A DNA stretch of 52,939 nucleotides. It comes from Anaerolineae bacterium. GTDB taxonomy: Bacteria > Chloroflexota > Anaerolineae > B4-G1. Positions 1 to 52,939 of this stretch are shown one piece after another. The translations under genes were made by a program, and so were the position numbers. Under the pieces are notes generated by a model. That model saw only the letters and a list, made by a program, of their open reading frames with translations. It was not told the origin of the DNA and did not search any database. Numbering within the stretch: the first letter of the stretch is position 1; each line of letters begins with the position of its first letter. The stretch spans positions 1-52,939 of the forward strand of contig DAOTUC010000155.1 of the NCBI GenBank assembly GCA_034437315.1, in the 5' to 3' direction.

Positions 1-116
1 GGCCCGTACTAATTTCCTATGGCGCAAACTCGCCAAATCTGGTAAAACGAGGATGCTTCTAGATGTGAATGTGACCGTATGTGCATCCGATTGTTTAGCC
101 TCCTCCGAGGTGTTGT

Positions 117-878
117 ATGACGAAATACAAGCGGCTTCTGTTAGCTTTTGTTTCAGCGTTGAGTTGCCTCTGGATCGCTGCATCCTTCATCCAGGCCAAC
201 GCCTCCGCAACCACGACGCATCAAATCATCCTCAAGACCCACGTGCGCTTGCCCAGGGCGGCCGTCCCCAGCGGCTCGACCTCTCTGGATAGCGTCCTGG
301 AGGATTTCGACGTCCAATCGGCCGCGCCGCTGTTCGATCTTTCGCGCGGCGACGTGGAACTCAAGCGGGCGTTAGGGCTGGACAACGCCTACGTCGTCAC
401 CCTGAACCTGGAACCGGACGGCGACCTGCAGGATGCGCTCGACGCGCTCGCCGCCGACCCGGCCGTCGAATACGCCGAACCGGATTACGTCGGCTATGGC
501 GCCATGCTGCCCGATGACCGGTGGTTTGATTATCAATGGAATCTGAACAACACCGGTCAGAGCGGCGGTACGCCCGGCGCCGACATCGACGCGCCGGCGG
601 CGTGGGCGCTCACCCTCGGCGACCCGGCCACGATCATCGCCGTCATCGACACCGGCGCCGACCTGGACCATCCCATCACCCGCTCCGGCGGGTTGAGCGA
701 CACGCTGTCGCTGGCCTGGGATGCGCCCGGCGCGTACAGCGTGACCCTCGCCGCGTCCAATCTAAAAAAGGGAGAGGTTGAGTTCACATCGTGCTGCGTA
801 AGAGAATCCTATTCGCCATTGGCGCGATATTCGGTTCCCTGGTGCTGGTCCTGTACGCCGTGTCGCGCGTCATCCTGA
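117..878 (+). pseudogene. Subtilisin-like (S8) serine peptidase remnant: signal peptide, I9-like propeptide and Asp box only
   Basis: Signal peptide (LLLAFVSALSCLWIAASFIQA), propeptide-like AVEYAEPDYV and the S8 Asp block IIAVIDTGADLDHP are present. The His and Ser catalytic blocks are missing. After DHP the sequence switches to LSLAWDAPGAYSVTLAASN (looks like the end of a PKD/Ig-like repeat), then reads through the RBS and start of the next ORF with no stop of its own. Confidence 0.55.
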
Positions 879-1099
879 TCGGCAATTTCCAGGAACTGGA
901 GGAGCAATACGTCCGTCAGAATGTGGAGCGCGCCCGGAGCGCGCTCTTCGACGATTTGGACGCGCTGGACACGATGCTCTTCGACTGGGCTGCCTGGGAT
1001 AGCACCTACGTCTTCGTCCAGAACGTCAACGCGGCATACATCAACGCCAACCTGGTGGACGAGACGTTCACCAGCGCCCGGAAGGGAGCGCTGATATGA
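791..1099 (+). pseudogene. Sensor histidine kinase remnant (TM helix plus start of a CHASE4-like sensor domain, 102 aa)
   Basis: GTG start after GGGAGAGG. N-terminal TM helix, then FDWAAWDSTYVFVQN, typical of the start of CHASE4 sensor domains. No HisKA or HATPase region. The ORF ends ...TSARKGALI* overlapping (ATGA) the response-regulator start, as expected for an in-frame internal deletion that kept the kinase 5' and 3' ends. Confidence 0.5.
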
Positions 1100-1743
1100 C
1101 GACCATCGTCCTGGCAGACGACCATCACGTGGTGCGCAAAGGGATTCGAGCGTTGCTGGAGGCCGAGGCGGATTTCCGGCTCGTCGGCGAGGCCAGCGAC
1201 GGGTTAGAGACGGTTCAACTGGTCGAACGCCTGCGCCCGGATGTATTGGTGCTCGATCTGATGATGCCCGGCTTGAACGGCATTGAGGTCGCGCGGCAGG
1301 TGCGCCAGCGCTCGCCGGAGACGCAGGTCGTCATTCTCTCCATGCACGCCAACGACGACTACGTGCTGGAGGCGCTCCGGACGGGCGTCATCGGTTACGT
1401 CCTCAAGGAAGCCAGCATCTCGGAGTTGGTGGAGGCGGTGCACGACGCAGCCGCCGGCCGGCGATTCCTCAGCCCGGTGTTGGCCGAGCGGGCCATCGAC
1501 GCCTACGTCCGCCAAACCCAGGAAAGCGCCCTGGATCGCTACGAGACGCTGACCGACCGGGAGCGCGAGGTGCTCCACCTGGCGGCCGAGGGGCTGACCA
1601 ACGCCGAGGTCGCCGAGCGATTATGCATCAGCCGCCGCACCGTCGAGACCCATCGGAGCAATATGATGCGCAAGCTGAAACTGGAAAATCAGACCGACCT
1701 GGTGCGCTACGCCCTGCGGAAAGGCGTTATCACGCTAGAATAA
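1096..1743 (+). CDS. NarL/FixJ (LuxR-type HTH) two-component response regulator
   Basis: Receiver domain (IVLADDHHVVRKG, DVLVLDLMMPGLNG, ILSMH) followed by a LuxR HTH (LTDREREVLHLAAEGLTNAEVAERLCISRRTVETHRSNMMRKL). RBS GGAAGGGAG upstream of the ATG. Confidence 0.92.
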   Translation: MTTIVLADDHHVVRKGIRALLEAEADFRLVGEASDGLETVQLVERLRPDVLVLDLMMPGLNGIEVARQVRQRSPETQVVILSMHANDDYVLEALRTGVIGYVLKEASISELVEAVHDAAAGRRFLSPVLAERAIDAYVRQTQESALDRYETLTDREREVLHLAAEGLTNAEVAERLCISRRTVETHRSNMMRKLKLENQTDLVRYALRKGVITLE

Positions 1744-1764
1744 CAATTCAACTTACAACGTATC

Positions 1765-1801
1765 AGACCCTAAAGGTTTTCAAAACCTTTAGGGTCTTTT
1801 G
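1765..1801 (+). terminator. Rho-independent terminator after the response regulator
   Basis: Perfect 16-nt arms AGACCCTAAAGGTTTT / AAAACCTTTAGGGTCT followed by TTTT. Confidence 0.85.
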
Positions 1802-1810
1802 TATCCAGAA

Positions 1811-1847
1811 TTACGGGATTTTACGCTACAAATTACGTAGATTTACG
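1811..1847 (+). promoter_or_regulatory. Four phased TTACG motifs (candidate transcription-factor site array)
   Basis: TTACG at 1811, 1821, 1833 and 1843 (spacing 10/12/10 bp). They lie between the regulator's terminator and the TadE-like gene. Confidence 0.3.
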
Positions 1848-1963
1848 GAAGACAGCGCGGCGGGAATGGTATATCATGAGGGCAGCAACAGCAAGACGCT
1901 TACAATTATGTGAATCATTATCAGCAGCAGAAACTGATATACTCCAAGCCACGAGGTGACAAA

Positions 1964-3682
1964 ATGAAAGCCAAGCAAATGATCGAGAAAATCTTGACGC
2001 CCTCTCAACTATTTTGCCAGCTCAGGGGCTGGCTGAGGGGCTGTGTGGAGCGATGCAGACGCGGGCAGGGCCTGGTCGAGTTCGCCCTGATTTTGCCGCT
2101 GATGTTACTGGTTGTCCTGGGCATCGTTGAATTTGGCTACATTTTCACCGTCTACAGTGGGATTTTCAACGCTGCCCGCGAGGGCGCCCGCTACGGCGTC
2201 GTCGAACCGAAGGACGTCGTGGGGATCGTATCGCGCACCCGGGAGAAGATCCTACTGGCGGACCCCGACGCAGCCAGCATTGTCGTCGCCTACGATAGCG
2301 GCCCCAATACGACCATCTTCAACGACACGACTCAGGTGCAGCTTGGCGACCGGGTGCTCGTGCAGGTTGAGTATGACTTACCCACGATCACGCCGGTGAT
2401 TCAACCGATCATCTCCCGCTTGCCTATTGAGACCCAATCGGCCCGCACCATCGTCTCGCTGGGCGAAGATGTGGCCTGGAACCCCCAGCCTGGCGGCGGT
2501 GGGGGCGGAGGCGGCGGCGGCGACCCGGATCCCACCGATACCGACGGAGATGGGATTCCCGACGAATCGGACAACTGCCCCCTGGTCTTCAATCCCGACC
2601 AGACCGATACAGACGGGGACGGCGTGGGCGACGATTGCGACAACTGCACCCTGGTCCATAACCCTGACCAGGCTGACGGCAACGGCGACGCTTGCGAGGT
2701 CGCGATCTCTATCATCGCCTCGGTCGATCCAGAGACGGTGGAATCGGGTGAAGAGGCGGTATTCAGCTACCTCGTCTCCAACATCGGCACATTCGACCTG
2801 ACCGGCGTCGTCATCGAGGATACGCTGGGCAACACCATCAACGTTGGCGATCTGACCGCCGGCGCCAGCGGTGCGTGGAACGTCTCCCACGTCATCACAG
2901 AGACGACAACCAGCATTGCTACAGTGACCGGCGTCGATGTGGAAAATGGGAACACAGCCAGCGACACCGACAGCGCCACGGTCGAGGTCGCCGGCCCGGG
3001 CGTCGACCTGACCGTCACGGCGTCGGCGCTGACCGTCACTTCCGGCGAGATCGTCACCCTGACCTACACGGTCCAGAACAGCGGCGATTACGGCCTGGAT
3101 AGTCTCAACGTCTGGGATAACCTGGGCGCGAGCTTCACCTACGGCGCGCTGGACGTGGGCCAGACTGTCTTCTGGCGCGTGCCCTACCGGGTCTACTCGA
3201 CGACGTTGGTCTACGTGACGGCCGAGGGGGTGAGCGCGGAAGGTACGGCGACCGACAACGAGGGGGTCACCATCCACGTGGTCGAGGTATTCGACCCCAT
3301 CGTGATCCACGAACCGCTTCTCTCCGGCGCGACGGTGGTGACCGGCGTGGCCCACGCCGGGGCGACGGTGTACATCCGCGACCTGATGAGCGACACCTTC
3401 CCCTCGACGGGCGTCACCGTGCAGGCGGACGGCCTGTTCGAGTTTGCGAACCTGCCGCCGCTGGTCGCCGGGCACGTCATCGTGGTAGAGGGGTACAACG
3501 AGTGGGATTCGGCGCTGGTGGGCGCGGCGGATGGGACGTTCGAGCCGATCGACATCGACGAAACGAATCTACCACACCTACGGGTTGAACAATGTGGTCT
3601 ATCTGCCGTTGGTGATGAGAGCAGGAGGAGGTTAAAATGGCCGGTGAGGAGAGACAAAGCAAATGGTTTCCTATTCTATTGA
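1964..3682 (+). CDS. TadE-like pseudopilin N-terminus fused to thrombospondin type-3 repeats and Ig-like (DUF11/CARDB-like) repeats; large surface protein
   Basis: [28 protein letters not shown] is a TadE/Flp-pilus pseudopilin-type N-terminus. It is followed by a poly-Gly tract, [45 protein letters not shown] (TSP3 calcium-binding repeats) and repeated beta-rich segments. I prefer the ATG at 1964 over the GTG at 1910. The last ~15 codons overlap the next gene and may not be real. Confidence 0.7.
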
Positions 3683-4296
3683 GCATTGGGCTGGCGCTGA
3701 ACCTCGCGCTGATCGGCTGGTTAATCTACCTGTTTTTGGATGGGAGGCAGGCTGATTCCCATGCAGCCTCGGCGGCGCGATCCCGTCCTGTTGTGGAGGA
3801 GGAGGCGACGCTCGATTTGTGGGACGCTTACGCACAGGCCGTGGTCGCCGCCCGCGCCCAGGCGGACGACGTCGGGTTGGTCTCCGCCTCGACGTATTGG
3901 CAGGTCGTCGACGGTCGGTCGCCGGCCGAGACGAACAATCGTTGGTCGTTCGTCTTCTATTCGCCGACAGATCATTATTCCCTTGACGTCGTAGTCGATG
4001 TCGATGAGGCTTACGTGGTCAACCAGACCCGCGTCTGGAAAGCGCCCAATTTGTTATCGCCGGGCCGTTGGGAGGCCGGGCCGAAGGAGGCTTTACAGGT
4101 CTTCTTCGCCTACGGCGGGCAATCGTTTGTCGATAATCAGCATCAGCATCAGCAGGCCCAGACGACGATCGACCTCCACCTGGCGGCTGGCAAAGAGGGG
4201 CGCGCGGTGTGGACCATCGTCGCCCTGGATCCGGCGGCGGGCGATCCCCTGGCGATCTCAATCGACGCGGAGACCCGGCGCGTGATATCGGGGTGA
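3637..4296 (+). CDS. Membrane-anchored hypothetical protein (single N-terminal TM)
   Basis: Strong RBS AGGAGGAGG before the ATG. TM helix [23 protein letters not shown]. No motif recognised in the extracytoplasmic part. Confidence 0.6.
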
Positions 4297-4364
4297 TGTT
4301 TGTGGAGCAGGTTTGTCAAACGCATTTGGAATGAGCTAACGCCGTCAGGCATAGGAGGTGTGAG

Positions 4365-5162
4365 ATGAAAGGTAAGCAGAAGGGAACACAACGGGAAAAG
4401 GGACAAAGCCTGGCTGAATTTGCCATCGTGCTTCCTTTTTTAGGGGCGTCGGCCTCCGCCCTGGCGGTGACGGGACCGCCGCTTATGGCGACCGGGGGGT
4501 TGCGTCCCTTCGGCGTGCCCCATGACGTAGTCAAAGATTTGAACCCGGACGACGACGCGAACAACACGTTTACGGTCAAATTTAGTCTTCATGGCGGTTC
4601 GATTGAATGGGGGGATGGCAATCTGGCTCAGCACCGGGGATGGATGAATATGAATTACGTGTGGAATAATAGCGAGGCCCCGACCTTCCCCAGGGCCATC
4701 AAGAAAAGCTCTAATGCGGCTGATATGAAGGAATGGATGGAGAACGGTTGGGATGGGACGATTTACATCGACTGTCTGTGGAATGATGGGTGCGCCAACG
4801 GCGACTTTATCCCAGCCATGCCCGGTCAAATACAAAGCGCTGTCTGCCAGGCGCCCGAAGATCCGATCCAGATCACCATCCCGGTCTACGACATCGTCGC
4901 CGAATGTGGGACTGAGATCCCCGACCCGAAACCTGACTGCCCAGTTCAGGGTGGTCAGGGTAGTGGTTCATTCGCTTACCACATCGTCGGCATTGCCTCC
5001 GTCAGGATCATCGAATGCGGCAGCGCTAACGAAAGTAGGCTGACGATAGAACTGGACCGGCTGGTGACCGGAGAGGGCATGCCGAACATCAGCGAGCATA
5101 CCGGTTTCGGCGGTTCCCAGGCCTGCGTCGGCGCGTACCAGGTCGTAAACTTGCGCAAATAG
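4365..5162 (+). CDS. TadE/TadG-like (Flp pilus assembly N-terminal motif) secreted protein
   Basis: RBS AGGAGG. N-terminus KGQSLAEFAIVLPFL matches the TadE/G-like motif, but the hydrophobic segment is unusually short. The C-terminal part is Cys/Trp-rich with no recognised catalytic motif. Confidence 0.5.
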   Translation: MKGKQKGTQREKGQSLAEFAIVLPFLGASASALAVTGPPLMATGGLRPFGVPHDVVKDLNPDDDANNTFTVKFSLHGGSIEWGDGNLAQHRGWMNMNYVWNNSEAPTFPRAIKKSSNAADMKEWMENGWDGTIYIDCLWNDGCANGDFIPAMPGQIQSAVCQAPEDPIQITIPVYDIVAECGTEIPDPKPDCPVQGGQGSGSFAYHIVGIASVRIIECGSANESRLTIELDRLVTGEGMPNISEHTGFGGSQACVGAYQVVNLRK

Positions 5163-5184
5163 AAGAGCGGGGCTTAGATACAAC

Positions 5185-5216
5185 GCGGGCGGCGACTGTT
5201 GTGGGTCGCCGCCCGC
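5185..5216. terminator. GC-rich hairpin between convergent genes
   Basis: GCGGGCGGCGAC / GTCGCCGCCCGC, a 12-bp stem with an 8-nt loop, followed by TTCGTTT on the + strand. Confidence 0.55.
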
Positions 5217-5238
5217 TTCGTTTAACCACCACAGGCGC

Positions 5239-5478
5239 TCAATCGCGCTCTTGCCCCACCCAGAAGTGATGGCGCAATACGGCGGGGGACGGCGCGACGC
5301 ACACCTCGCCGACTTGCTGCTCGTCGCCGATTCCGTTCCCGCCCAGCATCGAAGGATGAACGTAACACACGTTGGGGGAAGCGCCGTATTTCTGCTGATA
5401 CCGTCGCGCCGCCCGCGCCACCTTCTCTGCCAGATCCCGCCCGGGGTTATCGTCAAACCACAGTAAGCCTTCCCTCAT
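5239..5478 (-). CDS. Small conserved-looking hypothetical protein (79 aa), last gene of the LexA-box operon
   Basis: RBS GGAGGTAGGAAATG. No motif recognised (LLWFDDNPGRDLAEKVARAARRYQQKYG...). Confidence 0.55.
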   Translation of the reverse strand: MREGLLWFDDNPGRDLAEKVARAARRYQQKYGASPNVCYVHPSMLGGNGIGDEQQVGEVCVAPSPAVLRHHFWVGQERD

Positions 5479-5494
5479 TTCCTACCTCCGTTTC

Positions 5495-5842
5495 CTACCT
5501 CCGTCCTCGTCGTCCGGACGGCCCCAGGATGTGCCACGTATTGTGTTGCACGTCCTGGTAAATCTCGAAGGCGCCTGCGCGCCGGTTGTGGGCGGGTCCG
5601 TACTCACAACGCACACGGAAACGGTGCTGCTCCACGTCCCCCCGCCAACCCGATTGTTTGACCGTCCAGCAACGTTCCACCGCCCGCACGTCGTAACGCA
5701 TCCCCCGCCAGACGAAGACCTGGGGGAAATAGCCGTGCCGGCGTTCTTGCATCTCAATCGCCTCGACGCCGTCCTTCTGCTGGCGCATCCGGCTGCGCTG
5801 ACTCGAACGGTATCCTACCACGGCATCAAGAATAGCGCTCAT
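5495..5842 (-). CDS. Hypothetical protein (~115 aa), third gene of the LexA-box operon
   Basis: The ORF track gives 5495..5854. The internal ATG at 5842 is preceded by GGAGGAtacg and is preferred. Trp/Arg-rich core (FVWRGMRYDVRAVERCW...HRFRVRC...FEIYQDVQHNTWHIL) with no function I can name. Confidence 0.5.
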   Translation of the reverse strand: MSAILDAVVGYRSSQRSRMRQQKDGVEAIEMQERRHGYFPQVFVWRGMRYDVRAVERCWTVKQSGWRGDVEQHRFRVRCEYGPAHNRRAGAFEIYQDVQHNTWHILGPSGRRGRR

Positions 5843-6254
5843 CGTATCCTCCATTTCTTTTCATTGACATACCTCCCTGCGGCCCACCCCCGCCTCCCAC
5901 GACTGTGAATTGCCGTTCCGTTGGCGCTGTCATCGAAGCATACGGGGCGCGCCAATCGCCGGTCGATGGGCTATGCCCCGGCGGCGCCACCACGACCACC
6001 GGCGGATACGGCGCTTGGGCCGCCTGGGCGCGCGTCTGGGGCTCCTCACGGCGGCGGCTGACCGCGACGATCAACAAACTCGTCGGGATCGCCGCGCCCA
6101 CGCCGCACACCGCCCCCGCCAGGACGGATAGCGCCTCGTCGCTCAACCGGTTTCCGACGACCCAGGCCAAGGTCACGATGAAGGCGAGCGTCGCGATTAC
6201 GGCGAAAATTTTCAGGCGCGCCAAACGATCGGCGGACGATCTGTTTTCATTCAT
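5826..6254 (-). CDS. Two-TM membrane protein with Pro-rich linker (142 aa), second gene of the LexA-box operon
   Basis: RBS GAGGTGAT. TM helices IFAVIATLAFIVTLAWVV and LAGAVCGVGAAIPTSLLIVAV, then PYPPVVVVAPPGHSP and a Gly-rich tail. Confidence 0.6.
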   Translation of the reverse strand: MNENRSSADRLARLKIFAVIATLAFIVTLAWVVGNRLSDEALSVLAGAVCGVGAAIPTSLLIVAVSRRREEPQTRAQAAQAPYPPVVVVAPPGHSPSTGDWRAPYASMTAPTERQFTVVGGGGGPQGGMSMKRNGGYDERYS

Positions 6255-6271
6255 CTAATCACCTCTTCAAC

Positions 6272-6341
6272 TTCTTATTCCCTGTCTCTTATTCCCTGTC
6301 TCTTATTCCGCGCCTCTTATCCCCTGCCTCTTACTCCGCCG
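6272..6341. repeat. 14-bp tandem repeat x5 (CTCTTATTCCCTGT consensus on the + strand)
   Basis: Units at 6272, 6286, 6300, 6314 and 6328. The array spans the stop codon of the FtsK-like gene and the gap before the membrane-protein gene. Every unit carries TAA plus AGAG(G/A) on the coding (minus) strand. Confidence 0.85.
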
Positions 6342-7480
6342 GTTTGGGGTCTAGCACGATAGGCGTTTGAGACTTCTGACAGCGAACCTGCGGGAGGTTG
6401 CGCTTCGACCGTCCACGGTTGGCCGACAATGCGCTGCACGACGCCTTGAATTTCCTCGGGCGAGACGTGGGCCGCCTGGAAGCGGATCAATCGCCCCTCG
6501 GCCACAGCCAGGAAATCCCCCCGGCCCATCAAGCGCTCCGCGCCCGTCCCGCTCCACCCGGCGGCGGTGCGCGCGTCCGACGCGCTGCTGACCCGTCCCA
6601 CCAGCCGCACCGGGAAATTCGCCTTGATTAACGGCCCCAGGACAGACGTGGTCGGTTTCTGCGTCGCCGCCACGATGTGGATGCCGACCTCGCGCCCGCG
6701 CTGCGTCAACCGGGTCAGCGCGCGCTCGACCTCCTTGCCGCCGACCATCAACAGGTCGGCCAACTCGTCGATGAAGACAGCGACGTGCGGCGACGCCGGC
6801 GATTGTCCATTGACGCTGCTCCGTCGCTCCATCAACCGCACCAGGCTGCGCAAGACCTCCGTTGTCTCTTCGATCTGCCAGATGACGGGGCGCGCCAGGT
6901 GAGGCAAGCCCTCGAAAAGTCGGAATGCGCGCCGCTTGGGGTCGATCAACACCAACGAGATCCCGGCGGCGGAAGCAGTGGAGAGAAAAGGGCGATACGG
7001 CTCGTTCCCCATCGCCAGGCTGAGGATCATCGATTGCATCAATATCGTCTTGCCGGAACCGGTAGCGCCGGCGACCAGGATGTGCGCCACGTCTGGCGAG
7101 GGCAGCCGGATCAGCAAGGGCGCGCCGTCCTCCGAGAGGCCCAGGAGCGCTGTCGCGGGCGGAAAGGGGGGGGTATCACCCGGTTGATCGACCAATTGGC
7201 GGAATAGCGGCAACAGGCGCACCGGTTGCGGGTCGTTGCGCGGCACTTCAATGGCGATCGCCGACCCCCGCCGAGACACACGGCAGTCCGGCGCGTCCAG
7301 CGCGGCCGCCAGCTCCTCATTCAAACGCTTGATCTTGGAGATCTTGGCCCCGATGGCGGGCAGCACCTTGAAGCGAATCCAGCGGGGCGTCACTGTCCCG
7401 CCGGAGACTCGCGCCGGCACCTTGTGCACGTTGAGCACCGCTTCGATTCTGTCGGCCTGAAAATTTAGCATATCGCGCAT
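6317..7480 (-). CDS. Soluble FtsK/SpoIIIE-family DNA-translocase-like ATPase (387 aa, no TM domain, no gamma domain)
   Basis: FtsK alpha-like N-terminus (VTPRWIRFKVLPAIGAKISKIKRLNEELAAAL), Walker A LVAGATGSGKT, Walker B VAVFIDELADL, and IHIVAATQKPTTSV...RLVGRVSSASDAR. RBS AGAGG. Confidence 0.85.
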   Translation of the reverse strand: MRDMLNFQADRIEAVLNVHKVPARVSGGTVTPRWIRFKVLPAIGAKISKIKRLNEELAAALDAPDCRVSRRGSAIAIEVPRNDPQPVRLLPLFRQLVDQPGDTPPFPPATALLGLSEDGAPLLIRLPSPDVAHILVAGATGSGKTILMQSMILSLAMGNEPYRPFLSTASAAGISLVLIDPKRRAFRLFEGLPHLARPVIWQIEETTEVLRSLVRLMERRSSVNGQSPASPHVAVFIDELADLLMVGGKEVERALTRLTQRGREVGIHIVAATQKPTTSVLGPLIKANFPVRLVGRVSSASDARTAAGWSGTGAERLMGRGDFLAVAEGRLIRFQAAHVSPEEIQGVVQRIVGQPWTVEAQPPAGSLSEVSNAYRARPQTGGVRGRG

Positions 7481-7512
7481 CTTTTTACCTCTTTAGAGAG
7501 TTGTCCAACGAC

Positions 7513-7587
7513 AATTATAATTGCCCTGACCACCGTCCCGGGGGCGCTAATTGGCCCCGAGGACGGGCCCCTGAGCGAATAGTCTCT
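7513..7587 (+). repeat. ~85-bp palindromic intergenic repeat, copy 1 (divergent, lacks the T-rich segment)
   Basis: AATTATAATTGCCCTGACCACCGTCCCGGGGGCGCTAATTGGCCCCGAGGACGGGCCCCTGAGCGAATAGTCTCT aligns with the copies at 17889, 27774 (inverted) and 43426. Confidence 0.85.
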
Positions 7588-7682
7588 TTCTCTCTCTTTC
7601 TCTTTTTCTTTACGGGATTTTCGGATTCTTCCGTCTCGCCCCCAAACGGACAATAGTCCGCCGCCAGGCGCGCATCAGGATG

Positions 7683-7730
7683 GAACGTTTGTTCTGATTC
7701 TATCCTAACAGAACATTTGTGCTATGTCAA
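7683..7730 (-). promoter_or_regulatory. SOS-type promoter with two LexA boxes, driving the FtsK-like operon
   Basis: Minus strand: TTGACA (7725-7730), 17-nt spacer, TAGGAT (7702-7707). GAACATTTGTGC (7711-7722, one mismatch) lies in the spacer. A perfect GAAC-N4-GTTC (GAACGTTTGTTC, 7683-7694) lies just downstream of the -10. Confidence 0.7.
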
Positions 7731-7989
7731 GGGATTGCTATCCCAAATTCAGTTTGGGATAAGCGGCTCATTCCGTTTAGGGGGGAATCGCTTTTTATAG
7801 AGGGGGGGTGGAATTCAGAAAGCGCCGGACTGTAGTCCGGCGGGAACAGGTGAGTAGAAATGTTCAGAGGGATGGGGAGTAAATCGAATTAATCGGCAAC
7901 GTGATTCCGGGGCGCTCACGCTGAGTTTGTAACCCGACACTTCATCTGCTGGGTTACAGCACAACAACTCTACTGGCTTATTCGCTTGC

Positions 7990-8658
7990 TCATTGCAGTT
8001 GGCGGATGACCATAACCACTTTGCCCTGGACTTCGACCATTTGGGGATCGTCCACGTAAATCGGCGCCATCGTGGGGTTCGCTGGTTGGAGTCGCACCCG
8101 CTTGCCTTCGTGATAGAAGCGTTTGAGGGTCACTTCTCCGCTATCTTTGAGCCACACCGCCGCCATTTCCCCATTTTCGACGCGTTGCTGATGCCGCATC
8201 ACGACCACGTCGCCGTCGTGGACCAGCGCGTCGATCATCGAGTTCCCCTCGACTTGCAGCGCGTAGAGGTTGTCCGGATCGCCGACCAGGTCGCGCGACA
8301 ACTCGATAGTCTCGTCTCCCATCAGGGCGAAATCGCTCTCCGGGACCGGGATGGGCGCGCCGGCCACGATGCGACCCAGGAGCGGCAGTTGGATCACGTC
8401 ATCGCGCTCGCTTTCGGTGAAGACCCCCGACGTCAAGCGCAGCCCGCGTGAGACCTCCGGTTCACGGTCGATGTGGCCTTTCTCTTCCAGGCGTTTCAGG
8501 TTATAGCTCACCACGGAGGTTGAACTGATCCCCGCCGCGTCGCCGATCTCACGGATGGAGGGGGGATAGCCGTTTTCTCCGATATAGTCGTTCAAAAACG
8601 CCAGGATTGTCTCTTGCCTCTCGGATAAATGCTCGTGGGTGTTTGGCATTTGTTTCAT
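7990..8658 (-). CDS. lexA: LexA repressor
   Basis: wHTH LSERQETILAFLNDYIGENGYPPSIREIGDAAGISSTSVVSYNLKRLEEKG, cleavage region VAGAP, and S24 peptidase motifs GNSM and VWLK...LKRF. RBS GAGGAGG. Confidence 0.95.
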   Translation of the reverse strand: MKQMPNTHEHLSERQETILAFLNDYIGENGYPPSIREIGDAAGISSTSVVSYNLKRLEEKGHIDREPEVSRGLRLTSGVFTESERDDVIQLPLLGRIVAGAPIPVPESDFALMGDETIELSRDLVGDPDNLYALQVEGNSMIDALVHDGDVVVMRHQQRVENGEMAAVWLKDSGEVTLKRFYHEGKRVRLQPANPTMAPIYVDDPQMVEVQGKVVMVIRQLQ

Positions 8659-8696
8659 TTGGACCTCCTCGAAAGCGTTTGGAAGATTCTGTTCTC

Positions 8697-8725
8697 ATTA
8701 TATAAGAACATACGTTCGATGTCAA
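8697..8725 (-). promoter_or_regulatory. lexA promoter with embedded LexA box (autoregulation)
   Basis: Minus strand: TTGACA (8720-8725), 17 nt, TATAAT (8697-8702). A perfect GAACATACGTTC (8706-8717) sits inside the spacer. Confidence 0.8.
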
Positions 8726-8764
8726 GCGAATGAAACATCCCAATGACAGTTATCTGCGGGAGGT

Positions 8765-9547
8765 TCAGTCTGGCGTCACCCGTTCCTCGCCCGCGTAGAC
8801 CCGGAAACTGCGCCGCCGGATGTAGCCGATCAGTGTGACCCCCCATTCGCGCGCCAGTTGCACGGACAGCGATGTGGGAGATGTGCGCGAGATGACGATG
8901 GGCGCGCCCATCCGCGCCGCCTTGCTGACCATCTCGGAACTGATCCGCCCACTGGTCAACAGGATGCCATCGCACGTGGGCTGCCCGCGACGCAGACAAG
9001 CGCCGGCTACTTTATCGAGCGCGTTGTGTCGCCCTACATCCTCCGCCACACACACCAGTCGCTCCCCATCGCCCAGGGCGGCCGCGTGGATGCCGCCTGT
9101 TCGCCGGTAGATGCGTGACGATTCCGCCAGCGCGTTCAGCAAACCCGTCACCTGTCGAGGGGTCACGCGCAGGTCAGATTTAATGGGATGATGCGCGTTG
9201 GCGATGTCCTCGAACGTCGCGCCGCCGGCGCAGCCGGTCGTGATAACGCGGCGATCGGGCAGACTGATGGCGTGCTTTAGCCAGACGTCCAGCGACAGTC
9301 CATCGCCGCAGGGGCGCACTTCCGCCACCTCATCGATCCCCTCAATCAATCCCTCGTTGTAGAGAAATCCCACCGCTAACGCCTCTAAACGGGTCGGCGT
9401 ACACATCAAATTCACCAGCGGCCGCCCATTCACGTAGAGTATCACCCGCGCCTCGACCGGCGCCACGCCGCGCATCGGGCGGGATTGGTTATCGTAATAA
9501 CCCACGTACTCGATGGGAAATGAAGCCTCGTCAATCGGGTTAATCAT
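8765..9547 (-). CDS. fdhD: Formate dehydrogenase accessory sulfurtransferase FdhD
   Basis: [14 protein letters not shown] and [35 protein letters not shown] are typical of the FdhD family. Confidence 0.88.
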
Positions 9548-11553
9548 GCCTTCGCCCGCGCCAATACTTGTAACGCCCGTTCGGCGATTGCCTCGGCGGT
9601 GAAACCGAATTTTTTCATCAAGACCTGGTGGGGGGCGGATGCGCCAAAGTGGTCTATGCCGATCACATCTCCGTCAGCGCCGACGTACCGTTCCCATCCC
9701 AGGGGCGCGCCAGCCTCAATAGCCAACCGGGCCTTGACCAGGGGCGGCAGCACCGATTCGCGGTACGCGAGCGGCTGGGCGTCGAAAAGCTCCCAGCTCG
9801 GCATACTGACGACCCGCACGCCGATCCCTTGTTCCGCCAGCAGATCCCGCGCCTCCAGGGCGATGTGGACCTCTGAACCGGAGGCGATGAGGATCAGGTT
9901 GGGGATGCCGGAACTATCCACCAGCACGTAAGCCCCTCGCCCCACCGTCTCCCCGGCCGGCCGTCGGGTCTCGAATAACACCGGCAATTTCTGGCGGGTC
10001 AGGATCAGCGCGGTGGGCCCATCGCGCCGTTGTAACGCCGCTTGCCAGGCCGCGGTTGTCTCGTTGGCGTCGGCCGGCCGGATGACGGTCAGATTCGGGA
10101 TCGCCCGCAGAGCGATCAGGTGTTCGACCGGTTGATGGGTGGGGCCGTCCTCTCCAATCCAGACCGAGTCGTGCGTCCAGACGTAGATGACGGGCGCGCC
10201 CATCAGGGCCGACATACGCACTGGCGGGCGCATATAGTCCGAGAAGACGAGGAAGGTGCTGGCGTATGGCCTTAACCCGCCGTAGAGCGCCATACCGTTG
10301 ACGATGCTGCCCATCCCGTGCTCGCGCACCCCGAAATGGAAATTGCGGCCGCCGGGCGTCTCGCGCTGGAAATTGGCGTAACCCTGGAGCGTCGTCTTCG
10401 TGGAGGGCGCCAGGTCGGCCGCCCCGCCGACGAGGGTCGGCAGGGCCGGCGCCAGCGCGTTCAGCACCGTCCCCGAAGCCTGACGGGTCGCCAGCGGGCC
10501 ATCGCTGAGCTTGAATGTGGGCAGCGCCTCCTCCCACCCGGCCGGCGAGTCGCCGGCCCACAACGTCTCCAGCGTCTCCGCCTCCGCCGGGTATGCGCCA
10601 TGGTAGCGCTCGAATGTCTCTCGCCATTCGGTCTCCGCCTCTCGCCCCTGCCCGATAGCCTGCCTGAATACCGCCAACGCTTCCTTGGGCAGGGCAAAGC
10701 GTTCCTCGGTCGACCATCCTATGTGTTTTTTGCTAAGCTGCACCTCATCCTCTCCCAGGGGCGCGCCGTGCGCAACGGCCCGGCCCTGTTTATTGGGGCT
10801 GCCATGGCCGATTTGTGTGTGGCAGATGATGAGGGATGGGCGTTCCGTCTCCGCCTGGGCGGCCTGGATCGCCGTCTCAATCGCCGCCAGCTCGTAACCG
10901 TCCACCTCCTGCACGCGCCAATGGCAAGCCCGGAAGCGAGCGGGAATGTCCTCGGTGAAGGTGATGTTGGTCGAGCCTTCGATGGAGATGTCGTTATCGT
11001 CGTAAAAGCAGATCAGCTTGTTCAAGCCCAGGTGGCCCGCCAGGCTGGAGGCCTCGTAACTGACCCCTTCCATCAGATCGCCGTCAGAGGCGATCACGTA
11101 GGTGAAGTGATCGAAGAGGGGACAGCCCGGGCGATTGAAAGTAGTCGCCATAAAGCGCTCGGCGATAGCCATCCCGACCGCGTTGCCGAACCCCTGCCCC
11201 AGCGGGCCCGTCGTCGTCTCGACGCCGGGCGTCAGTTCCCGCTCCGGGTGGCCCGGCGTGCGGCTGCCCCATTGTCGAAAGCGCTTGATCTCCTCCATGG
11301 GCAGGTCATAACCGGTGAGATGGAGCAGGCTATACAGCAACATCGACCCGTGCCCGGCCGAGAGGATGAAACGATCCCGGTTGGGCCAATCGGGGTTGGC
11401 GGGGTTATGCTTGAGAAAACGGGTCCAGAGCACGTAGGCCACGTCAGCGATTCCCATCGGCATCCCTGGATGGCCCGACTGGGCCTTTTGAATGGCGTCC
11501 ATCGCCAACGCGCGGATGGTATGGATACACAGTTGATCAAATTTAGCGGACAT
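9544..11553 (-). CDS. tkt: Transketolase
   Basis: [38 protein letters not shown] and [13 protein letters not shown]. The ATG at 11553 follows GAGGAG and is preferred over the ORF-track start at 11571. Confidence 0.95.
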
Positions 11554-11653
11554 CAAAAGCTCCTCTCTCATAGGGGATTGTATGGTCTTTATTTTACCTG
11601 GAAAAACGTCGTTGGCAAGGAATGGCGCGCATTCTCTCCGCGGCCAAATTTGC

Positions 11654-11681
11654 TTGACCTCTCAAATCAACTTGGTATAAT
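11654..11681 (+). promoter_or_regulatory. Sigma-70-like promoter upstream of the RNase H-like gene
   Basis: TTGACC (11654-11659), 16 nt, TGgTATAAT (extended -10, TATAAT at 11676-11681). Confidence 0.5.
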
Positions 11682-11781
11682 CTCCAGGCTGTTCCGAAAA
11701 TATCTCCCCGTGCTGTCTCGGCGCACTCTGTTTGTCCGCCGGAAACGGGGGATAGTGATGACGATAAGGTGAAAACGAACG

Positions 11782-13032
11782 ATGCGTGACGACTTGTGGA
11801 GGCGGCTGCGCGAGCTGGGCGTCGTCGAGGGGGTGCGTGAATTGGCGACCCGCCCGCCTCGTCCACAGACCGCTATCGAAGACCTGGCGGCCGGCCGTTT
11901 TCATACGACGTCTCACGGTCGCTGTTTCGTCGTTGAGTTATCGTACCCGATCGAGCGCCTTCACGGCGACCATGCCCTGGCCCGTTTTCTGGACCTGACT
12001 CCCCAGGCTCTCGCACAAATAGGCCGCGACCCGGCCCTGGCGCTGGTCGATCCGGGCAAAGCCTGCTTCATCGACACCGAGACCACCGGCCTTTCTGGCG
12101 GCGCCGGTACGATGGCCTTCGTCGTCGGATTGGGCTTTTTCGAGGGGGAGGAATTTCACGTCCATCAGTACTTCCTGCGCGATCCTGGCGACGAACCGGC
12201 CATGGTCGAGACCTTGGCTCGACAATTGTCCCGTTTCGAGTACCTGGTCTCTTTCAACGGCGTCACTTTCGACGCGCCTATCCTGGAGAATCGCTTCATC
12301 CTGGCCCGCGTCCCGTCCCCTATGACGCATTTGCCGCACTTGGATTTGCTCCCCCCATCCCGCCGCTTGTGGCGCTATGCGCTTCCCTCTTGCGCGTTGG
12401 GATCTTTGGAATCCGAGGTGCTGGGCGTGCAGCGCGAGCAAGCCGACGTGCCCGGCGGGCTCATCCCCTACCTTTATCGCGACTACCTGCGCACCGGAGA
12501 CGCCCGCGAGATGAAGCGCGTGCTTTATCACAACGAGATTGACGTCCTCAGCCTGGTCTCCTTGGGCGTGCGGCTCCACCGGGCTGTCGCCGATCCGTGG
12601 AATGACGGCGCGCTCGATGGAGCTGCGCTCTACGGGCTGGCCCGCTGGTACGCCAGCGACGAGCGGGCCGAGGATGCGGAACAGGCCTATCGCGCCGCCC
12701 TCGTCGCCCCGCAGCCGCCGGACGTGCGGGCGCGGACGTTGCGCGACCTGGGGCGGCGCCTCAAGCGGGCCGAGCGTCGACGGGAGGCCTTCGGCTATTG
12801 GCAGCAGCTGGCCCTCGAATCAAGCGACGACGTGGACGCCCACGTCGAATTGGCCAAATACTTCGAGTGGCATGTGGAAAATCTGGCGTTGGCGGCCGGT
12901 TGGACGCGGGCCGCGCTGGCCCAGGTCGAAGCCTGGCCCCCCGGCCTCCGCCGCGCCGCGACCCAGGAGGAATTAGCCCACCGGTTAGAGCGGTTGGAGC
13001 GGAAGATGGCGGACGAGGCGCATGTAAAATAA
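11782..13032 (+). CDS. RNase H-like (YprB/COG3359-type) exonuclease domain protein with C-terminal TPR-like helical region
   Basis: CFIDTETTGLSGGAGTMAFVVGLGF...YLVSFNGVTFDAPILENRF...YHNEIDVLSL carries the DEDD-like exonuclease motifs. Confidence 0.75.
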   Translation: MRDDLWRRLRELGVVEGVRELATRPPRPQTAIEDLAAGRFHTTSHGRCFVVELSYPIERLHGDHALARFLDLTPQALAQIGRDPALALVDPGKACFIDTETTGLSGGAGTMAFVVGLGFFEGEEFHVHQYFLRDPGDEPAMVETLARQLSRFEYLVSFNGVTFDAPILENRFILARVPSPMTHLPHLDLLPPSRRLWRYALPSCALGSLESEVLGVQREQADVPGGLIPYLYRDYLRTGDAREMKRVLYHNEIDVLSLVSLGVRLHRAVADPWNDGALDGAALYGLARWYASDERAEDAEQAYRAALVAPQPPDVRARTLRDLGRRLKRAERRREAFGYWQQLALESSDDVDAHVELAKYFEWHVENLALAAGWTRAALAQVEAWPPGLRRAATQEELAHRLERLERKMADEAHVK

Positions 13033-13035
13033 AAG

Positions 13036-13070
13036 GGCGCTTGAGATGAGATTGCTCTCAACCAAGCGCC
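13036..13070. terminator. Bidirectional hairpin terminator (tRNA-Lys and the RNase H-like gene)
   Basis: GGCGCTTG / CAAGCGCC stem. On the minus strand it is followed by CCTTTTATTTT. Confidence 0.7.
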
Positions 13071-13076
13071 GCCTTA

Positions 13077-13150
13077 TGGGCCGTGCAGGAATCGAACCTG
13101 CGACCCTGGGCTTAAAAGGCCCCTGCTCTACCAAGCTGAGCTAACGGCCC
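13077..13150 (-). tRNA. tRNA-Lys (anticodon UUU)
   Basis: The reverse complement GGGCCGTTAGCTCAGCTTGGTAGAGCAGGGGCCTTTTAAGCCCAGGGTCGCAGGTTCGATTCCTGCACGGCCCA folds as a cloverleaf: acceptor GGGCCGT/ACGGCCC, anticodon loop CTTTTAA, T-loop TTCGATT. CCA is not encoded. Confidence 0.9.
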
Positions 13151-13159
13151 ACGAATGAA

Positions 13160-13188
13160 AGTATAACACGGTGCTGGTGGGTTGTCAA
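13160..13188 (-). promoter_or_regulatory. Promoter of tRNA-Lys
   Basis: Minus strand: TTGACA (13183-13188), 17 nt, TATACT (13160-13165), then ~9 nt to the mature tRNA 5' end. Confidence 0.65.
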
Positions 13189-13218
13189 CCAGATCAAGGC
13201 TTTTGCTAAATTCATGCC

Positions 13219-13244
13219 CGCTAGAATGCGCCGCTAGAATGCGC
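13219..13244. repeat. Perfect 13-bp tandem duplication CGCTAGAATGCGC x2
   Basis: Read directly at 13219-13231 and 13232-13244. Confidence 0.9.
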
Positions 13245-13250
13245 TGCTAC

Positions 13251-13383
13251 GGTCATCGTTTCGGCCGCTTGCCTGTTTCGTCTAGCTCCAAGCCCACGTC
13301 TCGAGGGCGTTGCAAGCGAGATTTGCCCCGAGAACCCGCCCTTGGGACGAGGGCTGAGAGCGTAGCCAGCCGAAACGATGACC
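13251..13383. repeat. 133-bp element bounded by a perfect 15-bp inverted repeat (long hairpin or MITE-like)
   Basis: GGTCATCGTTTCGGC (13251-13265) pairs with GCCGAAACGATGACC (13369-13383). Internal secondary inverted repeats are also present (CGCTTGC/GCAAGCG). Confidence 0.7.
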
Positions 13384-13477
13384 AAGGCCAGCGCCTATGA
13401 AGCGTATCATTTTGAGGAGGACGGTGTTATAATATAACAAAGCGCGACGGGCCGTCGGCTTGAGGTGAAGAAGAAAA

Positions 13478-14479
13478 ATGGTTATACCAAAAAGAACAAT
13501 TCCTATTTTATCGATCATCGTGACGTTGATTTCACTCGCGGCCTGCCGGGGCGAGGTCGTCACGCCTGAACCGACTCGCGAGCTCCACCCCACCCATACA
13601 GCGACATTCGCCCCGATCCCCACGCCCCGGGCGACCGCCACCGCCCCCTTCGCGCCGCCCGTCGCCACGCCCACGCCGACCGTGACGCCGACGCCGATCA
13701 TTCACGTCGTCCAGTCGGGGGATGTGTTGGGCGCTATCGCCTACCAGTACGGCGTTAGCGTGGAGGCGATCCAGGCCGCCAATGGTATTGAGAGCCCCCA
13801 ATTTCTCCAGATTGGGCAGGAATTGATCATCCCGACCGGAGACGATGGGGATGAAGCGATTCCAGGCATGCGCTTGCCTACGTCGACGCCTGTGGCGCTG
13901 TCGCCCCAGGGCGTCTCTTTCCACCGCACGCCGGTGGGCAGCCTGTGGTGCCTGGGAGAGGTCGCGAATCCTGTTGAGGGGGCGTTGGCCCACGTGCAAG
14001 TGCGGGTGGCGCTCTACGACGCCGCTGGCGAGTTGCTCGTCGCGGTCAATGCGTTCGTGGTCGCCGATCTCATTCAGCCGGGGGAGCGCGCCCCCTTTGG
14101 CGTCCTGTTCACCAATCCGCCGACCGATTGGGTCAATTCCCAGGCGACGGTGATCCGTGGGGAGACGGCCGGCGAGTTGACCCGGGCCTATGTCCCCTTA
14201 ACCGTCATCGAGGCGGACGGGCGGATGGCGGCCCCCCGCTTTCGGATTCAAGGGCAGGTGCAGAACACCGACGCCGAGCGGATGGCGAATCAAGCGGTCG
14301 TCATCGGGACGACGTATGACGCTGAAGGAGCGGTCACCGGCTTCCGGCAGATAACACTGGATTTGGAGACAAGCTTGACGCCGGGGGCGACGGCCCCGTT
14401 CGACCTGTGGCTTAATTTCCACGGCGATCCGCCGGCCGATTTCCACGTCATTGCCCTGGCCCGGGCGACGACTGAATAG
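13478..14479 (+). CDS. LysM-domain lipoprotein
   Basis: Lipobox LISLAAC, a Pro/Thr-rich linker, and a LysM domain HVVQSGDVLGAIAYQYGVSVEAIQAANGIESPQFLQIGQELIIP. An extended -10 (TGtTATAAT) lies at 13425-13433. Confidence 0.8.
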   Translation: MVIPKRTIPILSIIVTLISLAACRGEVVTPEPTRELHPTHTATFAPIPTPRATATAPFAPPVATPTPTVTPTPIIHVVQSGDVLGAIAYQYGVSVEAIQAANGIESPQFLQIGQELIIPTGDDGDEAIPGMRLPTSTPVALSPQGVSFHRTPVGSLWCLGEVANPVEGALAHVQVRVALYDAAGELLVAVNAFVVADLIQPGERAPFGVLFTNPPTDWVNSQATVIRGETAGELTRAYVPLTVIEADGRMAAPRFRIQGQVQNTDAERMANQAVVIGTTYDAEGAVTGFRQITLDLETSLTPGATAPFDLWLNFHGDPPADFHVIALARATTE

Positions 14480-14481
14480 AC

Positions 14482-14649
14482 GACTTTTACCACATACCCG
14501 TGAATGAACTATATTCCTGGGTAGGCGACCAACCCCTGTTGGGCGGTTTTAGCACAGAAACGACAGCACAGAAACGGTCAACGGGGGTTGGCCTACTTAC
14601 CCACAAGGTGATTGACTCGACACGCATTCACGGGTATTGACTTTTACCA
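14482..14649. mobile_element. MITE-like insertion: 13-bp terminal inverted repeats flanked by an 11-bp direct duplication
   Basis: Direct repeat GACTTTTACCA at 14482-14492 and 14639-14649. Inverted repeat ATACCCGTGAATG (14494-14506) / CATTCACGGGTAT (14625-14637). Internal second stem GTAGGCGACCAACCCCTGTTG / CAACGGGGGTTGGCCTAC, and a loop with AGCACAGAAACG x2. Confidence 0.55.
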
Positions 14650-14661
14650 GGAGGTGGTCCC

Positions 14662-15354
14662 GTGATATATCGCATCGTGCGCGCTATCGCTAATTTTATC
14701 CTTTGCTTGATCACACGGCGAGAATACGTGGGACTGGAAAACATGCCCTCGTCGCCCCCGTATATCTTGACGACAAATCACCTCTCCGCTTTCGATTCTC
14801 CCCTGCTGCTGGCGATATGTCCCCACACGATCCGCGCCTTTGCGGCCGCTAAGCATCGGAGACATCCCTTTTACGGGCCTTTGTTGGCGTTGCTGGGGGC
14901 GATCTGGGTGCGGCGCGGAGAGGTGGACCGTCAGGCGCTAAAAGAGGCTATGGACGTCCTGGAGCAGGGGGAGGTGCTGGGGATGGCGCCGGAGGGCACG
15001 CGGGCGCGCGGACCCTACGCTTTGCAGGAGGGGAAGGTCGGCGCGGCCTACCTGGCGACGCGCACCGGCGCGCCTATCGTGCCGGTGGGCATTGTCGGCA
15101 GCGAGAAAATTAAGCGCAACCTGCCCTGCCTGCGTTGCACCGACGTGCAAGTCGTCGTTGGAGAGCCCTTCCATCTGCCGGAAAACGGGCGTGTGCGGGG
15201 GCAGAAATTGCGCCAGTATACCGACGAGATGATCATGCACCGCATCGCCGACCTGTTGCCGGCATCGTACCGGGGCGTGTACGCCGGCGATGGAGGAGCC
15301 GTCATTGACGTTGACGGTAGAGCGATGGATCGACGACGCGCGCCATCTCTTTAG
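14662..15354 (+). CDS. plsC: 1-acyl-sn-glycerol-3-phosphate (lysophospholipid) acyltransferase
   Basis: HX4D motif TTNHLSAFDSPLL and APEGTRARG. GTG start after GGAGG. The 3' end overlaps the convergent sulfotransferase gene. Confidence 0.85.
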   Translation: MIYRIVRAIANFILCLITRREYVGLENMPSSPPYILTTNHLSAFDSPLLLAICPHTIRAFAAAKHRRHPFYGPLLALLGAIWVRRGEVDRQALKEAMDVLEQGEVLGMAPEGTRARGPYALQEGKVGAAYLATRTGAPIVPVGIVGSEKIKRNLPCLRCTDVQVVVGEPFHLPENGRVRGQKLRQYTDEMIMHRIADLLPASYRGVYAGDGGAVIDVDGRAMDRRRAPSL

Positions 15355-15949
15355 TGGCTAGTCGCCTATCCAGGAAGCGCTCAATCATCTTGGCGGAATC
15401 GGCGGGGTTTTCCACGACGTCGTTGTAACTGAGGTAGAGGACGTCGACGTTGGGTTGTGCGGCGATCCAGGATTTTACCTGTTGCAGGTGGTGCGCAAAG
15501 AGCTGGGCCAGCTTTTCGTCGCTGGTTTTATCGGGTGATTCGCCCCGATGAACGAGCATCCTGCGTTGCGAGGCGAGTATTTCCTCCATATTCCGGCGCA
15601 TAAAAATGATCTGGTAGTCATAATCAGGCGGCAGGTGCTTCAGAAGCGTGGCGATAATCTTGACCGCTTTGCCCTGGGCGTCCTTCAGCCAGGCCTGGTC
15701 GTGTTCCAGTTTTTTCACCCGCTCGAACTCATAATATCCCTTGGGATTGTCGGTGTCTGGCGTCCTGAGGTGATCGGTGAGGATCGGCAGCCCGCCCGCC
15801 TCAAGCATTTTCATCATCATCGACGTACCCGAACGGGGCAGGCCGGAAACGATGGTGATGGCCGATTCCATTGGCGACTCTATCGCCGATGGCGTCGGTT
15901 GTTGATTCATCCGGTCGCCGCTCAATAAGTTCTTCAATAATTTGATCAT
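15302..15949 (-). CDS. Sulfotransferase-family protein
   Basis: PAPS 5'-phosphosulfate-binding loop GLPRSGTSMMMKML, plus FMRRNMEEILASQ. The internal ATG (residue 65 of the ORF-track ORF) is chosen so the gene starts just after the upstream cysQ-like stop. The ATG at residue 78 is an alternative. Confidence 0.7.
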   Translation of the reverse strand: MIKLLKNLLSGDRMNQQPTPSAIESPMESAITIVSGLPRSGTSMMMKMLEAGGLPILTDHLRTPDTDNPKGYYEFERVKKLEHDQAWLKDAQGKAVKIIATLLKHLPPDYDYQIIFMRRNMEEILASQRRMLVHRGESPDKTSDEKLAQLFAHHLQQVKSWIAAQPNVDVLYLSYNDVVENPADSAKMIERFLDRRLATKEMARVVDPSLYRQRQ

Positions 15950-15960
15950 ATGCTCCCCAT

Positions 15961-16956
15961 TCACTGATAAGACGTGCTCAAAGCCTTGAGAATGGCGGCG
16001 TGCACGACGCCATTGCTGACGACGACGCCCTGGTTGTGTTCCATCCGACGACCGGCGGTCCAATGCAGGGATTTCCCGTACATATCGGTCACGCGCCCGC
16101 CCGCTTCCTCCACGATCAAGGCCCCGGCGGCGTGATCCCATATCTTCTCCCGGTAATCGGGCGTTTGGGGTGAGGGCAGGCGCAGGTACAGGGCCGCGTC
16201 GCCCCGCGCCACAGCGCCGTACTTGGCCTGACTATCCAGTTTGAGCGGAGGGCGGGTGAAACCCACTGCCTGGGCGACGGCTTCTTGCAGAGCGTGGTCG
16301 CCGTGGGACGCTTCGACGCTCTCTACGAATCGCCAGTGGGCTTGAGCATGCTGACCGGCCCGCGCGGCGACGTGAATGGCTTCAAAAGCGTCGTTCCCCA
16401 GCGGCGCCGTCGCCGCGCCCGCCCCTCGGACCGCGGCGAATAACACGCCGCACGGGCCATCTTTCTCATCCAATCGCAACGGGAGCGCCGGGCATCCCAA
16501 CACAGCCACTTTCGTATCCCCTCGTTCGATGAGGGCCAGCGCGATGGCGTACTGGTCGTTGCGTAAAAAGCCCTTGGTGCCGTCGATGGGATCCAGGGTC
16601 CAGAATCGTTCCGCCACAGCGTCGTTCCCGGCGGAGATCCAGCGACAGACCGCCTCTGGCGTGGCGTCGGGGTGAAAGCGCCGGACGTATCCGGCGACCT
16701 GCTGCAACATCGCCGCGTTTTCCGGTTCTCGTAATGCCTGGGCGTCCTCCTCTCCCACGATGGGGTCACGGGGGAAGGCGTCCTTGAGCGCGCGGCAGAT
16801 CAACGCTTGCGCGCCGAAGTCGGCGATGGTGACCGGGCTGCGGTCCCCCTTCTCCAGCGAATCAACTTTGGTCATTTCCGCTTGAACGGCTTGACATAGG
16901 GCTGCTGCTTTGCTCACAGCTTGTATGGCGATCTCTTTTTCACATTGGTAATCCAT
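15961..16956 (-). CDS. cysQ: 3'(2'),5'-bisphosphate nucleotidase (CysQ/HAL2-type inositol monophosphatase family)
   Basis: DRSPVTIADFGAQ, WTLDPIDGTKGFLR and WDHAAGALIVEEAGGRVTD. Confidence 0.85.
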   Translation of the reverse strand: MDYQCEKEIAIQAVSKAAALCQAVQAEMTKVDSLEKGDRSPVTIADFGAQALICRALKDAFPRDPIVGEEDAQALREPENAAMLQQVAGYVRRFHPDATPEAVCRWISAGNDAVAERFWTLDPIDGTKGFLRNDQYAIALALIERGDTKVAVLGCPALPLRLDEKDGPCGVLFAAVRGAGAATAPLGNDAFEAIHVAARAGQHAQAHWRFVESVEASHGDHALQEAVAQAVGFTRPPLKLDSQAKYGAVARGDAALYLRLPSPQTPDYREKIWDHAAGALIVEEAGGRVTDMYGKSLHWTAGRRMEHNQGVVVSNGVVHAAILKALSTSYQ

Positions 16957-16969
16957 TTGACATGTCCCC

Positions 16970-17869
16970 CTATGCTGTTAAAATTTCTGCACCACCATTA
17001 TCATCATCGGAGACGCTGTCCGTGACGCGCACGGTATGTTCCCATTGGGCCGAGAGACTGCCATCGACAGTGACGACGGTCCAATTGTCATCCAATACGC
17101 GCACATGTTGCCCACCGGCGTTGATCATCGGCTCAATGGTAAACACCATGTTGGGCATGAGCGTCAACCCGGTGTGAGGTTCTCCAAAATGGCGCACGTC
17201 GGGAGGCTCGTGAAATTGCAGGCCGACGCCGTGCCCGATGTACTCTCGCACGACTGAGTAACCGTGGCCTTCGGCGTGCCGTTGAATCACGTGCCCGATG
17301 TCGCCCAGGGTGTTGCCCGGCTTGACCTGTGCAATCGCCAGGTGTAGACATTCTTGGGTGACCTGGACCAGCTGGCGGGCCTGTTCGGAGATTTCGCCGA
17401 TCATAAACATGCGGCTGGCGTCTCCGTAATATCCATCTAGAATAGACGTGACGTCGACGTTGAGAATGTCGCCCTCGCGCAACACGGTATCATCGGGTAT
17501 GCCGTGACACACGACATGGTTGATGGAGGTGCAGACGCTTTTAGGGAACCCACGGTAATTCAACGGGGCGGGGATGGCGCCGCGAGCGACGGTGTACTCA
17601 TGCACGCAGTGGTTGATGTCGTCGGTCGTGACGCCGGGCTCAATGCGCGCTTCCAGCATATCCAGGATGTCCTTCGTCAACTGCCCGCTCCGCCGGATCC
17701 CGGCAATCTGTTCTTCCGTTTTGATGATGACGCGGGAGGGGCGCCGCGTCTTGCCAATAATCGCTCGGTTGCTGCGGCCGGTTGCTCTATCTTGCTTCCG
17801 GTGGCAGTTTTTATATTTCTTACCACTGCCGCACCAGCAAGGGTCATTTCGTGATAGTTTGTGCATCAT
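16970..17869 (-). CDS. map: Type I methionine aminopeptidase with N-terminal SEC-C zinc-binding motif
   Basis: SEC-C motif DPCWCGSGKKYKNCH. MetAP motifs VCHGIP, DVTSILDGYYGD, GHGVG and FTIEPM. Confidence 0.95.
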   Translation of the reverse strand: MMHKLSRNDPCWCGSGKKYKNCHRKQDRATGRSNRAIIGKTRRPSRVIIKTEEQIAGIRRSGQLTKDILDMLEARIEPGVTTDDINHCVHEYTVARGAIPAPLNYRGFPKSVCTSINHVVCHGIPDDTVLREGDILNVDVTSILDGYYGDASRMFMIGEISEQARQLVQVTQECLHLAIAQVKPGNTLGDIGHVIQRHAEGHGYSVVREYIGHGVGLQFHEPPDVRHFGEPHTGLTLMPNMVFTIEPMINAGGQHVRVLDDNWTVVTVDGSLSAQWEHTVRVTDSVSDDDNGGAEILTA

Positions 17870-17888
17870 ATACCTTTCGGTTTTATGT

Positions 17889-17978
17889 AGAGCGTCTTAA
17901 ATAATTGCTCTAGCCACCGTCACGCGGGCGCTAATCGGCCCGAGGACGGGTCTCTGAGCGAATTTTTTAATAGTCTCT
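17889..17978 (+). repeat. ~85-bp palindromic intergenic repeat, copy 2
   Basis: AGAGCGTCTTAAATAATTGCTCTAGCCACCGTCACGCGGGCGCTAATCGGCCCGAGGACGGGTCTCTGAGCGAATTTTTTAATAGTCTCT. Confidence 0.9.
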
Positions 17979-18060
17979 GTACCTGGTTTGATGAGGATGC
18001 CAAGCCATATTATACCACTATTCACGAGGGAAGTTAAAACAATCAATGGAGGATTTTTAA

Positions 18061-19242
18061 ATGGGTTTATTCGACAAATGCAGGCAGTATACAACGGCCA
18101 AGGATTTGCAATCGTCCGGCCTATACCCCTACTTCATCCCTCTCACCCACAGCGAGGGGACCGAGGTCACGGTTGACGAGCATCAGCTAATCATGATTGG
18201 TTCCAACAATTACCTGGGATTGACGACCCATCCGAAGGTGCGTGAAGCCGCCATCGAAGCGACGCGCCTATATGGAACGAGTTGCACCGGTTCTCGCTTC
18301 CTCAATGGCACGTTGGCTTTGCACCTGGAACTGGAGCGCCGGTTGGCCGACTTTATAGCAACCGAGGCGGCGCTGGTGTTTTCTACCGGTTACCAGACGA
18401 ACCTCGGTACGATCTCGGCCCTGATCGGGCGGCGGGACGTCGTCGTGACCGACAAAGACGATCACGCCAGCATCGTCGATGGGTGCCGCCTGGCGCTGGG
18501 TAAGACCCGGCGCTTCCGCCACAACGATATGGAACACCTGGCGCGCGTTTTGTCTGGCCTTCCCGAGGGAGCCGGCAAGCTGGTCATCGTGGATGGCGTC
18601 TTCAGCATGGGGGGCGACATCGCGCCGCTGCCGGAAATCGTCTCGCTTTGCCGGGCGCATGACGCCTGTTTGATGGTGGACGACGCCCATTCGGTGGGGG
18701 TGCTGGGCGGCGGTCGAGGCACGGCGGCCCATTTTGGGCTGACCGATCAGGTCGATTTGACGATGGGCACGTTTAGCAAATCCTTCGCCAGCTTGGGCGG
18801 TTTCATCGCCGGAGAGGCGGACGTGATCCATTACATCCAGCACAACGCCCGTTCGCTGATTTTCAGCGCCAGTATGCCGCCGGCGAATGTAGCGACCGTT
18901 CTGGCGGCGCTCGAGGTGATACAGGCCGAGCCGGAGCGCATCGAGCGGGTGAAGCAGATCGGCGACTATATGCGGGCTGAATTTCGCCGCCTCGGTTTCA
19001 ACGTGGGAGACAGCCAGACCCCCATCATCCCCATCATCATCGGCGACGATACGCGCACTTTCCAGGCCTGGAAGGCGCTTTACGAGGCCGGCGTCTACAC
19101 GAATCCGGTCATCTCGCCGGCCGTGCCGCCGGAATTATCCCTCCTGCGCACAAGCTATATGGCCACTCACACCGACGAGCAACTCCAACGGGTGTTAGAG
19201 GCCTTCGCCCAGGTGGGGCGGGCGTTGAACTTGATCGCCTAG
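18061..19242 (+). CDS. PLP-dependent alpha-oxoamine synthase (serine palmitoyltransferase / KBL / BioF family)
   Basis: SNNYLGLTTHP, FSTGYQTNLG, RFRHND, DDAHSVG and PLP lysine motif GTFSKS. By my recall of reference sequences, the FSTGYxxNLG, RFRHN and GTFSKS blocks look more SPT-like than BioF- or KBL-like. Confidence 0.85.
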   Translation: MGLFDKCRQYTTAKDLQSSGLYPYFIPLTHSEGTEVTVDEHQLIMIGSNNYLGLTTHPKVREAAIEATRLYGTSCTGSRFLNGTLALHLELERRLADFIATEAALVFSTGYQTNLGTISALIGRRDVVVTDKDDHASIVDGCRLALGKTRRFRHNDMEHLARVLSGLPEGAGKLVIVDGVFSMGGDIAPLPEIVSLCRAHDACLMVDDAHSVGVLGGGRGTAAHFGLTDQVDLTMGTFSKSFASLGGFIAGEADVIHYIQHNARSLIFSASMPPANVATVLAALEVIQAEPERIERVKQIGDYMRAEFRRLGFNVGDSQTPIIPIIIGDDTRTFQAWKALYEAGVYTNPVISPAVPPELSLLRTSYMATHTDEQLQRVLEAFAQVGRALNLIA

Positions 19243-19479
19243 CAATTTTTAGAACGAGATGCAAAAGACTGCGGCAAATATCTTTGTAAAAAGCTGCGTG
19301 GTACACCCGCGCCTATCGAGCACTACGGAGGTTGACAAAGCGTGTCCGAATTCTTAAATGGAAAACTCCAGGTGAGAATGCGCTTGTTATCGTCCTATGC
19401 GAGATGATTATAACAGAAGACATCCTTGACAAAAATTTCAACCTATATGATAATCCTGCCATATTCAAAGGAGGCTCAC

Positions 19480-19806
19480 ATGACAAAACCAATCGAGGTC
19501 ACTGACGAGACATTTGAGAGCGACGTGTTACATGCCGCCAAACCGATCCTGGTGGATTTTTGGGCCGAGTGGTGCGGGCCTTGCAAGATGATCGCGCCCA
19601 TCGTCGAAGAAATCGCCGAGGAGTACAAGGATAATCTGCACGTGGCCAAGTTGGATGTGGACAGCAACCGGAGCATCCCTCAAAAATACGGCATTCAGGG
19701 TATTCCCACGCTGATCCTGTTCCATAACGGTGATGAGAAGACGCGGGTCGTTGGCTTTCGCACTAAACAAGCCCTGGCGGAAGAATTATTGCCTTATATC
19801 GAATAA
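19480..19806 (+). CDS. trxA: Thioredoxin
   Basis: WAEWCGPCKMIAP active site. RBS AGGAGG before the ATG at 19480. Confidence 0.95.
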   Translation: MTKPIEVTDETFESDVLHAAKPILVDFWAEWCGPCKMIAPIVEEIAEEYKDNLHVAKLDVDSNRSIPQKYGIQGIPTLILFHNGDEKTRVVGFRTKQALAEELLPYIE

Positions 19807-19982
19807 GCGCCTATCCGAAAATCGTTCAAAACCGCCCCGGGGCGGTGCGTGGGGCGAGTTTTAGGGTCTAACGGATTAGTATGCACGTTTCGATGTCTCT
19901 TTTGGTTTCTGGCTCGTCCCCGTCTGGATAAGGTGGATAAGGTCAGGATCGATTCTAGTAGTGAGCGCTTGTGTCCGCCAGC

Positions 19983-20010
19983 TTGACGCAACGTTTTTTT
20001 GTGATATACT
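19983..20010 (+). promoter_or_regulatory. Promoter of the T-box leader
   Basis: TTGACG (19983-19988), 16 nt, TATACT (20005-20010). Confidence 0.55.
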
Positions 20011-20039
20011 CGCACGATAGGACAAGTACAGATAGAAAA

Positions 20040-20423
20040 ACTGTGATTGGGAGAAGTAAGCGCCGAAGCGGGGTCCAGAGAGTCGGGTGAACGGCTGAGA
20101 GCTCGATACCAGCGCCGGTGTTGAATGGCCCCAGGAGTTGCTCGCCGAAACGAATGAGCGCCGTTTTAGACAGGCTCATCATGCGGAGTAGTCCGAGCCG
20201 GAGACGCCACCGTTATCATGGCCGAGGATGTCGCTTGAGAGAGACAAATTTGTCCTCTCTCTAAAGCCGCATCTGCCTAACGAGTGAGGCTGGCTTTTAT
20301 CCCACGACGCGCCAACACGGCGCGTTTTTTGTTTGTATGGCGAGGGATACGGGCCGCCTAACCGGGGTGGTACCGCGAGTGCTGTCTAACACACCCGTCC
20401 CTGGATTGGGATGGGTGTTTTTT
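20040..20423 (+). promoter_or_regulatory. T-box riboswitch leader (tRNA-sensing transcription attenuator) with an extra internal terminator
   Basis: Stem I elements: AGTA (20055-20058), AGAGAG (20077-20082), GGTGAA (20086-20091). Stem II AGTA at 20187-20190. F-box CCGTTA at 20210-20215. Canonical T-box sequence AACCGGGGTGGTACCGCG at 20360-20377. Terminator ACACCCGTCCC/GGGATGGGTGT plus T-run at 20391-20423. An additional hairpin CGCGCC/GGCGCG plus TTTTTT sits at 20308-20330. Confidence 0.7.
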
Positions 20424-20441
20424 ATTTTCAGAGGAGAGTTA

Positions 20442-21167
20442 ATGATGTATCTGGAACGTGTTCAATTGAGAAGCGAGGATTATCCCACTGACTGTTACTA
20501 TCCGTTCAACGTGCCCATCCTGAGACACCCGGCGGAATTGGCGTTCAAGAGCCGGATCGTCTTCTTCGTTGGCGAGAACGGTTCCGGTAAATCGACGTTG
20601 TTGGAGGCCATCACCCGGAAGTGCGGCATCCACACCTGGGATAAGCCCAAGCGTCATCTGGCCCATCACAATCCTTACGAGACGAAGTTGTCGAAGTACA
20701 TCACGGTGACCTGGGTCAATGGGCGTGTCGCTGGATCGCTCTTCCGGGCCGAGACCTTCCGCGATCTGGCCGATTTCCTGGATGACGTGGCGCTCTGCGA
20801 TCCGGGGCGGCTGAAGTACCACGGCGGTCGCATCCTTAACACGCTGTCGCACGGCGAGGGCATCCTGAGTTACCTCAGCAATCGTTACAAAATCAAGGGC
20901 TTGTACATCCTAGACGAACCGGAGGCCGCCCTTTCGCCAGCGAGCCAGGTGAAATTCCTGGAATTGCTCCGCCGCCTGGACGACGCCGGTCACGCGCAGC
21001 TCATCATCGCCACTCACTCGCCGATCCTGCTATCCTATCCCGGCGGGCAGATTTTTAGTTTCGATCGATCCCGCATCCGGGAGGTTGATTACGAGGAGAC
21101 GGCGCATTATAAGGTTTACAAGCAGTTTTTTGCGAATAGGGATTACGGAGTAGGGAGTAAGGATTAG
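20442..21167 (+). CDS. ABC/SMC-like P-loop ATPase of unknown function (COG3910-like)
   Basis: Walker A GENGSGKST, signature-like LSHGEG, Walker B LYILDEPEAALS, H-loop IATHSP. RBS GAGGAG before the ATG at 20442. Confidence 0.8.
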   Translation: MMYLERVQLRSEDYPTDCYYPFNVPILRHPAELAFKSRIVFFVGENGSGKSTLLEAITRKCGIHTWDKPKRHLAHHNPYETKLSKYITVTWVNGRVAGSLFRAETFRDLADFLDDVALCDPGRLKYHGGRILNTLSHGEGILSYLSNRYKIKGLYILDEPEAALSPASQVKFLELLRRLDDAGHAQLIIATHSPILLSYPGGQIFSFDRSRIREVDYEETAHYKVYKQFFANRDYGVGSKD

Positions 21168-21296
21168 GGATTGAGGAGTAACTCCCCATACTTCTTACTC
21201 CCTACTTCCTACTCCTGCCAGAAAGGAGCGATATTATCGAGAAATCATTGCGTTTCATACTGTTCATCATTACCCATAACACAAGGAGAAGAAAAA

Positions 21297-22661
21297 ATGA
21301 CTCAATACAAGTATTTACTAGATGAAAACAATATGCCGACCCATTGGTACAACATCGTGGCGGATATGGAGACCCCGCCGCCGCCCTACCGGCATCCGGC
21401 GACGTTGGATCTCCTGGGGCCTGACGACCTGGCGCCGGTTTTTCCCCGGGCCCTGATCGAGCAGGAAGTCAGCGCTGAGCGTTGGATTGAGATTCCTGAA
21501 GAGGTGCAAGATGTGCTCAAGATGTGGCGGCCCGCCCCGCTTTATCGCGCCCATCGCTGGGAGAAGCAACTGGATACTCCGGCCCGGATTTACTACAAGT
21601 GGGAAGGGGTCAGTCCGCCCGGCAGCCACAAGCCGAACACCGCCATCGCCCAATGTTACTACGCCAAGCAAGAAGGGCTGGAGGGCTTGGCGACTGAGAC
21701 CGGGGCCGGGCAGTGGGGCAGCGCGCTCAGTTTCGCCACCCAATTCTTCGGCCTGCAATGCCAGGTGTTCATGGTGACCATCAGTTATCACCAGAAGCCT
21801 TACCGGCGCGTGATGATGGAGACCTGGGGCGGTCGTGTGATCCCCAGCCCCAGCAGCGAGACGAACGCCGGCCGGGCGATCCTGGCGAAAGATCCGGAGA
21901 CGACGGGCAGCCTGGGCATCGCCATCAGCGAGGCGATCGAATACGCCGTCACCCACGACGGTTGGAAATACTCGTTGGGCAGCGTGGTCAACTTCGTCCT
22001 GCTCCACCAGACGGTCATCGGGCTGGAGGCCAAGAAGCAGATGGAGATGGCGGGCGATTATCCCGACATCCTCATCGGATGCGCGGGCGGGGGCAGCAAC
22101 GCCGCCGGATTGATCTACCCCTTTATGCAGGATAAGCTGACTGGGGCCAAGCCTGACCTGCGGGCCATATTCGTCGAATCGACCGCCTGCCCCAGTATGA
22201 CGCGCGGCCAATACGCCTACGACTGGGGCGACACGGCCAAAACCGGCCCGGTGACCAAGATGCACACCGTGGGCCATGGCTTCATCCCCGCGCCGGTCCA
22301 CGCCGGCGGCTTGCGTTATCACGGCATGGCGCCCACCATTTGCCACCTTTTGAGCAATGACCAAGCCGAAGCCCGCGCCTATCACCAGATCGAAATCTTC
22401 GACGCGGCCCACAGCTTCGCCCGGGCCGAGGGCTTCATCGTCGCCCCAGAGACGGCCCACGCCATCAAGGCGGTCTACGACGAGGCGATGGTCTGCAAAG
22501 AAGCGGGCGAGGACAAGGTCATCCTGTTCAACGCCAGCGGTCACGGACATTTCGATCTCTCGGCCTACGACGCCTATCACGGACGGGACCTGCTCGATTA
22601 TGAGCTGGAGGAGGATCGGCTGGCGCGGGCGTTAGACGATTTGCCGGAGATTGCGGAGTGA
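21297..22661 (+). CDS. trpB2: TrpB-like PLP enzyme (tryptophan synthase beta chain, TrpB2 type)
   Basis: [12 protein letters not shown]...[39 protein letters not shown]...[12 protein letters not shown]. The long N-terminal extension is typical of TrpB2. RBS AAGGAGA before the ATG at 21297. Confidence 0.88.
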
Positions 22662-22707
22662 GGGTTGCAGGTTTGATGTTTAAGGTTTAAGGCCGAACTG
22701 AGTGGAG

Positions 22708-22756
22708 AGCAGGTAGATTGGGGATAGGGATGTACACCAGTCTGCCTGCTTTTTTG
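22708..22756 (+). terminator. Terminator after trpB2
   Basis: AGCAGGTAGA / TCTGCCTGCT stem (one G-U pair) with a 23-nt loop, followed by TTTTTT. Confidence 0.55.
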
Positions 22757-22814
22757 TCGGCTACCTACTTGTCTCCTTCTCGGTTCCATGTAGAATGGAG
22801 CATCGTAGGTGTTG

Positions 22815-23003
22815 ATGAAAATCACGTATCGCGACCAGGAATGGGAATTGCAAGGACAACGACGGGTGCGGGAGGTTATCGAAGAAGTCGGCCTCATCCC
22901 CGAAACCGTGCTCGCCGTGCGGGATGGCAAGTTGATCACCAAGGACACCATCTTGAGCGAGGGTGACGCGATCAAACTGGTCGCCGTCATATCGGGTGGG
23001 TAG
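22815..23003 (+). CDS. ThiS/MoaD-family ubiquitin-like sulfur-carrier protein (C-terminal GG)
   Basis: 62-64 aa, MKITYRDQEWEL...DAIKLVAVISGG*, ending in Gly-Gly directly before the stop. GTG at 22809 and TTG at 22812 are alternative starts. Confidence 0.75.
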   Translation: MKITYRDQEWELQGQRRVREVIEEVGLIPETVLAVRDGKLITKDTILSEGDAIKLVAVISGG

Positions 23004-23022
23004 GGCCTGTCGAGGATCGACG

Positions 23023-23298
23023 ATGAAATGTCTCAAGTGTGGCCGGCCGGCTGTGTTCCACATGCGCCACCATAAGCTGGCGCTGTGCGAGATTCACTAT
23101 CCGGAATGGTTCGTCAAACAGACGGAGCGAGCGATCCGGAAGTACCGCCTGTTCGATTCCGTGGCGCGCGTGCTGATCTCAGCGCGCCGGGTTAGAAAGG
23201 ATGAGGAGAAATGGATATCTCGCAAATCACATCAATCTATGGAAAAACGTTCGATTGCGCGTGCGGCAAAACACATCACATTGATCCCCAGGGCGTGA
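23023..23298 (+). pseudogene. TtuA/NcsA-like tRNA thiolation PP-loop ATPase remnant (N-terminal zinc finger only)
   Basis: MKCLKCGRPAVFHMRHHKLALCEIHYPEWFVKQTERAIRKYRLF is the N-terminal CxxC...C zinc-finger region of TtuA-like enzymes. The expected PP-loop SGGKDS never appears. After ...SVARVLIS the frame runs into the RBS and 5' end of the next gene. Confidence 0.55.
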
Positions 23299-24545
23299 TT
23301 TACGCGCCGGACGCGGTCGCGCAGCTTCCCGATGTGGCGGCGGCGTGGACGGTCGGACGCCGCGCGGTCGTGCTGATGGACGCGCGTACTCGGGCCGTCG
23401 CGGGGACGGCTGCGACGGCTGCGCTGCGAGACCGGGGCTGGGATGTCTCCGAAATCGTCGCGCCAGATACCAGCGCCGCCGGGCCGGTCTGCGACGACGA
23501 AACTTTCGCTTGGTTGCGGCCCCAGATGGAAGGCGTGGATATCGTCATCCCGGTGGGCAGCGGCGTGTTGAGCGATCTCGGAAAATGGATGGCCTTCGAT
23601 TTAGACGTCCCCTACGTCGTTTTTGGGACGGCCGCCAGTATGAACGGTTACGCATCGGCCAACGTGGCGGCGACGGTCAAAGGGGTGAAGACGCTTATCC
23701 GAGCCCGCGCGCCCCGCGTCGTCCTGTCCGATCCGGACGTCATCCGCGACGCGCCTTACGAGATGACCGCCGCCGGCCTGGGGGACATCCTGGCCAAATC
23801 GGTCAGTTCCGCCGACTGGCGGATGAATCACGTCCTATTCGGGGATTATTTCTGCGCCCGTTCTGTGTCGCTGATCGCCGAGATTGAGCCGCTCTATCTC
23901 GATCACCCCGACGATGTGCGCCAACGGAAGCCGGAGGCTCTGGAAGCGCTGTTCCACGCGCTGTTGTTGACCGGCGTGGCGATGACGATGGCGGAGACCT
24001 CGGCGCCGGCCTCCGGAGGTGAACATCTCGTGTCGCACACGCTGGATATGATGTCATCCCTCGACGGCGTCCCCCACGACTTACACGGCCGGCAGGTCGG
24101 CGTCGGTACCGTGCTGGCTTCCGCGCTCTACCGTCGCATCATCGGGTTGGAATCGCCCGATTTCTCCCGCGCCGAGGCGGTCGTCACCCAGGACATCGAC
24201 GGGGAATTTTGGGGGCGCTTGAGCGGAGAGGTCGCGTCCCACTATGCCCAGAAGATGGCGCGCATGCGGGAAGCGGTCGGCATCCTCTCCCGTGGGAATG
24301 CCTGGGATCGTCTGCGCGAGGAAATGACGTCTTACGTCCGCCCGCCGGAGCAGATTCGCGATTGCCTGAAACAGGCCGACGCGGCCTACCGCGCGCAGGA
24401 CATCGGTTGCTCGCGGGAAAGGCTGCTGCAGGCGGTCGAACACGCCCACGAGATTCGCTCTCGCTTCACGATCATCGACCTGGCCCGCCTGGTGGGTTTA
24501 CTGCCCCGCTCGGCGGCGGAGATCGTTGAGGCGTGGGCCTTGTGA
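23211..24545 (+). CDS. sn-glycerol-1-phosphate dehydrogenase / AraM-like enzyme (DHQS-like iron-ADH superfamily)
   Basis: VGSGVLSDLGKW, FGTAASMNGYAS, AAGLGDILAK, SGGEHLVSHTLD and HGRQVGVGT fit the G1PDH/AraM family pattern. RBS GAGGAGA. Confidence 0.65.
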   Translation: MDISQITSIYGKTFDCACGKTHHIDPQGVIYAPDAVAQLPDVAAAWTVGRRAVVLMDARTRAVAGTAATAALRDRGWDVSEIVAPDTSAAGPVCDDETFAWLRPQMEGVDIVIPVGSGVLSDLGKWMAFDLDVPYVVFGTAASMNGYASANVAATVKGVKTLIRARAPRVVLSDPDVIRDAPYEMTAAGLGDILAKSVSSADWRMNHVLFGDYFCARSVSLIAEIEPLYLDHPDDVRQRKPEALEALFHALLLTGVAMTMAETSAPASGGEHLVSHTLDMMSSLDGVPHDLHGRQVGVGTVLASALYRRIIGLESPDFSRAEAVVTQDIDGEFWGRLSGEVASHYAQKMARMREAVGILSRGNAWDRLREEMTSYVRPPEQIRDCLKQADAAYRAQDIGCSRERLLQAVEHAHEIRSRFTIIDLARLVGLLPRSAAEIVEAWAL

Positions 24546-24612
24546 ATCCACCGGCGGCATGCCTGAATGGATGATTGTCACCAACGGCGATTTGGTGTAC
24601 AATCCAGGGGCG

Positions 24613-25125
24613 ATGAGTCATTTATGGACGCCCTGGCGAATGCCATATCTCCAAGGAAAAGAGCCCTTGCCGGACGATTGCCTTTTTTGTATCAAGCCTC
24701 AAGCCGAGGACGATGAAGCGCACATTGTGCATCGCGGGCGCTTCTGTTACGTGATCCTCAACCGTTTCCCCTACAACAACGGTCATCTGATGATTGTGCC
24801 ATACGCTCACGTGGCGACGCTGGAGCGGCTCGATTGTGAATGCACGGCCGAATTGATGGAACTTAGCCAGTTGAGCTTGCAGGTGCTTCGAGAGGCGTAT
24901 GATCCCCAGGGATTCAACGTCGGGATGAACATTGGCGCTGTCGCTGGCGCGGGCGTCGCCGATCATATTCATCTGCACATCGTCCCGCGCTGGGGTGGCG
25001 ATACCAATTATATGACGACTCTGGGGAAAACGCGCATCATTCCGGAATGGATCAATCAAACCTATGAGCAATTATGCCCTCTTTTCGAGCAAATGTGCCA
25101 GCCGCTCACCGAAACGGATACGTAA
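24613..25125 (+). CDS. HIT-family nucleotide hydrolase/transferase
   Basis: NRFPYNNGHLMIVP and histidine triad DHIHLHIVPRW. Confidence 0.85.
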   Translation: MSHLWTPWRMPYLQGKEPLPDDCLFCIKPQAEDDEAHIVHRGRFCYVILNRFPYNNGHLMIVPYAHVATLERLDCECTAELMELSQLSLQVLREAYDPQGFNVGMNIGAVAGAGVADHIHLHIVPRWGGDTNYMTTLGKTRIIPEWINQTYEQLCPLFEQMCQPLTETDT

Positions 25126-26116
25126 CAGACCTATCACATCCGTTCATCTACTGCGCCCCCTCGACCCGGATGATTTGGCTTATCTCCGGCGACAGATCCA
25201 CCCTGACCTGCAAATAACCGTCGGCCCCGATCTGCCGGAACCGCACCGCTATCACGTCCTCGTCGCCGGGCGTCCGCAGCGCGAGCACGTCGCCGCCAGT
25301 CCCAACCTGCACACCTTGATCGTGCCCTGGGCTGGCATCCCCAACGAGACGCGCGAGTTGATGCTCGAATTCCCCCACGTTAGCGTGCACAATTTGCACT
25401 ATAACGCCGTCGCCGTCGCCGAAATGGTCGCGACCCTGATGCTGGCGGCCGCCAAGCACATTGTGTCGGCCGACCGCGCCCTTCGCGCCCACGATTGGAC
25501 GCCTCGCTACCGCCCCACGCCATCCCTCCTCCTGGACGGCAAAACCGCCCTCATCCTGGGATATGGCGCCATCGGACGGCGAGCGGCCCAGATATGCCGG
25601 GGGCTTGGCATGCAGGTGTTGGCTATCCGGCGCGAGCCTGCGACGCCGGGGGAGGGGGACGCTTACGCGAACGAGATCCATCCCCCCGAAACGCTGCATA
25701 ACCTGTTACCCCAGGCCGACGCGCTCATCGTCTGCCTGCCCCACACCCCGGAGACGGATCGCCTGATTGGTGAAGAGGAGCTGAATCTGCTCCCGGACGG
25801 GGCCCTGCTGGTCAACGTGGGGCGCGGCCCTGTGATCGACCAGACGGCTCTCTATCGCGCCCTCAAAGATGGCCCGCTTTACGCCGCCGGGTTGGATGTG
25901 TGGTATAACTACCCCTCTGATGAGGATGCTCGCTCCCACACCCCGCCGGCCGATTACCCGTTCCACGAGTTGGAGAACGTGGTGATGAGCCCGCATCGGG
26001 CCGGACACATCGACGGTAAAGAAGAGGGACGCCTGGATCGGCTCGCTGTGCTGCTCAACGCCCTGGCCCGCGGCGAACCGGCGCCGAACAAAGTCGATCT
26101 CTCCATTGGCTATTGA
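25064..26116 (+). CDS. D-isomer-specific 2-hydroxyacid dehydrogenase family protein
   Basis: NAD-binding ILGYGAIGRRAAQ, LVNVGRGPVIDQTAL, GLDVW and SPHRAG. The start is uncertain: the only in-frame ATG overlaps the HIT gene by 62 nt. Confidence 0.8.
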   Translation: MSNYALFSSKCASRSPKRIRNRPITSVHLLRPLDPDDLAYLRRQIHPDLQITVGPDLPEPHRYHVLVAGRPQREHVAASPNLHTLIVPWAGIPNETRELMLEFPHVSVHNLHYNAVAVAEMVATLMLAAAKHIVSADRALRAHDWTPRYRPTPSLLLDGKTALILGYGAIGRRAAQICRGLGMQVLAIRREPATPGEGDAYANEIHPPETLHNLLPQADALIVCLPHTPETDRLIGEEELNLLPDGALLVNVGRGPVIDQTALYRALKDGPLYAAGLDVWYNYPSDEDARSHTPPADYPFHELENVVMSPHRAGHIDGKEEGRLDRLAVLLNALARGEPAPNKVDLSIGY

Positions 26117-26147
26117 TGACGACCACCGACTCAGGAGTAAACGATTA

Positions 26148-27683
26148 ATGCAATCCTCAACTTCCAACGACCGCCTCAATGTGCGCCTCAGCGGCATTCT
26201 GTTACACCCGACCTCGCTGCCGGGCCGATTTGGCGTCGGCGATTTCGGCGACGAAGCGTACCGGTTCGTGGATTTCCTGGTCGCCGCCGGGCAATCCTAC
26301 TGGCAAATGCTGCCCTTGAATCCCACCGGCTACGGCGACTCTCCCTACCAGACCCATTCCGCTTTCGCCGGGAACCCGATGCTCATCAGCATCGAGCGAC
26401 TGATGCAGGCGGGTTATCTGACGGAGGCGGATATATCCGATACGCCCCACTTTCCAGACGATCGGGTGGATTTCGGGGCGGTGAACCATCACAAGCGGCG
26501 TTTGCTGAAGCGGGCTTTCGCCAATTTCAGAAGCAGCGCCTCGGATAAAGCGCGCCAATCCTTTCTAGCCTTCTGTGAGGCGCAACGCGACTGGCTCGAC
26601 GGGTTCGCCCTATTTATGGCGCTCAAGGAGGCCCACGACCTGGAACCCTGGCTGGCGTGGGAGGATGAGCTGGTCTATCGCCGCACCGAGGCGCTGTCTC
26701 GCTGGCGCGACCGGCTGAGCGAGGCGATAGAAGAGCACCAATATATCCAATGGCAGTTTTTCGAGCAATGGCTGGCGCTCAAGCGATACGCCAACGAGCA
26801 GAACGTCCACATCATCGGCGATATTCCCATCTTCGTTTCGATGGATAGCGCCGATGTGTGGGCCAATCCTCAGCTGTTCCACTTCGACGAGGAACGCCAG
26901 CCCACCGTCGTCTCCGGCGTGCCCCCGGACTACTTCAGCGAGAACGGCCAATTGTGGGGGCATCCGCTCTATCGCTGGGACGTGATGGCGCAGAACGATT
27001 ACGCCTGGTGGATCGACCGTTTCCGCATGGCTTTCACCCAGTCCGACGTCGCGCGCATCGACCATTTCCGCGGCTTCTACAACTACTGGGAGTCGCCGGC
27101 CGGCGCCGAGACGGCGGTCGATGGGCGCTGGGTCCGCGGTCCCGGGGCCGAATTCTTTCGCGCCGTCACCGACGCCCTGGGCCAAGTGGCCATCATCGCC
27201 GAGGATCTGGGCGATTTCGACGAAGAATCCCGCGCCGGCGTGGACGCCCTGCAGGAGGAATTCGGTTATCCAGGGATGAAGGTGCTCCAGTTCGCCTTCG
27301 CCGGCGACCCTGACAACTCGTTCTTGCCCCATACATATATCCCCGATTGTATCGCCTACACCGGCGCCCACGATAATGACACGGTCGTCGGCTGGTACCA
27401 GACCACCTCTACTGAGGCGGAGCGGGATTATGCCCGCCGTTACCTGGCCCGCGATGGGTCTGACATCGCCTGGGATTTGATCCGGCTGGCCTGGTCATCG
27501 GTGGCGCGCACTGCCATCACCACCGTCCAGGACTTACTGAGCCTGGGCCACGAGGCGCGGATGAACACGCCTGGCGACGTCGGCCCGCCCAACTGGTGCT
27601 GGCGCTTCCGTTCCGGCGCGCTGACGGAGGCGGTCGCCGCGCGCCTCCGCGATATGACCCAAATCTACGGTCGCTTGCCCTGA
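26148..27683 (+). CDS. malQ: 4-alpha-glucanotransferase (amylomaltase, GH77)
   Basis: SGILLHPTSLPGRFGVGDFG, YWQMLPLNPTGYGDSPYQ, RIDHFRGF and IAEDLG. RBS CAGGAG before the ATG at 26148. Confidence 0.95.
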   Translation: MQSSTSNDRLNVRLSGILLHPTSLPGRFGVGDFGDEAYRFVDFLVAAGQSYWQMLPLNPTGYGDSPYQTHSAFAGNPMLISIERLMQAGYLTEADISDTPHFPDDRVDFGAVNHHKRRLLKRAFANFRSSASDKARQSFLAFCEAQRDWLDGFALFMALKEAHDLEPWLAWEDELVYRRTEALSRWRDRLSEAIEEHQYIQWQFFEQWLALKRYANEQNVHIIGDIPIFVSMDSADVWANPQLFHFDEERQPTVVSGVPPDYFSENGQLWGHPLYRWDVMAQNDYAWWIDRFRMAFTQSDVARIDHFRGFYNYWESPAGAETAVDGRWVRGPGAEFFRAVTDALGQVAIIAEDLGDFDEESRAGVDALQEEFGYPGMKVLQFAFAGDPDNSFLPHTYIPDCIAYTGAHDNDTVVGWYQTTSTEAERDYARRYLARDGSDIAWDLIRLAWSSVARTAITTVQDLLSLGHEARMNTPGDVGPPNWCWRFRSGALTEAVAARLRDMTQIYGRLP

Positions 27684-27718
27684 GATAAGGGCCCCAGGTA
27701 AAATGAGATACGAAATCC

Positions 27719-27762
27719 TTGACAAACCCCTCTCTATTTAGTATAATGTAATGACATTATAC
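27719..27762 (+). promoter_or_regulatory. Consensus sigma-70 promoter overlapped by a perfect palindromic operator
   Basis: TTGACA (27719-27724), 17 nt, TATAAT (27742-27747). GTATAATGT-AATG-ACATTATAC (27741-27762) is a perfect 9-bp inverted repeat covering the -10. Confidence 0.65.
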
Positions 27763-27773
27763 TAAACCCCTTC

Positions 27774-27858
27774 AGAGACTATCAAAAATTCGCTCAGAGG
27801 CCAGTCCTCGGGCCGCTTAACGCCTCCGGGATGGCGGCTAGAGCAATTATTTAAGACT
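27774..27858 (-). repeat. ~85-bp palindromic intergenic repeat, copy 3 (inverted)
   Basis: The reverse complement reads AGTCTTAAATAATTGCTCTAGCCGCCATCCCGGAGGCGTTAAGCGGCCCGAGGACTGGCCTCTGAGCGAATTTTTGATAGTCTCT. Confidence 0.9.
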
Positions 27859-27884
27859 TCACCTGATGAAAGTCGAGTGTCAGC

Positions 27885-29375
27885 GTGTCATCCATCAATC
27901 GCGACTCACCCGTTCCAATATATCACCAACTTAAGGCGATCATCCAGGCGCAGATCGAAAGCGGCGTCTGGCGCCCTGGCGATCGCATTCCCACCGAGCA
28001 GGAGCTGTGCCAGCGATATAACATCAGCCGTTCGCCGGTGCGGCAAGCTCTGCAAGAATTAGCATTTGAAGGCTTGCTGCTCCGCCGACCCGGCCTGGGC
28101 ACCTTCGTCGAGGGTGGTGCGACCGCGGAGCTGGCGACCGGTACACTGATCCACACAATGAACTCTGACCCAAACTGGTCGCAGGTGCTGGGCCACGCAT
28201 CTGAAGCCTGGAACGTGACTCATCCGGATCAAAAAATCAAATTCGAGCTCGAATCGGTCAACCACAACGATCTGTACAACTTGTTGAGCACCGCCGTCGG
28301 GAGTGGAACCGCCCCCGACGTGGCGATGGTGGATGGCGTTTGGGTCGCTGGCCTGGCCCAATCCGGCTTTCTGTATGCGCTCCAGAATCAGATGACCGGC
28401 GCGCAATGGAATCACAGCCAGTTTGCCCAGGACCTATACCCGGCCTTCGTCGAGGCGAACTCGTACGCTGGTAAATTGTATGGACTGCCGGCCAAGTCGG
28501 ATGCGTCGTTGCTCTGGTATCGCAAGGATTGGTTTGAGCGAGAAGGGCTCGCGCCGCCGAGTGACTGGCAAGAATTGCTTGACGTCGCCCGGCATTTTCT
28601 TCAACCGGCGGTCCAGGCGCGCTATGATGGGGCGCATCCGCTGATCTTTCCTGGCGGGTTAGCCGCCGGTGAGGCGACCGTTTACAACTTGATGCCCTTC
28701 GTCTGGTCGGCCAGCGGGGAGATTTTCGATGCTGACGGGAACGTGGTGTTGGACGCTCCCGCCACGCGGCGCGCGCTGCAGTTCCTGCGGGACTTGGTCG
28801 CCCTGCATCACGTCAGTCCGCCCGACGTGACAGGTTACGACGAGTATACCAGCCCTCACCTTTTCGCCCGGGGGAAGGCGGCCATGGCCCTCGGCGGCAG
28901 TTACGAGAGCAACCTCATTCTGGAAGTGAGCGGCTGGGGACATGAGACGTTTTCCCGGCGCGTCGGTTACGTCGCGCCGCCCCACGCGCCGGGCAGTCGT
29001 TCTATCTCGACGGTAGGGGGGACGAGTTACGTCGTGCTGCGCCAATGTCCCAGCCCGGCGTTGGTGATGGATGTCTTGCAGGCGGTCACCGATCCGGAAA
29101 TTGTTGGGGATATGTATCGTCAAACCTTACGCAATCTCCCCAGCCCCTCTTTTGACGCCCTGCTCAATCCAGAAACGGACCGATTGCTGATGCAGACGTC
29201 TCGGATGATCGCGTCCGGTCGCGCTCGTCCATCCATCCCTGACTACGTGAAAATTTCACGTCAATTACAAAGTATGTTCGAGACTGTTCTTTCTACTGAC
29301 GTTCCCATCGACGAGTGCTTGCAGCGCACAGCCGAATTCATCGGCGTCATCAGCGAACGACCCTATCAAATCTAA
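27885..29375 (+). CDS. GntR-family wHTH fused to a MalE-like (type 2) solute-binding-protein domain; probable sugar-responsive regulator
   Basis: N-terminus PIYHQLKAIIQAQIESGVWRPGDRIPTEQELCQRYNISRSPVRQALQELAFEGLLLRRPGLGTFV is a GntR HTH. The rest resembles sugar ABC binding proteins (LWYRKDWFEREGLAPPSDWQELLDVARHF, GKAAMALGGSY). No signal peptide. Confidence 0.8.
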   Translation: MSSINRDSPVPIYHQLKAIIQAQIESGVWRPGDRIPTEQELCQRYNISRSPVRQALQELAFEGLLLRRPGLGTFVEGGATAELATGTLIHTMNSDPNWSQVLGHASEAWNVTHPDQKIKFELESVNHNDLYNLLSTAVGSGTAPDVAMVDGVWVAGLAQSGFLYALQNQMTGAQWNHSQFAQDLYPAFVEANSYAGKLYGLPAKSDASLLWYRKDWFEREGLAPPSDWQELLDVARHFLQPAVQARYDGAHPLIFPGGLAAGEATVYNLMPFVWSASGEIFDADGNVVLDAPATRRALQFLRDLVALHHVSPPDVTGYDEYTSPHLFARGKAAMALGGSYESNLILEVSGWGHETFSRRVGYVAPPHAPGSRSISTVGGTSYVVLRQCPSPALVMDVLQAVTDPEIVGDMYRQTLRNLPSPSFDALLNPETDRLLMQTSRMIASGRARPSIPDYVKISRQLQSMFETVLSTDVPIDECLQRTAEFIGVISERPYQI

Positions 29376-29608
29376 AGATTGGCGCTAGCCATCCGATAAT
29401 CATCAACCTCCCGTCGGTTCGCTGTCAGAATTGGCCGAAAATATCAAAACGCGCAAATCGCACCTGTTGATACGGATTCCGAAACAGCGGGGGGTTAGAG
29501 GCGCTGAACAAAGTGAGGAGGTGAGAAGAAGGCAGCCATTCCAAAGTTACGTGATGCGTTAGATTGGTAAGATAGATGTAAATAGTGAGATATAAGAGGA
29601 GAGAAAAA

Positions 29609-30946
29609 ATGAAGAGGCAACTGTTAACCTTAGTAACAGGCTTAGTCGTTCTGAGCGTGATTCTCACGGCTTGCGGGCCCCAGGAGACGCCGACGCCGGA
29701 ACGCATCGTTGAGACAGTCGTCGTTCCAGAGAAGGAAGAAGTGCAAGTAGAGGTCGAGGTTGAGGTCACCCGTGAGGTCGTCACCGAAGTCGAAGCTGAG
29801 GTCGAACCGGTCGAGATCGTTCTCTGGACCAAGGAAGGGGAGGCTGACGGCGGCCTTCAATTCGTCCAATCGTTGGCTGACGATTTCACCGCTTTCAACC
29901 CCCACATCACGTTCAACATTATCAACAAAGACGTGGAGACCCTGCGGGAGGACTTCCTCACCGCCGGTTTGGCCGGCAGCCTGCCCGATCTGTTGTGGAC
30001 GGTCAACGACCACGCCGGGCCTTTCACCGACGCCCAACTCCTGATGGCGGTGGATGACGTATTCGATCTGAGCAAGTACGTCGATGCGGCCCTGGCGGCC
30101 GCCCGGTTGGGCGGACAGACCTGGGGCGTGCCCATCTCCAACGGCAACCACCTGATGCTTCTGTACAACAAGGATCTGATGGAGACCCCTCCGGCGAACA
30201 CCGATGAACTCATCGCGGTGGGGCAGGAGTTGACCACCGGCGATCAATACGGCCTGGTCTACAACCAGACCGAGCCCTTCTGGCTGGTCCCCTGGCTGGG
30301 TGGATTCGGCGGTTCTGTCTTTGCGGAAGATGGCACGACCCCCACCCTCGACACGCCAGAGATGGTCGCTACCCTCCAGTTCCTGTACGATATCAAGTAC
30401 ACCACCCCCATTATCCCGGCCGAGAGCGACTACGACGGCGCCGACACCCTCTTCAAGGAGGGCAAGGCGGCGATGATCATCAACGGCGACTGGTCGCTGG
30501 GTGGATACAAGGACGCACTGGGGGACAGCCTGGGCGTGGCGCGCATTCCCCAGGTCGTGGGCGCGGAATGGCCGCACCCCTATACCAGCGGCACCTACTT
30601 TATGTTGCCCTACACGCTGGAAGGCGCCAGGTTGGAAGCCGTGGTGGACTTCGTTCGCTTTGTCACCAGCGCCAACAACCAGGCGTTGATGATCGCCAAG
30701 CTCAACCGCCTACCGGCCCTTGAGGCCGCTCTGGACGATCCCCTCATCGCCAACGACCCCATTCTCAAGGGATCGGCCGATCAGATGGTCGTCGGCGTGC
30801 CGATGCCCACCGTCACCGAGATGCGTTGCAACTGGGACGCGATGAAGCCGGAGATGCAGGCCGTGCTGGCCGACACCAAGGCCCCTGATGACGCTGCCGC
30901 AGCGATGCAAGAGGCGGCCGAGAATTGTATCGAAAGCCTTGACTAA
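29609..30946 (+). CDS. Sugar (maltodextrin-type) ABC transporter substrate-binding lipoprotein
   Basis: Lipobox VILTAC, Glu/Val-rich linker, and SBP family-1 motifs (LLYNKDLMETPPANTDELI, GKAAMIINGDWS). Confidence 0.9.
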   Translation: MKRQLLTLVTGLVVLSVILTACGPQETPTPERIVETVVVPEKEEVQVEVEVEVTREVVTEVEAEVEPVEIVLWTKEGEADGGLQFVQSLADDFTAFNPHITFNIINKDVETLREDFLTAGLAGSLPDLLWTVNDHAGPFTDAQLLMAVDDVFDLSKYVDAALAAARLGGQTWGVPISNGNHLMLLYNKDLMETPPANTDELIAVGQELTTGDQYGLVYNQTEPFWLVPWLGGFGGSVFAEDGTTPTLDTPEMVATLQFLYDIKYTTPIIPAESDYDGADTLFKEGKAAMIINGDWSLGGYKDALGDSLGVARIPQVVGAEWPHPYTSGTYFMLPYTLEGARLEAVVDFVRFVTSANNQALMIAKLNRLPALEAALDDPLIANDPILKGSADQMVVGVPMPTVTEMRCNWDAMKPEMQAVLADTKAPDDAAAAMQEAAENCIESLD

Positions 30947-30957
30947 GTCGATTTACA

Positions 30958-30990
30958 GGCGAGGAGGGCGACCCCCTCCTCGCCTCTTTT
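30958..30990 (+). terminator. Intercistronic hairpin/attenuator between the binding-protein and permease genes
   Basis: GGCGAGGAGGG / CCCTCCTCGCC, an 11-bp stem followed by TCTTTT. Confidence 0.7.
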
Positions 30991-31031
30991 GTGTGTATGT
31001 AGACGTGTGTATGTGATGTGTGTATGTAGAC
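30991..31031. repeat. 13-14-bp tandem repeat x3 (GTGTGTATGTAGAC)
   Basis: Units at 30991, 31005 (variant GTGTGTATGTGAT) and 31018, immediately upstream of the permease RBS GAGGAGG. Confidence 0.85.
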
Positions 31032-31044
31032 GAGGAGGAAGTAA

Positions 31045-32268
31045 ATGGAATACTTGACGTTTGAAGTCATCTGGGGCGCTTTGCAAGAGGTGGGCGGCAC
31101 TGTTCTCTACATCCTCGTCGGGACAGCCTTACTCGAAATTCTGGTCTACCTTCTGTGGACCCCCCTGGGCAAGTTCAGCCAGATGATGGATCGGGGGATC
31201 AAACCGGTGGGCGATATGCTCCGTCATCTCATATCGGGCCTGCTCATCCTCGGCACCGTTGCCTTCGCCGTCGCAATGGTCAGCCCCGGTCAAGCACCAT
31301 CGCCCCTATCCGGCTATTGGCCTGTGCCAATCGCAACTTTTTTGTTCGGGCTTTTTATCTCCCCACTGGCCCCCACGATATTCAGTCAGAAACTCCGTTT
31401 GCCCTATATGCTGCTGGCGCCGGCCATTGTGGGGCTTTCGTTATTGGTCGTCTACCCCCTGCTGTGGGAATTGAACGTCTCATTCACCAACTTGAACCCC
31501 CGGAATTTCAGGTCGCCGAACTTCGTCGGGTTGGCGAATTACGTCGAGGTCTTCACCAGACCGGTGCTCAAGCAGGTGATGTTCTTTCCCGTGTTCATGC
31601 GTACCATTCTATGGACGGTGATCAACGTGACCTGTCACATCCTCGGCGGCATGGGGTTAGCGCTGCTGATGAATCGGAAACTCAAGTTGCGCGGCTTCTA
31701 CCGGACCTTGCTGGTATTTCCCTGGGCCATTCCGCAACCGGTGGCCTGCCTGGCCTGGCGAGGCGAATTCCATTTCGAGTACGGTTTTGTGAACATCATG
31801 CTGCAACGTCTGGGCTTCGCGCCCATCCAGTGGATGAGCAACCCCACGTGGAACTTTGTCGCGATGTGTATCACCAATATCTGGCTGGGCATTCCCTTTA
31901 TGATGGTCATTATTCTGGGAGGCTTACAATCCATCGCCGGTGAATACTACGAAGCGGCCGAAATTGACGGCGCATCGGGATGGCAACGGTTCACCAACAT
32001 CACACTTCCCCTTCTGCGACCTGTATTGACGCCCGCCATTATTCTGGGCGCCGTCTGGACCTTTACGAATTTCAACGTGCCTTTCTTCATCAACCAGAAT
32101 GAGTTGGAAACCAGCGACACCTTGGTGACCGCCCTCTTCCGCTCGGCGTTCCAATACTTCAACCTGGGCAATGCGGCGGCCTTCGCCTTCGTGAACTTCG
32201 CTATACTGCTCATCTTTTCCATTCTTTACATCCGGGTCACCGGAGGAGTGAAAGGAGCGACCGAATGA
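31045..32268 (+). CDS. Sugar ABC transporter permease (MalF-like)
   Basis: Multi-TM protein with the EAA-type loop YYEAAEIDGASGWQRFTNITLPLLRP. Confidence 0.9.
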   Translation: MEYLTFEVIWGALQEVGGTVLYILVGTALLEILVYLLWTPLGKFSQMMDRGIKPVGDMLRHLISGLLILGTVAFAVAMVSPGQAPSPLSGYWPVPIATFLFGLFISPLAPTIFSQKLRLPYMLLAPAIVGLSLLVVYPLLWELNVSFTNLNPRNFRSPNFVGLANYVEVFTRPVLKQVMFFPVFMRTILWTVINVTCHILGGMGLALLMNRKLKLRGFYRTLLVFPWAIPQPVACLAWRGEFHFEYGFVNIMLQRLGFAPIQWMSNPTWNFVAMCITNIWLGIPFMMVIILGGLQSIAGEYYEAAEIDGASGWQRFTNITLPLLRPVLTPAIILGAVWTFTNFNVPFFINQNELETSDTLVTALFRSAFQYFNLGNAAAFAFVNFAILLIFSILYIRVTGGVKGATE

Positions 32269-33164
32269 AAGCGGCTGTATTACCCAAACGTCAGGAGAGA
32301 AGCGCCTGGCAACGTTTCTTCCAATCAGGCCGAGAGGACAGCCCGTTTAAACGCCTGCTCATCCACCTGACGCTGATCGTATGTTGCATCATCGCCGTCT
32401 ACCCGGTGTTGCGGATCGTGAGCATCTCTCTCCGACCCGGCGATCGCTTGCTCTCCACCTCCCTGGCGATCATTCCAGAGGACGCCACCCTCGACGCTTA
32501 CAAGACCGTGCTCCTGGAGAAGGAATTCCCGGTCTGGATATGGAATAGTATCACCATCACGTCGGCCACAGCCGTCATCGGCGTTATCCTGGCAGCGACG
32601 TCGGCCTACGCTTTCTCCCGTTGGAAGTTCCCCGGTCGACGGCCCGGCCTGGTGTTCCTGTTGGCCACCCAGATGTTGCCGGCGCCGATGATGATGGTGC
32701 CGATCTACATCCTGGCGATCAAGCTTGGATTGACCCAGACCTATCGGGGATTGGTCATCGCCTATTCTGTCTCATCGGTGCCTTTCAGCATCTGGATGCT
32801 CAAGGGCTATTACGACACCATCCCCCACGAGTTGGAGGAGGCGGCCCTCATCGATGGCGCCTCGCCGATGCTGTCTTTCTGGCGCATCATCCTGCCGCTC
32901 TCCACGCCGGCGCTGGCTATCGTTTTCCTCTTCAGCTTCATGTCGGCGTGGACCGACTACCTCTTCGCCCGGGTGATGATCGCCAGCGAGACTGAACTGT
33001 GGACCTGGGTGCTGGGCGTGCGAGATTTCCAGAGCCAGTTTCAGACTCAATGGGGACTCTTCTCGGCGGCGTCCGTCCTGGTAGCGATTCCGGTGATGGC
33101 TCTCTTCCTCTACTCGTCCAAGTGGCTCGTCTCCGGGTTGACGCTGGGCAGCGTGAAGGGGTAG
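32265..33164 (+). CDS. Sugar ABC transporter permease (MalG-like)
   Basis: Start/stop overlap with the MalF-like gene. EAA loop LEEAALIDGASPMLSFWRIILPLSTP. Confidence 0.9.
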   Translation: MKAAVLPKRQERSAWQRFFQSGREDSPFKRLLIHLTLIVCCIIAVYPVLRIVSISLRPGDRLLSTSLAIIPEDATLDAYKTVLLEKEFPVWIWNSITITSATAVIGVILAATSAYAFSRWKFPGRRPGLVFLLATQMLPAPMMMVPIYILAIKLGLTQTYRGLVIAYSVSSVPFSIWMLKGYYDTIPHELEEAALIDGASPMLSFWRIILPLSTPALAIVFLFSFMSAWTDYLFARVMIASETELWTWVLGVRDFQSQFQTQWGLFSAASVLVAIPVMALFLYSSKWLVSGLTLGSVKG

Positions 33165-33240
33165 CGTCAAGTTCTGATCGCTAGACCGGCCGAGCCGCGC
33201 CGGTCGTAAACTTAATCTACGAGAAATATGGAGGCAACCC

Positions 33241-34761
33241 TTGACCGACGTCCACACCCCCGAATGGGTCAAAGACGCTGTGTTCTACCAGATATTCCCC
33301 GACCGTTTCGCCAAGAGCGATCGGGTCGCCAAGCCGTCCAACCTGGAACCGTGGGATTCGCCCCCCACCACGTATGGCTTCAAGGGGGGCGACCTGCGGG
33401 GCGTCGCCGAGCGCCTGGACTATTTGGAAGACCTGGGCGTCACAGCCATCTACTTCAACCCGATTTTCCAATCGGCGGCTAACCATCGCTATCACACCCA
33501 CGATTATCACCACGTCGACCCCATCCTGGGCGGGAACGAGGCCTTTCGCGAGTTGCTTGACGCCGCCCACGCGCGCGACATCCGCGTGGTGCTCGACGGT
33601 GTCTTCAACCACGCCAGCCGGGGTTTCTATCAGTTCCACCACACCCTGGAAAACGGCGCCGCGTCCCCTTACCTGGACTGGTTTCACTTCAACCTGGAAC
33701 GACTGAAGAATGGGGAGGCCGATCCCTACCCGCCGGGACACAGGATTCAAGACTGGAGCCGCAGCCAGCCCAGCCTGGACACGTACGGTTACCTAGCCTG
33801 GTGGGACCTGCCCGCGCTGCCCAAGTTCAACACCGATACCGAGGCGGTGCGGGATTTTCTCCTCGACGTGGCCCGACGCTGGATCGAATTCGGCGTAGAC
33901 GGCTGGCGGCTCGACGTGCCGGAGGAGATAGACGACGATGACTTCTGGCGAGCATTCCGCCGCGCGGTCAAGGCGGCCAATCCGGAAGCCTACATCGTGG
34001 GCGAGATCTGGGACGACGCGCAGCGTTGGCTCCAGGGGGATCAATTCGACGCAGTGATGAATTACATCTTCAACCGCGCTTGCCTTGGCTTTTTCGGCGG
34101 AGAGGGATTAGACGTCAACCAACGACCCGGCGGTTACGAACTACAGCGCCTGAACGCCTCCCGGTTCGCCGACGAGATGGACCACATGCTGTCGCTTTAC
34201 GGCTGGGAGGTCGTCCAGGCCCAGCTTAACCTCCTCGGCAGCCACGACATGGCCCGCTTCTTGACCCTGGTGGGCGGGGATAAGGCCGCGCTGAAACTGG
34301 CGACCCTGTTCCAGATGACGACGCCCGGCGCACCGTGCATCTACTACGGGGACGAGATCGGCATGGAGGGCCGGGACGACCCCGACTGCCGGCGCGCCTT
34401 CCCCTGGGACGAGGCTCGCTGGGATCACGACCTGCTCGACTGCTTCCGCCGGGCGATTCGCCTGCGCCGCGAACATCCCGCCCTGCGCCGCGGGCGATAC
34501 CATCGTCTCCACACCGACGATCAGCACAACGTCTACGCCTTCGCCCGGCAGAGCGACGACGAAACGCTCCTGATCGTGATCAACAACGACGCAAACCGCT
34601 ACGACCTGGACGTGCCCGTCGCCGGCCTACTCGCCGACGGCGCGACCCTGGAGGATCTGTGGGGAGACCTCCACACCCAGTCGCCTATCACCGTAACTAA
34701 CGACCACATCGCCGGCCCGACCCTGCCGCCAAGGGGCGCGGCTGTACTGAAACCGAGGTAG
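33241..34761 (+). CDS. GH13 alpha-amylase-family enzyme (neopullulanase / cyclomaltodextrinase / alpha-glucosidase-like), cytoplasmic
   Basis: [63 protein letters not shown] and LLGSHD. TTG start after GGAGG. No signal peptide. Confidence 0.9.
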
Positions 34762-34772
34762 AACGTATCAAC

Positions 34773-35402
34773 ATGCCCGGAAAACTTTGTCCCAAAGTTA
34801 TCCTCGAAGGCACGCGATTGACCCACAAGACCGACATCGCTTTCGCGCTGAATGAGCATCCCCGCATCGTCGGGCCGCGCAAATATCGCTATCATTCCCC
34901 CATCATCTCAGCCGAGTGGTGCGCCTTCACCAACTTCCCCTGGGGGCGCGGGTTGATCAACTTCGAGCCCCACGAGGAACACCTGGCGCTGGAGACCTAC
35001 CACACCTGGGCGCGGCTCTTCGAGCTCCTGCGCTATTACTCGTGGATCGTGGACCGATTCCACATCTCCACCCGCGCCTACCAGCGCCAGACCTATGGCG
35101 TCGATTACAACTTCCGCTGGCTGGAACAGCGCCTGAAGCCCATCGGTTTCCGCCTGGTCTTCGTTACGCGGACGGCGGAATCCTTCGAGATGGCGCGCGC
35201 CGAACGACTCAAGGTCTCTGGCAATCCCGCGCAATACGACGACTTGCAGGCGTTCGTCAAGGAACAGGCGCTCATACGCCGCCTGGTCGACGAGTCGATC
35301 CTGCCGACCCTGGAATTGGATCTTTCGGACGACGACATTCCCCGCGCCGCCGAGCAGATCGCCGATTGGTTGGAACAGACCGGCGGCCTGTGGAGCAGTT
35401 AA
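34773..35402 (+). CDS. Hypothetical protein, nucleoside/nucleotide-kinase-like fold with a degenerate Walker A
   Basis: VILEGTRLTHKTD occupies the position of a kinase P-loop (EGxxGxGKT), and VDRFHISTRAYQ resembles the DRY..S..AYQ block of thymidylate/deoxynucleoside kinases. This is weak, recall-based similarity. Confidence 0.45.
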   Translation: MPGKLCPKVILEGTRLTHKTDIAFALNEHPRIVGPRKYRYHSPIISAEWCAFTNFPWGRGLINFEPHEEHLALETYHTWARLFELLRYYSWIVDRFHISTRAYQRQTYGVDYNFRWLEQRLKPIGFRLVFVTRTAESFEMARAERLKVSGNPAQYDDLQAFVKEQALIRRLVDESILPTLELDLSDDDIPRAAEQIADWLEQTGGLWSS

Positions 35403-35425
35403 AAAATGAATGGAAGAGGTGCATC

Positions 35426-38400
35426 ATGATGAGAACCCGCAGATCGCTGTTTTCGACCTGGATTTTGTTGATCGCCATACTCCTGAGCGCCTGCCAACCG
35501 ACGCCCACATCCACCCCGCCGCCGACTGCGCCCCCGGACACGCCGTCCGTGGCGACGCCCACCGCGCCTCCGCCGACCGAAACGCCTGCCCCCATCCCTT
35601 CCCCGTCTCCTGAAGGCGCTATTGATGAGGATGCCATTTATCTCGCCATCGTCTGGCACCAGCATCAGCCGCTCTATTACAAGGACCCAGATACCGGCGT
35701 CTACGCCAAGCCCTGGGTGCGCGTCCACGCCACCAAAGATTATTACGACATGGCGGCGATGGTGGAGGATTACCCCGACGTCCACGTCACCTTCAACTTG
35801 ACCCCCTCATTGATCAGGCAATTGGAGGATTTCGTCGCCGGCGCCAAGGACGAGTACTGGCTCCTGGCGGAGACTCCCGCCGCCGACCTGACCGCCGAGG
35901 AAAAGCTGGACGTCCTGCGCTACTTTTTCGACGCCAACTGGGATAACCAGATCGGCGTCTTTCCCCGCTACCAGGCGCTGCTCGATAAGCGCGGCGTCGA
36001 TGCCAGCGACGAGGCCCTGGCTGAGGCGGCAGAGCGTTTCACCGAGCAGGATTTCCGCGACTTGCAAATCTGGTTCCACCTTTCCTGGTTTGACCCCGAT
36101 TTCCTGTCCGCCGAACCGCTCAACTCCCTGGTCGAACAAGGGGCGGGATTCGCTGAGTCTGACAAACAGATCGTCTTCGACGAGACCCGCCGCATCCTGT
36201 CCGAGGTGTTACCGGTTCACGCTCGGCTCCAGAAAGCGGGGCAGATCGAGATCACGATGACGCCCTACGCCCATCCTATTCTGCCCCTGCTCTACGCCAC
36301 CGATCTGGCCCAGGTCGGCGCGCCGGACGCGACCCTGCCGACCCGTTTCTCCTATCCCCAGGACGCCATCGCCCAGGTAGAACTGGGCGTGGCCCGCTAC
36401 CGCGAACTCTTCGGGCAAGACCCGCGCGGCATGTGGCCCGCCGAGGGCGCCGTGGCCCAGGAGATCGTCAAAATGGTCTCCGACGCCGGCCTGCTCTGGA
36501 TGGCCTCCGGCGAGCAAGTGTTGGCCAAGTCCCTGGGCGTCGACGGGTTCACCCGCGACAGCCGGGACACCGTGCAGGAGGCCGATATGCTCTACCGGCC
36601 CTACTACGTCCGTCATCGCGACGAGCGGCCCGTCGCCATCATCTTCCGCGACTTGCTCATCTCCGACAAGATCGGCTTCACCTATTCCGGCATGCCGGGC
36701 AAACAGGCGGCCGCCGATTTCATCCAGCGCATTCACCACATCAAGGCCCAATTGGACGCGGCAGGCGCGGAAGGTCCCCATCTGGTCAGCGTGATCCTCG
36801 ACGGCGAGAACGCCTGGCAATATTACGACAACGACGGCAAGGAATTCCTGCACGAGATGTACCGCTTGCTCTCCGAGGATAACACCATCCAGACGGTAAC
36901 CCCCTCCGAGTACCTGGCGCGCTATCCCGAACAGCGGGAGATCGACCATCTGTGGCCCGGTTGCTGGTTCAGCCCCGACTTCGCCACATGGATCGGCGAG
37001 GACGAGGAAAACCAGGGCTGGGAATACCTGCGCCGCACTCGCAAGATGCTCGACCAATACCTCAAAGGGGATAAACAAGGCCAGGCCGCCGAGGCGCAAA
37101 TCGCGGCGGCCCTGGAGGCCATGTACGCCGCCGAGGGGTCCGATTGGTTCTGGTGGTACGGCGCCGACCAGGATTCCGGCGATGACCCCGCTTTCGACCG
37201 CATGTATCGTCAGACACTGATGGACGTCTACCGGGCGGTAGGGGAGGACGTCCCGACCTGGCTGAACGTGCCCATCATCCCCAGGGCCTCGCCGCCGCCA
37301 GCGCGGTCGGTGCAGGGGCTTTTCACGCCGGCAATTGATGGCGTCGCCAGCGCCGAAGAATGGGCCAACGCCGGCTTCTACCAGGAGCGGGGCGGCGCGA
37401 TGGCTCGCTCCGACGATCTGGTGGAGGCTCTGTACTACGGTTATGACCAGCAGACGCTCTATCTACGGTTGGAAAGCGTCCGTCCGTGGGCCGAATTGGG
37501 CGCGGAGACGGAGGCATTGATCTACGTATCTACGCCGGGCGCGCCTCAGGCTAACGGTGTCTCCCGTTACGGCGCGACGATGGAACCGCCCACTGTGCTC
37601 GGCTTTGGCGCCAGCCACGAGTTGCGGGTCTCCGTGGACGCTTTGACTACCACGCTCTCGGCAGCCGCCGAGGGGGGCGGATGGGAAATCGCGCCACCCG
37701 CAGAAACGGACGAGGGCCGCGAGGCCGCCCCTCAGGCCGCCCGCTCCGGGACGACGATGGAAATCGCGCTGCCCTTCCGCGCTCTGGGAGGCGAGTTGCG
37801 CACCGGCGACCCACTCAGTTTCGTCGCTGTGCTCAGCCAACAGGGGCGCGACGTCGACCTGGCGCCCTCAACCGGTCCGGCGCGGGTGACGACGCCGGAA
37901 CTGCATCCTATCATCCCCCTGCTGACCATCGAAGATCCTCAGGGAGATGACCATGGCCCCGGCAGTTATACCTATCCCACCGACCCGGTCTTCGATCCTG
38001 GCGCTTTCGACTTGCGCCAATTCGTCGTCGGCACCGATGAGGCGGGGGAGGAGTTGATCTTTGCCTTCACCTTCTTTGGGCCGTTGAACAATCCCTGGGG
38101 TTCCGGGAGCGGCCTGGCGGTGCAGACGTTGGACGTTTACATCGACGTGGATGGTCAGGCGGGATCAGGTCGTCGCATGCTGTTACCGGGGCGCAACGCC
38201 GCCCTCCCACTGGAACAGGCGTGGGATTACGCCATCTGGGCCGAGGGGTGGACGCCCGGCGTCTACTACGTGGACGAGGCCGGCGAGCCTAAGCCGATCA
38301 ACACCGAGTTGAACATCGCCGTCGATCCGGTCACGCGGAAGGTGACGCTCCGCGCGCCTCGCAGACTCTTCCCTGAGGGCGACCCGGCGACCTGGTGCTA

Positions 38401-38665
38401 CCTGGGCGTGGTGTTAGGTCAGGAGGGCTTCCCCGCCGCTGGCGTCTGGCGGGTGCGCGACGTGGAATCCCAGGCCGCCCAATGGCGCTTCGGCGGCGCG
38501 CCGCGAGACACCAACCACACCCGCATCATCGACCTGGGATGGCCCGCCGACGCCGTCCCCTCTCAAGAGGACATGTTGTCCAACTACCCCTCCTCCTCGG
38601 AGACGGATATGGACGCCCTGGGGCCGGACGACTTCGCCCAGGTGGAGATGGCGTCGCCAGAGTAA
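35426..38665 (+). CDS. GH57 family amylopullulanase / alpha-amylase lipoprotein with glucodextranase-like C-terminal domain
   Basis: Lipobox LLSAC plus Pro/Thr linker. GH57 N-terminus AIVWHQHQPLYY...VHATKDYYDMAAM...TFNLTPSLIRQLEDF...ITMTPYAHPILPLL. C-terminal DPQGDDHGPGSYTYPTDPVFDPGAFDL. The ORF-track start at 34916 is a 170-codon upstream read-through overlapping the previous gene. Confidence 0.85.
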   Translation: MMRTRRSLFSTWILLIAILLSACQPTPTSTPPPTAPPDTPSVATPTAPPPTETPAPIPSPSPEGAIDEDAIYLAIVWHQHQPLYYKDPDTGVYAKPWVRVHATKDYYDMAAMVEDYPDVHVTFNLTPSLIRQLEDFVAGAKDEYWLLAETPAADLTAEEKLDVLRYFFDANWDNQIGVFPRYQALLDKRGVDASDEALAEAAERFTEQDFRDLQIWFHLSWFDPDFLSAEPLNSLVEQGAGFAESDKQIVFDETRRILSEVLPVHARLQKAGQIEITMTPYAHPILPLLYATDLAQVGAPDATLPTRFSYPQDAIAQVELGVARYRELFGQDPRGMWPAEGAVAQEIVKMVSDAGLLWMASGEQVLAKSLGVDGFTRDSRDTVQEADMLYRPYYVRHRDERPVAIIFRDLLISDKIGFTYSGMPGKQAAADFIQRIHHIKAQLDAAGAEGPHLVSVILDGENAWQYYDNDGKEFLHEMYRLLSEDNTIQTVTPSEYLARYPEQREIDHLWPGCWFSPDFATWIGEDEENQGWEYLRRTRKMLDQYLKGDKQGQAAEAQIAAALEAMYAAEGSDWFWWYGADQDSGDDPAFDRMYRQTLMDVYRAVGEDVPTWLNVPIIPRASPPPARSVQGLFTPAIDGVASAEEWANAGFYQERGGAMARSDDLVEALYYGYDQQTLYLRLESVRPWAELGAETEALIYVSTPGAPQANGVSRYGATMEPPTVLGFGASHELRVSVDALTTTLSAAAEGGGWEIAPPAETDEGREAAPQAARSGTTMEIALPFRALGGELRTGDPLSFVAVLSQQGRDVDLAPSTGPARVTTPELHPIIPLLTIEDPQGDDHGPGSYTYPTDPVFDPGAFDLRQFVVGTDEAGEELIFAFTFFGPLNNPWGSGSGLAVQTLDVYIDVDGQAGSGRRMLLPGRNAALPLEQAWDYAIWAEGWTPGVYYVDEAGEPKPINTELNIAVDPVTRKVTLRAPRRLFPEGDPATWCYLGVVLGQEGFPAAGVWRVRDVESQAAQWRFGGAPRDTNHTRIIDLGWPADAVPSQEDMLSNYPSSSETDMDALGPDDFAQVEMASPE

Positions 38666-38785
38666 TCAGTTTCACTGCAATGACCTCTCAGAATGATATG
38701 GGTTGTTTGTAGTGCGGGCGCTAGATAGCGGCGCTAGATCTAGATAGCGGCTTCAGCGCGCTTTTACGGCGATAAATCGCCTACT

Positions 38786-38833
38786 ACGAACTTGGCCCCA
38801 AACGAACTTGGTCGCAAACGAACTTGGCCCCAG
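38786..38833. repeat. 16-bp tandem repeat x3 (ACGAACTTGGCCCCAA)
   Basis: Units at 38786, 38802 (variant) and 38818. Confidence 0.85.
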
Positions 38834-38882
38834 ATGAAATGAAACACACCCGAATGATATGGGTCTGTCGCGCTATTAGCGT

Positions 38883-38911
38883 TTGACAATCATAGCGAGA
38901 TACGCTATGAT
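38883..38911 (+). promoter_or_regulatory. Near-consensus promoter with internal inverted repeat (toxin-antitoxin-type operator) upstream of the higB remnant
   Basis: TTGACA (38883-38888), 17 nt, TATGAT (38906-38911). CATAGCG-AGATA-CGCTATG (38891-38909) lies within it. Confidence 0.6.
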
Positions 38912-38920
38912 TTGAGCATA

Positions 38921-39101
38921 ATGATCAAGCGTTTCACGTGCAATGAAACCAAAAAGCTGTTCCAGCGGGAGTTTTCACGCAAACTCCCGCAAAATATCAA
39001 ACGGGTTGCACGGCGAAAGCTGCTAATCTTGGATGCAGCAGAGATGTTGGAGGACTTGCGTGTGCCACCCGGAAACCGTTTGGGGCAACTGCCAGGGAAT
39101 A
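38921..39101 (+). pseudogene. higB: HigB-type (RelE/ParE superfamily) toxin remnant, C-terminal third missing
   Basis: MIKRFTCNETKKLFQREFSRKLPQNIKRVARRKLLILDAAEMLEDLRVPPGNRL matches the HigB 'plasmid maintenance killer' N-terminus. The expected ...GQYSIRINDQWRICF segment is absent, and no HigA-like HTH gene follows. Confidence 0.6.
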
Positions 39102-39216
39102 ACACTTCTCCCGGCTTAAAAATCACCTGCTTGGCTGAGCTCCCGATTATCAACTTGTCGGTCCCATGTTGGAGACCTGGACTAGCACCTGGACTAGCAA
39201 AGGACTATGCGCATAA

Positions 39217-39582
39217 ATGTACCCAGATAGTGAAATTCTCTTTCCATCCCGTTGTATCTCTCAGTTACGAAACCTGCGTGATGAAGAATGGGCCAAACTG
39301 ATCGATCACATTGCCTCACTGCCCGACGGGCACGAGGACGTTCTCGGATTGTCCCGACTGATGATTGAGTTGGGCAGTTGCCTGACCTGTGACCTGGACA
39401 GCTACCGCGCCTCGTTAGGATGCTGCACGTGTGCCTGCCGGTCCATCAGTGGCTTCAAAGGCTCCGATGAGGAACTGATCGAGCAATTTGAACAGGCCCG
39501 AGACGAAGTCCGAGAATACATCGAAGCGGACGACATCCCCGCTCCCATCAAGGCCATGGTCGTCAGGGAACCCGCCTCATAA
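39217..39582 (+). CDS. Cys-rich hypothetical protein (121 aa)
   Basis: Open frame with coding-like composition. Cluster CLTCDLDSYRASLGCCTCAC. Weak RBS. No family recognised. Confidence 0.4.
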   Translation: MYPDSEILFPSRCISQLRNLRDEEWAKLIDHIASLPDGHEDVLGLSRLMIELGSCLTCDLDSYRASLGCCTCACRSISGFKGSDEELIEQFEQARDEVREYIEADDIPAPIKAMVVREPAS

Positions 39583-39636
39583 TCGCGCACTCGTTTGTTC
39601 ACTTGCCACTCGCGCGAAGCGCCGTATAATCACGAT

Positions 39637-41334
39637 ATGATGCGTAAAGCGCCCCTTTTGCTCAGCCTGCTGCTGTTGTCGCTTCTGCCTGCCTGTCAGA
39701 TGCCACTCTCTGATTGGATGTTCAATCACACCGGGGAGAATGCGCCATTATCTCAAGTGCGTGGGATGGCGCTGTTGGCGACCAATGTCTTGCATCCCCC
39801 GCCCCAGACCATCGACCTGACCCCTATCCCCCACACCGGCGTCAACCCTTTCGGGATCAACGTCTTCCTTAATGAAGAGGTCGAGAAGGCCAAACGCGAG
39901 CGCTCGGTGCAGATGATCGCTGAGGCTGGTTTCCATTGGTTGCGTCAGGAATTCCCCTGGGAGGACATCGAGATTCACGGCAAGGGGGATTTTGAGGATC
40001 GGCGTCACGAACCGCACCGTTCCGCCTGGGAAAAGTATGATCACATCGTCGATTTGGCCGAGCAATATGGCCTGGCGGTCGTCCCCCGCCTGAGCAACCC
40101 GCCCGCCTGGACCCGCGCCCTGACCAATACCATCGGCGTCTACGCCCCGCCCGACGACTTTTCCGACTGGGGCGATTACGTCCACGCCGTCGTCTCGCGC
40201 TACCGGGGGCGGGTGCGCTATTACCAACTGTGGAACGAGCCGAATATCTACCCGGAATGGGGCGAGCGCCCGGTCGACCCGGAGGGCTACACGCGGCTCC
40301 TGTGCGAGGGTTACCGGCGCGCCAAGGAGGCCGACCCAGACGCGGTCATCGTCAGCGGCGCGTTGGCTCCAACTGTCTCCCTCGATCCAGGCCCCGGGCC
40401 GGGGTTGGGATTGCGCGATTTCGTCTTCCTCCAGCGCATGTACGACGCTGGCGCATCCGCCTGTTTTGACGTTATGGCTGTCAACGATTATATGCTCTGG
40501 TCCGGGCCCACCGACCGGCGTATGCAGCCCCTCAACGTCAATTTCGCTCGCCCAATCTACATCCGCGATCTGATGGTCGCCAATGGAGACGCGCATAAAG
40601 CGATCTGGATCAGCGAGATGAACGCTAACGCCGTGCCCAACGATCCCGATATCCATGGCGTGGGCGTCTATGGCCAGGTGACGTTGGACCAGCAGGCCCG
40701 CTATGCCCCCCTGGCCTACCAGCGGGCGATGGAAGAATGGCCCTGGGCAGGCGTCGTCAACTTCTGGTTCTTCAAGCGCGCCTCTGACGCCGAGCGAGAC
40801 CAATCCTGGTACTATTTTCGCATGGTCGAACCGGATTTTACGCCCCTACCGGTCTACGAGCGTGTGCGCGAATACACCGCCAACTTCGAACCCGCCCTCC
40901 ACGTCGGCGCGCACCAGGAGGATCACTGGGCGCTGGATTACCGGGGCGAGTGGGAGACGGTCGAGAGCGAGAACACGATCCTGGGCGCTTATCGCACCGC
41001 GACAGAACCGGGGGCCGCGCTGCGCTTTGCGTTCGACGGCGCCTCCCTGACGCTCCATCCCGGCCCTGGCGCGGGCGAGATCGAAATCCGGGTCGATGGG
41101 CAAGCGCCCCGGCGCATATCGCTCGACGGGCGGCCGGCGTGGCTCGCGCGGGGGCTGCGAGAGACGCGCCGGGAGGCGACGCTGATCGCGGTCTCTGGCG
41201 ATGTGGGGGTCGATATGCTGGTCGTCCACCGCTCGGCGCTCAGATCGGTTCTGGTGAACGCCCGCGCGCTCGTCTACCTCGCCCTGGGTTTGGTCTGCGT
41301 TGGGGGGCTGGTCCATATCTTTCGCCGCCGGTGA
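39637..41334 (+). CDS. Clan GH-A (cellulase/GH5- or GH39-like TIM barrel) glycoside hydrolase lipoprotein with C-terminal TM anchor
   Basis: Lipobox LLPAC. FHWLRQEFPWEDIE and the acid/base NEP motif in YQLWNEPNIY. C-terminal hydrophobic helix LVYLALGLVCVGGLVHIF. Confidence 0.6.
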   Translation: MMRKAPLLLSLLLLSLLPACQMPLSDWMFNHTGENAPLSQVRGMALLATNVLHPPPQTIDLTPIPHTGVNPFGINVFLNEEVEKAKRERSVQMIAEAGFHWLRQEFPWEDIEIHGKGDFEDRRHEPHRSAWEKYDHIVDLAEQYGLAVVPRLSNPPAWTRALTNTIGVYAPPDDFSDWGDYVHAVVSRYRGRVRYYQLWNEPNIYPEWGERPVDPEGYTRLLCEGYRRAKEADPDAVIVSGALAPTVSLDPGPGPGLGLRDFVFLQRMYDAGASACFDVMAVNDYMLWSGPTDRRMQPLNVNFARPIYIRDLMVANGDAHKAIWISEMNANAVPNDPDIHGVGVYGQVTLDQQARYAPLAYQRAMEEWPWAGVVNFWFFKRASDAERDQSWYYFRMVEPDFTPLPVYERVREYTANFEPALHVGAHQEDHWALDYRGEWETVESENTILGAYRTATEPGAALRFAFDGASLTLHPGPGAGEIEIRVDGQAPRRISLDGRPAWLARGLRETRREATLIAVSGDVGVDMLVVHRSALRSVLVNARALVYLALGLVCVGGLVHIFRRR

Positions 41335-41377
41335 ATCGGGTGATTGGGCGATTAGGTGACTGGGTGATTGCTAAACG

Positions 41378-43378
41378 ATGACGATTGCGCCCCAATCCGC
41401 GTTTTATATTTCCCGCCCGATTCGTTACGCGCTGCTGGTCGCGCTGTTGTTGCTGGCCTTTTTCCTCCGCTTCTATCGCCTGGATGAGCAATCCTTCTGG
41501 AACGACGAGGGCAACTCGGCCCGCATCGCCGAGCGCCCCGTCCGCCTGATCGTGGCGGGGGCCGGCGGCGATATTCACCCGCCGGGCTATTATCTCTTGC
41601 TCCATTACTGGCGCGCGCTGTTTGGACACACAGAGTTCGCGTTGCGCGCCTTTTCGGCGATGTGCGGTGTTGTCATGCTCGCCTTCACCTATCTGTTGGG
41701 ACGCCGCCTGTTTGATCCCACCACAGGCCTGACTGCCGCTTTCCTGGGCGCGATTTCGCCCCTCGCCGTCTACTATGCCCAGGAGGCCCGCATGTACGCT
41801 CTTCTGGGTGCCCTATCGGCGATTTCCACTTACCTGTTTCTGCGTCTCTTACCGCGTCCCGGCTTGACCGTCGCCGGGCGCGAACGCTTCGCCTACGTCC
41901 TCGCTGCCGCCGCCGGACTCTACACTCAATACGCCTTTCCCTTCGTGCTCATCGTCCATAACGTCGTTTTTGGGCTGTGGTGGTTGATCCGGATACGCCG
42001 TGCCGGGCCCCGCTGTCGCCGCCTGCTTGTATGGATCGGATTCCAGCTCGCCGTCGCCGCGCTCTACCTGCCCTGGCTGCCCACCGCTATCCGGAGCGTC
42101 ACCGGCTGGTCGCCAGCCGGCCGGTCTTACGAGTTGATCCCGGCCCTGTTCGACATGCTGCGTGTGCTCAGCGTCGGCGTCACGCTCCCCACGGAGCGCG
42201 CCGTCGTCGCCCTGGTTACCGCTGGGGCGCTGCTCATCGTCGGCCTTTTGGGCGGCTCTCCTATCGGGAAGCCGGCGCCAGGCCGACGCGAAACCATTCC
42301 CTCGCCTGTGTTTAATATCGTGGTCATGGCGATTTATTTACTCTTGCCCATCGCCTTGATTCTCGCATTCGATCTCTACAAATCGGAATGGCTCAAATTT
42401 CTCATCGTTATTCTTCCGCCCTTTCACATCCTCCTGGCCCACGCCATCCACCGCCATCCGTCGCTTATTACTCTCTCGCTGGCCTTTATCCTGGCGCTAT
42501 GTATTCCCACTGCCATCTCTCTCCACAATCTTTATTTCGATCCCGCCTACCGCCGCGACGATTACCGGCAGATCGCCGCCGACGTCGAGACTTACGCTCG
42601 TCCGGCCGATGGAATTATCCTCAACGCGCCCAACCAGTGGGAGGTCTTCACCTACTATTACCCTGATCATTATGTCTATCCGGCCCCCTACCATCCCATG
42701 CCCAAAGAAGTGGATGCGTTCCTGACCCCGCTGCTGGCGGATCACCGGCGGCTCTTCGTGCTCTACTGGGGCGACGCAGAGGCGGATCCGCGTCGGCTCA
42801 TTGAGAGCGCGTTATCGCGCCGCGCCTACAAAGCCCGCGATTGGTGGTACGGGCGCGTGCGCCTGTCGATATACGGGACGGCCCCCTTATCTCAAGCGCC
42901 CCAGTCGTCGCTCGACGCCCATTTCGGCGGACGCACAGGCGACCGCATCACGCTGCGCGGCTATGCGCTGGCGGATGTAGACGAAGCGTTCGCGCCCGGC
43001 GACGTCGTCCCGCTGACGCTGTTCTGGCAGGCCCAGGCCCCTGTCGCCGGGCGATACAAGGTGACCGTCCAACTCCTCGATGGACAGGGTCATTTGGTCG
43101 CTCAGCAGGATACCGAGCCCCGCGACGGACTCCTGCCGACGAGCGATTGGCAGCCGGATCGGGCTCTCGCCGATCACTATGGCGTCTGGTTGCCTTCGGC
43201 TCTTCCGCCCGGCGATTATCCTCTGTTCGTCGGCCTCTACGATGTGCACACAGGGGAGCGCTTGCCCGTCACTGCCGATGACCAACCGGTCGACAACAAT
43301 CTGTTGCCCCTGCGCGACATTCGCGTCATACCTCCCGACGCTCGCTTGCCCAGTTTGCTCACTCATGGTAGACTCTAA
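41378..43378 (+). CDS. GT39/GT83-like (PMT/ArnT-type) membrane glycosyltransferase
   Basis: More than 10 TM helices, first-loop acidic motif FWNDEGNS, IHPPGYYLLLHYW, and a large C-terminal extracytoplasmic domain. Confidence 0.8.
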   Translation: MTIAPQSAFYISRPIRYALLVALLLLAFFLRFYRLDEQSFWNDEGNSARIAERPVRLIVAGAGGDIHPPGYYLLLHYWRALFGHTEFALRAFSAMCGVVMLAFTYLLGRRLFDPTTGLTAAFLGAISPLAVYYAQEARMYALLGALSAISTYLFLRLLPRPGLTVAGRERFAYVLAAAAGLYTQYAFPFVLIVHNVVFGLWWLIRIRRAGPRCRRLLVWIGFQLAVAALYLPWLPTAIRSVTGWSPAGRSYELIPALFDMLRVLSVGVTLPTERAVVALVTAGALLIVGLLGGSPIGKPAPGRRETIPSPVFNIVVMAIYLLLPIALILAFDLYKSEWLKFLIVILPPFHILLAHAIHRHPSLITLSLAFILALCIPTAISLHNLYFDPAYRRDDYRQIAADVETYARPADGIILNAPNQWEVFTYYYPDHYVYPAPYHPMPKEVDAFLTPLLADHRRLFVLYWGDAEADPRRLIESALSRRAYKARDWWYGRVRLSIYGTAPLSQAPQSSLDAHFGGRTGDRITLRGYALADVDEAFAPGDVVPLTLFWQAQAPVAGRYKVTVQLLDGQGHLVAQQDTEPRDGLLPTSDWQPDRALADHYGVWLPSALPPGDYPLFVGLYDVHTGERLPVTADDQPVDNNLLPLRDIRVIPPDARLPSLLTHGRL

Positions 43379-43425
43379 AAATCATCTAGAATCCTTGCAC
43401 AGCGAGCAAGAATTTGGTGGCCAAG

Positions 43426-43513
43426 AGAGTCTTAAATAATCGCTCTAGCCACCGTCCCGGGGGCGCTAATCGGCCCGATGACGGGCCTCTGAGCGAATTT
43501 TTTAATAGTCTCT
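43426..43513 (+). repeat. ~85-bp palindromic intergenic repeat, copy 4
   Basis: AGAGTCTTAAATAATCGCTCTAGCCACCGTCCCGGGGGCGCTAATCGGCCCGATGACGGGCCTCTGAGCGAATTTTTTAATAGTCTCT. Confidence 0.9.
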
Positions 43514-43558
43514 CAACAGCTCTTTTTAGCTCTGGCTCGTCCAGGTTAGGAGATCATT

Positions 43559-44974
43559 ATGCAAAAACAAAAGTACGATGTCGCGATCATCGGCGGCGGG
43601 CCGGGCGGGTATGTCGCAGCCGTCCGCGCAGCGCAATTGGACCTCGACGTCGCCCTGGTCGAAAAAGAGAATCTGGGCGGCGTGTGCCTTAACTGGGGCT
43701 GTATCCCCACCAAGGCGCTCCTGCGCAACGCCGAGGTCATCTTGTTGTTGGGCCAGGGCCAGCAATACGGTTTCAAGCTGAATGGTTTCGAGGCCGATTA
43801 TGGCGCAGCGGTTGACCGCAGTCGAAAGGTATCCGAACGATTGGTCAAGGGGGTCGATTTGCTGATGCGCCGGAATGGGGTTGACGTCTTCGAGGGCGTG
43901 GGCGCGCTCACATCGCCTCGCACCGTCGAGGTGACGTTGAATGAGGGCGGCGCGCGCACGTTGGAGACGGAACACGTCATCGTCGCCTCTGGCGGGCAGG
44001 CGCGCGCCATCCCCGGCGTCGAGGTGGACGGCGAGCGGGTGATGACCTACCGTCAGGCCATCATCCTGCGCGATCTACCGGCCTCGGCCGTCATCGTCGG
44101 GGCGGGCCCCATCGGTATGGAATTTGCTCACGTCTGGCGCGCCTATGGCGCCGAGATCACCGTGGTGGAGATGATGGAGCGCGTCCTGCCGCTGGAGGAC
44201 GAAGAGGTCAGCGCCGAGGTGGAGCGCGCCTTCAAGCGCAACCGGGTCAACGTGCTCACCGATACCCGCGTCCAGAAAGTGGCGATCACCAAAAGAGGCG
44301 TTCGGGTGCGAGTCAGCGCGAATGGAGATGAGAACGGCGAGGAGCAGATGCTAGAGGCGGAACGCGCCCTCATCGCCATCGGTGTGCGCCCTAATAGCGC
44401 GAACATCGGCCTGGAGGAGATCGGCGTTGAGTTTGAACGCGGCTACATCGTCGTCGATGAGTCCATGCGAACCAGCGTGGAAAACGTCTACGCCATCGGC
44501 GACGTGACCGGCAAGATGCCGCTGGCCCACGTGGCCTCCGCTCAAGGGATCGTCGCGGCCGAGACCATCGCTGGGACGGAAACGATTACCTTGAATTACG
44601 AGATGATGCCCCGTTGCACCTACTGCCATCCCCAGGTCGCCAGTTTTGGCCTCACCGAGGCCCAGGCGAGCGAGCGAGGATACGAGGTCGCCGCCGGGAC
44701 GTTCCCCTTCCGCGCCAACGGCAAGGCGCTGGGGTTGGGCCAGGGCTATTACGACGGTTTCGTCAAGATCGTGGCCGACGCAGCCAGCGGCGAGATCCTC
44801 GGCGGACACCTGGTCGGCCCGGAGGTGACTGAATTGCTGCCGGAGTTGGTCTTGGCTCGTGACTGGGAACTGACGCCGGCCGAAGTCGCCCGCACTGTCC
44901 ACGCGCACCCCACGTTGAGCGAGGCCCTGATGGAGGCGGCCCACGAGGTCTTCGGGAAGGCGCTGCACATTTGA
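43559..44974 (+). CDS. lpdA: Dihydrolipoyl dehydrogenase
   Basis: YDVAIIGGGPGGYVAA, redox-active GGVCLNWGCIPTK, and HAHPTLSE. Confidence 0.95.
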   Translation: MQKQKYDVAIIGGGPGGYVAAVRAAQLDLDVALVEKENLGGVCLNWGCIPTKALLRNAEVILLLGQGQQYGFKLNGFEADYGAAVDRSRKVSERLVKGVDLLMRRNGVDVFEGVGALTSPRTVEVTLNEGGARTLETEHVIVASGGQARAIPGVEVDGERVMTYRQAIILRDLPASAVIVGAGPIGMEFAHVWRAYGAEITVVEMMERVLPLEDEEVSAEVERAFKRNRVNVLTDTRVQKVAITKRGVRVRVSANGDENGEEQMLEAERALIAIGVRPNSANIGLEEIGVEFERGYIVVDESMRTSVENVYAIGDVTGKMPLAHVASAQGIVAAETIAGTETITLNYEMMPRCTYCHPQVASFGLTEAQASERGYEVAAGTFPFRANGKALGLGQGYYDGFVKIVADAASGEILGGHLVGPEVTELLPELVLARDWELTPAEVARTVHAHPTLSEALMEAAHEVFGKALHI

Positions 44975-45801
44975 TGAAGGGTCATGCTGATTACCACGTC
45001 CACACCCGGTTTTCAGCGGATAGCGAGGCCGAACTTTCGGCTATGTGCGAGGCCGCCATCGCCCGGGGCTTGAGCGAAATTGCATTCACCGATCACGTCG
45101 ATTTTGGACACGCCGACATCCAAAGTTGCTTTAATCCGCTCGAATACCTGGCTGCGATAGCGGATTGTCGCGCGCGGTACGCCGGTCGCTTGACCATCCG
45201 TGCAGGGGCCGAGATCGGGGAACCGCATCTCTTCTCGGAGAAAGCGGCCCCTATTCTATCCCAGGGGGCGTTCGATTTCGTCATCGGCTCGGCCCATTAT
45301 GGGGCGCCTCTCGATCCTTCGTCCGGCGTTGAGGGTCTGCGACCGGCGTGGAAATCAGTTTATTTCGAGCAGCCTCTGGACCAGGCATGTGAGGCCTACT
45401 TCCAACAGGTGCTCGGCCTGGCCGAGACGGGCGATTTTGACGTCTTGGGCCACGTCGATCTGATCAAGCGGGACGCCCGTGAATTCGGTCATCCCTACGA
45501 TGGCCCGGGACCCTACGCTGACTTGATCCGCGCTGCGCTGCGCGCCGTCGTCGAGCGGGGCAAGGGGATTGAGGTCAACACCTCGCCCCTGACGAAGGGC
45601 CAACCGGAGATGTGCCCTTCGCTGGAGATCCTGCGCTGGTACCGCGAGTTGGGCGGCGAGATTCTCACGATCGGTTCCGACGCCCATCGTCCGGAAGCGG
45701 TCGGCGCTCATTTCGACGCGGCGTTGGAGATGGCCCGCGCAGCCGGTTTCACCCGGTTAGCGCGCTTTGAGAGTCGCCAACTCGCGTGGGTCGAGATATA
45801 G
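44971..45801 (+). CDS. PHP-domain histidinol-phosphatase family (HisJ-type) protein
   Basis: DYHVHTRFSADS, FTDHVDF, GSAHY and GSDAHRP. ATGA overlap with lpdA. Confidence 0.8.
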   Translation: MMKGHADYHVHTRFSADSEAELSAMCEAAIARGLSEIAFTDHVDFGHADIQSCFNPLEYLAAIADCRARYAGRLTIRAGAEIGEPHLFSEKAAPILSQGAFDFVIGSAHYGAPLDPSSGVEGLRPAWKSVYFEQPLDQACEAYFQQVLGLAETGDFDVLGHVDLIKRDAREFGHPYDGPGPYADLIRAALRAVVERGKGIEVNTSPLTKGQPEMCPSLEILRWYRELGGEILTIGSDAHRPEAVGAHFDAALEMARAAGFTRLARFESRQLAWVEI

Positions 45802-45827
45802 CTTATTGAGAGATTGCTGAGGGAGAT

Positions 45828-46760
45828 ATGAATAAGGCAGAACAATCAAAATCCTCTCCACGTCCAAAACGGCGCCCGGCCTGGTTGCGCGTGCCGGCCC
45901 GTAGCGGCGAATCCTATCACTGGCTCAAGCGATTGATGCGGGCGAAGGAATTGCACACCGTCTGTGAGGAGGCGAACTGCCCCAACATCGGCGAGTGCTG
46001 GGGTCACCGCACTGCTACGTTTCTCATCCTGGGCGATACGTGCACCCGCAATTGCCGCTTCTGCGACGTCAAGACCGGTCGGCCCGCGCCCGCCGACCCC
46101 AAGGAGCCGGAGCGCGTGGCTCAAGCGGTCCAGGCGATGGATCTGAAGCACGCGGTCATCACCTCGGTCGACCGGGATGATCTGCCCGATGGGGGCGCTT
46201 CGACCTTCGCCGCTGTCATTCGTCGCATCCGCGAGTTGCAGCCGGGCTGCACGGTCGAGGTGTTGATCCCCGATTTCCGGGGTGAGATCCCGCCCCTCAA
46301 GACGGTGATGGACGAGCAGCCCGACATCCTGAACCACAACGTGGAGACGGCGCCCAGCCTCTTCCGCGCTGTGCAACCCCAATGCCGTTACGAGTGGTCG
46401 CTGGATGTGTTGCGCAACGCCAAGGCGCTGTGGCCTGAGGCCATCACCAAGAGCGGCGTCATGGTCGGGTTGGGGGAGACGGCGGACGAAGTGCTGGACG
46501 TTATGCGCGATCTGCGCCGGGTGGACGTGGACATCCTGACCATCGGCCAGTACCTCCAACCGACCCGCGAACACCTGCCCATCGCCCGCTATTACGAGCC
46601 GGCGGAATTCGAGATGTTCCGCGAGCGAGGCTATGAGATGGGTTTCCGCTGGGTGGAGAGTGCTCCGCTGGTGCGCAGTTCGTACAACGCCGAGGCCCAG
46701 GCGCGTGAACTCTCGACCGCCGGCAAACGGCAGGCTGGCGTTGAGGAATCTACGCCCTAG
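45828..46760 (+). CDS. lipA: Lipoyl synthase
   Basis: [13 protein letters not shown] and radical-SAM CTRNCRFC. Confidence 0.95.
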
Positions 46761-46776
46761 TTTTTTGTGACGCCGT

Positions 46777-47622
46777 TCACGCGCCTGGCGCGTGGGCCAG
46801 TGTCACGTCCCCCACGGTGAGCGTGTGACGCTCGCCGTCGAGCGCGCGCAGCAGCAGCGCGCCGCTCTCATCCACCCCCTCGGCTATGCCGGTAATCGTT
46901 CCCTCTTTCGTGCGAACTTGCACCGGTCGTCCCAGCGTCGCCAGCCGCGCCGACCATTCGGCGTGGGGGCTTTCGCCGGCGCGCAATCGCTCGTAACGGG
47001 CCTCAATTCCGTTCAGCATCGCCGCGACCAGGGCCGCCCGGTCGGTCTTTCGCCCGGTCTCCGCCAGGATGCTGGTCGCGTGGGGCGATAATTTGGTCAA
47101 TACGTCGGGTTCGACGTTGACGTTGATCCCGATTCCAACGACGACGAAGTCGAGCCGTCCGCCTGTGAACCTGGTTTCGGTCAGCACGCCTGCCAACTTT
47201 CGCCAACCGTGCGGCGGTTGCTCGTCTGCGATTGTAATTGTAATCGGGATGATGAGATCGTTGGGCCATTTGAGCGCCGCGTCCAACCCGGCCACGTTGG
47301 ACACCGCGTCGGCGGTCGCCAGGGAGCAGATTGCCGTCATCCACGTGGCCTGGGTGGGCCGTGAGTCGGGCCGCGGGTTGGGCCGGAAGAGCACCGAGCA
47401 CAACACACAGTCGCCGGGCGGGGCGAGCCAATGGCGCTTCATTCGCCCTCGACCGGCCGTCTGCTCGTCGGTCAGCGTCATCGTTCCCTCCGGCGCGCCC
47501 TGTGCCGCCAGTTCTTTGACCAGGTCGTTGGTCGAAACGACCTGCCGCCGGACGATCAAGTTTCGTCCAAAGGTTTTGGTCTTGAGCAGCGCTTCAATTC
47601 GAGGGGCGTCGAGGGGTTCCAT
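46777..47622 (-). CDS. birA: Biotin--[acetyl-CoA-carboxylase] ligase (no N-terminal HTH)
   Basis: DEQTAGRGRMKRHW and KWPNDL. The ATG at residue 59 of the ORF-track ORF is preferred because it avoids overlap with the GtrA gene. Confidence 0.85.
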   Translation of the reverse strand: MEPLDAPRIEALLKTKTFGRNLIVRRQVVSTNDLVKELAAQGAPEGTMTLTDEQTAGRGRMKRHWLAPPGDCVLCSVLFRPNPRPDSRPTQATWMTAICSLATADAVSNVAGLDAALKWPNDLIIPITITIADEQPPHGWRKLAGVLTETRFTGGRLDFVVVGIGINVNVEPDVLTKLSPHATSILAETGRKTDRAALVAAMLNGIEARYERLRAGESPHAEWSARLATLGRPVQVRTKEGTITGIAEGVDESGALLLRALDGERHTLTVGDVTLAHAPGA

Positions 47623-47695
47623 AGTTGCCGGGGGCGGCGTCTGCACGTGAGTTGGGGTTATTCGGGGGGGCAAATTGTCGTTTGACGGGTGGATT

Positions 47696-48208
47696 TTAGC
47701 CCACGTGCCGGAAGGTCCAGAAGCGGTTGATGAAGAAATTCCAGAAAAGGACGATGCTGGTCGCGATGATCTTGGCCCCATTGTAGGCCAGGTCAAAATG
47801 GGCCATCCCGACGCGCGAGGCCAGCGCGGCCATTTGTCTGGCTAATAGTCCCATTTCTCCCAACAACCAGCGGTCGGCGAAGCTGAAGATCGTTGTGTTG
47901 ATGAACAGTCCCACCACGTTGACCAGAGAAAATTGCACGAATTGCTTGCGCAGCGAGTCGTCTCGCGTTTCTGGGTAGACCCACAGCCGGTTCCAGATGA
48001 AATTACTGACGACGGCGGTGGAGAAGGAACAGGCATTGGCCGCTACCTTGGGGAAGCTGGCCAATTGGACCAGAAAATTTAGGACGCCAAAGTCGATGAT
48101 GGCGCCTAGTTTGCCGACAAAGCTGAATTTGATAAATCGTCCGATCTCCTTGCGATTGGTTGTCGCGGTCTCTACGAGATGGTTGGTTAGGGAAATGACT
48201 TTATTCAT
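47696..48208 (-). CDS. GtrA-family membrane protein
   Basis: FIKFSFVGKLGAIIDFGVLNFLV...NRFWTF, four TM helices. Confidence 0.85.
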   Translation of the reverse strand: MNKVISLTNHLVETATTNRKEIGRFIKFSFVGKLGAIIDFGVLNFLVQLASFPKVAANACSFSTAVVSNFIWNRLWVYPETRDDSLRKQFVQFSLVNVVGLFINTTIFSFADRWLLGEMGLLARQMAALASRVGMAHFDLAYNGAKIIATSIVLFWNFFINRFWTFRHVG

Positions 48209-48241
48209 AGGTTGCCTCTTTATATCTTGAGGTGGTGACTT

Positions 48242-49096
48242 TTACTGCACTAACGTTGGCGCGACTCGCTCGCCATCTGGATCCGCAACGCCGATGCCTA
48301 AATTGCGCGCTTCTGTATCCACGGTCTGATACACACGCAACCCAAAGAAATAGGGCATGAAAGGTTTCGCCACGCCGGCGTCCACTAACTGTTGTTGGAA
48401 GCCTTGATCTTGCAACCGGTTGTGCCACCGTCGCAATTCCTTAAGGCGGGCCCGTGTCTTGGCCTCCACCAGAACGGAGACTGGTTCTCCCTCTGGCGTC
48501 TCGACCTTGAGGACAATGTCTACTTCTCCGTTGATGGCCAGTGCGTAGGGGGCTTCCAGCAGTCGATACCCCTGTTGTTTCAGGATATAAGCGACGATTT
48601 CTTCAGCTTCACCCTCTACCTCAATACCTAGGACATTGCCTATTAGACCCACCTGGTGCTCAACTCTGTCCAGGCGTACGAGGATATCTTGTTGAGTGGA
48701 GGCTAATTGAGCCAGATGAACCTCGGTACGCTTCTGCGCCTCGGCCAACTCCTCGACACGCTTTTCGGTGCGCTTCTGCGCCTCGGCCAACTCCTCGACA
48801 CGCTTTTCGGTGCGCTTCTGCGCCTCGGTTAGCTCATTTATCGCTATCTCCAGGCGGTCGACACGCTTTTCAGTGCGCTTCTGCGCCTCGGCTAGCTCGA
48901 CAAGCGCATTTTCTAGCCGGTCGAAGCGCTTTTCGGTATCGTCTCGATGTGCGTTGAGACTGCGTTCCAGGCGGCCCAAGCCATTCTCTCGCAATTCCTG
49001 GCGCAATATATCAGCTTGATCCTTGAGCATGGGGGCGACGATTTCCTGTACCCAGTGGACCATTTCTGGCGTCTTTAAATCATATTTGGATGACAT
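48242..49096 (-). CDS. Coiled-coil repeat protein with C-terminal PD-(D/E)XK-like nuclease-fold domain
   Basis: Repeated 14-aa units [14 protein letters not shown], then GEVDIVLKV...[10 protein letters not shown] (D...E-x-K pattern). The ATG at 49096 follows GAGGAAGG. Confidence 0.6.
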
Positions 49097-49209
49097 ATTT
49101 ACCTTCCTCACCTTCTCTTTGGGTTGATAAGGCATATAGCTGATCTCGGACTTCCGCTGCAGCCTAATATGCCATTATCAAGATACCAACGCGCCAAAGC
49201 ATGCCTATA

Positions 49210-50667
49210 TTATAATCTGGACTGGGTTGTAAGGCAAGGTGATGTTTTGGATGAAATGAGCCAGGCCAATAGGCCTAACATGACGCCGATGTGCAGATGG
49301 ACGTTGTTGACGTAGAGGTTGTCGAACAGGTGATGGACGCTGAGATGGGTCCACGCGCCTAACAGGCCGATGGCCATGCCGCGTTGCAATCCCTCGGCCC
49401 GGCGGGTGACTTTCCAGGTTTGCCGGAAGACGACGCCCCACAATATGAGGTAGGCGATCAAACCGATGACGCCGGTCTCGGCGGCGATGTTGAGGTAGTA
49501 GTTGTGGGCGTGTCCCAGCGCGATGGGCCAGTTGATGAGGGCGAAATCGGTGTAGGCCGGTTCGTAGCAGCCAAAGCCGACGCCGGTCCAGAAATTGGCG
49601 CGGAGCATTTCCAGGGCTGCTTGCCAGTGGGCCATTCGTTCGACGACGGCGTAATTGGCGTCGTGGATGCCCACGCCGCGCACATCCTCAAAGCTGACGT
49701 ATTGGGTGAAATCGGTCAAGCGCGCCGCGACGGGCGCAGGCAGTAGGCCGGTCGCATAGACCCCCAGCCCACCGACGACGATGACGCCGACCAATAACGC
49801 GCCCCATTTCGTCTCGCGCGGCAGGGCCGCCATCATCGCCAGCATAGCGGCGGCGAAACCGATCCACGCCCCCCGGCTCCATGACGCGACGAGGGCGATC
49901 AGCATCGCGAGGACAGCGCCGCCGGCTAGTAAGTTGGTCGGTTGGAAGGCCGTTAGACCAGTAGACCAATCTTCCAACACACCAGTATACCAATTTCCCA
50001 ACACGCCAACAGCCAGCGACACGGTCAGGCCCAGGTAGCCGCCGTATGGATTCGGTTGCTCGAACGTCCCGTAGGCGCGGTAGAAGCCCTCGCCCAATTG
50101 CAAAATAGCAAAGTGGTCGGGACCATCGCCGCGCAGCCCAAATTGCCACAGACCTACGCCAGCCTGGAAAAAACCGGTCGCCAGCAGCAGGCCGACCAAC
50201 CAAATCGCGCGTCGTTGGGAGAGGGTGTGGTAAACGAAGAGGAAGAGCAGTAGAATCTGTATCCATTTGAGCAATTCGAGAGCGCCGTAGGTGGACAGAT
50301 CGACCGGGTTCCACAAGGAGAGGAGAGCGGCCCCTATGAAGCCGAGGAGCGGCAATAACAGGGGTGGGTGAGGCGCGCGCAGGTCCCGCCGGAGCAGGCC
50401 GCGGGCCAGCCAGACCGCCAGCGTCAATGCGACAAATACCTGGGCAATCTGTGCCGGTATCTGGGGCGCCTCTGCTCGCAGATAAGCCCACAGCGGCCCC
50501 AGGAAGAGTAACGCACCCACGCCGACCAGCGGTTCGATCACCGTCGCCACGCTGAGAACTGATAACAGGACGAAGAGCGCCCCGCCCAGCGGCGTCAGCC
50601 GGATCAACAGCAGACCAGCGCCTAGAGCGAGCGCCAGCCCCAGCGCGGCGCTTCGCGGTCTGTTCAT
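49210..50667 (-). CDS. O-antigen ligase / polymerase (Wzy_C-like) family membrane protein
   Basis: About 11 TM helices with a periplasmic loop containing SWSRGAW. Confidence 0.7.
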   Translation of the reverse strand: MNRPRSAALGLALALGAGLLLIRLTPLGGALFVLLSVLSVATVIEPLVGVGALLFLGPLWAYLRAEAPQIPAQIAQVFVALTLAVWLARGLLRRDLRAPHPPLLLPLLGFIGAALLSLWNPVDLSTYGALELLKWIQILLLFLFVYHTLSQRRAIWLVGLLLATGFFQAGVGLWQFGLRGDGPDHFAILQLGEGFYRAYGTFEQPNPYGGYLGLTVSLAVGVLGNWYTGVLEDWSTGLTAFQPTNLLAGGAVLAMLIALVASWSRGAWIGFAAAMLAMMAALPRETKWGALLVGVIVVGGLGVYATGLLPAPVAARLTDFTQYVSFEDVRGVGIHDANYAVVERMAHWQAALEMLRANFWTGVGFGCYEPAYTDFALINWPIALGHAHNYYLNIAAETGVIGLIAYLILWGVVFRQTWKVTRRAEGLQRGMAIGLLGAWTHLSVHHLFDNLYVNNVHLHIGVMLGLLAWLISSKTSPCLTTQSRL

Positions 50668-51812
50668 CCGCTTTTCTGTTTGCGCTCTGGTTTCCGCGCC
50701 AGGCCCAGGCCGAGATGATCCAGGGCAGTCATTAACCCAGTCTGCAAATCGCTCAACGTCTCCACATCACGCCAATCAATGCCGAGATCCACCACCGTCT
50801 CGGCTACGGCGTTGGAGATGCCGGTGAGGATCGTCCGGGCGCCCTTGAGTCGCGCCGCATGGATCGTCTTGTTCAAGTGATTCGCCACGCCGCTGTCCAC
50901 CATCGGCACACCGGTGACGTCCAGTATGACGATCTTGGCCCGGTGCTGAGCGATGCCCGCCAACAGCCGTCGTGTGATGTCTCGCGCCCGTATCGTGTCG
51001 ATGGCGCCGATCAATGGCATAACGATGACGCTGCCCCCGCCGCCGGGCGCGTCGATGACGGGGATCACCGGCGTCGATAGTTCTTGAATGGCCTGCCGCT
51101 GCGCCTCAATCACTTCTTGTTGTAATCGTTCCTGCTCCGCTCTGGCGCTTTGCACCTGTTCGAGGGCGCTTTCCAGTCGTTCTTGTAGCTTCAGATCTAC
51201 CAGCCTTCGCAGTCCCATCTCGGCGATGTGTTTGGCGATCACGTAAAGCAGTTGCGCTGACTTTTGCACTTGCTCCTCGGATACACGGGTCACCTGGTGA
51301 AAAGCGTCGATGAACGCTTCCTCATCCGCGCCGATCTCTCGGGCGAAACGGCGAAAATGGGCCTCGTCCAGGTCATCGACCAACACCTGCCCGGCGATCC
51401 AGTTTGCGATGTGATGCCCCCGCACGACAATCGGAGCGGCGGCGTCCACCAGGCCGGCGCTCATGCAGCGTTGGTAGACGACTTGTCCCTGCTCCACCGA
51501 TTTGCGCCCTAATATGCTGCCGCTCTGATAACATTTCTGCGCGCCCAGAGGCGTCTCCCGCGTCATTCGGCACAACGGGCAGAAATTGCTGTAATGGGTG
51601 ATCGGCGTGCCGTCCACCTCGATGATCGTCGAACCGAAACCGGTGGCCGCCGTGAACGCATCCAGAATCTCTGTCAGGACGTCGAGGCTGACGAGATCCG
51701 TCAGTCGATATTCTCCAGCCGCCAGCGCGCTTTCGATCTCTTGGTCTAGGCTCTCGCTGATCGTTGATTGCCAATCCTGATTTATCGCTTGATTTTGTTT
51801 GATCTTTTTCAT
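50664..51812 (-). CDS. PocR sensor domain - coiled coil - STAS domain protein (RsbR-like architecture)
   Basis: PocR-type NFCPLCRMTRETPLGAQKCYQS...AAPIVVRGHHIANW. C-terminal STAS STPVIPVIDA...VMPLIGAIDTIRARDI...IVILDVTGVPMVDS. ATGA overlap with the downstream membrane-protein gene. Confidence 0.75.
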   Translation of the reverse strand: MKKIKQNQAINQDWQSTISESLDQEIESALAAGEYRLTDLVSLDVLTEILDAFTAATGFGSTIIEVDGTPITHYSNFCPLCRMTRETPLGAQKCYQSGSILGRKSVEQGQVVYQRCMSAGLVDAAAPIVVRGHHIANWIAGQVLVDDLDEAHFRRFAREIGADEEAFIDAFHQVTRVSEEQVQKSAQLLYVIAKHIAEMGLRRLVDLKLQERLESALEQVQSARAEQERLQQEVIEAQRQAIQELSTPVIPVIDAPGGGGSVIVMPLIGAIDTIRARDITRRLLAGIAQHRAKIVILDVTGVPMVDSGVANHLNKTIHAARLKGARTILTGISNAVAETVVDLGIDWRDVETLSDLQTGLMTALDHLGLGLARKPERKQKSG

Positions 51813-51879
51813 TTTACCGATCCTTAACTAAGACGTTCTATTCGATTTTCCCCCGCCGCATGAGCAAATGAATTGCTAT

Positions 51880-52608
51880 TCAACCAATTTTCTTAGCGTT
51901 GCGCGGTTCGGAGGGGAGTGACGCGATGTAAGTCTCGGTAGCAGCTGACAGATCGGCGTAAACGCCCCGGTAGGCGGGCGGCAGAAGGGCGGCGATCTGA
52001 TACATCATCTCGTCCGCCATCTGTTGGCGCGCCTGGCTTGTGACCTTGTTTTCTTCGACGGTTAGGTGGAACGGTTGGCCCACGGCGACGTGGAAGTCGG
52101 TGCGGCGGAGCCGGGCGAGGTTGCGCCAGAAGTCTTCTCCGCCATAATAGGCCATGGGAAGGATGGGCGCTTTGCTGCGCAGCGCCAGAATGACGACGCC
52201 GGCGTGGGCGCGTTGTAACTTGCCGTCGCCGCTGCGGGTGCCTTCCGGAGCGACCGCGATGATTCGTCCCGCCTCCAACGCCTCCAGGGCCAGGCGGAAC
52301 GCTCGCATATCTGCCGCGCCCCGATTCAGTGGGATGCCGCCCCACAGTTTGAACAGGGGGCGCATCAGGGGATTTTGCCAGTATTCGGCTTTGGCGAACC
52401 CGGTCACCGGGCGCGGCAGCAAATGGGTGTAGATCAGGGGGACTTCTAGGAAGTTGATGTGGTTGGCGATGATGATGAGCGGGCCCTGCATCGGGACGCG
52501 CGCGAGCTGGGCGTCGTCTACCCGGCAGGCGATGCGCGTCAGGCGTTTGAGAACGGCGTTGACGAGTCGAAATAGCAAAGTGTGTCGATGGGAATTGTGA
52601 GCGGTCAT
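51880..52608 (-). CDS. Lysophospholipid (PlsC-type) acyltransferase
   Basis: IIANHINFLEVPLI (H-x4-acidic block) and APEGTRSGDG. Confidence 0.85.
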   Translation of the reverse strand: MTAHNSHRHTLLFRLVNAVLKRLTRIACRVDDAQLARVPMQGPLIIIANHINFLEVPLIYTHLLPRPVTGFAKAEYWQNPLMRPLFKLWGGIPLNRGAADMRAFRLALEALEAGRIIAVAPEGTRSGDGKLQRAHAGVVILALRSKAPILPMAYYGGEDFWRNLARLRRTDFHVAVGQPFHLTVEENKVTSQARQQMADEMMYQIAALLPPAYRGVYADLSAATETYIASLPSEPRNAKKIG

Positions 52609-52794
52609 AAGTGCTCCCTGAGAACGTGTCTAATTTGACAATGGCACATTACAGCGCACAGTGGTTAAAACCGCGTGGCTACAGCGCGTAAAAATCACGC
52701 ACTGCAAAACCTGCCTTCGCAGGTTCGTTTATAGTCGGCGTAGGTCGACTTTGCAGTTGTGGCCCGCGAATTTATTCGCCGGGGGCAAATGTGC

Positions 52795-52939
52795 TTATGG
52801 AGCAGCTGTGATCTCGTAACTGTACGATCCGATCTCGGTCGTCACCGGCGCCAGCCCGGAGATAGCGATGATGGCCCGGTCTGTATCCCGGTCGAGGGGG
52901 ATGATCCACGTTCCCATCTGATCCTCTGCCAATTCCAGG
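52795..52939 (-). CDS. 3' end of an unidentified gene running off the window
   Basis: Open minus-strand frame ...LELAEDQMGTWIIPLDRDTDRAIIAISGLAPVTTEIGSYSYEITAAP* ends at TAA (52795-52797), followed by the GC hairpin GGCGAAT-AA-ATTCGC. Only 47 codons are visible. Confidence 0.3.
   Translation of the reverse strand, partial: LELAEDQMGTWIIPLDRDTDRAIIAISGLAPVTTEIGSYSYEITAAP

Follow-up and report, generated by a model that had tools for sequence, protein, structure and literature searches.

Four copies of a palindromic element in the window

The window, the whole stretch of 52,939 nucleotides that was analysed, is contig C155 of a 4.09-Mb draft MAG of an Anaerolineae bacterium (386 contigs, 60% G+C, 92.6% complete, 5.2% contaminated). 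It carries four copies of a short palindromic element, each close to the start codon of a gene (Table 1). The genes had been named from their translations in a preliminary description of this DNA, and Pfam matches support all four identities: an FtsK-like gene, the M24 methionine-aminopeptidase gene map, a GntR-SBP regulator gene and a dihydrolipoamide-dehydrogenase-like gene. The four copies align over their full length, as described there, with a mean column identity of 79%.

The distance to the start codon is 15 nt for copy 1 (ATG of the FtsK-like gene), 20 nt for copy 2 (ATG of map) and 27 nt for copy 3 (GTG of the regulator gene). Consensus scans find promoter-like sites upstream of all three, which bears out the earlier proposal that these copies occupy predicted 5′ UTRs. 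The −10 region of the map site is conserved in two related genomes, G001 and G002. Copy 4 lies 46 nt upstream of the dihydrolipoamide-dehydrogenase-like gene.

The target-site duplications served to refine the limits of the copies (Table 1). Copies 2 and 4 are intact. Copy 1 is degenerate and contains a TATAAT, both as reported before; the TATAAT scores as promoter-like in the consensus scan. The copy is about 10 nt longer in the left arm and has lost the T-run through an 8-nt deletion. Its left boundary, placed by a GAGAGT and a 3/4 flank match, probably lies further out than in the earlier extent of 7513-7587. The TATAAT is on the + strand and directed away from the FtsK-like gene, with no + strand gene downstream.

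Table 1 Features of the window: element copies, neighbouring genes, promoter-like sites and repeat B (TSD, target-site duplication)
Feature	Positions	Strand	Remarks
FtsK-like gene	6317-7480	-	downstream of copy 1
TATAAT of copy 1	7492-7521	+	promoter-like
MITE copy 1	7496-7586 (probable full extent)	+	degenerate; nhmmer match 7517-7589; flanks TTTA/TTTC
Promoter-like site upstream of copy 1	7702-7730	-	TTGACA-17-TAGGAT
map	16970-17869	-	downstream of copy 2
MITE copy 2	17890-17977	+	88 bp, intact; TSD TGTA/TGTA at 17886-17889 and 17978-17981
Promoter-like site upstream of copy 2 and map	18009-18037	-	TTAACT-17-TG-n-TATAAT (extended −10)
Promoter-like site upstream of copy 3	27719-27747	+	consensus TTGACA-17-TATAAT
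MITE copy 3	27775-27857	-	~83 bp; outer 4-5 nt of left terminus missing; TSD TTCA/TTCA (+ strand reading) at 27771-27774 and 27858-27861, junctions read by eye
GntR-SBP regulator gene	27885-29375		downstream of copy 3
Repeat B	43383-43552 (parts 43383-43424, 43517-43552)	+	MITE-like, ~83 bp; GGGCCTAACC...CCAGGTTAGG; split by copy 4; empty-site reference
MITE copy 4	43425-43512	+	88 bp, intact; TSD CCAA (43421-43424) / TCAA (43513-43516)
Dihydrolipoamide-dehydrogenase-like gene	43559-44974		downstream of copy 4

The element belongs to a high-copy family

A BLASTN search followed by an nhmmer profile built from 67 full-length copies, the copy-number check suggested in the preliminary description, identifies 129 non-overlapping loci genome-wide, 93 of which cover both termini. 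A 17-nt terminus pattern, GAGASTMTTAAAWAATT, occurs 115 times in the genome with at most one mismatch, against 0 occurrences of the reversed control. For 22% of the loci a contig end lies no more than 400 nt away, compared with 7.6% of the genome. This enrichment indicates that the repeat breaks the assembly, which explains fragmentation of the MAG and makes 129 a lower bound; the true number is probably higher. Carriers are few among the 48 species of the family and the 145 species of the order, and only this genome holds more than about seven termini.

The element is 88 bp long (consensus GAGAGTCTTAAATAATTGCTCTAGCCACCGTCCCGGGGGCGCTAATCGGCCCGAGGACGGGCCTCTGAGCGAATTTTTTAATAGTCTC), with size variants of 66-91 bp and no coding capacity, and forms one long imperfect palindrome. 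Its terminal inverted repeats of about 18-24 bp are imperfect (GAGAGTCTTAAATAATTG... and GAGACTATTAAAAAATTCG...) and agree at 14 of their first 17 positions. RNA folding bears out the palindromic structure: the whole element forms a single hairpin on either strand, at −36.3 and −36.5 kcal/mol (z = −3.4 and −4.2). Individual copies are on average 91.6% identical to the consensus (range 81-99%). Consensus positions 45-78, in the right half, are clearly less variable among copies than positions 1-44 in the left half, and the common variants A27G and C42T suggest subfamilies.

Insertions are flanked by 4-bp duplications and differ between genomes

A 4-bp direct repeat flanks the element, perfect in 34 of 85 copies and matching at three of four positions in 17 more. 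The duplication differs from copy to copy (e.g., TACA, TTTA, TGTA, TAAA, TATA, TAGA, TGAA, TTAA). When the 51 sites with at least a 3/4 match are reconstructed as empty, the target consensus is T-N-N-A, with T in 86% at position 1 and A in 82% at position 4; immediately outside the duplication C or G is preferred, and the surroundings are A+T-rich. Repetition of the flanking 5-8 nt was found in no copy; at lengths other than 4 this test is out of register, and it hence gives weak evidence for the exact length.

Comparison with relatives reveals filled and empty sites in both directions, the insertion polymorphism that had been proposed as a check. In G001:C133 and G002:C1, the map promoter region orthologous to that around copy 2 has the conserved −10 and the gene start and lacks the element. 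Conversely, a site on G001:C574 is filled (CTTA...CTTA), and contig C210 of this genome has CTTA once (...gcCTTAcgtttt...). A site on G008:C392 is likewise filled and the corresponding site on C38 of this genome is empty. The G008 contig is binned in another genus, yet it is 94-96% identical to this genome (C38:18697-20480), a similarity that suggests mis-binning or recent transfer. Copy 4 interrupts a second repeat, repeat B, of which more than 40 copies in G001 are uninterrupted and read ...GGTGGCCAATGGCTCC....

One insertion is common to this genome and its sister species G001. The copy on C157 occupies the same site as a copy on G001:C89, with the duplication TTTA, and the two are identical at 79 of 88 positions, compared with 92-93% for their flanks. 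This divergence is consistent with neutral decay since before the split of the two species. Two inverted MITE copies 2.7 kb apart on the same contig (G001:C89; L015, 3500-10500) were considered as a composite transposon and rejected, since the contig is a perfect inverted self-duplication, an assembly artefact that doubles one MITE locus.

Eight copies are exactly 70 bp long, each at a site and with a duplication of its own, and the six that were aligned share an identical 20-nt internal deletion. The deletion variant must therefore itself have spread.

Copies cluster near gene boundaries in either orientation

Gene positions were taken from a crude codon-usage caller (3,304 genes, 87% coding), as were start codons; a GGAGG-type Shine-Dalgarno sequence is clear at nearly all adjacent starts. 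All but two of the 129 loci (127) are intergenic. Start codons are faced by 60 left and 64 right ends, stop codons by 47 left and 48 right ends, and tandem gene pairs contain 30 forward and 35 reverse copies. The shared orientation toward start codons that had drawn attention in the window (3/3) thus proves to be a small-sample effect.

The position of the copies is biased. Forty-one of 93 start-facing flanks (44%) measure 12-47 nt and none measures 0-11 nt, whereas the 12-47 nt zone would receive 15% of insertions distributed uniformly over intergenic DNA and 17% of insertions restricted to TNNA sites (binomial p ~1e-10). The TNNA motif alone is therefore insufficient to explain the excess. 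Nearly all copies near start codons stand immediately 5′ of a clear Shine-Dalgarno sequence. At the other gene boundary, many of the 95 gene-facing ends that face stop codons are only 0-15 nt away, and duplications such as TAAA, TGAA and TAGA could include the stop codon itself. About 15 copies fill intercistronic gaps of less than 50 nt. The insertion-site preference raised in the preliminary description is thus real, in that copies cluster just upstream of Shine-Dalgarno sequences or directly past stop codons. Of the bias relative to genes that it had looked to, the positional part holds genome-wide and the orientational part does not. We infer that the clustering reflects tolerance combined with an A+T-rich target preference, with selection as its cause, although the excess near start codons could reflect function rather than tolerance.

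Possible functions of the hairpin

A functional reading of this excess, the one feature that could point beyond a selfish element, would be that a cis-acting RNA hairpin common to dozens of genes has arisen by co-option of the copies, or of those immediately 5′ of ribosome-binding sites. In either orientation, it would tune mRNA stability, processing (e.g., by RNase III) or translation. The concentration of start-facing flanks in the 12-47 nt zone relative to the null, the position of nearly all of those copies just 5′ of a Shine-Dalgarno sequence, and the strong fold on both strands (−36 kcal/mol) point in this direction. Transcription is to be expected from the promoters predicted upstream of copies 1-3, Correia and ERIC elements provide a precedent (PMC10969869), and orientation independence is no objection for a palindromic hairpin.

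The pattern of substitutions, however, argues against selection on the fold. Across 69 full-length copies, double changes keep a pair in 10 cases and break it in 11, the same as in controls with partners slid by 1-3 columns; substitution counts are indistinguishable from these controls, so that the covariation analysis proposed earlier finds no compensatory signal. Single changes break 190 pairs and keep 96, and paired and unpaired positions are equally variable (8.2% and 9.0%). The sole shared orthologous copy has diverged at least as far as its flanks, and the element is missing in the sister species from essential genes, for example map. The flanking genes are functionally unrelated, and many copies lie past stop codons or distant from genes. 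On this evidence we consider co-option as a shared hairpin unlikely, and the shared cis-regulatory module offered as one option in the preliminary description finds no support in covariation, in variability, in the orthologous loci of the sister species or in the functions of the flanking genes. In Rfam, the sole match in the window at the gathering threshold is a tRNA, and a permissive scan of copy 4 returns noise (E ~3). The earlier statement that no described family matches the element is consistent with the absence of a match both there and in the literature.

A more elaborate version, to which we likewise give only a small chance, concerns the ~40 copies 12-47 nt upstream of starts. It combines domestication of this subset as an orientation-independent 5′-UTR hairpin with an evolved ‘safe-harbour’ target preference of an IS1182-like transposase. 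If it were true, the hairpin would set mRNA stability or translation for dispersed genes, and the safe-harbour target would be the TSS-to-Shine-Dalgarno region and stop codons, rather than these positions being the outcome of post-insertion selection.

It is highly improbable that the element is primarily an intrinsic, possibly bidirectional terminator, or a carrier of outward promoters, that has spread genome-wide. Read from the sequence, one strand has a GC-rich stem with an A-rich run before it and GAATTTTTT after it, and the 95 ends that face stop codons, many within 0-15 nt, would suit a terminator; in the predicted fold, however, the T-run pairs with the A-rich arm, and the consensus scan detects no terminator on either strand of any of the window's four copies. 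A strong terminator would not be tolerated in the 5′ UTR of map, an essential gene, where a copy lies, or ahead of the many other genes that copies of either orientation precede. As for promoters, the TATAAT of copy 1 is promoter-like, but the intact copies 2-4 contain no such site; a minus-strand site at 27785-27756 reaches no further than the edge of copy 3.

IS1182-like transposases as candidate partners

The combination of terminal inverted repeats, variable duplications and mobility makes this very probably a new MITE family, that is, a non-autonomous DNA transposon with a 4-bp T-N-N-A duplication whose most likely partner is an IS1182-like DDE transposase. The search for a transposase-bearing parent, called for in the preliminary description, recovered relatives with similar termini and no complete element with identical ones. 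No IS1182-like transposase gene was detected in this MAG by tblastn with 20 queries or in a class-level search, and neither 145 genomes of the order nor 185,579 species representatives yielded a full-length element with exactly these termini. When the left terminus followed by a non-MITE base was sought in the 185,579 species genomes, the matches were at about chance level apart from a 150-bp MITE in G012.

That MITE (G012:C106; L053, 5289-5438) combines both termini of the 88-bp element with an unrelated interior and is flanked by the duplication TATT. The occurrence of the same ends around a different interior shows that the termini, and not the interior, are mobilised. The same genome also provides a transposase. 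Contig G012:C31 encodes a 289-aa, N-terminally truncated transposase ORF with PF13751 (DDE_Tnp_1_6) and IS1182 as its best NCBIfam match, and 230 nt past the ORF lies a terminus, ...CATTATTTAAGAGTCTC directly followed by TTGA (GAGACTCTTAAATAATG, then TTGA), that has a TNNA flank and shares 15 of 17 positions with the end of the MITE. Homologues of this protein (44-72% identity, 459-476 aa, DUF772 + DDE_Tnp_1_6) are encoded on three independent metagenome contigs, where the termini GAGTGTCTTAAATAATG, GAGACTCTTAAATAATG and GAGACTCTTGAAAAAAT, followed by TTTA, TCTA and TATA, respectively, stand 200-450 nt past the stop codon. A metagenome scan queried with the G012 transposase fragment returned no match. 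These closest transposase-bearing relatives are 5′-truncated or cut by contig ends, so the comparison concerns right termini only; for L115, the putative left end is weak.

More distant relatives (31-43% identity) occur in eight other Anaerolineae genomes and include four intact elements of 2.1-2.2 kb. The four share inverted repeats of the form GAGTGTATCGGAAAA(T/A)TCG and are flanked by the perfect 4-bp duplications AAAA, TTCA, TTAA and TTAA, similar to the MITE in both termini and target. In an internally deleted copy of 1,074 bp (G161:C35), the repeat GAGACTATCGGAAAATTCG matches the right end of the MITE, GAGACTATTAAAAAATTCG, at 16 of 19 positions by our own count. Every query has NF033551 (IS1182) as its best match, with E values from 1e-32 to 1e-58 and 112-199 bits, compared with a curated cut-off of 270. 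The alignments cover most of the model for full-length proteins and part of it for P0003 and the fragment. PF13751 was found in the G012 fragment by a domain scan, and PF05598 together with PF13751 is recorded for P0005 and P0011. From these profile matches, the Anaerolineae transposases are best described as IS1182-like, not above the curated IS1182 cut-off.

ISPse1 of Paracoccus, an IS1182-family element of 1653 bp with 16-bp inverted repeats, makes 4-bp direct repeats, as a captured copy illustrates (PMC3281130), and palindromes are the reported targets of some IS1182 members (PMC5678879). An autonomous partner of the MITE would be expected to have GAGAGTCTTAAATAATTG and CGAATTTTTTAATAGTCTC as its ends and a TNNA duplication.

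Several other candidates were rejected. IS4/IS5/IS701 transposases (PF01609, PF13546) in this MAG, G001, G002, G008, G012 and G043 have no MITE-like termini; the only such matches in this MAG are on C133 (a fragment) and on C84 (an IS701-like gene, 445-aa DDE_5), both with unrelated ends, and PF13340 (IS427/IS1031-type) is absent. An IS630-like transposase (344 aa, HTH + DDE_3) beside a MITE arm on G043:C304 was considered as a parent and is part of an independent IS. That IS is bounded by TACCAAAAACGG... and has entered the loop at the centre of a MITE copy, with a TA as its target (L055, G043:C304 1-257). An intact copy of this IS630-like element makes up the entire contig G012:C307 (L098). 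Solitary termini in G100-G103, G133 and G012:C32 have no transposase nearby and are truncated copies or chance matches. A 2.48-kb IS on G043:C486 (L061, 200-2681) has different termini (GAGAGTTCTGCATAAAA) and no TNNA duplication. It has 17-bp perfect inverted repeats and encodes a 783-aa protein with a repeat-rich N-terminal region (TPR-like by eye) and DDE_Tnp_1; its record is partly masked.

The preliminary description had grouped MITE- and REP-type selfish elements together. The inverted repeats, the TNNA duplication, the number of copies, the polymorphism, the deletion subfamily and the IS1182-like termini bear out the former, and the duplications and the lack of a Y1/RAYT gene speak against the latter. 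Single-strand transposition by Y1 enzymes makes no target-site duplications. Propagation as a REP/REPIN-type repeat by a RAYT (an IS200/IS605-like Y1 transposase) can thus be practically dismissed, despite the short palindromic form, the intergenic location, the high copy number and the lack of a cognate DDE transposase in the same MAG, since variable 4-bp duplications flank most intact copies, the termini match IS1182-like DDE elements, and PF01797 (Y1_Tnp) has no match in this genome and scores in control genomes.

Proposed mechanism and comparison with known elements

For a MITE family mobilised in trans by an IS1182-like transposase, as we infer, the terminal inverted repeats (18-24 bp) would serve as binding and cleavage sites of a DDE enzyme. 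A 4-bp staggered cut at T-N-N-A (extended preference TWWA with S on either side), followed by repair, would leave the 4-bp direct repeats. The likely source of the enzyme would be an IS1182-like IS with a DUF772 + DDE_Tnp_1_6 transposase, of the clade found in Anaerolineae. Insertions would then accumulate where they are tolerated in a gene-dense genome, namely between the TSS and the Shine-Dalgarno sequence, directly past stops and in short intercistronic gaps. Given such locations, many copies are probably co-transcribed as a strong hairpin within 5′ UTRs, 3′ UTRs and operon mRNAs, and any effects on expression would be a by-product and not the reason for the family's existence.

The Correia elements of Neisseria and the ERIC elements of enterobacteria resemble this element in being small, non-coding and palindromic, with terminal inverted repeats. 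MITEs of this type also share its abundance (tens to hundreds of copies) and its location, almost all copies being intergenic and often immediately upstream of genes. Prokaryotic MITEs are often co-transcribed, and nested insertions have been reported for BOX, RUP and SPRITE (PMC10969869). The present element differs from Correia and ERIC in its unrelated sequence, its host (Chloroflexota, class Anaerolineae) and its 4-bp T-N-N-A duplication. The putative partners have in common with the IS1182 family (NF033551) the DUF772 and DDE_Tnp_1_6 domains and 4-bp duplications, and their termini start with GAG and resemble those of the MITE. Unlike that family, the MITE has no transposase, the Anaerolineae transposases score below the curated cut-off, and no autonomous copy with identical termini was recovered. 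REP and REPIN sequences are also short intergenic palindromes of high copy number; in contrast to them, this element has target-site duplications and termini homologous to those of a DDE IS, in a genome without a Y1 transposase gene. Our literature search found no report on MITEs in Anaerolineae or Chloroflexi, or on TNNA duplications.

Within an uncultured Anaerolineae lineage, these results document one MITE family of high copy number together with at least three others, and tie the former to an IS1182-like clade that duplicates 4 bp, apparently at T-N-N-A-type targets. For annotators, the 5′-UTR hairpins would be read as transposon scars and not as riboswitch-like leaders. The insertion polymorphisms are natural markers for strain tracking, and the clustering near ribosome-binding sites and stops offers a clean data set on target choice versus selection in MITE landscapes.

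Other repeats

The copies of repeat B in the sister species G001, more than 40 in number (loci L033-L037), often form head-to-tail arrays. In the window, the 3′ end of this repeat provides the AGGAG ribosome-binding site of the dihydrolipoamide-dehydrogenase-like gene. A 53-nt stretch at G043:C304 1-53 is 100% identical across genera to C354:124-176 of this genome (G000), with more copies in C355 and G008:C45, and is probably another small mobile repeat. Two more families occur in G000: repeat C, of ~165 bp (GGGTCTTCAGGATTTCGCATGG...), and repeat D, of ~95 bp (GGTGTGTTTCAAATGC...), with loci at C138:17955-18113, C376:8172-8340, C383, C45 and C31, and at C309:28522-28613. Both have inserted repeatedly into TAAATAATTG of the MITE inverted repeat, with duplications of ~8-10 bp; TAAATAATTG is an insertion hot spot within the transposon end.
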